IMG/VR virus record: IMGVR_UViG_3300034120_001490
Span: 1-57,049 of that record
Length of the DNA: 57,049 nucleotides
Source of the DNA: a virus
Lineage: Duplodnaviria; Caudoviricetes
Reading direction: 5' to 3' (one strand)
Below the pieces are notes generated by a model. The model was not told where the DNA came from and ran no database searches. It saw nothing but the letters and a program-made list of their open reading frames with translations. The position numbers were made by a program, and so were the translations under genes. Positions 1-57,049 of the stretch are shown piece after piece. Each line of letters starts with the position of its first letter. Position 1 is the stretch's first letter.

Positions 1-145
1 CTGCAGCCGCAAGTTCTCCATGACCGAGCTCCTGCCGGATCCCAACTATCCGGGCCTGCTGGTGTGCGACGCTGATCGCGACGACTACGACCCGTATCGC
101 CTGCCGGCGCGGCAGCCGGAGAAGATATCGCTACGCTTCGCGCGG
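1..145. repeat. Terminal direct repeat, left copy (circular overlap with 56905-57049)
   Basis: 1-145 equals 56905-57049 except A127 vs C57031 (ATA/ATC, both Ile). Confidence 0.95.
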
Positions 146-181
146 CCGGACACACCCCTCGACCCCGGGGGCGCGGTATGA
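2..181 (+). CDS. C-terminal part of the junction-spanning small CxxC virion-associated protein (ATG at 56846)
   Basis: Frame continues from ATG 56846 (MPIFLDTRGKSTLAIGICGRCSRKF...PGLLVC...DPYRLPARQPEKISLRFARPD) to TGA 179-181. Confidence 0.8.
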   Translation, partial: CSRKFSMTELLPDPNYPGLLVCDADRDDYDPYRLPARQPEKISLRFARPDTPLDPGGAV

Positions 182-288
182 AGATCCTCGAGACCTCTGG
201 CGTGCTCCCCACGTCTCGTGGAGGCGCTGGCGATGGCTCGCGCGCTGTCGCCAGCGCTCTTTCTTTCCCTGATCGAGGAACTTTCTGA
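178..288 (+). CDS. Possible 36-aa mini-ORF, translationally coupled at both ends
   Basis: ATGA overlap at 178-181 and TGATG overlap at 286-290; MKILETSGVLPTSRGG...RGTF; below the ORF-track cut-off. Confidence 0.35.
   Translation: MKILETSGVLPTSRGGAGDGSRAVASALSFPDRGTF
224..266 (+). terminator. Intrinsic terminator-like hairpin upstream of the tail fibre gene
   Basis: GCGCTGGCGATGGC / GCTGTCGCCAGCGC stem (two G:U pairs), 6-nt loop, then TCTTTCTTT. Confidence 0.55.
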
Positions 289-2774
289 TGGCCCAGAGCG
301 GCTTCACACCCATTCAGCTCTACCGGGCGGTCACGCCCACTTTGGTGCCCTCGGCGGGCAACCTCGCGGCCGGCGAGCTGGCGATCAACCTCGCCGACGA
401 GAAGCTGTACTTCAAGAACGCCAGCGGCGTCGTCAAGCTGCTGGCGGACTCTGCCGTAACCGGCACCGTCACTTCAGTGGCCGCTTCAGGCGGCACGACT
501 GGCCTGAGCTTCACCGGCTCGCCGATCACCACCACCGGGACGCTGACCCTGAGCGGGACGCTTGTCGCCGTCAACGGCGGCACCGGGCAGTCTTCGTACG
601 CCGTCGGCGACATCCTCTTCGCCTCGACGACTACGGCCCTATCCAAACTGGCTGACGTTGCCACGGGCAATGCACTGATTTCGGGCGGCGTGGGCGTCGC
701 ACCGTCCTACGGCAAGATCGGTCTGACGACGCACGTCAGTGGCACTCTGGACGTGGCCAACGGCGGCACGGGGCAGACGACCTACACCAACGGCCAACTG
801 CTGATCGGCAACACCACCGGCAACACGCTGGCCAAGGCCACGCTGACTGCTGGCACGAATATCAGCATCACCAACGGTGCCGGCGCGATCACCATCAACG
901 CCACGGATCAGTTTGTCGGCACGGTCACCTCGGTGAGTGGCACTGGCACGGTCAGTGGTATCACGCTCACTGGCACCGTCACTTCGTCTGGCTCTTTGAC
1001 GCTTGGCGGAACGCTCTCGGTCACGCCGTCAAACTTCGCCTCGCAGACGGCGAATACGTTTCTCGCGGCCCCCAATGGCGCGGCGGGCACACCCACGTTC
1101 CGCGCGATTGTCGCGGCTGACGTACCGACATTGAACCAGAACACGACCGGCACGGCGGCGAACGTCACCGGCACCGTAGCCATCGCCAACGGCGGTACCG
1201 GGGCAACGACGACGGGGGCAGCACGCACCGCACTTGGCGCGACCACGCTGGGCGGTAACATCTTCGTCATCCCCAACCCCAGCGCGGTCACGTTCCCGCG
1301 CTTCAACGCCGACAACACCGTCTCCGCGCTGGATGCCGCCTCGTTCCTCACGGCTATCGGCGCAGGCTCGGGTAGCGGCACCGTCAACTCGGTGAGCGGC
1401 ACTGGCACGGTCAACGGCATCACGCTCACTGGCACCGTGACTTCGTCAGGCAGCCTGACGCTGGGCGGTACCCTTAGCAACGTATCCCTAACCTCGCAGG
1501 TTACGGGTACGCTGCCTGTAGCTAACGGCGGCACTGGGGCCACTGACGCCGGCACCGCCCGCTCCAACCTGAGCGCGGCGGCATCGGGGGCCGTCGGCTC
1601 TAGCGGTCTGACGATGAACACGGCCCGCATGCTGGGCCGCACCACGGCCAGCGCCGGGGCCATCGAAGAGATCAGCATCGGCACGGGCCTCACTCTGTCG
1701 GGCGGCACGCTGTCGTCCACGGCGTCTGGCGGCACCGTGACGAGCGTAGATGCCTCGGGTGGCACGACTGGCCTGACGTTCACCGGCGGCCCGGTTACTG
1801 GGTCGGGCACGCTGACGCTGAGCGGCACTCTGGCCGTCGCCAACGGCGGCACGGGCGGTACGACGCAGAGCACCGCGCGAGCAGGTCTGGGCGCGACCAC
1901 TGTCGGCGAAAACCTCTTCACCCTCGGTAACCCAAGTGCGATACGCTTCCTGCGCGTCAACGCCGACAACACGGTCAGCGCACTTGACGCGCCGAACTTC
2001 CGAACGGCCATCGGCGCGGGCACGGGATCCGGCACGGTCACCAGCGTTGACGCCTCGGGCGGCACGACTGGCCTGAGCTTCAGCGGCGGCCCGGTCACTG
2101 GCTCGGGAACGCTGACCCTCGCCGGCACGCTCGCCGTCACCAATGGTGGCACGGGCGGTACGACGCAGAGCACCGCGCGATCAGGTCTGGGTGCCACGGT
2201 GGTGGGGGCCAACTTCTTCACGCTGACCAACCCTAGCTCGGTGACCTTCGTCCGCATCAACTCGGACAACACAATCAGCACCCTCGACGCGCCGACTTTC
2301 CGCACGGCCATTGGCGCGGGCACCAGCTCAACCACAGGCACCGTCACCTCTGTCAGCGGCACTGGTTCGACCAACGGCCTGTCCCTCTCCGGCACGGTTA
2401 CCGGCAGCGGCAACATCACACTGAGCGGTAGCGTCACCTCGGTGGCTACGTCGGCGACCATCGACGGCGTCACCATCGGCTATCGCAGCATCCCCCGCTC
2501 GACCACGAGCGGCACCGCAGTGGTGGCCGATGTCGGCAAGTGCATCGCGGTTACTGCGGGTATCACGATCCCGAACAGCACCTTTGCCGCCGGCGACGCC
2601 GTCTCTATCTATAATGATAGCGGGTCGGCCATCACGATCACGGCGGGCGTCACGACCCTACGCCTTGCGGGGACAACCACTACAGGCAACCGCACGCTGG
2701 CCGCGCGCGGCTTGGCTACCGTCTGGTTCAACAGCGCGACTGAAGCGGTCATCTCCGGCGCGGGGGTCAGCTAA
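288..2774 (+). CDS. Long tail fibre-like protein with G/T/S-rich repeats
   Basis: N-terminal P..L..GELAIN..D.KLYFK motif typical of phage fibres; repeated GTVTSV..GTLTL.GTL.V.NGGTG modules. Confidence 0.8.
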   Translation: MAQSGFTPIQLYRAVTPTLVPSAGNLAAGELAINLADEKLYFKNASGVVKLLADSAVTGTVTSVAASGGTTGLSFTGSPITTTGTLTLSGTLVAVNGGTGQSSYAVGDILFASTTTALSKLADVATGNALISGGVGVAPSYGKIGLTTHVSGTLDVANGGTGQTTYTNGQLLIGNTTGNTLAKATLTAGTNISITNGAGAITINATDQFVGTVTSVSGTGTVSGITLTGTVTSSGSLTLGGTLSVTPSNFASQTANTFLAAPNGAAGTPTFRAIVAADVPTLNQNTTGTAANVTGTVAIANGGTGATTTGAARTALGATTLGGNIFVIPNPSAVTFPRFNADNTVSALDAASFLTAIGAGSGSGTVNSVSGTGTVNGITLTGTVTSSGSLTLGGTLSNVSLTSQVTGTLPVANGGTGATDAGTARSNLSAAASGAVGSSGLTMNTARMLGRTTASAGAIEEISIGTGLTLSGGTLSSTASGGTVTSVDASGGTTGLTFTGGPVTGSGTLTLSGTLAVANGGTGGTTQSTARAGLGATTVGENLFTLGNPSAIRFLRVNADNTVSALDAPNFRTAIGAGTGSGTVTSVDASGGTTGLSFSGGPVTGSGTLTLAGTLAVTNGGTGGTTQSTARSGLGATVVGANFFTLTNPSSVTFVRINSDNTISTLDAPTFRTAIGAGTSSTTGTVTSVSGTGSTNGLSLSGTVTGSGNITLSGSVTSVATSATIDGVTIGYRSIPRSTTSGTAVVADVGKCIAVTAGITIPNSTFAAGDAVSIYNDSGSAITITAGVTTLRLAGTTTTGNRTLAARGLATVWFNSATEAVISGAGVS
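1731..2330 (+). repeat. Two about 300-bp (100-aa) direct repeats within the tail fibre
   Basis: Segments starting at 1731 and 2031 align at a 300-nt offset (e.g. ggcacgggcggtacgacgcagagcaccgcgcga in both). Confidence 0.8.
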
Positions 2775-3193
2775 TGAGCGGCATCCAGATGGCGCTGCTC
2801 GGGAGCGGTGGTAGCGCGCCGACGTTCCCGTTGCCTACCCCAACCAATGTTTCGGTAACCGACACTGCTCCAGTTGAAGCGGGTTACAGCCTTCGAAGCG
2901 ACGGCGTCGTATCGAAAATCGAAAATGGTTTGGAGACCACTATCGGAAACTGGATTGTCCCAAATACAACGGCTTCTAGTTACGAGGTCAGGGCAACTCT
3001 TGTCTCTGGTTCCGTATCCACTGGAACGACGGGGAGCTATCTCAGCCTCGGAACCACTCGCACGTGGGGCGTGGCAGCGAACACCTCTGGGACAAATCAG
3101 GGCTGCACATTGACTATCGAAGTGCGTCTCACATCCGGCCCCGGCCCGGTGGTCGCAACCGCAACGGTGACTTTGTACGCGGAGTATTTCTGA
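2774..3193 (+). CDS. Small fibre-associated protein (tip or adhesin-like)
   Basis: Coupled to the fibre gene; beta-rich S/T/G composition; weaker GC3 bias. Confidence 0.7.
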   Translation: MSGIQMALLGSGGSAPTFPLPTPTNVSVTDTAPVEAGYSLRSDGVVSKIENGLETTIGNWIVPNTTASSYEVRATLVSGSVSTGTTGSYLSLGTTRTWGVAANTSGTNQGCTLTIEVRLTSGPGPVVATATVTLYAEYF

Positions 3194-3546
3194 TGCTTGA
3201 ACAACTCATCAGCCGGGTCTTCTACGCCCGCAACCTCGCCCACTTCGACCACTGGCGCACCAAGAGCTACGCCCAGCACAAGGCGCTGGGCACGTTCTAC
3301 GATGAGATCATTGAGGCGCTCGACGCGCTCGTTGAGGCGCATCAGGGCCTGAACGGCCTGATCGGCAATATCCCCGCGCCGGGCGACACCACCGGTGACA
3401 GCCTGAAGATCCTCAAGGCCGACGCCGCGTGGATCGAGAAGAACCACGAGGAAATCTGCGGCGGCAACCGCGCGATCGCCAACCTGATCGACACCGTCAC
3501 GGGCATCTACCTCTCCACCATCTACAAGCTGGAGAACCTGAAGTGA
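3193..3546 (+). CDS. Ferritin/Dps-like helical protein (DUF5856-like)
   Basis: ATG 3193 (TGATG coupling); H..HW.T.SYAQHKAL..FYD.I....D.LVEA.QG ... IYKL.NLK pattern. Confidence 0.7.
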   Translation: MLEQLISRVFYARNLAHFDHWRTKSYAQHKALGTFYDEIIEALDALVEAHQGLNGLIGNIPAPGDTTGDSLKILKADAAWIEKNHEEICGGNRAIANLIDTVTGIYLSTIYKLENLK

Positions 3547-3704
3547 GCGACGACGTGAACCTCCGGCTGACCACGCACGAGGCCGTCTGCGCCGAGCGCT
3601 GGCGCGAGACCATCATGCGGATCAAGCGTCTCGAGGCGGTGATGATCGGCTGCGCGGGCGGCATCATTGTTCTGCTGTCCACAATCGCGTTCAAGGTGTC
3701 CTGA
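3543..3704 (+). CDS. Small coiled-coil plus single-TM protein (holin-like)
   Basis: GTG 3543; HEAVCAERW...IKRLE followed by a hydrophobic C-terminus; lies in the lysis cluster. Confidence 0.6.
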   Translation: MSDDVNLRLTTHEAVCAERWRETIMRIKRLEAVMIGCAGGIIVLLSTIAFKVS

Positions 3705-3705
3705 C

Positions 3706-4149
3706 ATGAGCTTCTGGGATCGTTTCGAGAGCACCCGCGACGGCATCGAGGACACAGTTGAGTTCACGATCCGCATGGCTGTTGTCACGCTGGCCTGCGT
3801 CGTGCTGGTCGTCGTGGTCGCGCTGGTTATCGGCATGTTCGCGCCTAACAACGTGGTGGACAGCGACAAGGTCTTCGAGATCGTCGGCCCTGCCTTCAAC
3901 ATGGTCATCGGCGCGTTCGTCGGCCTGCTGGGCGGCCTGAGCCTCAACGCCAACGCGCGTGACGTGAAGCCGGAAGAGCCCGCCCCCGTTGAGCCTCTGC
4001 CTGAGCCAGAGCCGCCTGCCGCTGTGGCCGACGATGACGACGACATGGCTCCATGGGAGAAGTACCGCAACGACCTGCGCTATGACGCCAACGGCGACGG
4101 CGTGGTCGATGAGAGCGACTTTCCTGACTGGCGCAATCCGGGGGCGTAA
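3706..4149 (+). CDS. Two-TM membrane protein with C-terminal DxNxDG Ca-binding-like loop (holin candidate)
   Basis: ATG 3706; two hydrophobic stretches; YDANGDGVVDESD motif. Confidence 0.65.
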   Translation: MSFWDRFESTRDGIEDTVEFTIRMAVVTLACVVLVVVVALVIGMFAPNNVVDSDKVFEIVGPAFNMVIGAFVGLLGGLSLNANARDVKPEEPAPVEPLPEPEPPAAVADDDDDMAPWEKYRNDLRYDANGDGVVDESDFPDWRNPGA

Positions 4150-4311
4150 GTGACTGGCAACCTCTCCACCGTTGAACTGATCGGCCAACTCTGGCCGGTC
4201 GTTCTGGCGTTTATCTCGCTGACGATCATCCTTGCCAAGATGGACGTTCGCCTCGGCGTGGCCGAGGAGAAGATCAAGGCGTTGTTCGAGTTGTGGAACA
4301 AAGGCAAATGA
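4150..4311 (+). CDS. 53-aa single-TM protein (holin/antiholin-like)
   Basis: GTG 4150: MTGNLSTVELIGQLWPVVLAFISLTIILAKMDVRLGVAEEKIKALFELWNKGK; stop overlaps the endolysin ATG. Confidence 0.65.
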   Translation: MTGNLSTVELIGQLWPVVLAFISLTIILAKMDVRLGVAEEKIKALFELWNKGK

Positions 4312-4922
4312 GCCTCGCAAACCTCCAGCAGAAGATCGGTGTCACCGCCGATGGCGCGTTCGGGCCCGGCACGCTCAAGGCTGCCGCCGCCTACTACAAG
4401 CTGTCGCCCAACCGCGCCGCGCACTTCTTCGCCCAGACGGCGCACGAAACCGGCGGCTTCAAGGCGTTCAGCGAGAACCTGAGCTACGGCGCGAAGGGCC
4501 TGCGCGGCATCTTCGGGAAGTATTTCCCGACCGACGCCATGGCCAAGGCCTACGAGCGCCAGCCGCAGAAGATCGCCAACCGCGTCTACGGCGGCCGCAT
4601 GGGCAACGGCGTCGAGGCGTCCGGTGACGGTTGGAAGTATCGCGGTCGCGGCGCGCTCCAGTTGACGGGCAAGGCGAACTATCAGGCGTTCTCCGACTAC
4701 ATCAACCGCCCGGACGTAATGACGAACCCCGATCTGGTCGCGAGCGAACTCTGCTTCGAGAGCGCTTTGTGGTTCTTCGACAAGAACAGGCTCTGGGGCA
4801 TCTGCGACCAAGGCATCAACGACGCCGCCATCCTCGCGCTGACCAAGCGCATCAACGGCGGCACGCACGGCCTCGATGACCGCATGGCGAAAACAAAGAA
4901 GTTCGCCGGGTGGGTGGCATGA
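4308..4922 (+). CDS. Endolysin, glycoside hydrolase family 19 (chitinase-like), with N-terminal PG-binding-like segment
   Basis: AHFFAQTAHETGGF...ENL.Y, DGWKYRGRG.LQLTGK.NY and TKRINGG..GL.DR motifs; ADG.FGPGT near the N-terminus. Confidence 0.92.
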   Translation: MSLANLQQKIGVTADGAFGPGTLKAAAAYYKLSPNRAAHFFAQTAHETGGFKAFSENLSYGAKGLRGIFGKYFPTDAMAKAYERQPQKIANRVYGGRMGNGVEASGDGWKYRGRGALQLTGKANYQAFSDYINRPDVMTNPDLVASELCFESALWFFDKNRLWGICDQGINDAAILALTKRINGGTHGLDDRMAKTKKFAGWVA

Positions 4923-5365
4923 TCCCCAACCCGATCATGCTTTACGCGGCGGCAGGCGCTCTCCTCGTCGGTGCCGTCGCAGGATACAAAGTCCGCGATT
5001 GGCAGTGTGACGCGGCGTACGCAAAGGCTCTGGAAAAGGCGGGAAAGCAACGTGCTAAAGCCGACATCATCCTCGACAAAAAGGCCGCAGAATATGAAGA
5101 AACACGCGCCGCTGCCGATGTGCGCTCCGTCGAGCGGACTAACACCATTCGTGAGATTTACCACACGGTGCCTGCCGCTGCTGCCAGTTGCGCTCCTCCT
5201 GACGACGCTGTCCGGGTGCTCCTCGAAGTCATCGGTAATCCAAACACTGAAGCCGCCGCCAGCCAATCTGGCGAGCCCGTGTTCCCTGTTAAACAATCCG
5301 CCGAAGCCCTTCCTCGACCCAGCCCGGCTGCTGTGGGAAAAAGACCTGATCGAGCGGAGGAATGA
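4919..5365 (+). CDS. Inner-membrane spanin (Rz-like)
   Basis: N-terminal TM followed by a helical domain, directly after the endolysin. Confidence 0.7.
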   Translation: MIPNPIMLYAAAGALLVGAVAGYKVRDWQCDAAYAKALEKAGKQRAKADIILDKKAAEYEETRAAADVRSVERTNTIREIYHTVPAAAASCAPPDDAVRVLLEVIGNPNTEAAASQSGEPVFPVKQSAEALPRPSPAAVGKRPDRAEE

Positions 5366-5432
5366 CTGCGCGGAGAAACACCGGCTAACCATCGAGGCGT
5401 GGCGCGAAGCTAGTCAATTGCCGCAAAAGTGA
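5151..5432 (+). CDS. Outer-membrane lipoprotein spanin (Rz1-like), overlapping in another frame
   Basis: GTG 5151: MRFTTRCLPLLPVALLLTTLSGC lipobox; PPPANL..PC proline-rich body; start uncertain. Confidence 0.7.
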   Translation: MRFTTRCLPLLPVALLLTTLSGCSSKSSVIQTLKPPPANLASPCSLLNNPPKPFLDPARLLWEKDLIERRNDCAEKHRLTIEAWREASQLPQK

Positions 5433-5446
5433 TATAAGGACATCCC

Positions 5447-6100
5447 ATGGCCACGACGATGACCTTCACGACGCTCCAGCAGGACGTGCGGCGCTATCTT
5501 GAGCGCGGCACGACCTACGCGTCCGACCCCGTCGTCTTCGAGCAAATCCCGCGCCTGATCAATCTGGCTGAGCGGCGCATCGCGCGCGAACTCAAGGTGC
5601 AGGGCTTCATCAACGTCGTCAGCGGCACGCTGCAGAGCGGCGTGGCCGTCTACCCCAAGCCCGACCGCTGGCGCGACACGGTCAGCCTCAACATCGGCAC
5701 GGGCGCAAACAACAACACGCGCAATGTGCTCTTCTCGCGCGCCTACGAGTATCTGCTGAGCTACTGGCCCGATCGCACCGCGACTGCCCAGCCGCTCTTC
5801 TACGGCGATTACGACTACACGCACTGGCTGATCGCGCCGACGCCCAATGCGGATTACCCCTTCGAGGTGTTGTACTACGAGCTGCCGCCGCTGCTGGACG
5901 ACGTGGTGCAGACCAACTGGCTCACCGACTACGCGCCGCAGCTCCTGCTCTACGGGACGCTGCTCGAGGCCACGCCGTTCCTGAAGAACGACGAGCGCAT
6001 TCCGGTGTGGCAGAACATGTATGATCGGGCGGCGTCTATGCTCAATGGCGAGGATCTAGCCAAGATCCTCGACCGTTCGGCCGTGCGTAAGGAGGCTTGA
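5447..6100 (+). CDS. Head-tail adaptor/connector-like protein
   Basis: I.LAE.RI.REL, PTP...Y..E..YY, TNWL...AP.LLLYG.L.EA.PFLK pattern of podophage adaptors. Confidence 0.75.
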   Translation: MATTMTFTTLQQDVRRYLERGTTYASDPVVFEQIPRLINLAERRIARELKVQGFINVVSGTLQSGVAVYPKPDRWRDTVSLNIGTGANNNTRNVLFSRAYEYLLSYWPDRTATAQPLFYGDYDYTHWLIAPTPNADYPFEVLYYELPPLLDDVVQTNWLTDYAPQLLLYGTLLEATPFLKNDERIPVWQNMYDRAASMLNGEDLAKILDRSAVRKEA

Positions 6101-6101
6101 G

Positions 6102-7310
6102 GTGACGAACACCTACACACAGATTTTCGGTGGCACGACGATTTACCCATCGGATGTGTCGTATCTGGCGCTTGCGCTGACGGCCGACATCACGTTGGAG
6201 TGGCCACTTGAGAGCAACGTCACGAACGCGCCGGCCGCGCGCATCATCGACGTGACGCCCACCGGCGCATACTCCATCTTCCTGCCGCCCGCCGATCAAA
6301 CGGGCACCGGCCAGACCATCCTGTTCAACAACCTCGGGCCGTCCACCATCACGGTCAAGAACAGCGTGGGCGGCACGCTCCTGTCCATCGGGCAGGGCGA
6401 GCAGTGGCAAATCTACCTGACCGCCAACACCACCGCCGCCGGCACGTGGCGCACGTTCCGCTACGGCGCGTCCACGGCGCAGGCGCAGGCCTCGACGCTG
6501 GCCGGCTTCGGTCTGACGGCTACTGGCTCGACGCTGTCGCAGTCCACGCCCGTCACGCTCTTCAACAGCAACTACACCGCCGGTGCGCCCGATCGCGCCA
6601 AGATGTTTGTCTGGACGGGCGCACTCGGCATCCTGACGCTGCCCACCGCGTCTTCGGTTGGCAGTGATTGGTTCATCGCCGTCCGCAACGGCGGAAGCGG
6701 CAATCTCACCATCGATCCGCAGGGCCTTGAGACGATCAACGGCGCGGCGTCCCTGACGCTCACGCCCGGCGACAGCGCCACGGCGGTGACGGATGGCACC
6801 AGTTGGTACACGCTGGGCCTCGGCCAGAGCGCTCTGTTCGCCTTCGACTACACGTCTATCAACCTCGCCGGTCTGAGCGGCAACTACACGCTGTCGGGTG
6901 CGGAACTGAACCGCGTCGCCTACGAGTTCACGGGCGCGCTGGCGGGCAACGTCGAGATCGTTGTGCCGCAGACGACCCAGCAGTATTGGGTGTCGAACAA
7001 CACGACGGGTGGCTCCTTCACGCTGCGCGTCAGGACGAGCCCTCAGACGCCGGGTGTCTTTGTCGCTCGCGGCAGCCGAGCCATTCTCTACTCTGACGGG
7101 AGCGTCGTGGTGAACGCCGAGACGGCAAGTCTCGCGGTGCCGATCGCCGTCAGCGACGGCGGCACAGGCGCGATAACGGCGGGCCAAGCGCTGATTAATC
7201 TGGGCGGCACGTCGGTGGGCATTGGCGTGTTCACGGCGCTCACGACCAACGATGCGTGGACGACGCTGGGCGTGGCTCCGGCGGGCACCGTCAACGGCGG
7301 CACCTTCTAA
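6102..7310 (+). CDS. Tail structural protein
   Basis: Long GC3-biased ORF, beta-rich, in the tail operon. Confidence 0.7.
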   Translation: MTNTYTQIFGGTTIYPSDVSYLALALTADITLEWPLESNVTNAPAARIIDVTPTGAYSIFLPPADQTGTGQTILFNNLGPSTITVKNSVGGTLLSIGQGEQWQIYLTANTTAAGTWRTFRYGASTAQAQASTLAGFGLTATGSTLSQSTPVTLFNSNYTAGAPDRAKMFVWTGALGILTLPTASSVGSDWFIAVRNGGSGNLTIDPQGLETINGAASLTLTPGDSATAVTDGTSWYTLGLGQSALFAFDYTSINLAGLSGNYTLSGAELNRVAYEFTGALAGNVEIVVPQTTQQYWVSNNTTGGSFTLRVRTSPQTPGVFVARGSRAILYSDGSVVVNAETASLAVPIAVSDGGTGAITAGQALINLGGTSVGIGVFTALTTNDAWTTLGVAPAGTVNGGTF

Positions 7311-8930
7311 GTGGCGGAGAAAATCGTCCAGATACGGTCGCAGCCGGGCATCAAGCGCGACGGCACCAAGTTCGAAGGCGATAACTACGTCGACGGGCAG
7401 TGGGTGCGCTTTCAGCGCGGCCTGCCGCGCAAGATCGGCGGATACCGCGCCATCAGCAAGTATCTGCGCGAGGTCAGCCGCGCGATGCACGAGTTCACGC
7501 AGAACAGCCTGACCTACGTGCATAGCGGCTCGGCCAACTTGCTTGAACGCTTCTACATCGACAACGGCTTCAACACGTCGATCATCACCAACCGGACGCC
7601 TGTAACGCTGGCGGTTGACCCGAACAATATGTGGCAGTTCGACGCCATCGCCGCGCCGGGCCTTGGCGGCATGCAGCTCGTGGCGCAGGTCGCGCCGAAC
7701 CTCGAGTGCATCTGCAACGCGGACGGCGGCCAGCTCTTCTTCGGCGACTTGTTTGGCACCGCGCCGCTGCAGCCGGTGACCAACCTGCCGACCGGCTACA
7801 GCCTGTCCGGCGGTGTGGCCGTGCTGCACCCCTACACGTTCATCTTCGGCAACAACGGCTACGTGGCGTTTTCGGTGGCGGGCGACCCCACGGACTACAC
7901 CAGCCTCGGCTCTGGCGCGGCCAACGTCGCCTCGCAGAAGATCGTGCGCGGCATCGCCCTGCGCGGCGGGCCGGGCAACTCCCCGTCCGGCCTGTTCTGG
8001 TCGGCGGACTCGCTGGTGCGCGCCTCCTTCATCGGGGGCGACGCCATCTTTCAGTTCGACACGATCAGCACGCAAAGCTCGATCCTCGGCGCGAACACGG
8101 TCATCGAGTATGACGGCATCTTCTACTGGTGCGGCACCGACCGCTTCCTGATGTTCAACGGCGTCGTGCGCGAGGTGCCGAACGACCTCAACCTGAACTA
8201 TTTCTTCGACGGCCTCAATCAGTCGCAGCGCCAGAAGGTGTTCGCGATGAAGGTGCCGCGCTATGGCGAAATCTGGTGGTGCTACCCGCGCGGCGAGGCA
8301 GTCGAGCCGTCGCACGCCGTCATCTACAACGTGCGCGAGAACACGTGGTACGACTGCGAGCTGCCCAACGGCGGGCGCAGCGCGGCCGTGTCGCCCACGG
8401 TCTTCCCCAAGCCGATCATGACCGGCGTCGTGCCGACTGCGGCGGGGGAAGAAATCCGCATCACCGAGGCCACCGACACGCGTATTACGGAAGGCAGCGA
8501 CACGCGTATTACGCAGGAAAGTGGCGCGGATCAGTACCGCCTGTGGGTGCAGGAGGTGGGCGTGGACGCCATCGACGGCATCAACATCCAGCCCGTGCTG
8601 AGCTACTTCGAGACGGGCGATCTGTCGCTGCCGGTGATGGGGCAAGAGAACAAGGCGCTGCAGGTGCTGATGGTTGAGCCCGACTTCGTGCAGAGCGGCG
8701 ACATGACCATGCAGGTGACCGGCCGCGCCAACGCGCGAGCGCCCGAGGTATCAACGGAGCCGCACACCATCTACGAGACGCCGCCGACGCCGCAGGATCA
8801 GGTTGTCTACTTCAAGACGCAGCGCCGCGAGCTCCGCTTCCGCTTCGAGAGCAACGCCATTGGCGGCGACTATCAGATGGGCTTGATACTGGGGCACCTG
8901 CAGCCCGGCGACGGCACGGTGATCGGATGA
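7311..8930 (+). CDS. Tail nozzle / DNA-stabilisation protein (P22 gp10-like propeller)
   Basis: 539 aa; WVRF..G.PRKIGG start, EIWW.YP and YN..EN.W motifs; position in the operon. Confidence 0.7.
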   Translation: MAEKIVQIRSQPGIKRDGTKFEGDNYVDGQWVRFQRGLPRKIGGYRAISKYLREVSRAMHEFTQNSLTYVHSGSANLLERFYIDNGFNTSIITNRTPVTLAVDPNNMWQFDAIAAPGLGGMQLVAQVAPNLECICNADGGQLFFGDLFGTAPLQPVTNLPTGYSLSGGVAVLHPYTFIFGNNGYVAFSVAGDPTDYTSLGSGAANVASQKIVRGIALRGGPGNSPSGLFWSADSLVRASFIGGDAIFQFDTISTQSSILGANTVIEYDGIFYWCGTDRFLMFNGVVREVPNDLNLNYFFDGLNQSQRQKVFAMKVPRYGEIWWCYPRGEAVEPSHAVIYNVRENTWYDCELPNGGRSAAVSPTVFPKPIMTGVVPTAAGEEIRITEATDTRITEGSDTRITQESGADQYRLWVQEVGVDAIDGINIQPVLSYFETGDLSLPVMGQENKALQVLMVEPDFVQSGDMTMQVTGRANARAPEVSTEPHTIYETPPTPQDQVVYFKTQRRELRFRFESNAIGGDYQMGLILGHLQPGDGTVIG

Positions 8931-9160
8931 TCGACCCGCGCGGCATGACGTTGATTGATTGGGCCGATAGCGTTATACTGTCGGTTGGTGATGCGTGGTC
9001 GTTTGGTCGGCTTGACGACGAGAACGACTGGCAAGATTGGGCGGTAGCCTTCTTGAAGGCGTCGCCCTTTTCAACACGCGCCGTGCCCGATCCGTATCAA
9101 TTCGATGACTGGCGCGAGTGGGCAATGCGGGTCTACCCGATGCTTGAGGGACAGGGCTAA
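8927..9160 (+). CDS. Small Trp/Asp-rich virion protein
   Basis: Coupled ORF; W.DWA ... PDPY.F.DW.EWA. Confidence 0.7.
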   Translation: MIDPRGMTLIDWADSVILSVGDAWSFGRLDDENDWQDWAVAFLKASPFSTRAVPDPYQFDDWREWAMRVYPMLEGQG

Positions 9161-11595
9161 TGCGGTACGGCGAAGACAACTACGAGAACAACTTCCTCGA
9201 CGACTTCTCCGGCTACGGCGGCTACGGCGGCTACGGCGGCTACGGCGGCCTGCCACCGGTCACGACGTACACGCCACCGGTCGCGACGTACACGCCGCCT
9301 GCCGCAACGTACACGGCTCCGATGGGCGGTCTTACGGCTGCGCCCTACAGCCCCCCGGAGTTAACGCCTGAGTTCCTCGCCGAATTGCAAGCATCCGCCG
9401 CCCTGATGAAGCAGAAGATAGAGGCGGCGTCTGACCCCAACCGCAACGCCGCCTTCGACAAGTATGTTGCCGATCAGGCCGCGAAGGGCGTTGAGGTCGC
9501 CTCGACCTATACTGGCGGCGGTGGCCCGCTTGGCAGTGGCGGCGTACTCGGCGTAACTGATTTCGCTCCGGCTTTTGATCCCGCGAACCCGGCAGGCACC
9601 ACGGGGCAGGTCGTTCGCTTTGATCCGGGGCGAATGAACGCGCCGGTCGTTTTCCAGCCCGGCCAACAGTATGTGCTGACCGATGCCTCCGGCGAGAATG
9701 TCGTGGGCCGCGCCTCTTCGGTTGAGGAACTACAGAAGCTCGCCGCCGCGCAGGGGAACATGCCCTACGGTTTCCAGTTGTATCAGGCCGATCAGCAAGG
9801 GAACTACAAACCCGGCACGCAACTTTTCGGTGAGACAGATCCGCGTACTAAAGGACTTATGGGGGCTATTGTAAATTACGGATTACCAATTGTAGCAGGT
9901 ATTGCTACTGCAGGAGCCAGTTTTCTACCTGCATTAGCGGCCTCTGCCGCCGCGTCAGGTGCCTCCAAATTAATGACAGGATACACACCAGAAGACGCAG
10001 CAAAAGCCGCAGCGATTGCGGCTGCTACAAGAGGCGTGCTAAAAGGCACTGGCCTTGAAGACAGCATTGGTGGTCTATTATCAGCAAAAGGCTCTGTTGT
10101 AGGCAACGCCGTGAACCCCGGTTTCTACGTTCCCGGAACCGTTATTCCAAAATTTGTGGCCCCCACGCTTTCCGGTCTGGGCAGCACGGTTGGTACTCTT
10201 GCGGCCGCACCTGTGGCGGGCGAAATTCTTGTTCAAGGCGCGCGCAACGCCGTCAGTCCTGCGCTGGCTTCCGCAATCACCGGCGGTTTGACCAGTCTCG
10301 CCCCCGCTGTATTCGACCCTAGCAGCATCCCGCAGTTTCAATCTCCCGACGTGAGCAACGCGGAAACCTCGCAGCAAGAAGCAGAAGCGTTGGCTGAGGC
10401 GGATCGCATTAAACGCTTTGAAGCTGAAGCAGCCGCTGCTGCTGCTGCCGCTGCTGCTGCCGCTGCCAACACTGGTGCGCTTCCTGCTACGACAGCAACT
10501 ACCGCTGAGCCAGAAGCGTTGGCTGAGGCGGATCGCATTAAACGCTTTGAAGCTGAAGCAGCCGCTGCTGCTGCTGCCGCTGCTGCTGCCGCTGCCAACA
10601 CTGGTGCGCTTCCTGCTACGACAGCAACTACCGCTGAGCCAGAAGCGTTGGCTGAGGCGGATCGTATTAAACGGTTTGAAGCTGAAGCAGCCGCTGCGGC
10701 CGCTGCTGCTGCTGCTGCTGCCGCTGCCGGAGGAGCTGGGAGCGATACCAGCAATACCAGCACCGACAAGAAGGACGGCGTACTGTCCAAGATCAACCCG
10801 GTGCGTGCGGGCCTATCGGCGTTGGCCGGCCTCGTGTCCTTGCTGGCTGGCGGCGGCGGCGGGGGCGGCAGGGGTGTAGCCACGGGCAACGCCGGTGCCG
10901 GCACGCGCGCCTCGCTCGATCCGATCTTCAGCGCGAAGCTGCCGGCGGCCAGCCCCCAGTACTCGGGCATGTCCCTCGCGCCCCGCGACATGCGCGGCGT
11001 GGACTTCGCGCGCTACGGCTACGGCCCCGGCGCGTCGTTCTTCGAGAACGTGCCGCGCAACCCGGAAGAATACAAGGCGGCTCTGGCCGCCAACACCCGC
11101 CCCGCGCGGCCTTCAGGCGCGCTGAACCTGCCGCCGATGCCAATGCCCCAAATGGAGGCTGGCACTACCGCAGACCCCACTGCCGCCGCCACCAGCCTCA
11201 TCCGCACGTACATCCCGTCCGCCACGGACGCGGAGATCACGGATTTCTTGGCGACCGAGGAGGGCCTCCAGTTCCTCGCCAATTTCGGCGTGCCCGTTCG
11301 CCGCGCACGCGGCGGTTCCATGCGCGGCACCGGCACCTCGCGCGGCAGTTACGCCGTCAAGGGAGCCGGCACCGGCCGCAGCGACGAAATCCCCGCGCTG
11401 CTGAGCGACGGGGAGTATGTCATGGACGCCGAGACGGTCGCCATGCTGGGCGACGGTTCCAGCGAGGCGGGCGCAAAGCGCCTCGATGACTTCCGCATCA
11501 ACGTCCGCAAACACAAGGGCCGCAACTTGGCCAAGGGCAAGTTTAGTGCTAATGCTAAACGGCCCGAAAAATACCTCGCTGGAGGCCGCGCATAA
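9160..11595 (+). CDS. Putative internal/ejection protein with low-complexity repeats
   Basis: C-terminal G.GTGRSD.IPA.LSDGEYV.DAETV..LG.GS..AGA..L motif; GYG, PPVxTYT and 43-aa repeats. Confidence 0.75.
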   Translation: MRYGEDNYENNFLDDFSGYGGYGGYGGYGGLPPVTTYTPPVATYTPPAATYTAPMGGLTAAPYSPPELTPEFLAELQASAALMKQKIEAASDPNRNAAFDKYVADQAAKGVEVASTYTGGGGPLGSGGVLGVTDFAPAFDPANPAGTTGQVVRFDPGRMNAPVVFQPGQQYVLTDASGENVVGRASSVEELQKLAAAQGNMPYGFQLYQADQQGNYKPGTQLFGETDPRTKGLMGAIVNYGLPIVAGIATAGASFLPALAASAAASGASKLMTGYTPEDAAKAAAIAAATRGVLKGTGLEDSIGGLLSAKGSVVGNAVNPGFYVPGTVIPKFVAPTLSGLGSTVGTLAAAPVAGEILVQGARNAVSPALASAITGGLTSLAPAVFDPSSIPQFQSPDVSNAETSQQEAEALAEADRIKRFEAEAAAAAAAAAAAAANTGALPATTATTAEPEALAEADRIKRFEAEAAAAAAAAAAAAANTGALPATTATTAEPEALAEADRIKRFEAEAAAAAAAAAAAAAAGGAGSDTSNTSTDKKDGVLSKINPVRAGLSALAGLVSLLAGGGGGGGRGVATGNAGAGTRASLDPIFSAKLPAASPQYSGMSLAPRDMRGVDFARYGYGPGASFFENVPRNPEEYKAALAANTRPARPSGALNLPPMPMPQMEAGTTADPTAAATSLIRTYIPSATDAEITDFLATEEGLQFLANFGVPVRRARGGSMRGTGTSRGSYAVKGAGTGRSDEIPALLSDGEYVMDAETVAMLGDGSSEAGAKRLDDFRINVRKHKGRNLAKGKFSANAKRPEKYLAGGRA
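10382..10728 (+). repeat. 129-bp tandem repeat, about 2.7 copies, each with a GCT/GCC poly-Ala tract
   Basis: cagaagcgttggctgaggcggatcg at 10382, 10511 and 10640. Confidence 0.95.
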
Positions 11596-12467
11596 TGTCC
11601 GCTGAAACTTTTATCTCTGACGGTCGGCCGGCCAACGCCAACCCATACGCCTCGACCGAACAGACGGTGCTGCCGGACTATTACACGGACGCGGCGATGC
11701 AGACCCTCGCCAACCAGACGGCGGTGTCTGCGCGGCCGACGCCCATCTATCCGGGGCCGCGCATCGCCGACTTCACGGCCCTGCAGAACATGGCCTTCGA
11801 GCAGACGCCGGGCGCGGCGAATGCCTACCAGCCGTACTTGGCGCAGGCCGGCCGCAACACCGCCGACGTGACGCAGCAGTTCATGAACCCCTACACCAGT
11901 CAGGTCGTTGACCGGATTGGTCAGATGGGCACGCGCGCCCTCAACGAGCAAATCCTGCCCGGCATCGAAAGCTCGATGATCCGCGCCGGCCAGTTCGGCG
12001 GCACGCGGCAGGCCGAGCTGATGGGTCGCGCCGTGCGCGAGGCCACCGAGGGCATCTCGGCGCAGCAATCGCAGGCGCTGGAGCGTGGCTACGCGCAGTC
12101 GCTGGGCGCGGCCCAGCAGGAGCAAACGCGGCAGGGCGGGTTGGCCTCGCTGGCGCAGCAGCTCGGCCTGCGGGGCGTGGACGCACTGCAGACGGCGGGC
12201 GGCCTGCAGCAGGGCCAGACGCAGCGCAACCTTGACCTCGCCTTGTCCGACTTCGAGCGGCAGTTTGCTGCGCCGCAACAGAACATCGATGCCATGATCA
12301 AGACGATGCAGGGTCTCTCGGGGGCGATGCCGAAGGGCGTCCTGAAGCAGGGTTACGGCACGGAGCCCACGGACGTTCCGGCGTCGGGGCTGGAGACGGC
12401 CGGGGCAACCGCCCTCACCTTCCTCGCTTTGATGAGAGAGCTTGGTCTTTTCCCCACAAAACCCTGA
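11595..12467 (+). CDS. Putative ejection (DNA pilot) protein
   Basis: Q/A/G-rich; FMNPY...V, AGQFGGTRQ, G..QQ...Q..LD motifs typical of podophage ejection proteins. Confidence 0.7.
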   Translation: MSAETFISDGRPANANPYASTEQTVLPDYYTDAAMQTLANQTAVSARPTPIYPGPRIADFTALQNMAFEQTPGAANAYQPYLAQAGRNTADVTQQFMNPYTSQVVDRIGQMGTRALNEQILPGIESSMIRAGQFGGTRQAELMGRAVREATEGISAQQSQALERGYAQSLGAAQQEQTRQGGLASLAQQLGLRGVDALQTAGGLQQGQTQRNLDLALSDFERQFAAPQQNIDAMIKTMQGLSGAMPKGVLKQGYGTEPTDVPASGLETAGATALTFLALMRELGLFPTKP

Positions 12468-12480
12468 CGGAATTGGTCAC

Positions 12481-13122
12481 ATGGAAGACGAAGAAGACTT
12501 CACCAGCCCGCTCGACTTCGCCACCAGCCTCTCGGGGATGGCGCGGCAGGCGGACGTGGATGTTAAAACGCAGATCCAGAAGTATCGCGAAATGGTCGAG
12601 GCGGGCACGAGGCGCATGCGCGAGCAGCGCATCGGCCCGTCCAGTACCGAGCGTTTGCTCGCCCTCGCACAGGCCCTAGGCAAGCCCACGCGCACCGGCA
12701 AGTTCGGTGAGCGCATAGGCTTGATCGCCGGCACCCTCGGCGGCCAAGAGAGCGCCCGGCGCGAGGCGGAGCTGGCCCGCGCAGACACGCTGGAGAAGCT
12801 CGGCCTGAAGAGCGCGGAGTTCGATGTGGAAGCCGCGCAGACGCGTGCGAACAGGCTATCGACTTTGGCGGCGCGGCAGTTGGCGGCGGAGCAAGCAGCG
12901 GCTGCCAGAGGCGGCGTCGGCGTGGTTGTCGGGGCGGACTTCATCCCCCGCAATAAACGCACCGGCGCAATCATCAAGGAAGCGCCGGCTAACGTAGTGT
13001 ACACGCTGCAGGACTATATAAACGACCCGGAACAGACGCCCGAAGACAAGCGCGCTGCCTTGCGTAACTTCGACGGCACGTACGGCTTCGGTGCAGCTCA
13101 AATGTATCTCGGAGGTAAGTGA
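12481..13122 (+). CDS. Putative ejection protein
   Basis: ATG 12481; helical, Ala-rich; position in the operon. Confidence 0.65.
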   Translation: MEDEEDFTSPLDFATSLSGMARQADVDVKTQIQKYREMVEAGTRRMREQRIGPSSTERLLALAQALGKPTRTGKFGERIGLIAGTLGGQESARREAELARADTLEKLGLKSAEFDVEAAQTRANRLSTLAARQLAAEQAAAARGGVGVVVGADFIPRNKRTGAIIKEAPANVVYTLQDYINDPEQTPEDKRAALRNFDGTYGFGAAQMYLGGK

Positions 13123-13850
13123 TGCCCCGTCGTCCGCCACCCACCTTTGGCAACGCGCCTCAGACCGAAAGCCGTTCCGCGCAGCTCAGACAAGATCTCA
13201 GCGCTGCTGATCTGGCTGCCAAGTACGCCGCGATGGATGCCGACCGTCGTCGCCTCGCCATGGATCAAGCGCGCCTCGATCTGCAGCTTAAAGCGCCGCT
13301 GCCCGAGGCTCCCAAATCGAAGGCCCAGAAAGCCGCAGAAGCCGTAGCACTCGCAGAGGCCAACGTGTTGGGCGCGAAGTCGGCAGAACAGAGAATGGCG
13401 CTTCCGGGGTTGGAAACAACGGTTGCTGCGGCTTTCAAAGGCGCTAAAGACTTGTTGGCGCATCCCGGCTTCGAGGCGACTGTTGGCATGCCGAACCCGT
13501 TCAAGGGCGGCTTCGGCCCCCTCGGAACCGTGCGCGGCACCCCCGCCCGCGACTTCCAGACTTTGCTTAACACGTACACGTCTAAGCTCTTTCCGGCGGC
13601 GGTTGCCACCCTTCGCGGCACTGGCCCAATATCCAATGTTGAAGGTCAAAAAGCGTTGGAGTCGTTGGCCAATCTTCCGACTGATACAAGCGAGGCGGAG
13701 TTCAAGCGGCAGCTTCAAACTAGCGTGGACACTCTTGCCCGTGAGGTGGACGTTGCCCGCAAAAAGGCGAGCATGGGCGGCAGCCCTTTCACCTACGAAG
13801 AGTTGATGCGGGAGAAGCGTGCCCGTGACGCAAAGAAGGGGCAACGCTGA
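13119..13850 (+). CDS. Putative ejection protein
   Basis: Coupled ORF; LRGTGPISNVEG...L motif. Confidence 0.65.
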   Translation: MMPRRPPPTFGNAPQTESRSAQLRQDLSAADLAAKYAAMDADRRRLAMDQARLDLQLKAPLPEAPKSKAQKAAEAVALAEANVLGAKSAEQRMALPGLETTVAAAFKGAKDLLAHPGFEATVGMPNPFKGGFGPLGTVRGTPARDFQTLLNTYTSKLFPAAVATLRGTGPISNVEGQKALESLANLPTDTSEAEFKRQLQTSVDTLAREVDVARKKASMGGSPFTYEELMREKRARDAKKGQR

Positions 13851-16060
13851 TGGCTGAACCATTTCGCGTCAGCATCCCTCATCCGCGTAGCCGCGTCGAA
13901 GACCTCGATGATAAAGAACTCGACTATCTGCTCGCCGAGCGCACCAAGAGCGACAGCGAGTTGTCGCAACTATCCGACGAGGATTTGAACGCGCTGCTGA
14001 TGCCTTACGCGCGATCAGGTGCTGAAGAGCCCGAGATCGTGGTCACGGCACCGCGCATCGCGCAGCCTGCATTCGACCTCACAGCCGGCGAGATGCTGGC
14101 GGGCGGCGCGCGTGAGATGGCGGGCGGCGCTCTCTTTGAGTTTGCCGACGAGGCGGAGGCGGCTGCCCGCGCTCCCTTCTCCGACAAGAGCTATGACGAA
14201 ATCTTGCGCGAGATCCGCCAGAGCCGTGCGCGCTTCGCCGAGGCTGAGCCGGGTGCCGCGATCGCGCTGAACATGGCCGGCGGCATCGCGCCCATGCTCA
14301 TCCCCGGCGTGGGGCTGCTGGGCAAGACCGCGCAGGCTGCGACGGGCATCAGCAAGCTGGCGTCACCGCTGGCGCGTACTATGGCCACAGGCTCTCTGCA
14401 GGGCGGGATCTCGGGCATTGGTGCCGGAGAAGGCGCGGAAGAGCGCGCCACCATGGGCCTCGCAGGCGCTGGCCTTGGCGGCACACTGGGCGGCGCTATG
14501 TTCGGCGGCGGACGCGGCGCGCAGTTCCTGCGTGACGCCTATCGCGCTCGCGGCGGCGGCGACGAGGCCCGCGCGGCCGAGACGGCTGCCGACATCTTGG
14601 CCGGCCGCATCGAGGGGGCTCCGGCCGACCTGCGGACGCGCCTTGATCTGGAGCGTCGGTACGGCGTGCCCACTACGCTCGGCACCGCATCGCCGGAGCT
14701 GGCCACGCTGACTGAGACCGTCATGCGCGAGCCGTCGGCCTCTCGCGCCGCGCTCGCCACCAGTCTTGCCGAGCAGCAGGCCGGCGCACCGCGCCGCGTG
14801 CAGACGCAAATCGACATGGCCTTTCCGGGCACGCCGGACTACTTCGCCGCCGAAGAGCGCATCCTCGACACGCTGCGGCAGAACGCCAATGCCCGCTACG
14901 GTGCGGCCTATGCCGCCGCGCCGGAGGTGCGCGACCCGCTCATCTTGGGGGCGCTGAACAATCCCGCCATCCAGTCCGCCTATCAGGACGCCCTGCGTAT
15001 GTCTCGCGACGAGATGGCGGCGGCGGCACTGCGCGGCGAAGACCCGGCGCAGTACGCCATGAAGGAGTTCATGGAGCCCATACTGGACGCAGAGGGCAGC
15101 CTCGTCGGCCTCAAGGCCAGCGGCAAGATGGTGCCTGACTTGCGCTCGCTGGACGCGGTCAAGCGCGCCTTGGACGCGCGCGTGAACGGCCTGTACGCCT
15201 CCGGGCAGGGCGGCGAGGCCACCGCGCTGAAGGAACTGCGGAACGCCTTCGTTGACCGCCTCGATAAGGTCGGGCCGGCGGAGTATCGGGCTGCCCGCGC
15301 CCAGTACAAGGGCGACATCGAAATCAAGGAGGCGCTGGAGGCCGGGCGCGCGGCCAACAAACTGCGCTGGCAGGAAGTCGGCAAGCTGGCGCGCGAGTAC
15401 TCGCCGGGTGAGCTGCAGGCATTCAAGACCGGCCTCGTGCAGAACTTGATGAAGCGTTTTGAGGACACGTCGCGCAAGCGCAACTTCGCCGACGAGATCA
15501 TCAACACGCCGAACCTTCGCAAGTCGCTGCAGGCCGTCACCGATCCGGGCGAGTTTACCGTTCTGGACGCCGCGCTCAAGCGCGAGGCAGAGCTGTTCAA
15601 GGAAGGCAGCCGCGTCATGGGCGGCAGCCAGACCTTCGGGCGCGCGGCGGAGAAGCAGGCAATCGAGGAGCGCATCGCGCAGGGCGACGTTCCCGCTGCG
15701 GTTGACCTGATCCTCAATCCAACGCCGGGCAACATCTTCCGTCGCGTCATGCAGGTGACTTCCAACATGCGTAACGCCAACGTGTCGCGCGCGACGTTCA
15801 ATCAGCTCGCCAAGATGCTCAGCGCCGGCTCTCCGCAGGAAATCGATGAGGTGCTGACCGCCCTTGCGGCTGCAGCGCCCGTCCGCAAGGCGCGCGAGGA
15901 GGCGTTTGAGAGCGGCGCGACCCGTGCCGGCACGGCGGCCGCCCGTACGATCGCGCCATCGCCAGAAATGGAGAAGGAAGAGCTTGAAGATCCCGGCGAG
16001 CTTGTTATCCCCGACATCGACCTGAGCGGTCTGTCCACCATGCCCGGAGGCCCGCAGTAG
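13850..16060 (+). CDS. Large ejection protein with hydrophobic Gly/Ala segment
   Basis: 736 aa; F.FADE.EA then G/A-rich membrane-like helices and a helical C-terminus. Confidence 0.7.
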   Translation: MAEPFRVSIPHPRSRVEDLDDKELDYLLAERTKSDSELSQLSDEDLNALLMPYARSGAEEPEIVVTAPRIAQPAFDLTAGEMLAGGAREMAGGALFEFADEAEAAARAPFSDKSYDEILREIRQSRARFAEAEPGAAIALNMAGGIAPMLIPGVGLLGKTAQAATGISKLASPLARTMATGSLQGGISGIGAGEGAEERATMGLAGAGLGGTLGGAMFGGGRGAQFLRDAYRARGGGDEARAAETAADILAGRIEGAPADLRTRLDLERRYGVPTTLGTASPELATLTETVMREPSASRAALATSLAEQQAGAPRRVQTQIDMAFPGTPDYFAAEERILDTLRQNANARYGAAYAAAPEVRDPLILGALNNPAIQSAYQDALRMSRDEMAAAALRGEDPAQYAMKEFMEPILDAEGSLVGLKASGKMVPDLRSLDAVKRALDARVNGLYASGQGGEATALKELRNAFVDRLDKVGPAEYRAARAQYKGDIEIKEALEAGRAANKLRWQEVGKLAREYSPGELQAFKTGLVQNLMKRFEDTSRKRNFADEIINTPNLRKSLQAVTDPGEFTVLDAALKREAELFKEGSRVMGGSQTFGRAAEKQAIEERIAQGDVPAAVDLILNPTPGNIFRRVMQVTSNMRNANVSRATFNQLAKMLSAGSPQEIDEVLTALAAAAPVRKAREEAFESGATRAGTAAARTIAPSPEMEKEELEDPGELVIPDIDLSGLSTMPGGPQ

Positions 16061-17493
16061 TGCGCTCCACCGACTTCCCCTTCGCCGTGACGCCGCGCCG
16101 CGAGGGGCCAGACTACACTGCGCCTAGCGCCGATGTTGCCGATCTGCTCAATCCAACGGACATCATTGGCCGTGGCCGCCTTGAGGCGCGCGAAACATCG
16201 TGGCGTGATCAGCTCCGCGACAAATTGGCGGTGCGCGTTGGGCGCAGGAACGCCGACAAGCTGATTGACTTGGCCGACTTCACGCCCGTTGGTGCCGCGT
16301 TCGTCGGCAACGAGGCAGCGCTGGCTGCCCGCGAAGGGCGTCGTGGAGCGGCTGCGGCCAATGTGGCCCTTGCCGCACTGCCGTTGCCCGGCGCAGGCAA
16401 GGCACTGAAGAAGGTGGCGAAGGCACCGCTGGCCGTCAAGCCGCAAGGCATAGTCGCCTATCACGGCAGCCCGCACCGCTTTGACCGCTTCGACATGAGC
16501 AAGATCGGAACAGGAGAAGGCGCGCAAGCGTATGGCCACGGGCTGTATTTCGCGGAGAGGGAAGCGGTGGCGAAGGCATACCGTGACGCACTCGCGGAAA
16601 TGCGCGTTGGCTTTAAGGTTAACGGCAAACGCATAACGCCCGGCGCAGGCGATCTGACGCCTGAAGAAGAGGCGGCTCGCTTCGTAATTGGTATGAGCGG
16701 TTTTGACAATCCGCAGAGCCGAGGCGCTGGCACGACGCTGTCGGCCCCCAAAGCTGTTCGTGAAGCGTTTCTCTCGGTGCCTTACAACCGATTTGAAAAC
16801 GACAAGGACAAGATTGCGCGCATATTGGCTGAGTGGCGTGCCAGCAAGGTCGCCTTCGACAAGGCGAGCAAAGGCTCCATGTATCAAGTCCGCATTGACG
16901 CCGATCCGGCTGATTTTCTGGACTACGATGCGCCGTTGAGCGGGCAGAGCGAGAAGGTGCGTGGAGCGTTGGATACTTTCCAACTAATTACACAACCGCG
17001 CGAGGGCTTATCGCTTTTCCCCGGAACAAAATTGCGAATTGAGCAAGACCCTGATTTACCGGAGTTTTCAAAATACTTCATGGAAACGGAAAACGGCACT
17101 CGCACGCGCCTGTTGCCCGGAGATTTGAAAAACATGATTGCACAGAACCTTGATGAAGTAACTGGCAAAAACGTAGTGTCTACTGTAGCCAACCAGTTTG
17201 GGGGGCAAGATGCCGCAACCCGCGCACTGCGTGAAGCCGGCATCCCCGGCATCAAATACCTTGACCAAGGCAGCCGTGGCGCTGGCGACGGCACACGCAA
17301 TTACGTCGTGTTCGATGACAAGCTGGTCTCCATCCTCAAGCGTTACGGCTGGGCTCCGGGCATGGCTATCCCCGCCGCAGCGATGGAAGAGTATGAAGCC
17401 GAGCAAGAATTCGCCCGTGGTGGTCTCGCCGTGACGCCCGACAACTACAACGAAAAAGTGCGCCTGCTGCGCGAATACGGGATGCTTGACTGA
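16060..17493 (+). CDS. Putative virion-delivered effector 1: shared N-terminal module plus ADP-ribosyltransferase-like (ART-PolyVal-like) domain
   Basis: AYHGSPHRFDRFD..KIGTGEG.QAYG.GLYFA ... G.MY.V.I ... GIPGIKYLD ... NYVVFDD motifs. Confidence 0.7.
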   Translation: MRSTDFPFAVTPRREGPDYTAPSADVADLLNPTDIIGRGRLEARETSWRDQLRDKLAVRVGRRNADKLIDLADFTPVGAAFVGNEAALAAREGRRGAAAANVALAALPLPGAGKALKKVAKAPLAVKPQGIVAYHGSPHRFDRFDMSKIGTGEGAQAYGHGLYFAEREAVAKAYRDALAEMRVGFKVNGKRITPGAGDLTPEEEAARFVIGMSGFDNPQSRGAGTTLSAPKAVREAFLSVPYNRFENDKDKIARILAEWRASKVAFDKASKGSMYQVRIDADPADFLDYDAPLSGQSEKVRGALDTFQLITQPREGLSLFPGTKLRIEQDPDLPEFSKYFMETENGTRTRLLPGDLKNMIAQNLDEVTGKNVVSTVANQFGGQDAATRALREAGIPGIKYLDQGSRGAGDGTRNYVVFDDKLVSILKRYGWAPGMAIPAAAMEEYEAEQEFARGGLAVTPDNYNEKVRLLREYGMLD

Positions 17494-19133
17494 TGCGCTC
17501 CACCGATTTCCCCTTCGCCGTGATGCCGCAGCGTCTGCAGCGCGGCGGCGAGTTCAGTGTGGACTACAGCGCGCCTAGTGCCGATGTCGCCGATCTGCTC
17601 GATCCAACGGACATCGTCGGCCGTGGTCGCCTTGAAAGCCGCGATACGTCGTGGCGTGATCGGCTCAAGGACAAACTGGCGGTGCGCTTCGGGCGCAGGA
17701 ACGCCGAGCAGATGATGCAGGTGCTTGACTTCACGCCCGCCGGTGCCGCGTTCGTCGGCAACGAGGCGGCTCTCGCCGCTCGTGAGGGTAAGCGCGGCGA
17801 GGCGGCTGCCAACGTGGCGCTCGCCGCGCTGCCAATTCCCGGCGCGGGTAAGGCTGCGAAGAAGGTGGCGAAGGCCGCTGCTCCGGCGAAGAAAGTAGCA
17901 GCACAAGCCACCTCCTCGGCGTACTCAACGCCGCGCCAAGTTATCGCCAAAGAGTTCGGTCGCGACATCGCGCAGCGCCTCGACGGTATCGTGCCGGCAG
18001 ATGCGCCGATCACGGAATGGCGCGCAGCCGCAGAAAACTTGAGCAGCCCAGACGTAGCTATGTCGAACCGGCGCTTCACGCCGGAGTTCAAGCGGCCCGG
18101 CGAGAAACCGTTGGCGACGCAGATGGGTGAGCAGGGTCTGCCGGTGCGCGGCATGGACTTGGTGGAGGCGCAACACCCCAGCCCCTTCGGCGTTTTCTCC
18201 AAATACAAAACGCCGAAAGACCCCCTCGACACCGAGGTCGTCGCGGAACCCTACGCGGTCATGCCGACTGATAGGCGGTTTGACCCCCGCCGGCTGGAAG
18301 GCGCGCGGGTCGTGTCACTGCTCGCAGACAAGTCGCGCGCCGGTGACCGGCTTCGCAGTATAGATGGCTCGCCCGTGGACGTTTACACCCAAGGCGGCCC
18401 GATGCATGCCGCGCTGCAGGAGGCGCTTGGGGGTAGCTCTGCTTTTGCCAACACGGGAGGGGGGCTTACCTCGCTCCGCAAACAGATAGCTGCAGGACTG
18501 GAAGAAGGGCGGCCGGTATTTGGTGTCACAACTACCATGGGGCCATCGTCACTGAACCAGACTGTCGATATGGTAGATATCTTGCACCAGATGGCGCAGA
18601 CGAGCCCTATCAGCAAAAGCGATCTGGCAGACTTCAACGAAAAAGCTCGATCTCTGCTCCCCGGTTACGCCGGCCTGCTTGACGAAGATGCTGTGCGACA
18701 GCTTCAAGGGGCGACGCAGGGCCAACGAAAGGCCTTCGTCAAACTTATGGATAACGCAGATGCCCTAGCGCGCGGGTTACCGAATGTGCCGGCGGCGCGT
18801 TTTGGGCTCACCGATCCCAATCTTGTTGACGTACCGTCTGGCGTTTCTGGTTACTCCTTTGTAGAACTGGGCCCTGAAAGCCTTCAAAAACTAGACAGCA
18901 GCATCAAGAATAGATCCTATCTCGAAGACTTGACAGGTAAGTTTGGGGGACGCGGGCCGCTTGTTCCGTTCAGCACTATGTTCAGTGACTTCATTAAAGA
19001 ACGCAGGGAAGCGGGCTTGCCCGCAGGCTCTGATCTCAGGTCACTTGAGTTTCAGAAGCCGATCCAAGACATGACCCCCGAGGCCTACGATCGGCTCATG
19101 CGCTATCTGTCCAAGATCGATGACCCTTATTGA
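17493..19133 (+). CDS. Putative virion-delivered effector 2: same N-terminal module plus unrelated C-terminal domain
   Basis: First about 125 aa nearly identical to 16060..17493; remainder unrecognised. Confidence 0.75.
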   Translation: MRSTDFPFAVMPQRLQRGGEFSVDYSAPSADVADLLDPTDIVGRGRLESRDTSWRDRLKDKLAVRFGRRNAEQMMQVLDFTPAGAAFVGNEAALAAREGKRGEAAANVALAALPIPGAGKAAKKVAKAAAPAKKVAAQATSSAYSTPRQVIAKEFGRDIAQRLDGIVPADAPITEWRAAAENLSSPDVAMSNRRFTPEFKRPGEKPLATQMGEQGLPVRGMDLVEAQHPSPFGVFSKYKTPKDPLDTEVVAEPYAVMPTDRRFDPRRLEGARVVSLLADKSRAGDRLRSIDGSPVDVYTQGGPMHAALQEALGGSSAFANTGGGLTSLRKQIAAGLEEGRPVFGVTTTMGPSSLNQTVDMVDILHQMAQTSPISKSDLADFNEKARSLLPGYAGLLDEDAVRQLQGATQGQRKAFVKLMDNADALARGLPNVPAARFGLTDPNLVDVPSGVSGYSFVELGPESLQKLDSSIKNRSYLEDLTGKFGGRGPLVPFSTMFSDFIKERREAGLPAGSDLRSLEFQKPIQDMTPEAYDRLMRYLSKIDDPY

Positions 19134-19296
19134 GGATCGTCTCTATCTCCCACGCCAACACTTTCAGCAACGCCAGCGCTCCCGCCGCATCCCCGTTAGT
19201 GGCGGCGGCAATGGCATCGTTAGCCAGCTCATACGCATTTTCCTGCGCCTCCTCGATACCCGCCTGATTAACCTCTTGATTTTCTTCGTTCATCAC
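19096..19296 (-). CDS. Hypothetical protein
   Basis: Coupled to the upstream - strand gene; acidic and helical. Confidence 0.55.
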   Translation of the reverse strand: MMNEENQEVNQAGIEEAQENAYELANDAIAAATNGDAAGALALLKVLAWEIETILNKGHRSWTDSA

Positions 19297-19634
19297 TTGC
19301 TCCTCTCAATGATCCGCTGGCCGAAGAAGACGATCTTCTCGCCGTCGTAGACCGCGCTGTCCTGACCCGGCTTGCCCCGGCCCTGCCGCAGCGCCGCGAC
19401 GCGCCACGCCGCCTTGAAGGCGTTGGCCACGTCATACTCCATGTTCAGCGCCTCGATGATGTCGTTGCACTCGGCCGTGTACGGCTCGCCGCCGGACGTG
19501 GGCCGATCGACGCGCACCTTGTAGTAGTCGGTGCTACCGCCGGTCAGCTTGGCCGGCTCATGCGAATGGACGCAGGCCATGACCCCCGAGATCTTATCGT
19601 GCACTGCGAGGCATACCGAACAGGTGTAGCTCAT
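19293..19634 (-). CDS. DUF3310-like protein with N-terminal CxxC...H/C motif
   Basis: ECNDIIEALNM....ANAFKA.WR...GK.......D..K..FF pattern. Confidence 0.6.
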   Translation of the reverse strand: MSYTCSVCLAVHDKISGVMACVHSHEPAKLTGGSTDYYKVRVDRPTSGGEPYTAECNDIIEALNMEYDVANAFKAAWRVAALRQGRGKPGQDSAVYDGEKIVFFGQRIIERSK

Positions 19635-20989
19635 TTCTTCCTCCGCTTCATTGCTTCCAGCAGGATCTCCTGCGTGCTCTTCTTCGACGTGAGACGATCC
19701 ATGACGAGGTCATCCACCGTGTCGCGGGCGAGGATCGGGTAGACGAACACCGGCCGATCGTAGCCGGCCTGCGCCTGCCGCATCGGCCCGATGCGCTCGA
19801 TGATCTGCATGTGCTCCTCGAGGTTCCAGTTGACCCCGTAGAAGGCGAGGATGTTGCCCCCGTCCGCGAGGTTCAGGCCGTGGCCCGCCGATGCAGGGTG
19901 AGCGAAAAGTAGTTCGATTTCCCCCCGGTTCCACTGTTTGATCGTATCAGGGTCAGCGTCCAGCACCCGGCCTTTAGGGTAGCGCTTGCGTAGCCGGGCC
20001 AAGTCGTGTTTGAAATTGTAGGCCACCAAGACGGGCGCGCCATTGGCCTCCTCAATGACGCTGTCCAGCGCCTCCAGCTTGGCATCGTGCACCGCCTCCC
20101 AGTTGCCGTACTCATCGGTGTACAGCGCCCCGTTGGCGAGCTGCAAGCACTTCTGCGTCCGCACCGCCGCGTTGGCTGCCTCGACGCCCTCGCTGTTGAG
20201 GATCGTGTACATCTCCTCCTCCATCTCGTCATACGCGCGGCGCGCCGCCGGCGGCAGGTCGATGTAGATCGGGCTGGTGATGGGCTCATCGACGGGCAGG
20301 CCGCGCACGGTCAGGCAGATGTCCTTGAGCCGCTCCTGCACCTCCTCCTGCGTGTGGTCGTAGGGCACGAGGCTGTAGCCGTCGTAGCCCTTGCGGAACC
20401 AGCGCTCGCTGAAGGCGCTGAACGTGCGGCCTAGCCGCTCTCCCTGATCAAGGAACCAGCTCTGCCCCCAAAGGTCTTTAACGCCATTGGGCGCAGGGGT
20501 GCCTGTCAGGCCGATGAAGCGCGTGACGTGCGTGTGGGCCACCTGACCCAGCGCACGCGCCCGTGAGCCGCCCTGACGCAGCCTGAAGCTCTTCAGCCGG
20601 GTGAACTCGTCGGCGACCACGGTGATGAACGGCCACGCGTCGCCGAGCGCCTCGCGCAGCCAGACGAGGTTGTCGTAGTTGGTCGTGTAGATGTCGGCCG
20701 GCGTGTCAAGCGCCGCCTGACGCTGCTTCGGCGTGCCGGTGATGACGCTGACGCGCAGGTGCGACAGGTGCGGCCACTTCTTGACCTCGTCCGGCCACGT
20801 GGAGCGCGCCACGCGCAGCGGTGCCAGCACCAGCACTGGGTACACGTCCTCGACCACGGAGAGCGCCTCCAGCGCCGTCAGGGTGGTGACGGTCTTGCCG
20901 CCGCCCATGGGCATCCACAGGGCGGCCCTGCGCTCCTTGTACAGGTGCGCGAGGGCCTCCCTCTGGTAGTCGTGCGGCTTGAAGGTCAC
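19631..20989 (-). CDS. SNF2-family (SF2) helicase
   Basis: MGGGKT Walker A, ADEF Walker B, LTGTP, GHGLNL and Q.IERIG motifs; likely start GTG 20989. Confidence 0.92.
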   Translation of the reverse strand: MTFKPHDYQREALAHLYKERRAALWMPMGGGKTVTTLTALEALSVVEDVYPVLVLAPLRVARSTWPDEVKKWPHLSHLRVSVITGTPKQRQAALDTPADIYTTNYDNLVWLREALGDAWPFITVVADEFTRLKSFRLRQGGSRARALGQVAHTHVTRFIGLTGTPAPNGVKDLWGQSWFLDQGERLGRTFSAFSERWFRKGYDGYSLVPYDHTQEEVQERLKDICLTVRGLPVDEPITSPIYIDLPPAARRAYDEMEEEMYTILNSEGVEAANAAVRTQKCLQLANGALYTDEYGNWEAVHDAKLEALDSVIEEANGAPVLVAYNFKHDLARLRKRYPKGRVLDADPDTIKQWNRGEIELLFAHPASAGHGLNLADGGNILAFYGVNWNLEEHMQIIERIGPMRQAQAGYDRPVFVYPILARDTVDDLVMDRLTSKKSTQEILLEAMKRRKK

Positions 20990-21195
20990 AGTGCTTCCCA
21001 AGGCTGCGGCCGGTGGAGCGGGCCACCTTCGCCTGCGAGCCACTCGGCGGTGTGTTCAGACGGAGCGCCCTTCCAGTACAGGCGGCCGCCGACATACCAG
21101 CGAAGCTGACGGCCACCGCGCGAGGTCTGGACGACGCGGGCGACGCGCTTGCCGGCGGGGGTCAGGTCGTAGTTGGTGTTGATGACGATCTGCAT
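20986..21195 (-). CDS. Small early protein
   Basis: ATG 21195 preceded by a GGAGA RBS and the conserved leader. Confidence 0.75.
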   Translation of the reverse strand: MQIVINTNYDLTPAGKRVARVVQTSRGGRQLRWYVGGRLYWKGAPSEHTAEWLAGEGGPLHRPQPWEAL

Positions 21196-21199
21196 GTCA

Positions 21200-21250
21200 G
21201 GGTCTCCGTTGCTGATGTACTCTATTCGCACGTGCAACGTATGATTGCAA
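21200..21250 (-). promoter_or_regulatory. Early promoter/operator and leader A
   Basis: Sense: TTGCAA-tcatacg-TTGCA ... ATCAGCAAC GGAGACCC tgac ATG. Confidence 0.75.
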
Positions 21251-21261
21251 CCCCCAAATGC

Positions 21262-21293
21262 AAAAAAGTTTGGGGCGACCCGAAGGCCGCCCC
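21262..21293 (-). terminator. Intrinsic terminator
   Basis: Minus strand GGGGCGGCC-TTCG-GGTCGCCCC followed by AAACTTTTTT. Confidence 0.75.
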
Positions 21294-21297
21294 GATG

Positions 21298-21660
21298 TCA
21301 GAAGAAGCGCAGAATGTGCAGCTCGCCCTCGTCCTCGAACCGCCGCACCATGGCGCTCCCAGTGCCCCATTGGGTTGAGCAAAATGCCGCGACGTTGCTC
21401 TGCAGAATGTTTACGTCGAAGTCGGCGTAGGGGATCTGCGCGGACTGGCCGGGCTCCAGCTCCCCGATGTAAGGCAGGAAGTGCGCGCGCGTCGCGCCGC
21501 GCGGGTAGGGGCCGGGGCCCCTGCGCCTGACCTTGGGCGGCGGTGCCAGTTCCAGAGTGCCGTACGTCTCGCCGTTGTACACGATGGCGTACTGAGCGCC
21601 GGCCGCGTCGAGCATACGCAGGGCGCGCTCGAAGGCCATGTCTTGGATAGTCTGTGTCAT
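21298..21660 (-). CDS. Hypothetical early protein
   Basis: AAGGAG RBS, own promoter and terminator. Confidence 0.8.
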   Translation of the reverse strand: MTQTIQDMAFERALRMLDAAGAQYAIVYNGETYGTLELAPPPKVRRRGPGPYPRGATRAHFLPYIGELEPGQSAQIPYADFDVNILQSNVAAFCSTQWGTGSAMVRRFEDEGELHILRFF

Positions 21661-21664
21661 GTCA

Positions 21665-21721
21665 GGATCTCCTTTTTGTTACTGACATTCGACACATAAG
21701 TTGCACAACTCTAAGTTGCAA
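21665..21721 (-). promoter_or_regulatory. Early promoter/operator and leader B
   Basis: Sense: TTGCAA-cttagag-TTG ... GTCAGTAAC aaaaa GGAGATCC tgac ATG. Confidence 0.7.
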
Positions 21722-22004
21722 TCCCCTCCCGAACTTTTTTTACGATCTCGTCGATGTTCTCAATTGACCGGGCGATGAACACCGGCACGCCGTCGCCGCG
21801 CATGCGCTCGATCTCGCGCTGCTGGTGGCCGCTGAGCCGGTCGTCGTCGGCCTTGATCTCGATGAAGGCGGCGCGCGGCCACTCCCACCAGATGAAGCAG
21901 TCAGGGCAGCCCCGGCGGCCTTCCCAGCGCGCCTTGCGGTACTGGCCGCCGCTCTTCTGCACGACGCGCTTCAGGTGCTCCTGCAGCTTGCCGGCGGGCG
22001 TCAC
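21711..22004 (-). CDS. VRR-NUC domain nuclease
   Basis: G.PD.....FIEIK.....LS..Q motif; lies between polymerase and helicase. Confidence 0.85.
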   Translation of the reverse strand: MTPAGKLQEHLKRVVQKSGGQYRKARWEGRRGCPDCFIWWEWPRAAFIEIKADDDRLSGHQQREIERMRGDGVPVFIARSIENIDEIVKKVREGIAT

Positions 22005-22198
22005 TCCGGCTGCCTTCCGGCCGACCAGTTCGGCGTCACGCGCGCGTCGCTGTTAGGGACGCACCAAATCTCGCCGGATGTGTTCAAAGTCACAACCCAC
22101 AGCAGGTTGTGCTCCTGCCCGTAGTCGATCACGGCCAGCGCCAGACCGCGACCCTTGGGCGTGTCCATTGGGATCGAGGGGTTGAGCTGCGTAAACAT
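22001..22198 (-). CDS. Small conserved-looking hypothetical protein
   Basis: ATG 22198 coupled to the polymerase stop: MFTQLNPSIPMDTPKG.G.A..VIDYG.EH.L.WV...GEIW. Confidence 0.7.
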   Translation of the reverse strand: MFTQLNPSIPMDTPKGRGLALAVIDYGQEHNLLWVVTLNTSGEIWCVPNSDARVTPNWSAGRQPE

Positions 22199-24162
22199 CA
22201 GTCCTTGCGGTAACGATACGCCTCGAAGCCGGCGGCGGCAAGCGGCAGGCCGGCCGACCAGCTCGGGTTGGTGGACATGATCGCCGCCAGCCCCTCGCTG
22301 GTGTAGGCCGGCTCGTCCGGCGTCTCGCAGACCAGCTCGTCGTGCACGCGGATGCAGACGCTGTAGCCGGCCTCCTCGGCGCGCAGCATGCCGGACATGA
22401 ACACGTCGCGGGCGATGGCCTGCACGGCGTTCTCGACCAGCTTGCCGCCGTACGTGTCGAGGCGCTCCCACTTGCGGGTGAATTGGTTCATGCCCTCGTA
22501 GGACAGGCTGCCGCTGGCCGACGCCTCCGGGCGCGGGTAGCACAGGTAGCGGCCGCTCGGCAGCTTCATCCGCAGCCACGCGATGCCCTGCCCGTCCGGC
22601 TTCACGTCGAACGTGATCAGGTCGCGCACGGCGAAGCTCTCGCCCATCTTGTTGATGGCTGACCGCGCGGCCGCCTCCATGTCGTACCACAGGTTGCGCG
22701 TGCACGGGTGGGCCTTGCGCCACGCCGAGACGATCTCTTGGATGGCCTCGTCCGTCATCGCGTCGAACACCTTGCCGCCCATCTTGCGGTACGCGCCGAC
22801 GCCGCCCTGATAGCCTCCCGCCAGCTCGGGCACCTTGCCCTGCAGTTGGCGCTCGGCCTTGGTGATGAGGCCCGGATCTTTGCCGAGGATGCGGCCGGCG
22901 GTCACCTTATACAGGTCGTGCCCGTCGCCCCGGTCGTAGGCCTTGAACGCCGTGACCTTCCAGTCCTCGCCGGCCAGCCACGCCAGCACGCGGCCCTCGA
23001 TGTTGGACAGGTCGGCGATGACCAGCTTGGTGCCCTCGGGGGCGACCAGCGCCCCGCGCACGGCGAAGGCGCAGCGCTCGCTGACGTTGTCCCAGATCAG
23101 GTGCTCGCAGTCCGCCTTCATGGCGGCCACGGTCGTCGCCTGCACGTCGTCATCGAACCAGTCGGGGCTGCGCGGCAGGTTCTGCGGCTGGAACAGGCGG
23201 CCGGCGTCACGCCCGGTGCGCGCCGCGCCGCAGAACTGGATCAGGCCGCGCAGGCGGCCGTCCTTGTTCGTGGCGTTGAGCAGCACACTGTACTTAGCCG
23301 GGCTCGTCGCGGCCGCCTGCTGGCGGATCTCCAGCAGCTCGCGCACCTGCGGGTCGAGGTCTCCGTCGAGCAGGTTGCCGAGCGTGGCGCGCGTCAGATC
23401 CTCGGTCTCGAAGCCGTGGGCGTCCTTGAGGTGGTCGAGCAGGCGCTGGCGCTGCGTGGCGGACGTGACGCTGCCGCCGGTCAGATCGGCTGCACGAGTG
23501 GCCAGAGATCGTCCAGCTCGATCGAAAGCTCGTAGAGCTGCTCGTGCAAACTCTCGGTCAACGGCGACACCACGGTCATTAATTCTTTGATCACACTGCC
23601 ACAGGAGCCGCTCACGATCACAATCGTTCCATGATGGCAGTCGTCCAAGTACGCTTCGCATTGCGTCCACATCCAGCCGGGCGTACTCGACGAAGGCGAC
23701 CCACTCGGCGGGATGTGTGTCACGGGTGGCTCTCCGTATCTTGACGTTGCTGGGCCTCGGCTTCGTCAGCAAGTGTATCAGCTTTTTGCCTGCCTTGTCT
23801 TTGGCTTTGTCCTGCGGCACGTGCAGCACGTCGCAGAGCTGGCCCAGAGAGCCGGGCAGGCTGTGCTGCAGGGCCAGCACCATCGTGTCGATGACCTTCT
23901 CCACGGGGATGTGGACGCCCTGCTCGCGCAGGACGGTGCGGTCGAAGTTGCTGTTGTGGATCACGACGCGATCAGACTTGTCGATGATGTTCTGCAGCGC
24001 GTGACGCCAATGCACGAGATCCTGCGTGTCCCAGACCGCAACAGGATCGCTGTCCATCGCCCACGCCACCAGCATCACCTCGGCGTCCTCCGCGTAGCGG
24101 TACGCGCCGTAGGTGATCTTGGTTTCGCAGAATGTTTCGAGATCGAGGTACAGTGTGCTCAT
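22198..24162 (-). CDS. polA: DNA polymerase, family A, with 3'-5' exonuclease domain
   Basis: LDLET ExoI, HNSNFD ExoII, RTGR.AG...QPQNL, ADLSNIEGR motif A, RQ..GK..ELA.GY motif B, VHDE motif C. Confidence 0.95.
   Translation of the reverse strand: MSTLYLDLETFCETKITYGAYRYAEDAEVMLVAWAMDSDPVAVWDTQDLVHWRHALQNIIDKSDRVVIHNSNFDRTVLREQGVHIPVEKVIDTMVLALQHSLPGSLGQLCDVLHVPQDKAKDKAGKKLIHLLTKPRPSNVKIRRATRDTHPAEWVAFVEYARLDVDAMRSVLGRLPSWNDCDRERLLWQCDQRINDRGVAVDREFARAALRAFDRAGRSLATRAADLTGGSVTSATQRQRLLDHLKDAHGFETEDLTRATLGNLLDGDLDPQVRELLEIRQQAAATSPAKYSVLLNATNKDGRLRGLIQFCGAARTGRDAGRLFQPQNLPRSPDWFDDDVQATTVAAMKADCEHLIWDNVSERCAFAVRGALVAPEGTKLVIADLSNIEGRVLAWLAGEDWKVTAFKAYDRGDGHDLYKVTAGRILGKDPGLITKAERQLQGKVPELAGGYQGGVGAYRKMGGKVFDAMTDEAIQEIVSAWRKAHPCTRNLWYDMEAAARSAINKMGESFAVRDLITFDVKPDGQGIAWLRMKLPSGRYLCYPRPEASASGSLSYEGMNQFTRKWERLDTYGGKLVENAVQAIARDVFMSGMLRAEEAGYSVCIRVHDELVCETPDEPAYTSEGLAAIMSTNPSWSAGLPLAAAGFEAYRYRKD
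23481..23723 (-). CDS. Candidate overprinted gene in the +1 frame of the polymerase (63-80 aa)
   Basis: Polymerase third positions turn A/T-rich from ATG 23672 to TGA 23481; GGAGA RBS lies 7 nt before GTG 23723. Confidence 0.55.
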   Translation of the reverse strand: MTHIPPSGSPSSSTPGWMWTQCEAYLDDCHHGTIVIVSGSCGSVIKELMTVVSPLTESLHEQLYELSIELDDLWPLVQPI

Positions 24163-24167
24163 GATGT

Positions 24168-24290
24168 CCTCTGTTCGGGAGAGCCGCGCGCTTCGTGTAT
24201 CAGCAACGCAGGAGACCCCGCACCCACGCGCGGCTCACCAGAACAGAGGCGCGCCTGCCCCGCCAAGGGGGAGAAACAGGGCAGGCGCGC
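24168..24290 (-). ncRNA. Double-hairpin RNA in the polymerase 5' UTR, with loops antisense to early-gene leaders
   Basis: Stem 24168-24190/24227-24249 and 12-bp stem 24249-24260/24279-24290; loop 1 RNA UGGGUGCGGGGUCUCCUGCGUUGCUGAUACA is complementary to ATCAGCAAC/GGAGACCC/CACCCA. Confidence 0.7.
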
Positions 24291-24303
24291 TGGTTCTATA
24301 GAC

Positions 24304-24558
24304 CTACAGGAGATCCATGCCAATAGCCTTTGCGTAGGTCTCGAGCAGGGCGAAGTGCTCGTTCCTATCGTCATTGGCCATCTTGCGGAGACGGACGACC
24401 TCGCGGAGGATCTTGGCATCATACCCACGGGCCTTGGCCTCGGTGTAGATGTCCTTGATGTCGTCCGCGATGCCCTTCTTCTCCGCCTCAAGCGTCTCAA
24501 TGCGCTCGATCAGGAGGCGCAGTTGTTCGCCTGCGCTGTTGTGTCCCTCCTCGCTCAC
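24304..24558 (-). CDS. gapR: GapR/DUF2312-family nucleoid-associated protein
   Basis: QLR..IERIE.LE.EK..IA.DIKDIY.EAK..GYD.K.LR.VV.LRK signature; GTG 24558 overlaps the SSB stop. Confidence 0.88.
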   Translation of the reverse strand: MSEEGHNSAGEQLRLLIERIETLEAEKKGIADDIKDIYTEAKARGYDAKILREVVRLRKMANDDRNEHFALLETYAKAIGMDLL

Positions 24559-25148
24559 AGGAAGTCGGCCGCGTCGGGAGCGACCTTGGTCAGCGACGCG
24601 AACTCGTCCGCAGACGCCGGAGCCGAGCCACCGCCGAGGTTCTCGCCCTCGCCGGTCAGCATGACGCCGCGCAGCGAGCAGTTGATGCGGCGGCCCCACT
24701 TGTTGTCCTGCGCCCACACCTCGACCGAGGCGTTGACGACGGCACCGCTGTGGGCCTGCCGCTCAATCGGGCCCTTACCCATCACCTCTTTGCCGTACTG
24801 ATCAAACACGGTCGGCTGGGTCTTGGCGTTGCGGGTGGACAGGTAGTGCTGCCCGTCAAAGCCCTGATAGGCCTCGCCGGTCTTCTTCGAGCGGTAGACC
24901 TTCTTGACGAAGGCGACCTTGCCGTCCTCTTCCAGCATCTTCAGGACGCTCTCGGCCTTGTCCTTCCACGCCTCGTCGGCCTCGGCGGCGATGGCAGCCT
25001 CAAGCGCCTTGTGCTGTTCGCTGCCCGGCTTGATGGCGAACTTTGCGCCGTAGGCCGGGTCGCCTTCGCCAAACGCCTGCGGTTCGGCAATCGCCGGGAA
25101 CGACAGAGTGACGCCCTTGAGCATGATACGTGTAGCCATTTTGTTCAC
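24555..25148 (-). CDS. Single-stranded DNA-binding protein (DUF2815-like)
   Basis: V.LSFP...EP...Y, SG..VN..V..W..DN..G...N..L.GV....GE..GG motifs; acidic C-terminal DFL. Confidence 0.85.
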   Translation of the reverse strand: MNKMATRIMLKGVTLSFPAIAEPQAFGEGDPAYGAKFAIKPGSEQHKALEAAIAAEADEAWKDKAESVLKMLEEDGKVAFVKKVYRSKKTGEAYQGFDGQHYLSTRNAKTQPTVFDQYGKEVMGKGPIERQAHSGAVVNASVEVWAQDNKWGRRINCSLRGVMLTGEGENLGGGSAPASADEFASLTKVAPDAADFL

Positions 25149-25150
25149 TT

Positions 25151-26323
25151 TCAGTTTGCAGTTAAATCGCGGAAGTCGTCCGCGACCGATTGAACGGCCA
25201 GTGCTGGCCGCTTATCCGTGGCGGGTGCCACAGATGGCTTGCCCTCGGCGCGGGAGATCAGGGCCTGTGCCCGCTCCCAGCGCTTGGGGGTGTCTTTGAG
25301 CAGCTTCTCCGCCTTGGTCGGCGAGATCAGGCTGTAGTCGTACATCTCATCCTGCCGCAGCCGGAAGCTCTTGAACAGGGCCTCGACCTCGGCGTCGCTG
25401 TTCCACTTGCGGTTGCCCCGCTTGCCCTCGACCAGTTTGAAGCCGTCAACCGACTGGCCGGCCAGCAGGCGGCGCGCGACCTCGGCGCGGACGGCCGAGC
25501 ACCAGTGCTCGACCAGCTCGACCTTGGACATGGCCATCGACAGGTAGTTGTCGCCCGTCGTCATGTCCGGCGTGACGAACTCATCAAGCGTGGCGGATCC
25601 GCTGACGATCTCGCTCACCTCGGCGGCAAGCGCCGGGCACGTGGACTTCGCCTTGCAGAAGCGGCACTGCTTCTCGCCCGGCACGAGCGGTGCGTCAGGC
25701 TGGCGCGCGGCTTCAGCCGCCTCGGCGGCTTGCTGTTTGAAGGCCCGCAGGTCAGCGACCGGCAGCCAGTGCTCGGAGACGTGGTTGAGCCGTGGCTGGT
25801 GGATGACCATGCAAGCATCGTCAAACTCGCCGAGCTGGTCGCACTGCTCCAGTGCGCCCAGAGCGTACATCTTCAACTGCTCGCTATCGGCATCGATCTT
25901 GACGCCCATGCCGTACTTGAGATCGATCACGGTCAGCACGCGGTTGGCCGTGTCCACGACGATGGCGTCGCTGGTGCCGGTGGCACCCTGCTCGCCCGTG
26001 AGGTGGCCGATCGGCACGCGCTGCTCGATAAGCAGCAGGCCGCGCTCGCCGTAGTCGCGCACGAGGCGGATGTAGTCGTCCACGTAGTCGGCCATGGTCT
26101 GGTCAACGGTGAAGATGTAGCCGTCCACGTCGTGCTGCTCGCCGACGCGCTGCGACGGGTGCTTGCCGGTGCCGTCGAGGTACTCACTGGCGAGCGTGTG
26201 CGCCAGCGTGCCCTCGGCGGCGTAGGAGCTGCTCTGGTCGGGGAATGCCGCCTCAAGGGCGACGCTGCCGGGGCAGCGCATCCAGCGATGCGCTCCCGAC
26301 GGGCTGAGTTTTGCGTGTGCCAT
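25151..26323 (-). CDS. Cas4-like PD-(D/E)xK exonuclease (DUF2800-like)
   Basis: HA.LSPS...RW..CPGS, EGT.AH, GTSD, IDLKYG.G, QL.MYALG, PG.KQC.FC.....CP. Confidence 0.88.
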
Positions 26324-26709
26324 CAGAAGGGGCTCTCCAGACGGTCGATCAGTTCGGCCCAGCGCGATGCGTCCAGTTGCGAGGCGCGTGCCACGCCGAA
26401 CTCGGTCATGACGCCCTCGACGAATGCTTTGCTCTTCGTGGCCACGGCGCGCAGCACCACGGGTGCCACGTCCTGCTCGAAGCTGAGCGCAGGTGCGTCG
26501 GCCACGGGTGCAGGAGCCTCGACCACAGGCGCAGGAGCCTCGACCACAGGCGCAGGTGCTGCGGGCGCAACCGGGTTGATCTCAACGGGCTCGGCCGGCG
26601 GCGCGTAGGCGCGTTCGACATCTGCAATGGGGTGCAGCTTGACGGCCAGCGACATGACCTTACCGGCCAGTTCAGCGAGCGTGTCGGCGGTGATCTCGAT
26701 CTTATACAT
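26323..26709 (-). CDS. Hypothetical protein with Pro/Ala linker (21-bp tandem repeat near 26510-26555)
   Basis: Coupled to the nuclease; APVVEAP repeated. Confidence 0.75.
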
Positions 26710-26983
26710 TCTTCAGCTCCTCAATGATGCGATCGCGTTCGGCGATCATCAGTTCCAGTTTCTCGATTTCGGCGCGCAGTTCGTAGACCTTGTCGTCGAG
26801 CTGGGTGCAGTCGATCTGCAAGTCCTCGGCGCGCTGCCTCCAGTCGGCCAGTGCCTCCTGCGCCTCGGTATCCATGTCTTCCAGACGCTCAGCCAGCACG
26901 ATGGCCAGCTCGTTGTCGCTCTCGAAGGCGGCCTCGATCAGGTCAAACATCTCGCAGGTGCGCCAGTAGTTCCGGTCGTTCAT
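26702..26983 (-). CDS. Coiled-coil hypothetical protein
   Basis: ATG 26983 with GAGGGGAG RBS; heptad-rich C-terminus. Confidence 0.75.
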   Translation of the reverse strand: MNDRNYWRTCEMFDLIEAAFESDNELAIVLAERLEDMDTEAQEALADWRQRAEDLQIDCTQLDDKVYELRAEIEKLELMIAERDRIIEELKNV

Positions 26984-26996
26984 CTTTCGTCTCCCC

Positions 26997-27164
26997 TCAA
27001 AAGTTCCATGGTTCAGCGTTGTACTGGGCGGCAACGAGGCGAGCCTCGCGCTTGCCCTCGACGGCGTGTTCACACAGGTGGGTGCGGCGGCCCGCATCGA
27101 TGATCTCAATTTGAACCACCGCGCGGCCCTTGCCGAGCTTGTAATAGTTTGCTGCCTTGATCAT
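26997..27164 (-). CDS. 55-aa hypothetical protein
   Basis: MIKAANYYKLGKGRAVVQIE...AEPWNF fills the gap in the operon. Confidence 0.65.
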   Translation of the reverse strand: MIKAANYYKLGKGRAVVQIEIIDAGRRTHLCEHAVEGKREARLVAAQYNAEPWNF

Positions 27165-27168
27165 CGGA

Positions 27169-27483
27169 TCAGGCCTTGCGCGCCACGACCTTGACGGTCG
27201 TGTAGCCCTTGCTGACCTTCTGGTTCTTGCTGAACCAACGGCCGTCCACGCCCAACTCACGCAGCTTGACTTCGGCGGCCTTGGCGTCGAGCGACTGGCG
27301 CTCGGCCACTTCCGACACCGTGGCGCGGAACAGGCTGCCGTCAATGGCGGTGTCGCCGGTGTTGACGATGAGCGCGATCAGGTTGGCCTCGACCGCCTTC
27401 AGTTCGGCGATCTGGGCCTTGATGCTGCCGAGGCGGTCGACGACCGAAGCGGCGAGGTCGATGGTGTTGGGCTGGGTAGCCAT
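27169..27483 (-). CDS. Early hypothetical protein
   Basis: ATG 27483 with AAGGAG RBS and the conserved leader. Confidence 0.8.
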   Translation of the reverse strand: MATQPNTIDLAASVVDRLGSIKAQIAELKAVEANLIALIVNTGDTAIDGSLFRATVSEVAERQSLDAKAAEVKLRELGVDGRWFSKNQKVSKGYTTVKVVARKA

Positions 27484-27485
27484 GT

Positions 27486-27545
27486 GGGTCTCTCCTTGGG
27501 GTTGCTGATACATACCCATATGAACTTATCAATCTCGCATTGCAA
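27486..27545 (-). promoter_or_regulatory. Early promoter/operator and leader C
   Basis: Sense: TTGCAA-tgcgaga-TTG ... TGTATCAGCAAC cccaa GGAGAGACCC ac ATG. Confidence 0.75.
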
Positions 27546-27549
27546 GCCC

Positions 27550-29592
27550 TTATTCGTAAAAAATTACAATCCCGTTTTCCATCCGCAGTGGGCCGTCCTT
27601 CTCCTTGCTAAGTGCCTGAATTGCCCGGACAACAGATTGGCGACGGATGTCACGCTTGCCCGGTTCGGGCGGTGGTAAAGTATCGCAAGCCTTGCGGATC
27701 AGATCCTCCGCGCGAATAACTGCATCCGCCGGGAACAGGGTCATCACCTCCAGCAGGTGGGTCTCAAGGCGGCCGCGACGCTTCACGCCCTTCTTGTCTT
27801 CGGGGGCCGCCGCCGGTCGGATATCGACCTCGACCGCGACGCAGCTCGTGATGTCGTCACCATCGTCGTCGAGGCCCAGCAGGACGGTCTCCAGCTTGAA
27901 GCCCCAGCGCAAGCCGTCCTCGCCGTCCTTCATCTTCTCGATCACAATCTCCCGGTCGCCGTTATCGTGGCGCAGCACCTCGATCTGCACGTCGGCGGCC
28001 GCCTTGAGACCCGACCAGCCGCGCGAGCCTTTGCTGAGATCCTTGCCGGCGTGGTGGACGACGAGGTTCATGGCACCGGTGGCGTCGTGCAGCAGGTTGA
28101 TGTTGCCCAGCGCCCGGCCCATGTCTTCGCTGGTGTTTTCGTTCGCGCCCGGCGTCACCTGCGCCAGCGTGTCGGTGATGATCAGATCGACCGGGCCGAG
28201 GTTCTTGATCTCGGCAATCACTTCGGAGATGTCGTCCCCGTCCAGAAAGTTCGGCGCGGCCGTGATGACGTGCAAGCCGTGCAGGCCGTGCAGGTCGAAG
28301 TTGTGGTGCTGGGCGTAGGCCTGAGCGCGCTTGCCCAGACCGGAGCCGCCTTCGGCGGCGATGATCACCACCCGCGCCTTGACCGTGCGCCGGGTGCGCC
28401 ACGCGTTGCCGCGCGCGATCGCGAAGGCGAGGTCGAGGGCGACGAATGTCTTGCCGCTGCCCGACGCACCGAACAGGATGCCCAGCTCGGCCTTGGGCAG
28501 CACGCCCTTGATCAGCCAGCCCATGGGCTCGCGCTGGGTCAGGTCGTAGATCGGCACCGGGCCGAAGCGGCCGAGGCTCTTCGTCGGCAGATCAGCCATG
28601 ATCGCCTCGGCCTTGGCCAGCACCTCCTCGCGGCTGGGTGGCTCGGCTGCGCGGTTGGCCTCCTTGGCCATCTTCATCACCGAGGCCATTGTGACTTGCC
28701 GCCGGTTCGATCCCTTGCGCCGCTCAAAGCTGTCCCACTGGCCGCGCATGGCCTCGGTGCTGACATAGGTGTAGCCGTCCTGCGACCATTCGTCCCACAG
28801 CTCGAAGCCGGTGTCGTCGCCGTCGCACTCGTGGTGCAGGGCCATCCCGACCTTGATCCAGTCGTCCCTCCCCATGTTCGGGTCGAGGCTGTTGACCAGC
28901 TCGGCCATGCGCTCGGGCGTCAGGCCCAGTCGCGGTTCGCGGCCGGCCATGAAGTCGTCGGGGTCAACGACGTTGTTGATGAGGGAGCCGCCGAAGCGGC
29001 GTTCGCACAGGTCGATGACGTGCTGGTCAACCCCAGCCACCGTGTTCCCAAGGCCGATCAGCTCACAGCCGGCCACGATGTTGCCGGTGAAGGTCACAAA
29101 GCCACTGGAGCTGAAGGTCTCAAAGCCGTAGCGGTCGGGCGCTACTTTGCTCTTGTGATTGCCCAGATTGCCCTTCAGGGCGGCGCGAATGCCCTTACCG
29201 CTCGGGCTGAACTCGGCATATGTCCGGGCAATGATGCGCTCGATCTCAGTCGGTATTTCACCGTCCGCCCCGACGCAGTTGTCGAAGTCAAGGAAGGTAT
29301 AGCCAAAATCGGGCAGCGGCGCGAAGCCGACGCCCTCGTAGTTCATGCGCGCGGCCGCGTCGCGCGCTGCGGCAAACGTCGTCAGTCGCTCGCGGTCGAT
29401 CGGCGAGCCCTGTTGGCCGTGCCGGATCGTGCCGTTTGTCCAGTATGGCACTTTGCGGGGCTTGATCTCGTCGGGGTACTGCTCGAAGCGCCAGATAAGC
29501 CAGCCGGGGATCAGCCGCAGCTCCGCCGGCACCTCAACGGCGCGGATTTTGGGCGCAATTGCCCTGACGCTGGCCATGTCGTCCTCGCTCAC
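27550..29592 (-). CDS. Primase-polymerase / PriCT-2 / AAA_25 (RepA-like) helicase fusion
   Basis: W..W......K..KVPY, LDFD, E.SPSG.G primpol motifs; RDDWIKVGMALH; GASGSGKT, DTL, VHH.GK..GSRG.S. Confidence 0.9.
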   Translation of the reverse strand: MSEDDMASVRAIAPKIRAVEVPAELRLIPGWLIWRFEQYPDEIKPRKVPYWTNGTIRHGQQGSPIDRERLTTFAAARDAAARMNYEGVGFAPLPDFGYTFLDFDNCVGADGEIPTEIERIIARTYAEFSPSGKGIRAALKGNLGNHKSKVAPDRYGFETFSSSGFVTFTGNIVAGCELIGLGNTVAGVDQHVIDLCERRFGGSLINNVVDPDDFMAGREPRLGLTPERMAELVNSLDPNMGRDDWIKVGMALHHECDGDDTGFELWDEWSQDGYTYVSTEAMRGQWDSFERRKGSNRRQVTMASVMKMAKEANRAAEPPSREEVLAKAEAIMADLPTKSLGRFGPVPIYDLTQREPMGWLIKGVLPKAELGILFGASGSGKTFVALDLAFAIARGNAWRTRRTVKARVVIIAAEGGSGLGKRAQAYAQHHNFDLHGLHGLHVITAAPNFLDGDDISEVIAEIKNLGPVDLIITDTLAQVTPGANENTSEDMGRALGNINLLHDATGAMNLVVHHAGKDLSKGSRGWSGLKAAADVQIEVLRHDNGDREIVIEKMKDGEDGLRWGFKLETVLLGLDDDGDDITSCVAVEVDIRPAAAPEDKKGVKRRGRLETHLLEVMTLFPADAVIRAEDLIRKACDTLPPPEPGKRDIRRQSVVRAIQALSKEKDGPLRMENGIVIFYE

Positions 29593-31199
29593 AGCAGTGA
29601 AATTAAATCGTCGACGATCTGGATGCGCTCGCCTATCCAGCGCATCACCGGCACCGCCATGCTGTTGCCCAGCGCCTTGTAGCGCGGGCCGTCAGGACAA
29701 TGCTCTGGCCCTTTCTTCTTCCACGGGATGCCGGTGAAGTTGTCGGGGAAGCCCTGAAGCCGTTCGCACTCCACCGGGGTCAGGCGGCGGACGGCGGATG
29801 CAATCGCTACAGATGCGTGATGCCGACGCGTTAAAGTTGGATTGACGCCGCTTGTGTCTGGAGTTGCAAAAGACATATTAGCTTCAAACGCCACCGCAGG
29901 TGGATGCGCGCCCGCCGCCAGTGGGTGGCACGGATCGCCGGATTGCGGGTTGCTGTAGTTGTGCGGGCTGCTGATCTGGGTGGTGTCAAACGGCGTGACA
30001 ACGAAGTCGCCGCCCTGATTGCCACTCACTGGGCCTCCCGCCATGATCGGCTGCGCCACCTCAGTCTCGCGGGCCTTGTAGTCCTTGCCGCTGTTCATCG
30101 GCATGATGGAGTAGGCCACGGCTGGCATATTGCCGCCGCCGTCTCCACCCTTGCGGATAGTCGGGCAGATGTTGTCGCCTGCGTCAGCTCCGTGGTCGCC
30201 TTTGCTGAAGGCAATGTAACTCGTCTGCTTCATTTCCGGCTGCGCGGCCAGCGCGCCAACGATCTGCCCATCGCCGCCGACCAGACGCACTTCATCGCGT
30301 GTGTTCTGGGCAAAGGCCACGTACGCCTTTGTGTCCGGCGCGTGATGCGATTCGCTCTGCGTGTTCAAAGCAGGGCTGACCACCGGCACAATGTGGTCGA
30401 AGTCGCCTTGCACACCGCCCTCGCCGGGGCGCTTGGTGCGGAGTGTGCCAACGCTGTCAGGCACGAATAGCGGGCAGCCTGCGTTGACGTGCTGGTTGTT
30501 CTGTCCCCACTTGCTGGCGAAGTCAGTGTCAAGGGTGCAGGCTAAGTTTGCGGGCCAGTCTACAGTAGGTCGCTCCCCTCCGGCATCGCCACGCTCTCCA
30601 GCGCCCGCTGCAGCGCCGCTGGCAGCGTCTTGCCGCGCTTCTCGGCTCGGCGCAGGATGCCCTGACATGCTGTGGCGCTCAAAAAGAACCGCTGCGGCAG
30701 GTCGCCAGTCTCCAAGGTATCCGACAACGAACACACGACGGCGGCGCTGGGCCACTCCGAAGTACTGAGCGTCAAGCACTCGGTACGCGAGGCCATACCC
30801 GAGCTCTTCCAGCGCCCCGAGGATGGAACCAAAGTCCCGTCCTCCTCCCGATGACAGGACGCCGGGGACATTTTCCCAGACAATCCAACGAGGCTGCTCA
30901 CGCTGAGCAAGTCTACAAAACTCGAGGGCGAGGTTACCACGCTGATCGTCCAATCCACCTCGGAGACCGGCGACACTGAAGGATTGGCAGGGTGTGCCGC
31001 CAACAAGGAGGTCGATTTTGCCATACTGGTTCTTCTCAATTGTCGTGAAGTCGCCGTGCAGCGGGACTTCAGGATAGTGATGGGACAGCACTGCACGGGG
31101 GAACGCCTCAATCTCCGAAAAGAAGGCGGGTTCCCAAGCCATGTGGTGCCACGCGGCTGTCGCGGCCTCAATGCCGCTGCAAACGGATCCGTAACGCAT
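29589..31199 (-). CDS. DNA cytosine-C5 methyltransferase with a long modular variable region
   Basis: SVCSGIEA motif I, GG.PCQ motif IV, ENV motif VI, Q.R.R motif VIII, RRLTP.ECERLQGFP motif IX, LGNSM motif X. Confidence 0.93.
   Translation of the reverse strand: MRYGSVCSGIEAATAAWHHMAWEPAFFSEIEAFPRAVLSHHYPEVPLHGDFTTIEKNQYGKIDLLVGGTPCQSFSVAGLRGGLDDQRGNLALEFCRLAQREQPRWIVWENVPGVLSSGGGRDFGSILGALEELGYGLAYRVLDAQYFGVAQRRRRVFVVGYLGDWRPAAAVLFERHSMSGHPAPSREARQDAASGAAAGAGERGDAGGERPTVDWPANLACTLDTDFASKWGQNNQHVNAGCPLFVPDSVGTLRTKRPGEGGVQGDFDHIVPVVSPALNTQSESHHAPDTKAYVAFAQNTRDEVRLVGGDGQIVGALAAQPEMKQTSYIAFSKGDHGADAGDNICPTIRKGGDGGGNMPAVAYSIMPMNSGKDYKARETEVAQPIMAGGPVSGNQGGDFVVTPFDTTQISSPHNYSNPQSGDPCHPLAAGAHPPAVAFEANMSFATPDTSGVNPTLTRRHHASVAIASAVRRLTPVECERLQGFPDNFTGIPWKKKGPEHCPDGPRYKALGNSMAVPVMRWIGERIQIVDDLISLL
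30560..31024 (-). CDS. Alternative-frame ORF nested in the methyltransferase (possible second subunit)
   Basis: SLSDTLETG..PQRFFLS..ACQGILRRAEKRGKTLP..L..AL; relaxed GC3 in the host frame; start uncertain (31171, 31024 or 30871). Confidence 0.6.
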   Translation of the reverse strand: MAKSTSLLAAHPANPSVSPVSEVDWTISVVTSPSSFVDLLSVSSLVGLSGKMSPASCHREEDGTLVPSSGRWKSSGMASRTECLTLSTSEWPSAAVVCSLSDTLETGDLPQRFFLSATACQGILRRAEKRGKTLPAALQRALESVAMPEGSDLL

Positions 31200-31213
31200 G
31201 TGGTGTGTTCCTG

Positions 31214-31453
31214 TTACAGCAGGTCGGCGCTGGCACTCGGGGCAGCAAGCGCGCGGACGAGGTCGGGGCTCATCAGGTCATCGCGCGGGACGCCGTAGGC
31301 GGCCTCGATCACGACGGCCTTCTCCACCGGCACCCAGCCTCTGCGCTTCCACGCGTAGACCGCCTGATGCGACACGCCCATGCTTTTTGCGAAGCGGACG
31401 ATGCCGCCGCCCTTGGCGATGGCGAGATTGATGGCGTCAATTCGGTTTGTCAT
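31214..31453 (-). CDS. Cro/YdaS-like HTH regulator
   Basis: GG...FAK.MGVS.QAV..W...G.VP...A..IE...GV...DL.PD. Confidence 0.85.
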   Translation of the reverse strand: MTNRIDAINLAIAKGGGIVRFAKSMGVSHQAVYAWKRRGWVPVEKAVVIEAAYGVPRDDLMSPDLVRALAAPSASADLL

Positions 31454-31623
31454 GCGTCTTCCAGTTTGTTGATCTCGTGACGGAAGCGCTCATCCCGGAT
31501 GCCCCAGATGTGCGTCTCCTGCATGTATTGCGACTTGAGCTTGACCAGCCGGTCGTTGACGGCGTCCAGCTCGGCCTGCAGCCGATCGCGCTGGGCGAAG
31601 GCCTCGCGTGCCTCGGCGATCAT
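31450..31623 (-). CDS. Small coiled-coil protein
   Basis: ATG 31623; coupled on both sides. Confidence 0.65.
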   Translation of the reverse strand: MIAEAREAFAQRDRLQAELDAVNDRLVKLKSQYMQETHIWGIRDERFRHEINKLEDA

Positions 31624-31877
31624 TTCCGCACTCCCTTCGGGCCGAGGCGGCCGGTCTTCGGGTCGCGGAAGTGCGCCTGCTTGAGGGTGTCCTCCAGACG
31701 CTCGATCTTGGAGCGCAGGACGCGGATGACGAGGCCGTCCGTTGCGGAGTTGGACGCCTTGCGCTCGGTCTCGCCGAGCTTGACGTACAGGGCCTCGATC
31801 TCGCGCTTCTGACTGGCTACGAGCCAGCGGGCCTCGCGCAGCGCGCCCCAAGGGTTGAGGATATCGCAGATGCTCAT
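31620..31877 (-). CDS. Small early protein
   Basis: ATG 31877 after the conserved leader; C-terminal RDPKTGR. Confidence 0.75.
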   Translation of the reverse strand: MSICDILNPWGALREARWLVASQKREIEALYVKLGETERKASNSATDGLVIRVLRSKIERLEDTLKQAHFRDPKTGRLGPKGVRK

Positions 31878-31880
31878 GTC

Positions 31881-31937
31881 GGTCTCTCCGTTTGCTGATG
31901 GGCCTGTTGTTGTGGCAGATGCAATCGCCGATTGCAA
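31881..31937 (-). promoter_or_regulatory. Early promoter/operator and leader D
   Basis: Sense: TTGCAA-tcggcga-TTGCA ... ATCAGCAAAC GGAGAGACC gac ATG. Confidence 0.75.
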
Positions 31938-31996
31938 TAGACATTTTTAAGTAACAATTTTTGTGCTAAGGGCGCGAGCGAGCCTTTTTCAAAGGG

Positions 31997-33019
31997 ATGT
32001 TTATGGCCGCGCGCAAAGACACGATCCCCGACGAAGTTTTGATAGACGCGTGGGAGCGATGTAACTTCTCCCCGGCCGCCGTCGCTCGAGAGCTCGGCAC
32101 CTCCGAGCGCAACATCTACGCCCGGCGCAACGCCCTGACCGCCAAGGGCATCGATCTGCCCACCGTCAAGGCGTCCACGTCCCCTATAACCCGTTCAACG
32201 TACAAAAAGGTGATCAACTGCGAGATGCGCGACGGCGTCGTCGTGGTCGGATCCGACGCGCATATCTGGCCCGGCCCCGACACCACCGCCATGAAGGCCC
32301 TGCTGTTGGTGACCGCCGACCTCGGCAAGGCCGTGCGTATGCTGATCGCCAACGGCGACTGGCTGGACGGCGCGAGCACCAACCGGCACGACCCGTTCGG
32401 CTGGCAGCACCGGCCGACAGTCAAGGAGGAGCTGGACTGCGTCACTGACGCACTGCACCGCTGGCGCATGGCGGCCAAGCCGGCGCGCACGGGCGTGCGG
32501 TCGATATACACGGTCGGCAACCACGAGATGAACTTCGAGCGCCGCCTCGCGACGCAGGTGCCGATGTTCGAGGGGGTGCCGGGAATGCGCCTCGCCGAGC
32601 ACTTCCCAGAATGGGACTTGACGTGGTCGTGCTGGCTCAATCGCGCCAGCAGCCACCCGGTCATGGTCAAGCACCGGCAGGCGAACGGCGTGCATAGCGC
32701 CTACAACAACACGCTGAAGAGCGGCGTCAGCATGCTGACCGGCCACACGCACATCCTTGAGGTCAAGCCTTGGGGCGACTATCGCGGCCGCCGGTGGGGC
32801 GTGCAGACCGGCTGTCTGGCCGAGCCCACCGGGCCCCAGTTCGAGTACGCCGAGAACGGCTACAGCCCGGCCTGCGCCGGCTTCGCCGTGCTCACCTTCA
32901 AGGACGGGCGGCTGCTGCCGCCAGAGATCTGCGAGGTGATCGAGGGTCGCGCGATGTGGCGCGGGCAGGTGGTCGTGGACGACCACGCAGACTATCTGGC
33001 TGAGCAGGAGGTGTCATGA
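31997..33019 (+). CDS. Calcineurin-like metallophosphoesterase with N-terminal HTH-like segment
   Basis: SDAH, NGD.LD, GNHE and GHTH motifs; VARELG.SER.IY.R. Confidence 0.88.
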   Translation: MFMAARKDTIPDEVLIDAWERCNFSPAAVARELGTSERNIYARRNALTAKGIDLPTVKASTSPITRSTYKKVINCEMRDGVVVVGSDAHIWPGPDTTAMKALLLVTADLGKAVRMLIANGDWLDGASTNRHDPFGWQHRPTVKEELDCVTDALHRWRMAAKPARTGVRSIYTVGNHEMNFERRLATQVPMFEGVPGMRLAEHFPEWDLTWSCWLNRASSHPVMVKHRQANGVHSAYNNTLKSGVSMLTGHTHILEVKPWGDYRGRRWGVQTGCLAEPTGPQFEYAENGYSPACAGFAVLTFKDGRLLPPEICEVIEGRAMWRGQVVVDDHADYLAEQEVS

Positions 33020-33183
33020 AGAAGGCGCAAGAGGCGTTGGAGAAGCTGCACGTCGCGCTGGAGGCGCGGGACGTGGCCGTGGGCCGGGCCGTCGAGGCCG
33101 TCTACGCCCAGTTCGCGTCGATCATCGCCCGGCGCGAGCGGGAGTATGATGACGCCCTGCGCGCCGCTAAGGCACCGGAATAA
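33016..33183 (+). CDS. 55-aa helical protein
   Basis: AGGAGG RBS, ATGA coupling: MKKAQEALEKLHVALEARD... Confidence 0.7.
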   Translation: MKKAQEALEKLHVALEARDVAVGRAVEAVYAQFASIIARREREYDDALRAAKAPE

Positions 33184-33574
33184 ACGCCTCGATCGGGATC
33201 AGCACCACGCGCTCGATGTCGCGGCTGTCGCCCCGGTCTGAGCGGCCGCCGGTGGTGACGGTGTGCTCGACGGGGAGCTGCACGACGCCCAGTTGATCCG
33301 TCCACTGCACCGCCAGTAGGGCGTTGGCGTCCACCTCGCAGAGCGCGTTGTACTTGCCCGCGCTCAGCATGTACGTGTCGTACTTGGCACGCGCGTTGCG
33401 GCGCACCTTGATCTCCACGACGCAGGGCCGGTGCGTGAAGCGGAAGACGGCGTCGTACGGCGCGAAGCGGTCTTGGGGCGCAGTGGCCGTCAGACCGAAG
33501 GCGCGCTCCAGCTTGGCCACGACGCTGGCCTGATTGCTGCGATCGGCGTCGCTCTCGTAGATGGGTCTAGTCAC
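33167..33574 (-). CDS. PD-(D/E)xK nuclease-like protein
   Basis: E......, PYD..., VEIK.R motif. Confidence 0.65.
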   Translation of the reverse strand: MTRPIYESDADRSNQASVVAKLERAFGLTATAPQDRFAPYDAVFRFTHRPCVVEIKVRRNARAKYDTYMLSAGKYNALCEVDANALLAVQWTDQLGVVQLPVEHTVTTGGRSDRGDSRDIERVVLIPIEAFIPVP

Positions 33575-33801
33575 GGCTGCACCCTCCCGGCGGTGGCCAT
33601 CAGGTGCAAGATCCTATTGCCGCCGCCCCTGTCCTCGTACACCTCGACGCGCGCCTTGCCGTCTTGAGCATAGATGCGGTGGTAGTGGCCAGCCTCGCGC
33701 ATGGCGTCGTCGAAGTTGACGCATTGGCCGCCCGCGACCGGCGGCTGCTGGCCCGGTGGCTGCGTCACCTCAAAGGTGTAGCGTCCTGCGACTGTGGTCA
33801 T
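33571..33801 (-). CDS. Hypothetical early protein
   Basis: Coupled ORF with GC3 bias. Confidence 0.65.
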   Translation of the reverse strand: MTTVAGRYTFEVTQPPGQQPPVAGGQCVNFDDAMREAGHYHRIYAQDGKARVEVYEDRGGGNRILHLMATAGRVQP

Positions 33802-34196
33802 GCCGGTTGCCCTTGTCTCAGGTTGGCGTAGGCCCGCGCCTTGCCGTTGGCGCGGGCAGCCTCGTAGACGGTCGGCCGGTGCGCCTTGAGCGCCGCCGTG
33901 CAGCGCGCCACTGAGCCCCAGCCGAGGTCGTGGGCCAACTCGCTGATCGTCCGGTTGCCGATGTCGTAACCGTTCTGCGGCAGCGTCGGCATGGTGCCGG
34001 GTGGCCGGGGCGGGTTGGTGCTGCGGGGTGGCGCTTCAGCCTCCTGCGCGGCGCGCTGGGCGGCTTGCACCTGCGTCTGGTAGGACGCCTGCCGCACCTG
34101 CGCCAGCAGCCGCTCAGTGACCTGCACAGGCTCGCGTCGGCCGTCGGCAAAGAGCCAGTAGAAGCGACGATTGTGGATGATGGGTCTGCGTGTCAT
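33798..34196 (-). CDS. Hypothetical early protein with possible HTH
   Basis: Coupled ORF; TISELAHDLGW.S segment. Confidence 0.65.
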   Translation of the reverse strand: MTRRPIIHNRRFYWLFADGRREPVQVTERLLAQVRQASYQTQVQAAQRAAQEAEAPPRSTNPPRPPGTMPTLPQNGYDIGNRTISELAHDLGWGSVARCTAALKAHRPTVYEAARANGKARAYANLRQGQPA

Positions 34197-34522
34197 GCGT
34201 CATCCTCTTCGGGATCGTGGCCGTACCGCTCGCGATAGACCTTCAGACCGAACAGCAGAAACTGCGTGAGGTCGGGCGGCTCTTCATTGCGCTCATCAAA
34301 GAACTCGGCGTAGGGAATGCGATAGGTGTAATGTTCGCCGTCTTCGGCGAAGGCGTCCTCAAGGAAGACGACGATGTGGCCGTCCATGAGATAGATTTCG
34401 AGGCGCTGCTTACGCAGCCACCGCGAGACGGCTTTGTTGATGAGCGTCTCAACACTATCGAGATCAAAGTGGAAATCGATGTCGCCCTTAGTCGTCTTGG
34501 GATCGGGATTAACGTATGTCAT
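34193..34522 (-). CDS. Acidic hypothetical early protein
   Basis: AAGGAG RBS; coupled ORF. Confidence 0.7.
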   Translation of the reverse strand: MTYVNPDPKTTKGDIDFHFDLDSVETLINKAVSRWLRKQRLEIYLMDGHIVVFLEDAFAEDGEHYTYRIPYAEFFDERNEEPPDLTQFLLFGLKVYRERYGHDPEEDDA

Positions 34523-34536
34523 AGCTCAGTGCTCCT

Positions 34537-34653
34537 TTACCAGTCGATGTCCTCGAGATCTTGCGGGGTGGTGGGCGGCCGCCGGACGATGATCCAGACG
34601 GCCGTGGCCATGAGGGCGAGGATGGCTATAGCCAACCAGTTGTCGCCCGTCAC
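34537..34653 (-). CDS. 38-aa single-TM protein
   Basis: GTG 34653: ..NWLAIAILALMATAVWIIVRR..; GTGA coupling. Confidence 0.55.
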   Translation of the reverse strand: MTGDNWLAIAILALMATAVWIIVRRPPTTPQDLEDIDW

Positions 34654-34847
34654 CGGCTTGCTGGCTCCAGTGCCCAGACGTGCGCGCAGCGCTCGCCTGC
34701 GGGCGTGTCCACCAGCAGCATCTGGCGCTCCTGACAGTATGCCTCGGCGCGCTGGTGGGCCTTCTCCTCCCATGCGGATGCCCACAGCAGCAGGCCGACG
34801 CAGGTGAGGAGGAGGCAGGTTAAGCCGATCAGTGTGCGGTCAGTCAT
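34650..34847 (-). CDS. Small membrane-anchored protein
   Basis: ATG 34847 with AGGAGA RBS; N-terminal TM. Confidence 0.65.
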   Translation of the reverse strand: MTDRTLIGLTCLLLTCVGLLLWASAWEEKAHQRAEAYCQERQMLLVDTPAGERCAHVWALEPASR

Positions 34848-35167
34848 TGGTGTTCTCCTGTTGCAGAGGCGATGAGATCGGTCACGGCCGTCAGCAGCCA
34901 CATGGCCTCGTTCGCCTCGGGCTGGCCGTCGTCGCCGTCGATCACGTCGGCGTAGCAGTCGAGGTAGTCGGCGACCTCCTGCAGCATGGCGAGCATGTCG
35001 GGGGCGGCGGCGATCAGGCGGGCGTTGGCCTGCTGCTCCTCGATCGGGGGCGCACGGTGCCCCTGCTCGAACAGGTCAGGGTTGGTGCTGCAGATGTCAG
35101 CGTGGTCGTCGTCGTCCACCTCTACCATGCGGCAGACGGCGAACCATGGGCCGGGTGTGTGCTTCAT
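34844..35167 (-). CDS. Phage HTPGPW...ANARLIAAAP family protein
   Basis: MKHTPGPW ... ANARLIAAAPDML motif common in phage early genes. Confidence 0.8.
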   Translation of the reverse strand: MKHTPGPWFAVCRMVEVDDDDHADICSTNPDLFEQGHRAPPIEEQQANARLIAAAPDMLAMLQEVADYLDCYADVIDGDDGQPEANEAMWLLTAVTDLIASATGEHQ

Positions 35168-35418
35168 TTGATCTGCTCCTTGATGTTGACGGCCTCGGCG
35201 ACAAGCTCGGCCGCGATGGTGTGGATCGCCTTGAGGCGGGTGTAGTGCGCGTCCCGATCGGCCACGCACTGGTCGTTGTCGCCGGGGTAGTCCCGGCCGT
35301 TGGGCGTCACCTGCTGCAGCGCCTTGATGGCGGCCTGCAGGGCGTCGTAGGCGGCGATGCGCGGGTGGGTGAGGTCGGTCAGGCTGCTGCCGTTGATGTT
35401 GAGCGTGGGGCGGATCAT
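35164..35418 (-). CDS. Hypothetical early protein
   Basis: ATG 35418, GGAGG RBS; P.LN.NG.S ... PNGRDY. Confidence 0.7.
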   Translation of the reverse strand: MIRPTLNINGSSLTDLTHPRIAAYDALQAAIKALQQVTPNGRDYPGDNDQCVADRDAHYTRLKAIHTIAAELVAEAVNIKEQIK

Positions 35419-35419
35419 G

Positions 35420-35650
35420 TCAGTAGCCCTCCGCCTGCAGCTCACGCTTCACAGCGTTGAGGGCGTAGACCTCGGACAGGCTGCGGAGCAGCAGGGTCTT
35501 GTCGCCGGAGTGATCGAAGAAGGCGCGGGCGGTCATGACGCGGTCAACGGCCGCGAGCAGGTGGCGCTGCAGGATACGCACCTGCCGGCCCTTGAGGCGC
35601 TTGAAGCTGCGGTGGGCCTTGTCGGCGTCGATGTTGCGGTAGGCGGTCAC
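35420..35650 (-). CDS. Hypothetical early protein
   Basis: GTG 35650 after leader E. Confidence 0.7.
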   Translation of the reverse strand: MTAYRNIDADKAHRSFKRLKGRQVRILQRHLLAAVDRVMTARAFFDHSGDKTLLLRSLSEVYALNAVKRELQAEGY

Positions 35651-35673
35651 TGGGTGTCTCCTTGGTTGCTGAT
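35651..35673 (-). promoter_or_regulatory. Leader E (no promoter box; intercistronic)
   Basis: Sense: ATCAGCAAC caa GGAGACACCCA GTG, directly after the upstream stop. Confidence 0.7.
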
Positions 35674-35900
35674 TAGGCTTCGATGTGGTTGCCGTTGATG
35701 TAAGCACCGTCGGTGTAGATGGCGGCGACGGGCGTGCCGTTACGCGAGCGCAGCAGCCACGCGCTCTCGTCTTCGTCCCAGTGCACGTCGACCGCGCCAG
35801 CGGCGACAGCCACCGCGACGAAGTCCGCGTCGAAGATGCACTCGCGGCCGCAGGTGACTTCGGCGATGTGGCTTTCGATGTCGGCGATCAGTTTGGTCAT
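35673..35900 (-). CDS. Acidic hypothetical early protein
   Basis: ATG 35900 after leader F. Confidence 0.75.
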   Translation of the reverse strand: MTKLIADIESHIAEVTCGRECIFDADFVAVAVAAGAVDVHWDEDESAWLLRSRNGTPVAAIYTDGAYINGNHIEA

Positions 35901-35962
35901 TGGGTGTCTCCGGTTGGTCGTTGCTGATGACCTCTTCTCTCATAACCAACGTGAGGTTGCAA
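35901..35962 (-). promoter_or_regulatory. Early promoter/operator and leader F
   Basis: Sense: TTGCAA-cctcacg-TTG..GAGAAG ... ATCAGCAAC gaccaacc GGAGACACCCA ATG. Confidence 0.75.
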
Positions 35963-35972
35963 TAGCCTAATT

Positions 35973-36232
35973 TGCAGCATTTGCACTTTTTTACATCCCT
36001 CTGCAGCATGCAGCATTAGCAGCATGCTGCGTCGTGCTGCAAATGGTGCAGGTCGGGTAATGCAGCATTTATGCAGCAGCAAGGGGAGACACCCCCTTAG
36101 GGGTGGCCCCCACTGCTGCAAATGCTGCACCGAGCAGATGCTGTGCTGCGCTGCAGATTTCCATGCTGTGCCGGAAGCTGAAGATGCAGCATGATGCGTC
36201 GTGCTGCAGATGCTGCAGCGCCTCGTGCTGCA
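35973..36232. repeat. TGCAGCA/TGCTGCA array around a central palindrome (candidate origin or packaging site)
   Basis: 12 exact heptamers counted; inverted arms 36061-36079/36113-36129; 33-bp direct repeats at 36019 and 36186. Confidence 0.8.
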
Positions 36233-36248
36233 CCTCGTAAAATATCGC

Positions 36249-36303
36249 TTGCAACGGTGCGTTGCATGTGAGAGAAGCAATTATCAGCAAACGGAGACAC
36301 CCA
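36249..36303 (+). promoter_or_regulatory. Early promoter/operator and leader G (divergent from F)
   Basis: TTGCAA-cggtgcg-TTGCA..GAGAAG ... ATCAGCAAAC GGAGACACCCA ATG. Confidence 0.75.
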
Positions 36304-36600
36304 ATGACCGACCTCGACGCCCTCCTCGCCGAATTCGCCGCCGCCACCAAGATCGTGACGCTCGCGGATCTCACTCCTGCTCAACGCGAAGCTGCCGAGC
36401 GCATCATCGCCAAGACCGCCGGCAATCGCAAAGAGATCAAGACGCTCAAGATCAGCCGCTACAACGGCAACAGCTATGTCACGCTGTACGTCGAAGCTGG
36501 CCTGCCAAACGACGAAAAAACGCTGGCGTCCATCTTCTGCCGCGACACCGCCCACGTTCAGGTCGGCCCTCGCGGCGGCATCACCAACATCGGCCGCTGA
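36304..36600 (+). CDS. Early hypothetical protein
   Basis: ATG 36304 after leader G; GC3 bias; ends ..VGPRGGI. Confidence 0.8.
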   Translation: MTDLDALLAEFAAATKIVTLADLTPAQREAAERIIAKTAGNRKEIKTLKISRYNGNSYVTLYVEAGLPNDEKTLASIFCRDTAHVQVGPRGGITNIGR

Positions 36601-36607
36601 GCCGATC

Positions 36608-36637
36608 GGGGCGGCCACAGTGCCGCCCCTTGTCGTT
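36608..36637 (+). terminator. Hairpin, probable terminator
   Basis: GGGGCGGC-cacagt-GCCGCCCC followed by a weak T-rich tail. Confidence 0.5.
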
Positions 36638-36697
36638 CGGCCGGCTGGGTGTTATCTGTGGGTGGCTGGTAGTCCTGCCACGAAGCGGAGCATGCAG

Positions 36698-37111
36698 ATG
36701 GCCAATGACATTGTCGGTAGTAAAAAAATGGGTCGGCCGCCATACGAGGCGACGGACGAGCTTCGCGCCAAGGTGCGGACGTGGGCCGCTGTCGGCACGA
36801 CACAGGAAGTGATCGCCGCAGAGCTTGGCATCTGCATCGACACCCTCGCCAAATACTATCGGGACGAACTCGACGAGGCGTCCGCTCGCGGCGTGGCGAA
36901 CATCGCCAGCAACCTGTACGCGAAGGCCATGTCGGGCGATGTGACATCCATGATCTTCTACCTGAAGACGCGCGGACGCTGGCGCGAGAAGGCGTCGGCG
37001 GGCGATGACGAGAACCCGTTGGTCATGCGGATCGAGGGCAGCCTTGACCCCCTCGATCAGGCGATGGAGATCGCGAAGCGGGCAGCACGAGCAAAACAGC
37101 CCGATGAGTGA
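36698..37111 (+). CDS. terS: Terminase small subunit
   Basis: GRP, HTH IA..LGI...TL.K.Y..EL, A..G...MIF.LKTR..W.E; directly upstream of terL. Confidence 0.8.
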   Translation: MANDIVGSKKMGRPPYEATDELRAKVRTWAAVGTTQEVIAAELGICIDTLAKYYRDELDEASARGVANIASNLYAKAMSGDVTSMIFYLKTRGRWREKASAGDDENPLVMRIEGSLDPLDQAMEIAKRAARAKQPDE

Positions 37112-38601
37112 TGGGGCCTGCCTTGCTGGCTGAGAGCCACGAGATCGAAGCGACGTTCGCCGCTGCCCGCCAGCGCCGGGCGCAGTTGCCCGCCGTCGAA
37201 CGATTGGCCTACGACAAACATATGGCGTGGCTGGCGCAGGCGCACGCGCACCAGATCGAGCCGGAGGGGAACTGGCGCACGTGGCTGCTGCTTGCCGGCC
37301 GTGGCGCTGGCAAGACCAAATGCGCGGCGGAGTGGGCTTGGTGGGAAGGCTGGCGCGATCCGGGGTCGCGAACGCTGGTCACGGCCCCGACGCTGGGCGA
37401 CATCCGCGACACCTGCTTCGAGGGCGAGAGCGGCTTGCTGAACTGCATACCGCACCAGTTGATCAAGGATCACAACCGCTCGCTGTCCGAGATTGTGCTG
37501 GTCAACGGTTCGCTGATCAAGGGCATTCCCGCGTCAGAGCCTGAGCGCTTTCGCGGCGGCCAGTGGCACCGCGTGTGGGCCGACGAGCTGGCGGCGTGGA
37601 CGTATGACGAGGACGCTTGGCAGATGATCATGTTCGCCCTGCGCCTCGGCAAGAACCCGCGCATAGTCGCGACCACAACGCCTAAGCCCAAGCAATTGAT
37701 CCGGCAGTTGGTCGCCAGAGACGGCAAGGATGTGACTGTCACCCGCGCCACCAGTATGGCGAACATGGCCAACCTCGCGCCAACCTTCCGTGACCAGATC
37801 ATGGCGATGGAAGGCACAGTCATCTATCGTCAAGAGGCGTTGGGAGAATTGGTGGATCCTGAGGAGGCCGGAATTGTTAAGCGATCGCAGTTCCGCCTGT
37901 GGCCGCACGACAAGCCGCTGCCCCGCTTCGACCTCGTCGTCATGTCGCTCGACACGGCCTTCACCGAGAAGACCATGGACAAACGGAGCGGCGACCCAGA
38001 CCCGACGGCGTGCAGCGTCTGGGGCGTGTTCTTCCACGAGAAGCGCAACAACGTGATGTTGTTGGACTGCTGGGAGGAGCACTTGGGGCTCCCGGATCTT
38101 ATCCGCAAGGTTCGTCGGGAGCTGAACGTTTCATACGGGGACGATGACGACACGGCGCTGATCAAGCCGCTGTTCGGCAGCGGAAAGCCCACCACGTCCG
38201 GCCGCAAGCCGGACATCTTGCTGATCGAAGACAAGGGCTCAGGCATCAGCCTGCGCCAGATGCTGGAGCGTGAGGGCATCGAGGCCTACGCCTACAACCC
38301 CGGCCGCGCCGACAAGCTCACCCGCCTGCACATCGTCTCGCCGATCTTCGCACGCAAGATGGTCTGGCTGCCCGAGAGCAGCAAACACCCCGGCCGGCCG
38401 CGCAACTGGGTCGATCCGCTGCTGCACCAACTGTGCTCGTACACCGGGCCGGGCAGCATCAAGCACGACGACTACGTGGACAGTACTTCGCAGGCGCTCA
38501 GGCTGATGATGGACAAACGCCTACTGGATGCTGTACAAGCCAAAAAAGATGAACCTGTTGGGCCTCCGCCCAAGCCGGTTAGCAATCCGTACGCTGTCTA
38601 A
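37108..38601 (+). CDS. terL: Terminase large subunit
   Basis: AGRGAGKT Walker A, WADE Walker B, TTTP motif III, SLDTA and HDD.VD nuclease residues. Confidence 0.95.
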   Translation: MMGPALLAESHEIEATFAAARQRRAQLPAVERLAYDKHMAWLAQAHAHQIEPEGNWRTWLLLAGRGAGKTKCAAEWAWWEGWRDPGSRTLVTAPTLGDIRDTCFEGESGLLNCIPHQLIKDHNRSLSEIVLVNGSLIKGIPASEPERFRGGQWHRVWADELAAWTYDEDAWQMIMFALRLGKNPRIVATTTPKPKQLIRQLVARDGKDVTVTRATSMANMANLAPTFRDQIMAMEGTVIYRQEALGELVDPEEAGIVKRSQFRLWPHDKPLPRFDLVVMSLDTAFTEKTMDKRSGDPDPTACSVWGVFFHEKRNNVMLLDCWEEHLGLPDLIRKVRRELNVSYGDDDDTALIKPLFGSGKPTTSGRKPDILLIEDKGSGISLRQMLEREGIEAYAYNPGRADKLTRLHIVSPIFARKMVWLPESSKHPGRPRNWVDPLLHQLCSYTGPGSIKHDDYVDSTSQALRLMMDKRLLDAVQAKKDEPVGPPPKPVSNPYAV

Positions 38602-38610
38602 GGAGCGGGC

Positions 38611-41211
38611 ATGGAAGACGATGACGATCTGCCCGAGACCGAAGTGGTCGATCTGGGCGAGGCCGACGACGAGGACGTGATCGACACGCCCGACGGCGGT
38701 GCCATCGTCCGGCTGGATGACGATGACGACATGGAGCCCCGCTCCGATGACTTCCTCGCCAACCTCGCCGAGGAGATGCCCGAGAGCGAGCTGCAGACGC
38801 TGGCGCAGTCGTACCTCGACCTGATCGGCAAAGACAAGGAAGCGCGCAAGAAGCGCGACGAGCAGTACGAGGAGGGCCTGCGCCGCACCGGTCTGGGCGA
38901 CGACGCGCCCGGCGGCGCGCAGTTCAACGGCGCGACCAAGGTCGTCCACCCGATGCTGACCGAGGCGTGCGTGGACTTCGCCGCCCGCGCCATCAAGGAG
39001 CTGTTCCCGCCGCAGGGGCCGGTCAAGGACATGATCCCCGGCGAGGTGACGGCCGACAAGGTCAAGAAGGCCAAGCGCAAGACCACCTTCATGAACTGGC
39101 AGCTCACCGTCCAGTCCAGCGAGTTCCGCGCCGAGCTGGAGCAGCTCCTGACGCAGGTGCCGCTGGGCGGCGCGCAGTACATGAAGGTGACGTGGAAGGA
39201 AGACCGCAACCGGCCTGAGTTCCTGTTCGTCGCGATCGACGACCTGTACCTGCCGTTTGCTGCAACCAACTTCTACACGGCGCAGCGCAAGACGCACGTG
39301 CAATATCTTACGGCCGTGGACTACCAGCGCCGCGTCAAGAGCGGCATGTACCGCGACGTGGATCTCGGCCCGGTCAGTATGGAGCCCGACTACAGCGTCG
39401 CCGAGAAGGCGAACAACAAGATCGAGGGCCGCGAGGAGACCAGCTACAACGAGGACGGCCTCCGCACCGTCTACGAGGTGTACACCATCGCCGCGATTGA
39501 GGGCGACGAGGCGCTGCCGTACATCATCAGCATCGACAAGCCGAGCGGCAAGGTGCTCAGCATCTACCGCAACTGGGACGAGCTGGACGAGGCGCAGGAA
39601 GAGCTGCAGTGGTTCGTCGAGTTCCCCTTCGTGCCGTGGCGCGGCGCGTACCCGATCGGCCTGCCGCACATGGTCGGCGGTCTGGCGGCCGCCGCGACGG
39701 GCGCACTGCGCGCCCTGCTCGACAGCGCGCACATCAGCAACAGCCAGACCATGCTCAAGCTCAAGGGCGGCAGCAAGGGCGGGCAGAGCCTCGAGATCCA
39801 GCCGACGCAGGTGATGGAGATCGAGGGCGGCATGGCGGCGGACGACATCCGCAAGCTGATCATGCCGCTGCCCTACAACCAGCCGTCGCCGGTGCTGTTC
39901 TCGCTGCTGGGCTTCTTGGTCGATGCGGGCAAGGGCGTCATCCGCACCAGCATGGAGGACATCGCCGACGGCAACGCCAACGCGCCGGTCGGCACGACGC
40001 TCGCCAAGATCGAGCAGGGCATGGTCGTGTTCAGCGCCATCCACGCCCGCCTGCACAACTCGATGCAGAAGCTGCTGTCGATCCTGCACCGCCTCAACGC
40101 CATGTACCTCGACGACGAGGAGACGGACGCCGAGCTGGGCGAGGAGCTGGCCACGCGCGCCGACTTCGAAGGCCCGCTCGACGTGGTGCCGGTCAGCGAC
40201 CCGAACATCTTCAGCGAGGCGCAGCGCTTCGCGCAGGTGCAGGCGGTGGCACAGCGCGCGGCCGCGCTGCCGCAGTTGTACAACCTGCGGAAGGTCGAGG
40301 AGCGCATCCTTGACACGCTCAAGATCCCCAACGCCAAGGAGCTGTTGAACCCGGCGGTGGAGCCCAAGGAGCGCAACGCGGTCAACGAGAACGTGGCGGC
40401 GACCATGGGCCAGCCGATCGTGGTCTTCCCCGAGCAGGATCACATCGCCCACCTCAAGACGCACTTGGCGTACATGCTCTCGCCCGCGCTGGGCATGAAC
40501 CCGCTGATCGCGCCGACGTACCTGCCGATGATCCTGAACCACATCCGGGATCACCTCGCGTCGTGGTACGCCTACAGCGTGTTCGAGCTGGGCACCGAGG
40601 CGACGGGCGAGGACATCGGCGACGTGCTGAAGGCGATCAAGGATCCCGACGACAAGCGCGCATTCGACGCCATGCTGGCCGAGGCTTCGCAGACGGTGGT
40701 GCAGCAGGCCGGCAACGTGTTCGCGTCGCTGCCGCCCGTCATCCAGCAGGCGCAGCAGGTCATGCAGTCTCTCGCGCCGCAGCCGCCCATGGATCCGAAC
40801 ACGCAGGCGGCCATGGAGCAGCTCAAGCTGCAGGCGCAGCAGATCCAGCAGCGCGCCCAGTCCGACGCGCAGCGCATGCAGCTCGATGCAGCGAAGACGC
40901 AGCAGCAGGCCCAGACTGATCAGGCCAAGCTGCAGCTCGACGCGGCCAAGACGCAGCAGCAGGCCCAGAACGATCAGGCCAAGCTGCAGATGGAGCAGGC
41001 CAAGCTGCAGCTCGACGCGCAGCAGGCGCAGGCACGCCTCGCCTCCGCCCAGCAGATCGAGCAGATCGAGAACCAGCGCAAGCTGTCCGAGATGCAGGTG
41101 CGTCAGGCGATGAACACGCAGGACAACCTGACGGCCATGGAGCTGGCCAAGCTCGAAGTCGAGACGGGTGAGCGCTTCGGCGTCAGCACCGGCACCGGCA
41201 TCAACCCGTAA
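38611..41211 (+). CDS. Portal protein with Q-rich coiled-coil barrel
   Basis: Follows terL; HP.L.EA.V.F.A, N.PVGTT.A..EQG, PV.DPN..S..QR; 54-bp repeats (QLDAAKTQQQAQ.DQAKL) near the C-terminus. Confidence 0.85.
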   Translation: MEDDDDLPETEVVDLGEADDEDVIDTPDGGAIVRLDDDDDMEPRSDDFLANLAEEMPESELQTLAQSYLDLIGKDKEARKKRDEQYEEGLRRTGLGDDAPGGAQFNGATKVVHPMLTEACVDFAARAIKELFPPQGPVKDMIPGEVTADKVKKAKRKTTFMNWQLTVQSSEFRAELEQLLTQVPLGGAQYMKVTWKEDRNRPEFLFVAIDDLYLPFAATNFYTAQRKTHVQYLTAVDYQRRVKSGMYRDVDLGPVSMEPDYSVAEKANNKIEGREETSYNEDGLRTVYEVYTIAAIEGDEALPYIISIDKPSGKVLSIYRNWDELDEAQEELQWFVEFPFVPWRGAYPIGLPHMVGGLAAAATGALRALLDSAHISNSQTMLKLKGGSKGGQSLEIQPTQVMEIEGGMAADDIRKLIMPLPYNQPSPVLFSLLGFLVDAGKGVIRTSMEDIADGNANAPVGTTLAKIEQGMVVFSAIHARLHNSMQKLLSILHRLNAMYLDDEETDAELGEELATRADFEGPLDVVPVSDPNIFSEAQRFAQVQAVAQRAAALPQLYNLRKVEERILDTLKIPNAKELLNPAVEPKERNAVNENVAATMGQPIVVFPEQDHIAHLKTHLAYMLSPALGMNPLIAPTYLPMILNHIRDHLASWYAYSVFELGTEATGEDIGDVLKAIKDPDDKRAFDAMLAEASQTVVQQAGNVFASLPPVIQQAQQVMQSLAPQPPMDPNTQAAMEQLKLQAQQIQQRAQSDAQRMQLDAAKTQQQAQTDQAKLQLDAAKTQQQAQNDQAKLQMEQAKLQLDAQQAQARLASAQQIEQIENQRKLSEMQVRQAMNTQDNLTAMELAKLEVETGERFGVSTGTGINP

Positions 41212-41224
41212 CGAGGAGACTGAA

Positions 41225-41362
41225 ATGAACGACACCAAGGGCAAGCCGGTCGGTAAGGACGGCGTCAAGATGCACAAGCGTCTGGCAATGGGCGAAGCCG
41301 TCGAGACCGGTGCCGGCAAGGGCGCGATGGGCGGCAAGAACTCGCCGAAGACGCCTGCATGA
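41225..41362 (+). CDS. 45-aa basic Gly/Lys protein
   Basis: GAGGAG RBS; coupled to the next gene. Confidence 0.65.
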   Translation: MNDTKGKPVGKDGVKMHKRLAMGEAVETGAGKGAMGGKNSPKTPA

Positions 41363-41553
41363 GAATTGAGGTTCTGCTGCAGCGTCTGGAGCAATCGCAG
41401 GCCGATCTGGCACGCGATGCGCTGGAGCAGCCTCAAGGCCGCGACCTCTTCGAGTACGGAAAGGTTGTCGGCATTTACGCTGGTCTCGAGCTGGCCAAGA
41501 CCGTGTTGATCGACATGGTCGCGGAGAAAGAGCGAAAAGACCGTAATCTCTAA
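41359..41553 (+). CDS. Small helical protein
   Basis: EYG...G...GL..A pattern, between portal and GroES. Confidence 0.75.
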   Translation: MRIEVLLQRLEQSQADLARDALEQPQGRDLFEYGKVVGIYAGLELAKTVLIDMVAEKERKDRNL

Positions 41554-41575
41554 CCACTTGAGCGGAGGAGCACCC

Positions 41576-42004
41576 GTGCAAGAATATGTTCTGAACAAGG
41601 TACAGTTTGCGTATGGCAGCATCGACGAGGCCTTCCCGGCCGTCGATCCGGGCGTGAAGCCCTTTGGCAGCCGCGTGCTGTGCCAGATCCGTCTGGCTAA
41701 GAAGAAGACGAAGGGCGGCATCATCCTCACCGGCGACACCAAGGACACCGAAACGTGGAACACGCAGGTGGCCCGCGTCGTGGCCGTCGGTGATCTCGCC
41801 TTCAAGAACCGCAACACGCAAGAGCCGTGGCCAGAGGGCTCGTGGGCTACGCCGGGGGACTTCGTCCGCGTCCCCAAATACGGCGGTGACAAGTGGACGG
41901 TCAAAATCGACGACGATCAGGAAGTGATCTTCGTTATCCTCAACGATCTGGATCTGATCGGCTTAGTCACGGGCGACCCGCTCGCGATGAAGGCGTTCGT
42001 CTGA
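41576..42004 (+). CDS. groES: GroES-like co-chaperonin
   Basis: P.G.RVL......KTKGGIIL, VVAVG, GD.V...KY.G, LND.D..G.V; GTG 41576 with GGAGGAG RBS. Confidence 0.9.
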   Translation: MQEYVLNKVQFAYGSIDEAFPAVDPGVKPFGSRVLCQIRLAKKKTKGGIILTGDTKDTETWNTQVARVVAVGDLAFKNRNTQEPWPEGSWATPGDFVRVPKYGGDKWTVKIDDDQEVIFVILNDLDLIGLVTGDPLAMKAFV

Positions 42005-42029
42005 TCCATAAGGCTGAAAGGAGCCGATC

Positions 42030-42956
42030 ATGGCTGATACAGTAGACGAAAAGGACGACGAGATCGTCGTCATCGAGACCGACGGCACCGAACAGGTTGA
42101 GCAGCCCGAGGTGCAGGACGACGAGGACGATGATGACGACGACAGTCGCATGGGCACGTCCGAGGACGACTCCGAGGACGAGATCGTCGACAAGACGAAG
42201 AAGAACCGCGATAGCCGCGTCAAGCGGCGCCAACTGCAGAAGGTGGCCAAGGAGCGCTCGCAGCAGGAGCTGGCCTATCTGCGCGAGCAGAACGCCGAAC
42301 TCATGCGCCGCATGGCTGCGGTCGAGGGCAACACGCTGACGCAGAACGCGGCCGGCGTGCAGCAGCAACTGCAGCAGGCACTGGCGGAGGCCCGGCAGGC
42401 CGAGCAGATCATGGCCCGCGCGATCGAGGCCGGCAACGGTGAGGACGCCGCGACCGCGCTCCGCATCCGCGACGAGGCCAAGGAGCGCGCCGCGCAGCTT
42501 TCCGCGTACAAGGATCGCTTCGAGGCCGCCGCCAAGGAGGCGACCACGCCGCGCGCCGACCCGCGCGTGACGAACTACGCGCAGCAGTGGCTGTCAGCCA
42601 ACTCGTGGTACGACCCGCAGGGCCGCGACGAGGACAGCGCCATCACCAAGGCGATCGACAACGCTCTGGCGCGCGAGGGTTGGAACCCCGCGAGCGAGGA
42701 GTATTGGCACGAGCTGACGCGCCGCGTGGCCAACCGCATCGGTGATGGGGACGAGGCACCTGCGCGCACCGCCAAACGCAAGGCTCCGCCGACCGGCAGC
42801 GGCCGCGAATACGCACCGCCGAGCACCAAGAACGAAGTAGTAGTGACACCCGAGCGCAAACAGGCTATGTTAGACGCTGGTGTTTGGGACGACCCTGTCG
42901 CTCGCAAGCGCTACCTGAAGGCGTATCAGGACTACGACCGCAACACAGCTCGCTGA
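42030..42956 (+). CDS. Capsid scaffolding-like protein
   Basis: Acidic N-terminus, coiled coil, W...N.W, upstream of the capsid gene. Confidence 0.7.
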   Translation: MADTVDEKDDEIVVIETDGTEQVEQPEVQDDEDDDDDDSRMGTSEDDSEDEIVDKTKKNRDSRVKRRQLQKVAKERSQQELAYLREQNAELMRRMAAVEGNTLTQNAAGVQQQLQQALAEARQAEQIMARAIEAGNGEDAATALRIRDEAKERAAQLSAYKDRFEAAAKEATTPRADPRVTNYAQQWLSANSWYDPQGRDEDSAITKAIDNALAREGWNPASEEYWHELTRRVANRIGDGDEAPARTAKRKAPPTGSGREYAPPSTKNEVVVTPERKQAMLDAGVWDDPVARKRYLKAYQDYDRNTAR

Positions 42957-42971
42957 AAAGGAGAGAGCTAA

Positions 42972-43517
42972 ATGTCTGAAGAACGTATGGATGATCGCCT
43001 GAAGAAGGAACTGGGTGTTAGTCGGCAACCCCGAGAGACGCAGGATCGGCGCACGACGCAGAACCGCGAAATCTCGGAAGATGACCGGCTCGCGATGTTC
43101 CGAATGCAGTTGTACAACGATGCTCTACCCAACATTCCAGATATCCCCGGATATCATGTGTGCTGGCTGACGACGACGAACAATGGCGACACGATCCAAC
43201 ACCGCCTGCGTCTGGGCTACGAACTCATCCGTGCCGAGGACGTTCCGGGGATGGAACTGGTCACCATGAAGACCGGCGAATATGTCGGCTGCGTCGCCGT
43301 CAAGGAAATGATCGCGGCTAAGCTGCCCTTGTCCCTGTATTACAGGTACATGCAGGAAGCTCACCACGACGCACCCATGCGGGAGGAGAACAAGCTCGAG
43401 GAAACCGCGCAGATGATGCGCGAGCAAGCCGAGCGTTCTGGCGGTCGTCTCGTCGTGGACGAGGACGACATGCGGGGAGGGTATGGTTCAAACCCGGCAA
43501 AGGGCCTTTTCGCCTGA
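42972..43517 (+). CDS. Head morphogenesis-region protein
   Basis: P.IPG.H..W ... LGYE motif; AAGGAG RBS. Confidence 0.75.
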   Translation: MSEERMDDRLKKELGVSRQPRETQDRRTTQNREISEDDRLAMFRMQLYNDALPNIPDIPGYHVCWLTTTNNGDTIQHRLRLGYELIRAEDVPGMELVTMKTGEYVGCVAVKEMIAAKLPLSLYYRYMQEAHHDAPMREENKLEETAQMMREQAERSGGRLVVDEDDMRGGYGSNPAKGLFA

Positions 43518-43552
43518 TGCCAACCGAAACCCTTTTGTAAGGAAACAGGCTC

Positions 43553-44128
43553 ATGTCTGCCACGGTTAACGCACCGTTCGGTCTGCGCCCGTCGTACTCG
43601 CCCAGTGGTGTGATCCGTCCCACCGCCTTCACGATTGCGTCGGGTTATGCCCAGAACCTCTTCCAGAACCAGCCCGTACGTATCGCCCCCACCACCACCG
43701 GTGGCGAAACTGAAGGCAACCTTGTCGCCGCCGCTGTTGGTGCCGCCTTCATCGGCGTCTTTCAGGGCGTCGAGTTCACCGATGGCGAAGGTCGCCGCCG
43801 CGTGTCCAACCGCTGGTTGGCCTCGACGGTTGCCACCGAGATCACGGCGTACGCCACGCTTGACCCGACCATCTTCTACGAAATCCAGAGCAACGCCGCT
43901 CTGACCGTGGCAGATATCGGCAAGCAGTACGACCTGTCTGCCATCTCGGGCAACACCACTACCGGCCTGAGCACTCAGGCTCTGGACGTTGCCTCCGCCG
44001 CCGCCAATGCTTCTGTCCGTCTCGTCGGCATCACGCCCGGCCCGGACAACGCCTTCGGCGACACCTATGTCATCGCGCAGGTTCAGATCAGCGAACATCA
44101 GTTCGTTGCTGACAAAGCTGCCATCTAA
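43553..44128 (+). CDS. Capsid decoration/cement-like protein
   Basis: APFGLRP ... GVF.G.E ... DP...YEIQ; directly upstream of the capsid gene. Confidence 0.7.
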   Translation: MSATVNAPFGLRPSYSPSGVIRPTAFTIASGYAQNLFQNQPVRIAPTTTGGETEGNLVAAAVGAAFIGVFQGVEFTDGEGRRRVSNRWLASTVATEITAYATLDPTIFYEIQSNAALTVADIGKQYDLSAISGNTTTGLSTQALDVASAAANASVRLVGITPGPDNAFGDTYVIAQVQISEHQFVADKAAI

Positions 44129-44145
44129 TTAGGAGGGCTTGAACA

Positions 44146-45060
44146 ATGGCTACGCCTATGCGTTCAACCGACTTTCGTTCAATCGTCGAACCGATCCTGA
44201 ACGAAGAGTTCAATGGCATCTATGACCAGCGCGCGGACGAGTGGTCACAGGTCTTCAAGGAGTTCAAGGGCATCCCCCGGAACTACCATGAAGAGCCTGT
44301 CCTGTACGGCTTCGGGGCTGCCCCGGAACTGCCGGACGGCATGCCGGTCACCTACCAGTCGGGCGGCGTGCTGTTCATCCAGCGCTACGTCTATCGCGTC
44401 TACGGTCTGGCCTTCGCCCTGACCAAGGTGCTGGTGGAAGACGGCGACCACATCCGTATCGGTCAGACCTATGCGCGTCACCTCGCGCAGTCGCTGATCG
44501 AGACGAAGGAAACGCTGGGTGCCAACGTCCTGAACCGCGCCTTCAACGGCTCGTATCCGGGCGGCGACGGCGTGTCGCTGGTGGCCAACAACCACCCGAC
44601 CGCCAATGGCACGTTCAGCAACCAGCTCAACGTGGCTGCGGCTCTGTCGCAGACCTCGCTGGAGCAGTTGCTGATCCAAATCCGCAACGCTGTTGACAAC
44701 AACGGCAAGCGTATCCGCCTGACGCCGAAGAAGATCGTCACTGGGCCGTCCAACGTGTTCCAAGCCGAAGTGCTGCTGAAGAGCGTACTGCGTGCCGGCA
44801 CTGCGGATAATGATATTAACCCAGTGAAATCTTTGGGTCTTTTGACCGAAGGTCAGGCCAACCTGTCGCGTATCACCTCCAACACGGCCTTCTGGGTCGA
44901 GACCGACGCGCCGGAAGGCCTCAAGCTCGCGATGCGTCGCGGCCTTGAGAAGTCGATGGAAGGTGACTTCGAAACCGACAGCATGCGCTACAAGGCCACC
45001 GAGCGTTATGCGTTCGGGTGGACGGACCCCCGTGGCGTTTTTGGAACTCCGGGTATCTGA
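44146..45060 (+). CDS. Major capsid protein
   Basis: Strong codon bias; GFG.A...G....Y, LNRAF, GGDGV.L....HP, DF.T...RYKA.ERY.FGW.DPR. Confidence 0.9.
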   Translation: MATPMRSTDFRSIVEPILNEEFNGIYDQRADEWSQVFKEFKGIPRNYHEEPVLYGFGAAPELPDGMPVTYQSGGVLFIQRYVYRVYGLAFALTKVLVEDGDHIRIGQTYARHLAQSLIETKETLGANVLNRAFNGSYPGGDGVSLVANNHPTANGTFSNQLNVAAALSQTSLEQLLIQIRNAVDNNGKRIRLTPKKIVTGPSNVFQAEVLLKSVLRAGTADNDINPVKSLGLLTEGQANLSRITSNTAFWVETDAPEGLKLAMRRGLEKSMEGDFETDSMRYKATERYAFGWTDPRGVFGTPGI

Positions 45061-45102
45061 TAAGCACTTAAAAAGCAACGCTTTTTAGGCACTTGCAAAA
45101 CG

Positions 45103-45153
45103 TCTCCTCCGGTATTAGGCCACAAACCTAACTACCGGAGGAGATTTTTTTTT
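45103..45153 (+). terminator. Terminator hairpin that also sequesters the HNH gene RBS
   Basis: TCTCCTCCGGTA/TACCGGAGGAGA stem, 9 Ts, then ATG 45154. Confidence 0.8.
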
Positions 45154-45819
45154 ATGCCTTGCCAGATTGACGGCTGCACCCGCCCGCACAAGGCGCGCGG
45201 TCTTTGCCAGACGCACTATGCCCAGCGCCTGCGGGGCTCAGACTTTTCACCCATCCGCAGCCGCGTCCGCGAAAAGCCGGTCGAATGTACGGAGGAAGAC
45301 TGCGCCGAACCCGTGAAGTCCAAGGGGTTGTGCAAGATGCACTACCAGCGGTTTTTGCGACACGGTCACACCATGTATCGCAACCGCAAGAAGCCCGCGA
45401 AACAGTGCGGGATCGACGGCTGTGACAGCGTTCTGTACGCCAAAGACCTGTGCCACGCCCACTACATCAAGCAGCGCAAGTGGCAGGCGGCTGGCGTTGA
45501 CGCCACCCGGTATCAGGAGATGCTGCGCGAGCAGGGCGGCGTCTGCGCCATCTGCGCCCAGCCTGAGCGCGCACCAGACAAGGCGTCAGGCAAGACGAAG
45601 GATCTCGCCATCGACCACGACCACGTCACAGGCGCGATCCGCGCCCTGCTTTGCTCGAACTGCAATCGTGGTCTGGGCCTCTTTAACGATGACGAGGGGC
45701 TACTAGCCAAGGCACAAACGTATGTGCTATATCATAGACAATCTGGGCAAACCCCAGCTTGTCAGACCGGCCCAGCGGACGATGCACAGACTGACAGGCG
45801 ACTTGTGCATAAGGACTGA
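45154..45819 (+). CDS. Free-standing homing endonuclease-like protein: three C..GC...LC..HY zinc repeats plus EndoVII/HNH domain
   Basis: Q.G.CAIC ... LAIDHDH.TG.IR.LLC..CN.GLG.F.DD. Confidence 0.85.
   Translation: MPCQIDGCTRPHKARGLCQTHYAQRLRGSDFSPIRSRVREKPVECTEEDCAEPVKSKGLCKMHYQRFLRHGHTMYRNRKKPAKQCGIDGCDSVLYAKDLCHAHYIKQRKWQAAGVDATRYQEMLREQGGVCAICAQPERAPDKASGKTKDLAIDHDHVTGAIRALLCSNCNRGLGLFNDDEGLLAKAQTYVLYHRQSGQTPACQTGPADDAQTDRRLVHKD
45743..45815 (+). ncRNA. Candidate kissing-loop structured leader RNA
   Basis: CTGGGC/GCCCAG and ATGCACA/TGTGCAT stems, with loops GCTTGTCAG/CTGACAGGC complementary; abuts the AAGGA RBS. Confidence 0.45.
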
Positions 45820-45821
45820 TC

Positions 45822-46229
45822 ATGGCTTCGACCACATTCTCCGGGCCGGTCACCTCGACCAACGGCTTCATCGGCAATTTCACCGGCAACATCACCGGCG
45901 ACGTCACCGGCGACGTTACTGGCGACCTGACCGGCCGCGTATTTGGCACTGTCGGCACCCGCTCGGGCGCTGGCGCGGTGCCGATCACCTCGGGCACCGT
46001 CCGCCTGACCACCACCGCCGCCGACGCCCTGACGCTGGCCAACGGCGCGAACGGCCAGCTCCTGACCATCGTGATGGTCGTTGACGGTGGCGACGGCACC
46101 CTGACGCCGACCACGAAGACCGGCTACACCACGATCACCTTTGGTGATGTGGGCGACAGCGTGACGCTCCAGTATTTCACCACGCTGGGCTGGATGATCG
46201 TCAGCAACTACGGCGCAACAATCGCGTAA
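45822..46229 (+). CDS. Capsid-associated (head fibre-like) protein
   Basis: MA.TTFSGPV.S.NGF start; G.VTG repeats. Confidence 0.75.
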   Translation: MASTTFSGPVTSTNGFIGNFTGNITGDVTGDVTGDLTGRVFGTVGTRSGAGAVPITSGTVRLTTTAADALTLANGANGQLLTIVMVVDGGDGTLTPTTKTGYTTITFGDVGDSVTLQYFTTLGWMIVSNYGATIA

Positions 46230-46236
46230 TTGGCAC

Positions 46237-46278
46237 GAGAGCAGGCCGGGCGAATGGAAGTGCGCTCGGCCTGCTCTC
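46237..46278 (+). other. 16-bp intergenic hairpin without U tract
   Basis: GAGAGCAGGCCGGGCG / CGCTCGGCCTGCTCTC. Confidence 0.6.
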
Positions 46279-46298
46279 TAGCATAGAAGGACACGCCC

Positions 46299-46616
46299 AT
46301 GCGCCAGATCGTTCTGACCCAGACGGGAGCCGGCAACGGCACGACCGCGCCCCTCGACATCCACGGCCGGCCGGACATTTCACTGCAGGTCGTCGTCACC
46401 GGCACCGTGAACTGGACGGTGCAGCAGACCCTCGACAACCCGCAGACCGTCACCTCTCCGACGTGGTTTAGCCACCCGGACGCCAACATGGTCTCCCAGA
46501 CCGTGAACCGGCAGGGCAACTACGCCTACGTGCCGGCGGCTGTCCGCGTTGTCGTCAACAGCGGCGCAGGCAGCGCCACGCTGACCATCATCCAGTCCGG
46601 CGACAACAGGGCGTAA
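46299..46616 (+). CDS. Small beta-rich virion protein
   Basis: VQ.T.D...W ... A.R.....G.G.......Q.G pattern. Confidence 0.75.
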   Translation: MRQIVLTQTGAGNGTTAPLDIHGRPDISLQVVVTGTVNWTVQQTLDNPQTVTSPTWFSHPDANMVSQTVNRQGNYAYVPAAVRVVVNSGAGSATLTIIQSGDNRA

Positions 46617-46618
46617 GG

Positions 46619-48490
46619 GTGAGCACCGGCCTCTACAGCGGCGTCTCCGGCCTCGCGCTCGGCACCGGCCTGTACAAGGGCGCGCAGGGGCTGTGGGGCG
46701 GATCGAGTGGCCTGATCGATCAGTTCGGCGCGTCGCTGTCGCTGAACTTCCTAGCCGGCGCGCCGCTGGACAGCCGCATCACGTTCAGCCGCACGACGAA
46801 CGCCACGCTGGTCGATAGCACCGGGCGGGTGACCTACGCGCCGAACAATCTGGTGCTGCGGTCGGAAGAGTTCGATAACGCGGCGTGGACGAAGACGCGC
46901 TCCAGCATCACGGCTAACGCTACAACCTCGCCCGATGGTACAGCGAACGCGGATAGATTTGTCATAGACACTACGGCGGCAACCAACCATGCAGTTGGTC
47001 AGTCTGCTTCAGTAACCAGCGGGACAACTTACGCGCTCACCGTGTTTGCTAAAGCCGATCAGTTTAGCCAAATCAATTTGCGATTTTCGGCTCAATTTCC
47101 AGCCGGAAACGTTTATTACGACCTAAATAACGGAACTATTTCTTCCGCAGGGTCTGTTGTTTCGGCTTCTATGACCTCGTTTGGCAACGGCTGGTGGCGG
47201 TGCGTACTTGTGATGACTGCCAACGCAACCGGCGCGGCGGCAGGCCAAATCTTTCTTGCTCAAGGCAATTCGATCACCATAGCGACGGCTGACGGCACCA
47301 GCGGCCTGTTCATCTGGGGCGCGCAACTTGAAGCCGTCACCTACCAGACGCTGCCCTCGACGTATGTGCAGACGGTCGCCTCGGCCTACTACGGCCCGCG
47401 CTTTGACTACGATCCCGTCACGCTGGCTCCGCGCGGCCTGCTGATTGAGGAGCAGCGGGTGAACTTGGCTCTGTATTCGGCGGAATTTGATAACGCGGGT
47501 TGGGCTAAAGATAATGCCACGATAACAGCCAATGCCGCCGTGGCACCTGACGGCACGACCACCGCAGATAAAGCTATACCAAGCAATGGTGTAGATTTGA
47601 CGTCTATTGCTAATGGTACAGTTCGACAAGCTGTGACTTATTCTGCTGGGGCAACTTTAACATTCAGTGTATTTGCAAAAGAAGCAGAGTTTGACCGTAT
47701 TGAGTTGTATTTCTCAGAAGCAACTGGAACGGCTAACCGCGCAACTGTTACGTATTCATTGGTTGATGGTTCTGTTGTTACGGCTGCGGCTGTTGCAGGT
47801 ACGTTTACAAGCGTATCCTCGACATCAACTTCTTTTGGCAATGGCTGGTATAGATTTACGCTGACATTTACCACTGGAAGTGGCACAACGGCACGAGCAA
47901 GGTTTGCCGTCAGGGACTCAGGAACCACAATAGGAGATGGAACGTCTGGCATCCTGATCTGGGGCGCGCAACTTGAAGCTGGCGCGTTCGCCACCAGCTA
48001 CATCCCCACCGTGGCCTCCACGGTCACACGCGCGTCTGACACACCCACAATAACCGGCGCAAACTTTGCAAGTTGGTACAACGCCAGTGAGGGATCTATT
48101 GTCGTTAGCGCCGATAGCTTTCGTGGAACGGCGGGAACTGCCCGTACTTTCCAATTTGATGATAGCACCGCCGACAACAACATCCGCGCCGCAGGGCAAA
48201 GCACCCTTCAAGTTGTTGACGCCACAGTTACTCAAGCCAGCCTTAGCCCGACACCTTTGATTTCCTTTGATGGCACGGTGTTTAAGTTTGCATCAGCCTA
48301 TAAGGCAAACGATTTTGCCAGTGTCACAACAGGCGCTGTCGCAACGGATACCAGCGGAACCGTTCCTACGGTAACGCAACTAGCCCTTGGTCGTGGGGTC
48401 GGCGGAACAATTCTTAACGGACACCTTCGCACGTTCACCTACTACCCGCAGCGCCTCGCCAACGAGCAGCTACAGGCGCTCTCAGCATGA
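46619..48490 (+). CDS. Virion spike/fibre with duplicated carbohydrate-binding-like modules
   Basis: Two NL..S.EFDNA.W ... PDG...AD ... GNGW.R ... WGAQLE modules; PRFDYDP.T....GLLIEE.R.N; TSYIPT. Confidence 0.8.
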   Translation: MSTGLYSGVSGLALGTGLYKGAQGLWGGSSGLIDQFGASLSLNFLAGAPLDSRITFSRTTNATLVDSTGRVTYAPNNLVLRSEEFDNAAWTKTRSSITANATTSPDGTANADRFVIDTTAATNHAVGQSASVTSGTTYALTVFAKADQFSQINLRFSAQFPAGNVYYDLNNGTISSAGSVVSASMTSFGNGWWRCVLVMTANATGAAAGQIFLAQGNSITIATADGTSGLFIWGAQLEAVTYQTLPSTYVQTVASAYYGPRFDYDPVTLAPRGLLIEEQRVNLALYSAEFDNAGWAKDNATITANAAVAPDGTTTADKAIPSNGVDLTSIANGTVRQAVTYSAGATLTFSVFAKEAEFDRIELYFSEATGTANRATVTYSLVDGSVVTAAAVAGTFTSVSSTSTSFGNGWYRFTLTFTTGSGTTARARFAVRDSGTTIGDGTSGILIWGAQLEAGAFATSYIPTVASTVTRASDTPTITGANFASWYNASEGSIVVSADSFRGTAGTARTFQFDDSTADNNIRAAGQSTLQVVDATVTQASLSPTPLISFDGTVFKFASAYKANDFASVTTGAVATDTSGTVPTVTQLALGRGVGGTILNGHLRTFTYYPQRLANEQLQALSA

Positions 48491-48726
48491 TCGACCTCTA
48501 CCTCTGCGCACCGACCGAAGCCGACATGACCGCCGCGCTGCTGGCGGCTGGCGTTATCAACGACGAGGGCCTCCCTGTGGCCGGCGTCACCCTCGATCAC
48601 ATTGGCGAGATCGAGGGCGCTACTGGCTGGCACACCAACCTGCGTCTGGTGGAAGATATCGACACCTCGGCGCTTCTCGGCTACATCATAGACACCCCGG
48701 CCACGCCGTACCGGGTCTGGGCATAA
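48487..48726 (+). CDS. Small spike-associated protein
   Basis: D.YL ... GWH.NLR ... P.TP.RVWA. Confidence 0.75.
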   Translation: MIDLYLCAPTEADMTAALLAAGVINDEGLPVAGVTLDHIGEIEGATGWHTNLRLVEDIDTSALLGYIIDTPATPYRVWA

Positions 48727-48738
48727 GGGCAGGCGCGC

Positions 48739-50319
48739 ATGGCTAACGTCAAGATTACCGATCTTCTCGCCGCTACTGTTCCGCTGGCCGGCACCGAGCT
48801 GTTCGAGACGGTACAGACCAGCGCCAGCAAGAAGGTGACGGCGGCCCAGATCGCCGCCACCTACTCCACCAGCGCGAGCAACGTGCTGCCCGTGGCCAAC
48901 GGCGGCACCGGCCGTACGGTCGGAAGCTACTCGGTCTTCTCGCTGGAAATCCACGTCAGCAAGGACGGGAACGACACGACGGGTGACGGCACGCTGATCA
49001 ACCCGGTTCTGACGATCGTCAAGGCGTTGACCTTGGTGAGCGCGGGCCGGAACACGGTGCTTGTGCACCCCGGCACGTACACCGAGAGCCCGACGGTGAG
49101 CTCGGCCAACGTGACGATCGCCACGACCGAGCTGACGGGCGCGAACACCCAGATCAACGGGACGCTTACCCTGTCCGCAGCGGCCCGCGTGTCCGGCCTG
49201 AAGATGAACAACCTGACCATCACGGGCAGCGGCAACACGTACATCTCGAACTGCACCGTTGACACGCGGGTCATCAAGTCCGGCTCGAACTACGTCGAGA
49301 TCATCGACAGCGAGCTGCAGTGCACCTTGGGCGTGCAGATTTCGGGCACCGGAACGGTCTCCATCGTCGGGAACAAGTGCTGGGCGGTGGCCGTGTCCAA
49401 CGCCGGCGCTACCGTCTTGGTCAAGGACTGCTTCCAAGTCATCAACCCCAGCGTCACCGCCGGGACTTTGAACTTCGACGGCTGCGCCATCTTCGCGGCG
49501 AGTCCGGCGACCAACGCCGTGACATCGAGCGTCGGCACCTTCGTCACGCTGGCGAACAGCTTCGTCCTGAACTCCGCCGCGAATAACCCGGAGCGCGTGA
49601 GCTTGGGCGGGGCGTACAGCATTCTGAACCTCGTCTACGACAAGACCAACTCGACCTTCACCGGCACCAACCTGAACGCCGTTGACTATTTCAGCGTCGT
49701 CAATGCCGACACGGTGGTGTCAACGGCGGCGACCGTGGGCACCCTGACGCTGACGAACGACCTGACCGTGGCCAATGGCGGCACGGGCGCGTCCACGCTC
49801 ACGGGCTACGTCAAGGGCACGGGCACGACGCCAATGACGGCGGCCGCCACGATCCCATTCGCGGACATGGACGGGCGCGCGTACATTTCGTCGTTCAGCA
49901 CCGCAGACCAAACCGGCAGCGTGTCTGCCGCCACGGCCGTTACATTCACCGACGGTTTGACCGGCACCGGGATCACCATCGCCGGCAGTCAGATCACGTT
50001 TGCGGCGGCGGGCACGTACATGCTCGCGCCGAGTTTCCAGTTCAAAAACACAGATACCAACAATCACGACGCGACGTTCTGGTTCAGGAAGAGCGGCACC
50101 AACATCGCCAATTCTGCCAGCATCGTGAACATTCCCAAGGCCGCCGATGGCGGCGCGACATTCGCTCAGATCGTCTTCTTTGAGACCGTGACGGCAGGCC
50201 AGAATATCGAGATCATGTGGCTGCCTGAGAACGCGGCGGTGACAATCGATGCCCTCCCGGCGGGCGCGATTGCTCCGGCGGTTCCGTCCGTCATCCTTGT
50301 AGCGCAGAGGATTGCCTGA
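48739..50319 (+). CDS. Tail spike/fibre with beta-helix-like region
   Basis: MANVKI.DL start; HVS.DG.D..G.G....P..TI ... V.PG.Y.E. Confidence 0.75.
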   Translation: MANVKITDLLAATVPLAGTELFETVQTSASKKVTAAQIAATYSTSASNVLPVANGGTGRTVGSYSVFSLEIHVSKDGNDTTGDGTLINPVLTIVKALTLVSAGRNTVLVHPGTYTESPTVSSANVTIATTELTGANTQINGTLTLSAAARVSGLKMNNLTITGSGNTYISNCTVDTRVIKSGSNYVEIIDSELQCTLGVQISGTGTVSIVGNKCWAVAVSNAGATVLVKDCFQVINPSVTAGTLNFDGCAIFAASPATNAVTSSVGTFVTLANSFVLNSAANNPERVSLGGAYSILNLVYDKTNSTFTGTNLNAVDYFSVVNADTVVSTAATVGTLTLTNDLTVANGGTGASTLTGYVKGTGTTPMTAAATIPFADMDGRAYISSFSTADQTGSVSAATAVTFTDGLTGTGITIAGSQITFAAAGTYMLAPSFQFKNTDTNNHDATFWFRKSGTNIANSASIVNIPKAADGGATFAQIVFFETVTAGQNIEIMWLPENAAVTIDALPAGAIAPAVPSVILVAQRIA

Positions 50320-51002
50320 TGCCCGGCGGCTTCGCCTTCGATCTCAACGCAATGCGGGCGCGGGACGAGATCAACGACGCCCTGAGCGTGTCTCAGCGGC
50401 CGAATGTGGGCCAGATGCCGGCGGATCCGAGCCTTCTGCAGCGCTTGTCACAGCGCGTGAACGTGCAGGCCACGCCGCAGATGCAGCAAATGAACGTAAA
50501 TGCGCCTCTGGGCGGCGGTTTTAGCGCCAATCTGGGCGTCAATCGCATGGGGGCGCAGCCAAACATGCCCGCGATGCGGCCGCAGGTGACAAATATGGGC
50601 GTCGGGTACCAATCTCCCGGCTTTTCGGCCGATGTCGGCTACAATCCGGCGCAGCGCGGCATCAGCGCGGGTGTTCGACTGCCTTTCAAGAAGGGCGGAC
50701 ACGTCAAAAGTGACGATTTCGCCGTAAAACGCGACGAATACGCCTCCGGGGGCGGCGCGTGGACGCGGAAAGAGGGCAAGAACCCCGAGGGCGGCCTCAA
50801 TGCCAAGGGCCGCGCCTCGCTGAAGGCGCAGGGGCAGGACATCAAGCCGCCCGTGAGCGCGAAACAGGCCAAGAAGTCACCCAAGGCGGCCGCGCGGCGC
50901 AAGAGCTTCTGCGCCCGGATGGGTGGCATGGAAGGCCCGATGAAGGACGACAACGGCAAGCCGACGCGCAAGGCGCTGGCGCTGCGGAAGTGGGACTGCT
51001 GA
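50319..51002 (+). CDS. Basic internal virion-like protein (DUF6321-like C-terminus)
   Basis: AW.RKEGKNP.GGLNAKGRAS ... RRKSFCARM.GM ... ALRKW.C. Confidence 0.75.
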   Translation: MPGGFAFDLNAMRARDEINDALSVSQRPNVGQMPADPSLLQRLSQRVNVQATPQMQQMNVNAPLGGGFSANLGVNRMGAQPNMPAMRPQVTNMGVGYQSPGFSADVGYNPAQRGISAGVRLPFKKGGHVKSDDFAVKRDEYASGGGAWTRKEGKNPEGGLNAKGRASLKAQGQDIKPPVSAKQAKKSPKAAARRKSFCARMGGMEGPMKDDNGKPTRKALALRKWDC

Positions 51003-51003
51003 C

Positions 51004-51180
51004 ATGAGCGATTTTGCGGTGAAGCCCGTGTGGGACAAAAAGCGGCCCAAGGATCTGGGCGAGCCGAAGAGCCTGTCGGTCAAGAAGAAGAAGTCCGCGA
51101 AGGCGCGAGCGGCTGCGGCCGGCCGTCCCTACCCCAACCTCGTCGACAACATGGCAGCAGCTCGCAAGAAAGGTAAGTGA
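51004..51180 (+). CDS. 58-aa basic protein
   Basis: MSDFAVKPVWDKKRPK...AKARA..AGRPYPNLVDNM.AAR; below the ORF-track cut-off. Confidence 0.75.
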   Translation: MSDFAVKPVWDKKRPKDLGEPKSLSVKKKKSAKARAAAAGRPYPNLVDNMAAARKKGK

Positions 51181-51181
51181 C

Positions 51182-51703
51182 ATGAAGGGCTTCAAAGACA
51201 GCACCAAAGTGCAGTACATGGGCGGCGGCATGGTCGGCGGCTACGCCAAGGGCGGCATGGCCAAGGGCGAAGCCAAAGTCGGCAAAGTCATGGGCGAGTT
51301 CAAAAAGGGCGAGCTGCACAGCGGCTCGAAGGAAGGCCCGAAGGTCAAGAACCCGAAGCAGGCTGTCGCCATCGCCATGAGCGAGGCGCGCAAGGCCGGC
51401 ATGAAGGCCCCGATGAAGAAGGGCAACGGCGGTGACGTGAAGATGCCGTCACCCGCCGAGAGCGCAGCCAGCAGCGAACGCATCAGAATGCAGGAGGAGG
51501 CCGCCATGGCCGCGCAGGAAGCCCGTAAGATGCGCGAGATGAAGAAGCGCGTGCCGGCCACGCGCCGCGAGCCGATGCTGCCCTCGCCCGCCGAGAGCGA
51601 AGCCAGTGCCCGCCGTTTGCCGCCAGAACTGACGCCGGCTCAAATGCGCGAGATGCTGCGCCGCAAACAGGGCGGCCTCGCCGCCATGCCGAAATGTAAG
51701 TGA
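51182..51703 (+). CDS. Basic internal virion-like protein (DUF6496-like)
   Basis: KV.KVM.EFK.G.LHSGS..GP.V..PKQA.AIA.SEA; several xxGG motifs. Confidence 0.75.
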   Translation: MKGFKDSTKVQYMGGGMVGGYAKGGMAKGEAKVGKVMGEFKKGELHSGSKEGPKVKNPKQAVAIAMSEARKAGMKAPMKKGNGGDVKMPSPAESAASSERIRMQEEAAMAAQEARKMREMKKRVPATRREPMLPSPAESEASARRLPPELTPAQMREMLRRKQGGLAAMPKCK

Positions 51704-51753
51704 ACGCCGCCCGGTTTCGTGGTAGGGCAGTGATCAGGACAGGAGTGTAGACC

Positions 51754-52155
51754 ATGGCAAACGCATTGTACCCGAAGTGGAAGGAGCAACTGCTCCAGTT
51801 CACTGCCAACAACAACCTGAGCGCAGGGACGGTGAAGGTCGCCTTGGTCACGGCCGGCTACACCTACTCGTCGGCGAACCAGTTCTACAGCAGCGTCAGC
51901 GCCTCGGTGGTTGGCACTCCGCAGACGATCGGCTCGAAGACGTTCACCGACGGCGTGTTCGACGGCGGCAATGTCACCTTCACGGCCGTCACGGGCTCGC
52001 AGGTGGTGTCTCTGGTGCTCTACATCGACACGGGCAGCGCGGCCACGTCTCCGCTGGTGGCCTTCCTCGACACGGGCGTGACCAACCTGCCCGTGACCCC
52101 GAACGGCGGCGACATCACCATCACGTGGAACGCCTCGGGCATTTTCGCTCTCTAA
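51754..52155 (+). CDS. Virion structural protein (fibre-base-like)
   Basis: AGGAG RBS; KVALV ... FD...V.F ... LP.TPNGGDIT..W...GIF.L. Confidence 0.8.
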   Translation: MANALYPKWKEQLLQFTANNNLSAGTVKVALVTAGYTYSSANQFYSSVSASVVGTPQTIGSKTFTDGVFDGGNVTFTAVTGSQVVSLVLYIDTGSAATSPLVAFLDTGVTNLPVTPNGGDITITWNASGIFAL

Positions 52156-52174
52156 CTGAGGGGGCGCACGGCCC

Positions 52175-54745
52175 GTGCCTACACTCTACCTCGACCAAGA
52201 CGGCGGCAATGACAACCACGGGGGCACTAGCTTCGCGGTGTTGGCTTCGGCTGCGGACGGCGCGCTTACCACTCTCGGCGCGTTTACGAGCGCAAGTGCC
52301 TCGTTCCCCAACGACGGGTCGCTTATCGGCCAGTATCTGACGATCTTTAACGGCACGATTTACGCCGCGTACCGTATCACCGCGTGGGTCTCCGCGACTG
52401 CCCTGACGGTTGCTGTAATTGGCCTCGGCACCCCACTGTCAACGCAGGCAGCGCGACAGTACTTCATCGGAGGTCGGTGGCAGACGATCAGCAATGGCGC
52501 GTCGTCTCTGCGTGTTTTGGCGGGTGATACCATCAGGATCATGGCCTCGCCTGATCCGACAAGCATTGGCAATGCAACTTGGACGGGTGGCGGGCGTCCT
52601 GCTAGCCCCGCAGGGTCTCCGTCGTCTACAAATACCACACCCATCGTCGTTACGTTCGCCGCGCACGGATTGGTGACAGGCGACTATGTGTCGTTGACGG
52701 GTCAAGCTGGCAACACCAACGCCATCGGCGTCTGGATGGTCGGCACCACGACAGCTAACACATTTCAAATTCTTAACATGGACGGCAGTAACACCACGGG
52801 TAACGCCGTTGGCCCCGCAAGTGGCGGTATTACCAAAGTCAACAACTGCATGGTCAAGACAGCAACGCCGCTAGTGAAGAACATCGCTCTGTGCGGCGGG
52901 CGTGGCGAAAAACCTGCGTGGACGGCGAGTGCAAACGTCACGGCACAGCAGACTACAGCAGGCTGGAAAGAGGGCAATTCCTGCGCCAGCATCAATCTCG
53001 CGACCGCGTTCACCACAGGCAAAGCCGCATACTACACACTGCCGGCTACGCTCGACCTTTCTGCCTACCAACAAGTGACGTTTTGGGTGCAGCAGGGTAT
53101 CGGAACAACCGCCACCGCTGGACAAGTTTATGTGGCGCTTTGCACCGACACCATTGGCGATACGGTGGCGCATCAGTGCAACATTCCTGCACTTGGCGCA
53201 AACAACGTATGGGTGCCGGTGACGGTAAATCTTGGCACTAACTTAAACGCGGCTATCCGTTCGGTGGCGTTTTACGTTGTTACTGACGTTGGCACGCAAC
53301 AATTTTCACTGGACAACATCGTGGCCTGCAAAGCCGCATCATCCGCCGACAGCGTGACGCTTAACTCGCTGATCTCCAAATCTGACGGTACGGGCGATGA
53401 GGCGTGGTACGCCATTCAGAGCATCAACAACGATGTCATCATGTTGGCCAACGCCAATGGTAATACTAGTCAAACCACCAACATACGGGGCTACAACGGC
53501 ACCTCTGAGACGGTGACGACCTACAAGCGCGAGACGACAAAAACCACGCCCGCTGCTAGTGTTGGCGCAATTGCGGCGGTTGTCAACAATAACGGCACCA
53601 GCGGCAACCTCATCACTTACAGTGGCGGTTGGGATCGCACCAACATGTCCACGCAGACCGGCGTAACGTGGTATGACGGCATCAACGGCAACGGTATTGG
53701 TATCCAATTTGGCAACCGCTCATTCAATCAGATCGACCGATTGAACTTCTGCCGGTACAATAATGGTATTCAGTTTACTTCAGTTACAGCCGATATAACT
53801 ATCGGCTCTACTTACCTGACGGCTTGTTCCAGTCAAGGTATTGAGTTTGGAACGGCGAGTCGCACCAATTCCTCGGTGGCATCCATATGGGCAAATAACA
53901 ACGGGGGTACAGGTATACTTCTTTCCGGCACAGGATCAGTTATTACTACCGCTAAGCTGGTGTCTAATAACACAAGTAACGGCGTGAGTTTTGACGGCTC
54001 GCGATATAACACAATCGGTTCTTTAATCAGCGGTAACAACGGCACCGGATCAACTAATGGCGGTATAATTTTTAGCAGTTGCTTTAATAGCACCGTTGGA
54101 ACAGCGACATTGGCCAATAACGTCGGAAGTGGAATTGTTTCGGGGATATCTGCATTTAGTAATTCAGTAAACGGCGGCAGCAGTTCTGGGCATACTCAAG
54201 GCGTATTTGCTTTTTCCGTAAGCGAATTGTATTTGAACAACTTCACCATTAACGAGGTTAGCGAAGTCGCCCAGCCCTCGACGCCTACGGGCTTTGTCTA
54301 TGCCAACCGCCTTGACGACACCGACAACAATAGCTGGGTGTTCCAAGTCAGCATGGGAACCGTGAACCAGCAGACCGCCGTCGTGGACAGCCCAGCGACG
54401 ACATCGTGGCGGATGCGCCCGACGACGGTTACTACCACCGCAAACAGCCCGCTTTTACTCAAACTGGGTACGGTGGTCTGCGCCGCCAGCAGTGCCGTGA
54501 CCGTCACTGCCCGGATGCGGCGCGACAACACCGGCTTGACCATGCGTCTTGTCTGCCCCGGCGGTCAGATCACTGGCGTTTCTACGAACGTGAGCAGCGA
54601 CATGACCGCAGCAGCAAATACGTGGGAAACGGTGACGATCACGTTCACCCCCACCAAGGCAGGCGCGGTGGACATCTACGCCTATGCGTTCGGCGGTACG
54701 ACGTTTAACGGCTACGTCAGCAACCTCACAGCGACACAGGTCTGA
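52175..54745 (+). CDS. Large tail spike / receptor-binding protein with right-handed beta-helix region
   Basis: 856 aa; N/S/G-rich NN...GI repeats near 53700-54260; AT-richer codons. Confidence 0.75.
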   Translation: MPTLYLDQDGGNDNHGGTSFAVLASAADGALTTLGAFTSASASFPNDGSLIGQYLTIFNGTIYAAYRITAWVSATALTVAVIGLGTPLSTQAARQYFIGGRWQTISNGASSLRVLAGDTIRIMASPDPTSIGNATWTGGGRPASPAGSPSSTNTTPIVVTFAAHGLVTGDYVSLTGQAGNTNAIGVWMVGTTTANTFQILNMDGSNTTGNAVGPASGGITKVNNCMVKTATPLVKNIALCGGRGEKPAWTASANVTAQQTTAGWKEGNSCASINLATAFTTGKAAYYTLPATLDLSAYQQVTFWVQQGIGTTATAGQVYVALCTDTIGDTVAHQCNIPALGANNVWVPVTVNLGTNLNAAIRSVAFYVVTDVGTQQFSLDNIVACKAASSADSVTLNSLISKSDGTGDEAWYAIQSINNDVIMLANANGNTSQTTNIRGYNGTSETVTTYKRETTKTTPAASVGAIAAVVNNNGTSGNLITYSGGWDRTNMSTQTGVTWYDGINGNGIGIQFGNRSFNQIDRLNFCRYNNGIQFTSVTADITIGSTYLTACSSQGIEFGTASRTNSSVASIWANNNGGTGILLSGTGSVITTAKLVSNNTSNGVSFDGSRYNTIGSLISGNNGTGSTNGGIIFSSCFNSTVGTATLANNVGSGIVSGISAFSNSVNGGSSSGHTQGVFAFSVSELYLNNFTINEVSEVAQPSTPTGFVYANRLDDTDNNSWVFQVSMGTVNQQTAVVDSPATTSWRMRPTTVTTTANSPLLLKLGTVVCAASSAVTVTARMRRDNTGLTMRLVCPGGQITGVSTNVSSDMTAAANTWETVTITFTPTKAGAVDIYAYAFGGTTFNGYVSNLTATQV

Positions 54746-54746
54746 C

Positions 54747-54932
54747 ATGTACGAGATTATCGACAGGGAAGAAGATGTCGCCGGCAAGTGGCGCATCCGC
54801 GTGGCCATCAACGGCGCGACCGTGGCGTTTAAGTTTGCGTCAGACCCCACAGACGAGGAAGTGCAGGCCGAGGCTGCGCGTTACGACGCGATGATGCAGG
54901 AGCAGTCAGATGCCGCTCCCAACACGGACTGA
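54747..54932 (+). CDS. Small protein in the spike cassette
   Basis: ATG 54747: MYEIIDREED...; GC3 bias. Confidence 0.7.
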   Translation: MYEIIDREEDVAGKWRIRVAINGATVAFKFASDPTDEEVQAEAARYDAMMQEQSDAAPNTD

Positions 54933-55761
54933 TGTCCTCACCCTAGACTTTACCGGCTACGGGCAACCCGCTGCCTACATCGAAGCCAAGACGCTCAGCC
55001 CGTCTTCGGCAACGCTCGACTACACTCTGGCGGGGCAACCTGCTTTTGGCCTGTCCCCCGGCACGCCAACGCAGAACCTCTCACCTGCGCTCTTCACCAA
55101 CACGAACACGTTCTACACGGCCACGATCAGCCCCGCCAACCTCGCGCCTGCGCTATTCACCAATACGAACACGTTTTATGCAGCCACGATCAGCAGCGCG
55201 GTTACGCTGCTGCCTGCGCGCTTCGACAACATCAACACGTTCTACGCGGCGTCAATCAGCACGGGCGCGGTCAACCTCTCGCCTGCGCTCTTCACCAACA
55301 CCAACACATTCTACACGGCAACGCTCAACAGCACGTATGCACTGCTGCCGGCGCTGTACACCAACACGAACACGTTCTACGCGGCCACGATCACCGTCGG
55401 CCCGGCCAACCTCTCGCCGCAGCTCTACGTCAACGCGAACACGTTCTACGCGGCCGCCATTGTTCCGGGCGCGATCAACCTCTCTCCGGCCCTGTTCACC
55501 AACACGAATACGGTCTTCCCGCCTTCCGCCCGGTCGGTCAACCCGCTGCAGCCGCCGCTGCTGGTCAACCTCTCGATCTTCTACTCGGCGACGATCAGCG
55601 GCGGCAGCCCGGTGCCAATCCCGTTCAACCCATTCGACCGTCGCCAGAACATGATCGTTGAGGAGCTGCCGCGCCAGTCCATGACCGTGCAGGAGCTGCC
55701 GCGCCGGTCTATGATCGTGCAGGAACTGCCCCGAAAGAACATGGAGCCCAACGGCGTATAG
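54910..55761 (+). CDS. Repeat fibre protein (about 10 x L.P.L[FY].N.NTFY.A.I)
   Basis: Roughly 20-aa repeats; 30-bp tandem x3 at 55651-55740 (M.V.ELPR..). Confidence 0.8.
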   Translation: MPLPTRTDVLTLDFTGYGQPAAYIEAKTLSPSSATLDYTLAGQPAFGLSPGTPTQNLSPALFTNTNTFYTATISPANLAPALFTNTNTFYAATISSAVTLLPARFDNINTFYAASISTGAVNLSPALFTNTNTFYTATLNSTYALLPALYTNTNTFYAATITVGPANLSPQLYVNANTFYAAAIVPGAINLSPALFTNTNTVFPPSARSVNPLQPPLLVNLSIFYSATISGGSPVPIPFNPFDRRQNMIVEELPRQSMTVQELPRRSMIVQELPRKNMEPNGV

Positions 55762-55790
55762 TTTACACCAGCGCCTCTGTTTGGTATAAC
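55762..55790 (+). promoter_or_regulatory. Sigma70-like promoter
   Basis: TTTACA-17 nt-TATAAC. Confidence 0.6.
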
Positions 55791-55854
55791 CGAGAGGCCA
55801 GAGATGCTCGCCCCACGTGGCGAGCTGCTGCCCTGAACCAGCGAGCACCCTCTT

Positions 55855-56841
55855 ATGGCCTATTCCGGCACAGTATCGCAGACGACCTTCGACACGCGCC
55901 GCGTGATCGAGAACGCCACGCGTCGCTGCAAGCTGCCCGCGCAGTCCCTCACCGCCGAGCACGTGAGCATCGCGAACGACGTGCTGTACCTGCTGCTCTC
56001 GGATCTCGCCAACCAAGGCGTGCCGCTCTGGTGCGTGCAGGAGACGCTGTACCCGCTCTATGAGGGCGTGCCGATCATCGTCACCGAGAAGGGCACCGTT
56101 GACATTCTCAACACCAACCTGCGCTCGCTGCAGGAGGTGACTGGCACCAACATCGACACGTCCACGACCCGCATCACGCAGTTCACCAGCACCACGCCCG
56201 TCACGACCGTCGGCATCCGCTGGTCGGCACCGGCCGTGCCGATCGAGTTTTCGCGCTCCAATGACGGGGTGACGTGGACTATACTCCAAGCCGAAGTGCC
56301 CCAAGCGTCAGCCGGAGAGTGGACTTGGTACGATCTGTCCAGCGTAGTTGCAGCCACATACTTCCGCGTGCGGGCCACCAGCGGCACCCTCGGCTTCAGT
56401 CAGGTGTACCTCGGCAACACGCCGACGGAAATCCCGCTGGCCCGCCTGAACCGCGACGACTACACCAACCTGCCCAACAAGCAGTTCCAGAGCAATCGCC
56501 CGCTGCAGTATTGGCTCGATCGGCAATCCCTCTCCCCCGTGATGAACCTGTGGCCGGTGCCGAATATCGCCGCCACCGTCATGCAGGTCGTGGTCTGGTC
56601 GCACCGGCACATCATGGACGTTGGGACGATGACGCAGGAACTTGAGGTGCCGCAGCGCTGGTACGAGGCAATCGTATCCATGCTCGCCGCCAAACTGGCG
56701 ATGGAGTACGTCGAGGTCGATGCCAGCATGATCCCGCTGCTCGACCAGAAGGCGCAGCAGGCGCTCTACATCGCGCAGGCCGAGGAGCGCGACAACAGCC
56801 CGATGATGATCGCGCCCAACATCGCCGTGTACACGAGGTAA
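55855..56841 (+). CDS. Head-tail joining / tail tubular-like protein
   Basis: L.LL...L.N.G..LW, R..Y..LPNK....RP.QYW.DR....M.LWPVP, P.RW..A....LA. Confidence 0.75.
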   Translation: MAYSGTVSQTTFDTRRVIENATRRCKLPAQSLTAEHVSIANDVLYLLLSDLANQGVPLWCVQETLYPLYEGVPIIVTEKGTVDILNTNLRSLQEVTGTNIDTSTTRITQFTSTTPVTTVGIRWSAPAVPIEFSRSNDGVTWTILQAEVPQASAGEWTWYDLSSVVAATYFRVRATSGTLGFSQVYLGNTPTEIPLARLNRDDYTNLPNKQFQSNRPLQYWLDRQSLSPVMNLWPVPNIAATVMQVVVWSHRHIMDVGTMTQELEVPQRWYEAIVSMLAAKLAMEYVEVDASMIPLLDQKAQQALYIAQAEERDNSPMMIAPNIAVYTR

Positions 56842-56845
56842 GCGC

Positions 56846-57049
56846 ATGCCGATCTTCCTCGACACTCGTGGCAAGAGCACGCTGGCAATCGGCATCTGCG
56901 GACGCTGCAGCCGCAAGTTCTCCATGACCGAGCTCCTGCCGGATCCCAACTATCCGGGCCTGCTGGTGTGCGACGCTGATCGCGACGACTACGACCCGTA
57001 TCGCCTGCCGGCGCGGCAGCCGGAGAAGATCTCGCTACGCTTCGCGCGG
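56846..57049 (+). CDS. N-terminal part of the junction-spanning small CxxC protein (ends at 181)
   Basis: MPIFLDTRGKSTLAIGICGRCSRKF...; frame continues across the terminal overlap. Confidence 0.8.
   Translation, partial: MPIFLDTRGKSTLAIGICGRCSRKFSMTELLPDPNYPGLLVCDADRDDYDPYRLPARQPEKISLRFAR
56905..57049. repeat. Terminal direct repeat, right copy
   Basis: 145 bp matching 1-145 with one mismatch. Confidence 0.95.

Follow-up and report, generated by a model that had tools for sequence, protein, structure and literature searches.

What is the function of the noncoding interval between gapR and the DNA polymerase gene of a lake-water virus, given that an RNA loop predicted within it is the reverse complement of a leader preceding seven other genes? 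The DNA analyzed, referred to here as the window, comprises 57,049 nucleotides and represents a 57-kb IMG/VR virus record with an estimated completeness of 95%, derived from lake-water metagenomes. Its nearest cultured relatives, the Caulobacter phages RW, KcrB, RLK, and GB2A, are distant, their DNA being approximately 68% identical across a portion of the polymerase region. The replication module is located on the minus strand, from 19.6 to 36 kb, and includes genes for an SNF2 helicase, a primase-helicase, a C5 methylase, a DUF2800 exonuclease, a Gp2.5-like single-stranded DNA-binding protein, GapR, and a family A DNA polymerase. On this strand, the stop codon of gapR (24304 to 24306) and the ATG of the polymerase gene (24162) enclose two adjacent hairpins, T1 followed by hairpin 2 (Table 1). 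An earlier note had described the whole interval (24163 to 24303) as folding into a long stem; this stem is present, but it is the second of two hairpins, the first of which (24290 to 24249) is terminator-like.

Table 1. Coordinates of the genes, hairpin elements, and early leaders in the window
Feature	Positions	Strand	Remarks
gapR	24304–24555	−	83 aa; Pfam GapR_DNA-bd, E = 6.7e-31
Hairpin T1	24249–24290	−	GC-rich, terminator-like; U-rich 5′ arm of hairpin 2 directly after
Hairpin 2, 5′ arm (S1a)	24227–24249	−	CCUCUGUUCUGGUGAGCCGCGCG; fold and covariation
Hairpin 2, loop	24191–24226	−	36 nt; small inner hairpin, then single-stranded stretch
Anti-leader core GUUGCUGAUACA	24196–24207	−	Complement of (UGU)AUCAGCAAC; exact inverted 12-mer; covaries across lineages
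Hairpin 2, 3′ arm (S1b)	24168–24190	−	Contains polymerase SD AGAGG
DNA polymerase gene	22198–24162	−	654 aa; next gene after hairpin 2 in the window
Leader motif AUCAGCAAC, 27483 gene	27501–27509	−	First gene of replication operon; promoter TTGCAA-N17-CATATG upstream
Leader motif, 21195 gene	21208–21216	−	
Leader motif variant GUCAGUAAC, 21660 gene	21678–21686	−	
Leader motif variant AUCAGCAAA, 31877 gene	31891–31899	−	
Leader motif, 35650 gene	35665–35673	−	Intercistronic, overlaps upstream stop codon, without promoter
Leader motif, 35900 gene	35920–35928	−	
Leader motif variant AUCAGCAAA, divergent gene starting 36304	36283–36291	+	

Structure and distribution of the two hairpins

Hairpin T1 ends in the tail CUCUGUUCUGGU, which has 6 U in 12 positions and is more U-rich in relatives (UUCUUUCU). 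It is stable and covaries, its pairing being kept in relatives despite different sequences; it was absent from the list of a simple terminator scan of the window because its loop exceeds 8 nt. The stem of hairpin 2 (CCUCUGUUC-UGGU-GAGCCGCGCG / CGCGCGGCUC-UCCC-GAACAGAGG) is formed by two arms of 23 nt that are 91% complementary and separated by 36 nt. Its 3′ arm contains the polymerase SD, AGAGG, at positions 24172 to 24168, 5 nt ahead of the AUG. The stem, the SD in its 3′ arm, and the loop were found in the sequence and by RNAfold as described in the earlier note. Specifically, the fold of both hairpins (positions 24150 to 24310) has an energy of −84.2 kcal/mol with z = −4.71, and none of 200 shuffled sequences folded equally well. 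Hairpin 2 has the makeup of an SD-sequestering hairpin, i.e., the downstream SD lies in a stable stem that is conserved among relatives; the 3′ arm terminates in AGAGG, GAAGG, or GGAGG in all 34 variants of a close set and likewise in a more diverse set. For the divergent lineages L233/L235 and L214/L218, spacing suggests that the working SD is located in the tail just past the 3′ arm. With its 23 positions and the mismatches conserved at columns 10 and 13, the stem also has the features of an RNase III-type substrate, for which a duplex of at least approximately 20 bp, interrupted centrally by an internal loop, is typical.

The loop, UGGGUGCGGGGUCUCCUGCGUUGCUGAUACACGAAG, is the reverse complement of TGTATCAGCAAC-GCA-GGAGACCC-CG-CACCCA. 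Its inner hairpin is formed by GCGGG/CCUGC in the window and by CGGG/CCCG in another lineage, bears an anti-SD sequence (UCUCC, 24215 to 24211) at its tip, and, judged by eye, persists in other lineages with other sequences. In the centroid fold the 3′ half of the loop is unpaired, so that the anti-leader stretch is single-stranded. The 12-mer core of this stretch has a single further exact occurrence, in inverted orientation at 27501 to 27512 in the leader of the 27483 gene, which is the match of 12 contiguous nucleotides pointed out previously.

A protein search with the polymerase retrieved 25 loci, and gapR, T1, and hairpin 2 were present in every locus covering the region. In many of these loci another gene, encoding a protein of 97 to 100, 211 to 223, or 98 aa, is located between hairpin 2 and the polymerase, and the stem-held SD then serves the inserted gene. 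Contrary to the earlier account, the element is hence not specific for the polymerase. Pfam gave no matches for these inserted genes or for the small leader-preceded ORFs. A pattern scan added 46 further hairpin loci, the rest of its matches being due to chance, and a second polymerase search with a profile, which was unbiased regarding the loop, provided 80 loci with 57 to 98% identity. A covariance model built from 34 unique hairpin variants detected hairpin 2 in 70 of the 80 polymerase-selected loci. Six of the ten loci without a model match have no upstream DNA and one (L233) has a divergent hairpin recognizable by eye, leaving three (L181, L236, and L237) that are truly without hairpin. 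A GapR homolog is encoded ahead of hairpin 2 in every one of the 59 loci whose upstream DNA extends for 330 nt or more, and the distance from the end of gapR to the element was always 37 to 81 nt, except for one truncated tblastn match.

The stem itself covaries. Four stem pairs show double changes within the close set of 34 variants, and the covariation score of this set was 0.116 compared to 0.045 for shuffled alignments, with 0 of 500 shuffles reaching 0.116. In the diverse set (35 hairpins), 16 of the 20 pairs assigned by RNAalifold stay paired through two-sided changes.

Complementarity between the loop, early leaders, and downstream start regions

The leader blocks precede all seven start codons for which they had been claimed, following the pattern AUCAGCAAC, 0 to 8 nt, GGAG(A), 7 to 9 nt, start codon. 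In each case the motif is located on the mRNA; the loop and six of the seven leaders are encoded on the minus strand, and only the gene starting at 36304 lies on the plus strand. The complementarity spans both the 5′ block and the SD and is limited to the loop, none being found to the stem. Three differences in the leader of the 21660 gene, all of which turn into G:U pairs with the loop, were confirmed, three transitions out of three being weak evidence alone.

For 52 unique leaders from the window and 24 related loci, promoter sequences were compared. In 40 of them the hexamer TTGCAA occurs at most 62 nt upstream, and the usual layout consists of an A/T-rich tract, TTGCAA, 17 nt, a weak −10 region (CATAAA or CATATG), and 6 to 7 nt, with the motif positioned 28 to 32 nt past the −35 hexamer at most leaders. 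From this geometry, the A of AUCAGCAAC would be the expected transcription start at sigma70-like early promoters, and the motif would then form the 5′ end of the early mRNA. A few promoter-less copies are located between cistrons, directly ahead of the start codon. One of them is the leader of the 35650 gene. The occurrence of the motif at transcription starts and also, without promoter, before start codons suggests that it acts at the RNA level.

When the 163 SD-preceded starts of ORFs of at least 50 aa were ranked by duplex energy with the whole loop, the seven leaders took ranks 1, 2, 3, 4, 7, 19, and 33. Over all genome windows the leaders fall in the top 0.1% only; among the non-trivial matches in 14,252 windows, the 27483 leader ranked 4 and the 21195 leader ranked 14 with the whole loop. 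The ranking restricted to start sites was adopted because GC-rich coding windows score equally to the leaders in the all-window scans. With the single-stranded part of the loop alone, no leader was among the top 22 genome windows. The expectation that the leaders rank at the top is thus borne out among translation initiation regions, but not over all windows of the genome.

The main evidence for pairing comes from comparison of loop and leaders across relatives. The 70 loci were sorted by loop core, and leaders were counted if they were on the same strand and consisted of the motif, 0 to 14 nt, an SD, 3 to 11 nt, and a start codon (Table 2).

Table 2. Leader types counted in loci grouped by the core of their loop
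Loop core	Loci	DNA (kb)	ATCAGCAAC	ACCAACAAC	ATCAAGCAA	GTCAGCAAC	CTCAGCAAC
GUUGCUGAU	45	621	79	0	0	7	8
GUUGUUGGU	14	153	0	11	0	0	0
UUGCUUGAU	4	39	0	0	1 (strict rule)	0	0
GUUGCUGAC (L201)	1	18	0	0	0	3	0
GUUGCUGAG (L192)	1	9	0	0	0	0	1
Other loops	5	43	0	0	0	0	0

Loops with GUUGCUGAU are found together with AUCAGCAAC leaders and loops with GUUGUUGGU together with ACCAACAAC leaders, and three more variants also match; one locus of the UUGCUUGAU class (L215) contains an extra ATCAAGCAA copy at a greater distance from the start codon. The core motif is invariant inside each class, and two substitutions, one 1-nt insertion, and two first-position changes in the leaders are mirrored in the loop. The variant leaders have an unchanged promoter type and are located ahead of orthologous genes. 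Leaders of these kinds were not found in the hairpin-less relatives L181, L236, and L237 or in Caulobacter phage RW, and no locus had leaders without the hairpin; relatives that keep the leaders and lack a complementary loop, which would have spoken against the proposed pairing, were therefore not encountered. As many loci are close relatives, the switches would correspond to approximately four independent lineage events rather than 70. Loop and leaders thus covary in at least four lineages, and the comparative support for their RNA-RNA pairing, as put forward in the earlier note, is strong. Covariation of the variable inner-hairpin tip with a particular leader (GGAGCAAAC) was also considered and rejected; the two match in L028, L037/L114, and L045 and fail to match in L086, L107, and L130.

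In most relatives the same loop stretch has a second complementary partner, which is located in the spacer ahead of the next gene. There, the 3′ arm is followed by 1 to 3 nt and (G/U)(U/G)UAUCAGC-AUG; this partner is present in 29 of the 34 unique close variants. The base beside TATCAGC is G in all 20 unique variants with the loop sequence GAUAC and T in all 9 with GAUAA, resulting in exact covariation (29/29). Three hairpin backgrounds that are identical in all other respects are found with either state (L016 versus L130, L087/L092 versus L027, and L037 versus L086), and the transfer of a single block fails as an explanation because the lower 3′ arm separates the loop and spacer sites. Other lineages pair quite different sequences, such as GGGACAACC with GGUUGUCCC, and the partners in divergent lineages are GGAUCAGCA, UGUCAGCAAC (over the start codon), UCAGCAACGA, AGAGCAAC, and UGGGACAACC, the last facing another segment of the loop. 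In 25 of 51 unique hairpins, runs of at least 7 nt were found, whereas shuffled tails gave a mean of approximately 4.3 nt. No downstream pairing is seen in the subgroup to which the window belongs (GAGGACAUCAUG) or in the GUUGUUGGU lineage; the loop is nevertheless conserved in both.

Pairing of loop and downstream spacer as an H-type pseudoknot in cis was rejected on geometric grounds, the linker to the 3′ arm of the 23-bp stem being just 4 to 6 nt long. As it cannot coexist in cis with the full stem, the spacer pairing has to be intermolecular or to follow cleavage. The bases immediately ahead of the leaders do not track the loop variant, which fits their location outside the RNA. Loop positions with many targets are thus frozen, whereas those with a single target drift and are compensated, which is how a loop pairing with every one of these partners should behave. 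On this comparative evidence, the complementarity of the loop to the early-mRNA 5′ ends with their SD and to the neighboring start region is maintained by selection.

Proposed mechanism and competing explanations

The reading that we consider probable is that hairpin 2 is an antisense module inside an mRNA that pairs with the 5′ ends and SDs of early mRNAs. It would be part of the RNA produced when transcription continues past the terminator-like hairpin downstream of gapR, with the stem burying the SD of whichever gene comes next. The loop would offer two recognition parts, i.e., the anti-SD on the inner hairpin and the single-stranded GUUGCUGAU(ACA), which together could pair with the first 9 to 13 nt and the SD of early mRNAs and, in many relatives, additionally with the spacer and start codon of the adjoining downstream gene. 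Base pairing in trans with these initiation regions would lower translation or stability of the early mRNAs and thereby provide early shut-off or feedback at the RNA level. The stable hairpin, once excised from its mRNA, would probably be the active form; given the conserved central mismatches of the 23-bp stem, RNase III is the prime candidate for the excision, and the same cut could free the downstream SD. We infer both the direction of control and the processing. Hairpin 2 may be rarer than its proposed targets because it is located past the terminator-like hairpin. More tentatively, excision might at the same time turn on the polymerase, or whichever gene is next, and release an RNA that silences the early regulon, forming an RNA-only switch from early expression to replication whose tag and reader co-evolve into orthogonal variants; we regard this extension as possible but rather doubtful. 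The earlier note had offered another route, in which the leaders open the stem to license translation of the polymerase. The leaders match the loop only, and this route has no basis in the sequence.

The same pairing might also be used in the reverse direction, with the early leaders acting on the loop to regulate the downstream gene (here the polymerase), either by guided cleavage of the loop-leader duplex or by displacement of the loop from the downstream start region. We consider this unlikely. The SD of the next gene is buried in every relative, so that some activating step is needed, and where the loop matches the downstream start, leaders and start region would compete for it. However, pairing confined to the loop would leave the SD buried, and the loop is kept in the window and in the GUUGUUGGU lineage, where a downstream match is missing.

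A quite improbable explanation, yet the one rival that these data leave standing, places the function of the motif at the DNA level. A protein would bind it at early promoter starts, the loop would be an inverted extra copy, the stem would be an independent RNA element or terminator, and shifts in binding specificity would cause the covariation. The nearly constant position of the motif past the −35 hexamer at most leaders accords with such a site, and a few matches between loop complement and leader extend 2 to 4 nt above the presumed start (TGTATCAGCAAC, TTACCAACAACGG, and TCTCAGCAAC). Moreover, all motif copies change together, and a change in specificity or gene conversion would also yield covariation of this kind. 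Several observations are nevertheless at odds with a DNA site. The spacing between motif and SD block ranges from 0 to 8 nt and both blocks are retained in the loop; promoter-less copies stand directly ahead of start codons; and positions just above the leaders ignore the loop variant, whereas the single downstream partner follows it. This downstream partner also slides along the loop and has an unrelated sequence in some lineages, which fits base pairing.

Is the loop needed in trans at all? Hairpin 2 could serve in cis only, as an SD mask, RNase III site, or mRNA stabilizer at a mosaic junction, with the loop being a leader relic kept by recombination. The variety of next genes points to a recombination junction, the arms are unique in the window, and Caulobacter phage RW has just a short SD-masking hairpin at the same position. 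Yet the loop is conserved across polymerases of 57 to 70% identity while the neighboring T1 drifts freely, the longest contiguous match seen between loop complement and leader (13 nt) is short for gene conversion, and the match survives substitutions and a 1-nt insertion. A hairpin without a role in trans is therefore very improbable.

That the functional transcript comes from the plus strand, as a small RNA or leader starting at the inverted leader copy, is hardly credible. In its favor, this strand reads like a full leader with SD, T1 could terminate in both directions, and the conserved central C-A stem mismatch, which becomes a G:U pair on this strand, points against the mRNA strand. However, a promoter-like sequence is missing at the position that it occupies ahead of other leaders, none of the relatives has a start codon past the SD, the polymerase-sense strand receives the better covariance-model score in all loci, and, in our own count for the diverse set, G:U cells prevail over C:A cells on the mRNA strand (about 23 versus 6). 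A small ORF or small RNA on the plus strand was rejected on the same lack of promoter and start codon, and a mobile, MITE-like repeat was rejected because the arms are single-copy in the window.

Relation to known systems and occurrence

Rfam gave no matches at gathering thresholds in the whole window, including C4 and the alphaproteobacterial anti-SD small RNAs that had been suggested as possible relatives. The C4 model did not match positions 24050 to 24400 even at E values up to 10. Sub-threshold noise (6C, CcsR1, and miRNAs) was located over T1; CcsR1, for example, reached 17.5 bits compared to a gathering score of 65.3, with its match lying over T1 and not over hairpin 2. Because it has no Rfam match, hairpin 2 is a candidate for a new RNA family. 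Literature searches found no description of the motif or the element, and the listed papers containing the 9-mer did not concern phages.

The C4 RNA of phage P1 and the CI RNA of phage P4 are co-directional antisense RNAs processed from longer transcripts into stable RNAs of about 70 to 80 nt. Like hairpin 2, the P1/P7 C4 and P4 CI RNAs are antisense to targets that run in the same direction within the same operon, and their loops complement ribosome-binding regions; the putative targets of hairpin 2 likewise lie upstream (the leader of its own operon, at 27483) and, in relatives, just downstream. In contrast, C4 acts on one anti-repressor operon, whereas the targets of hairpin 2 would be 5′ leaders at many promoters, and hairpin 2 has no Rfam match, is located in a replication module after gapR, and is only proposed to be processed. 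By analogy, hairpin 2 thus seems to resemble P1 C4 or P4 CI in its way of working rather than as a family member.

In phage T4, the proteins RegA and RegB shut off early mRNAs at their initiation regions. The role proposed for the hairpin is similar in that one factor would address the initiation regions of many early mRNAs, including GGAG; it differs in that an RNA loop would act by base pairing, and no homologous protein is involved. Hairpins processed by RNase III are found in T7 early mRNA and in the lambda N leader. Like hairpin 2, they have an internal loop in the middle of a stem roughly two helical turns long and are located between the cistrons of a polycistronic phage mRNA; with the downstream SD being hidden by hairpin 2, cleavage could activate translation here as well. 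Cleavage of hairpin 2 is putative, and a conserved loop with complementarity to other leaders is a feature that the T7 and lambda hairpins lack.

Regulatory cassettes that recur where phage genes begin are represented by the start-associated sequences of cluster K mycobacteriophages and by the T4-type PeSL. As with the leader motif, a short conserved repeat is found close ahead of numerous start codons, where it marks mosaic gene boundaries. To our knowledge, no complementary partner RNA has been described for these cassettes, whereas the leader motif has a partner that covaries. DicF is a small RNA cut from a polycistronic prophage transcript and thus offers a parallel for the proposed excision of a small regulatory RNA from an mRNA, with the difference that DicF targets host mRNAs and hairpin 2 would target the early leaders of the phage itself.

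If the proposed reading is correct, hairpin 2 would represent an undescribed class of phage riboregulator that is embedded in an mRNA and has a regulon defined by a shared 5′ leader. It would be found in many uncultured lake-water phages of the alphaproteobacterial type, would be an RNA counterpart of early shut-off by proteins such as T4 RegA and RegB, and would account for the conserved initial nucleotides of many early transcripts. The natural pairs AUCAGCAAC/GUUGCUGAU, ACCAACAAC/GUUGUUGGU, and AUCAAGCAA/UUGCUUGAU provide a ready test of the mechanism and possibly orthogonal parts for synthetic control.

Among cultured phages, the element was unmatched in 50,697 phage records, and 24 pattern matches in bacterial and archaeal genomes included no real hairpin. 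Five public metatranscriptomes contain 6 to 9% of the sampled sequence words. Short assembled contigs of relatives were present in four metatranscriptomes at low depth; these data are unstranded, give neither ends nor level, and may include carried-over DNA. One metatranscriptome contig of 151 nt, from assembled and unstranded data, covers positions 24174 to 24243 at a depth of 6.9.

Genes adjoining the hairpin and the polymerase

In related phages, various small genes are located precisely between the hairpin with the 23-bp stem and the DNA polymerase gene (see the table). They encode a 97- to 100-residue protein ending in ..GRVSEILHGKR, a 211- to 223-residue protein beginning with MIKAIETRYKGYRFRSRLEARWA, or a 98-residue protein, and no match to Pfam was obtained for any of the three kinds. 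As the insertion junction lies at the start codon, the interval between hairpin and polymerase gene is marked as a mosaic hotspot. The polymerase itself comprises approximately 960 residues in some relatives versus 654 in the window; the additional stretch of approximately 300 residues could be an insertion, perhaps an intein or a homing element.

Locations of features in the window and in related phage loci
Feature	Locus	Positions	Strand
Small inserted genes	L002	5960-6253	
	L007	339-983	
	L060	416-712	
Longer polymerase genes	L017	10001-12883	
	L026 (phage RW)	4353-7235	
Early promoter cassettes	Window	27513-27565, 21220-21260, 21690-21730, 31900-31950, 35930-35975	-
T1 loop	Window	24265-24274	-
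53-nt repeat region	Window	35999-36218	
RW junction	L026	7236-7331	
Lineage with the different loop	L232, L234	5156 (each)	

Variants of the junction and of its loops

At its junction, Caulobacter phage RW retains a gapR-like gene, a hairpin resembling T1 (the terminator-like hairpin after the gapR stop), and a short hairpin, CUGUU-UCCCC-GAACGGAG, which masks the SD; RW has no upper stem, no anti-leader loop, and no leader motif. It appears that an older SD-masking hairpin acquired the upper stem and loop by insertion. A separate lineage (L232 and L234) carries a very different loop, ..GUGUCCCUCCA... Its complement, UGGAGGGACA, makes up the SD region at the start of another gene, and the anti-SD part of this loop may have targets of its own. 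The loop of T1 is C-rich (CUCCCCC in the window, CCCCC or CCACCC in relatives); it gave a subthreshold match to the Rfam anti-SD sRNA CcsR1 (17.5 bits, E = 0.068) and might serve as a second anti-SD loop.

A marine RNA library yielded one contig, 638 nt long, in which loop-like sequence is joined to a stretch similar to the end of the ssDNA-binding gene (window positions 24224 and 24595), omitting 370 nt, i.e., gapR and T1, relative to the window. The contig may represent a relative with a different gene order or an assembly chimera.

Early promoters and the divergent intergenic region

The early promoters are copies of one recurrent cassette consisting of an A/T-rich tract, G-rich bases, TTGCAA-N7-TTGCA, and a weak -10 element. 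TTGCAA-N7-TTGCA is a direct repeat with a period of 13 bp, and its second TTGCA copy is possibly a site for a regulator and not part of the promoter. Two direct repeats of 53 nt each, with many palindromes of the GCAGCATGCTGC type, lie between two leader-bearing genes that diverge from each other, one at 35900 (-) and the other at 36304 (+); this region resembles the operator region of a genetic switch.
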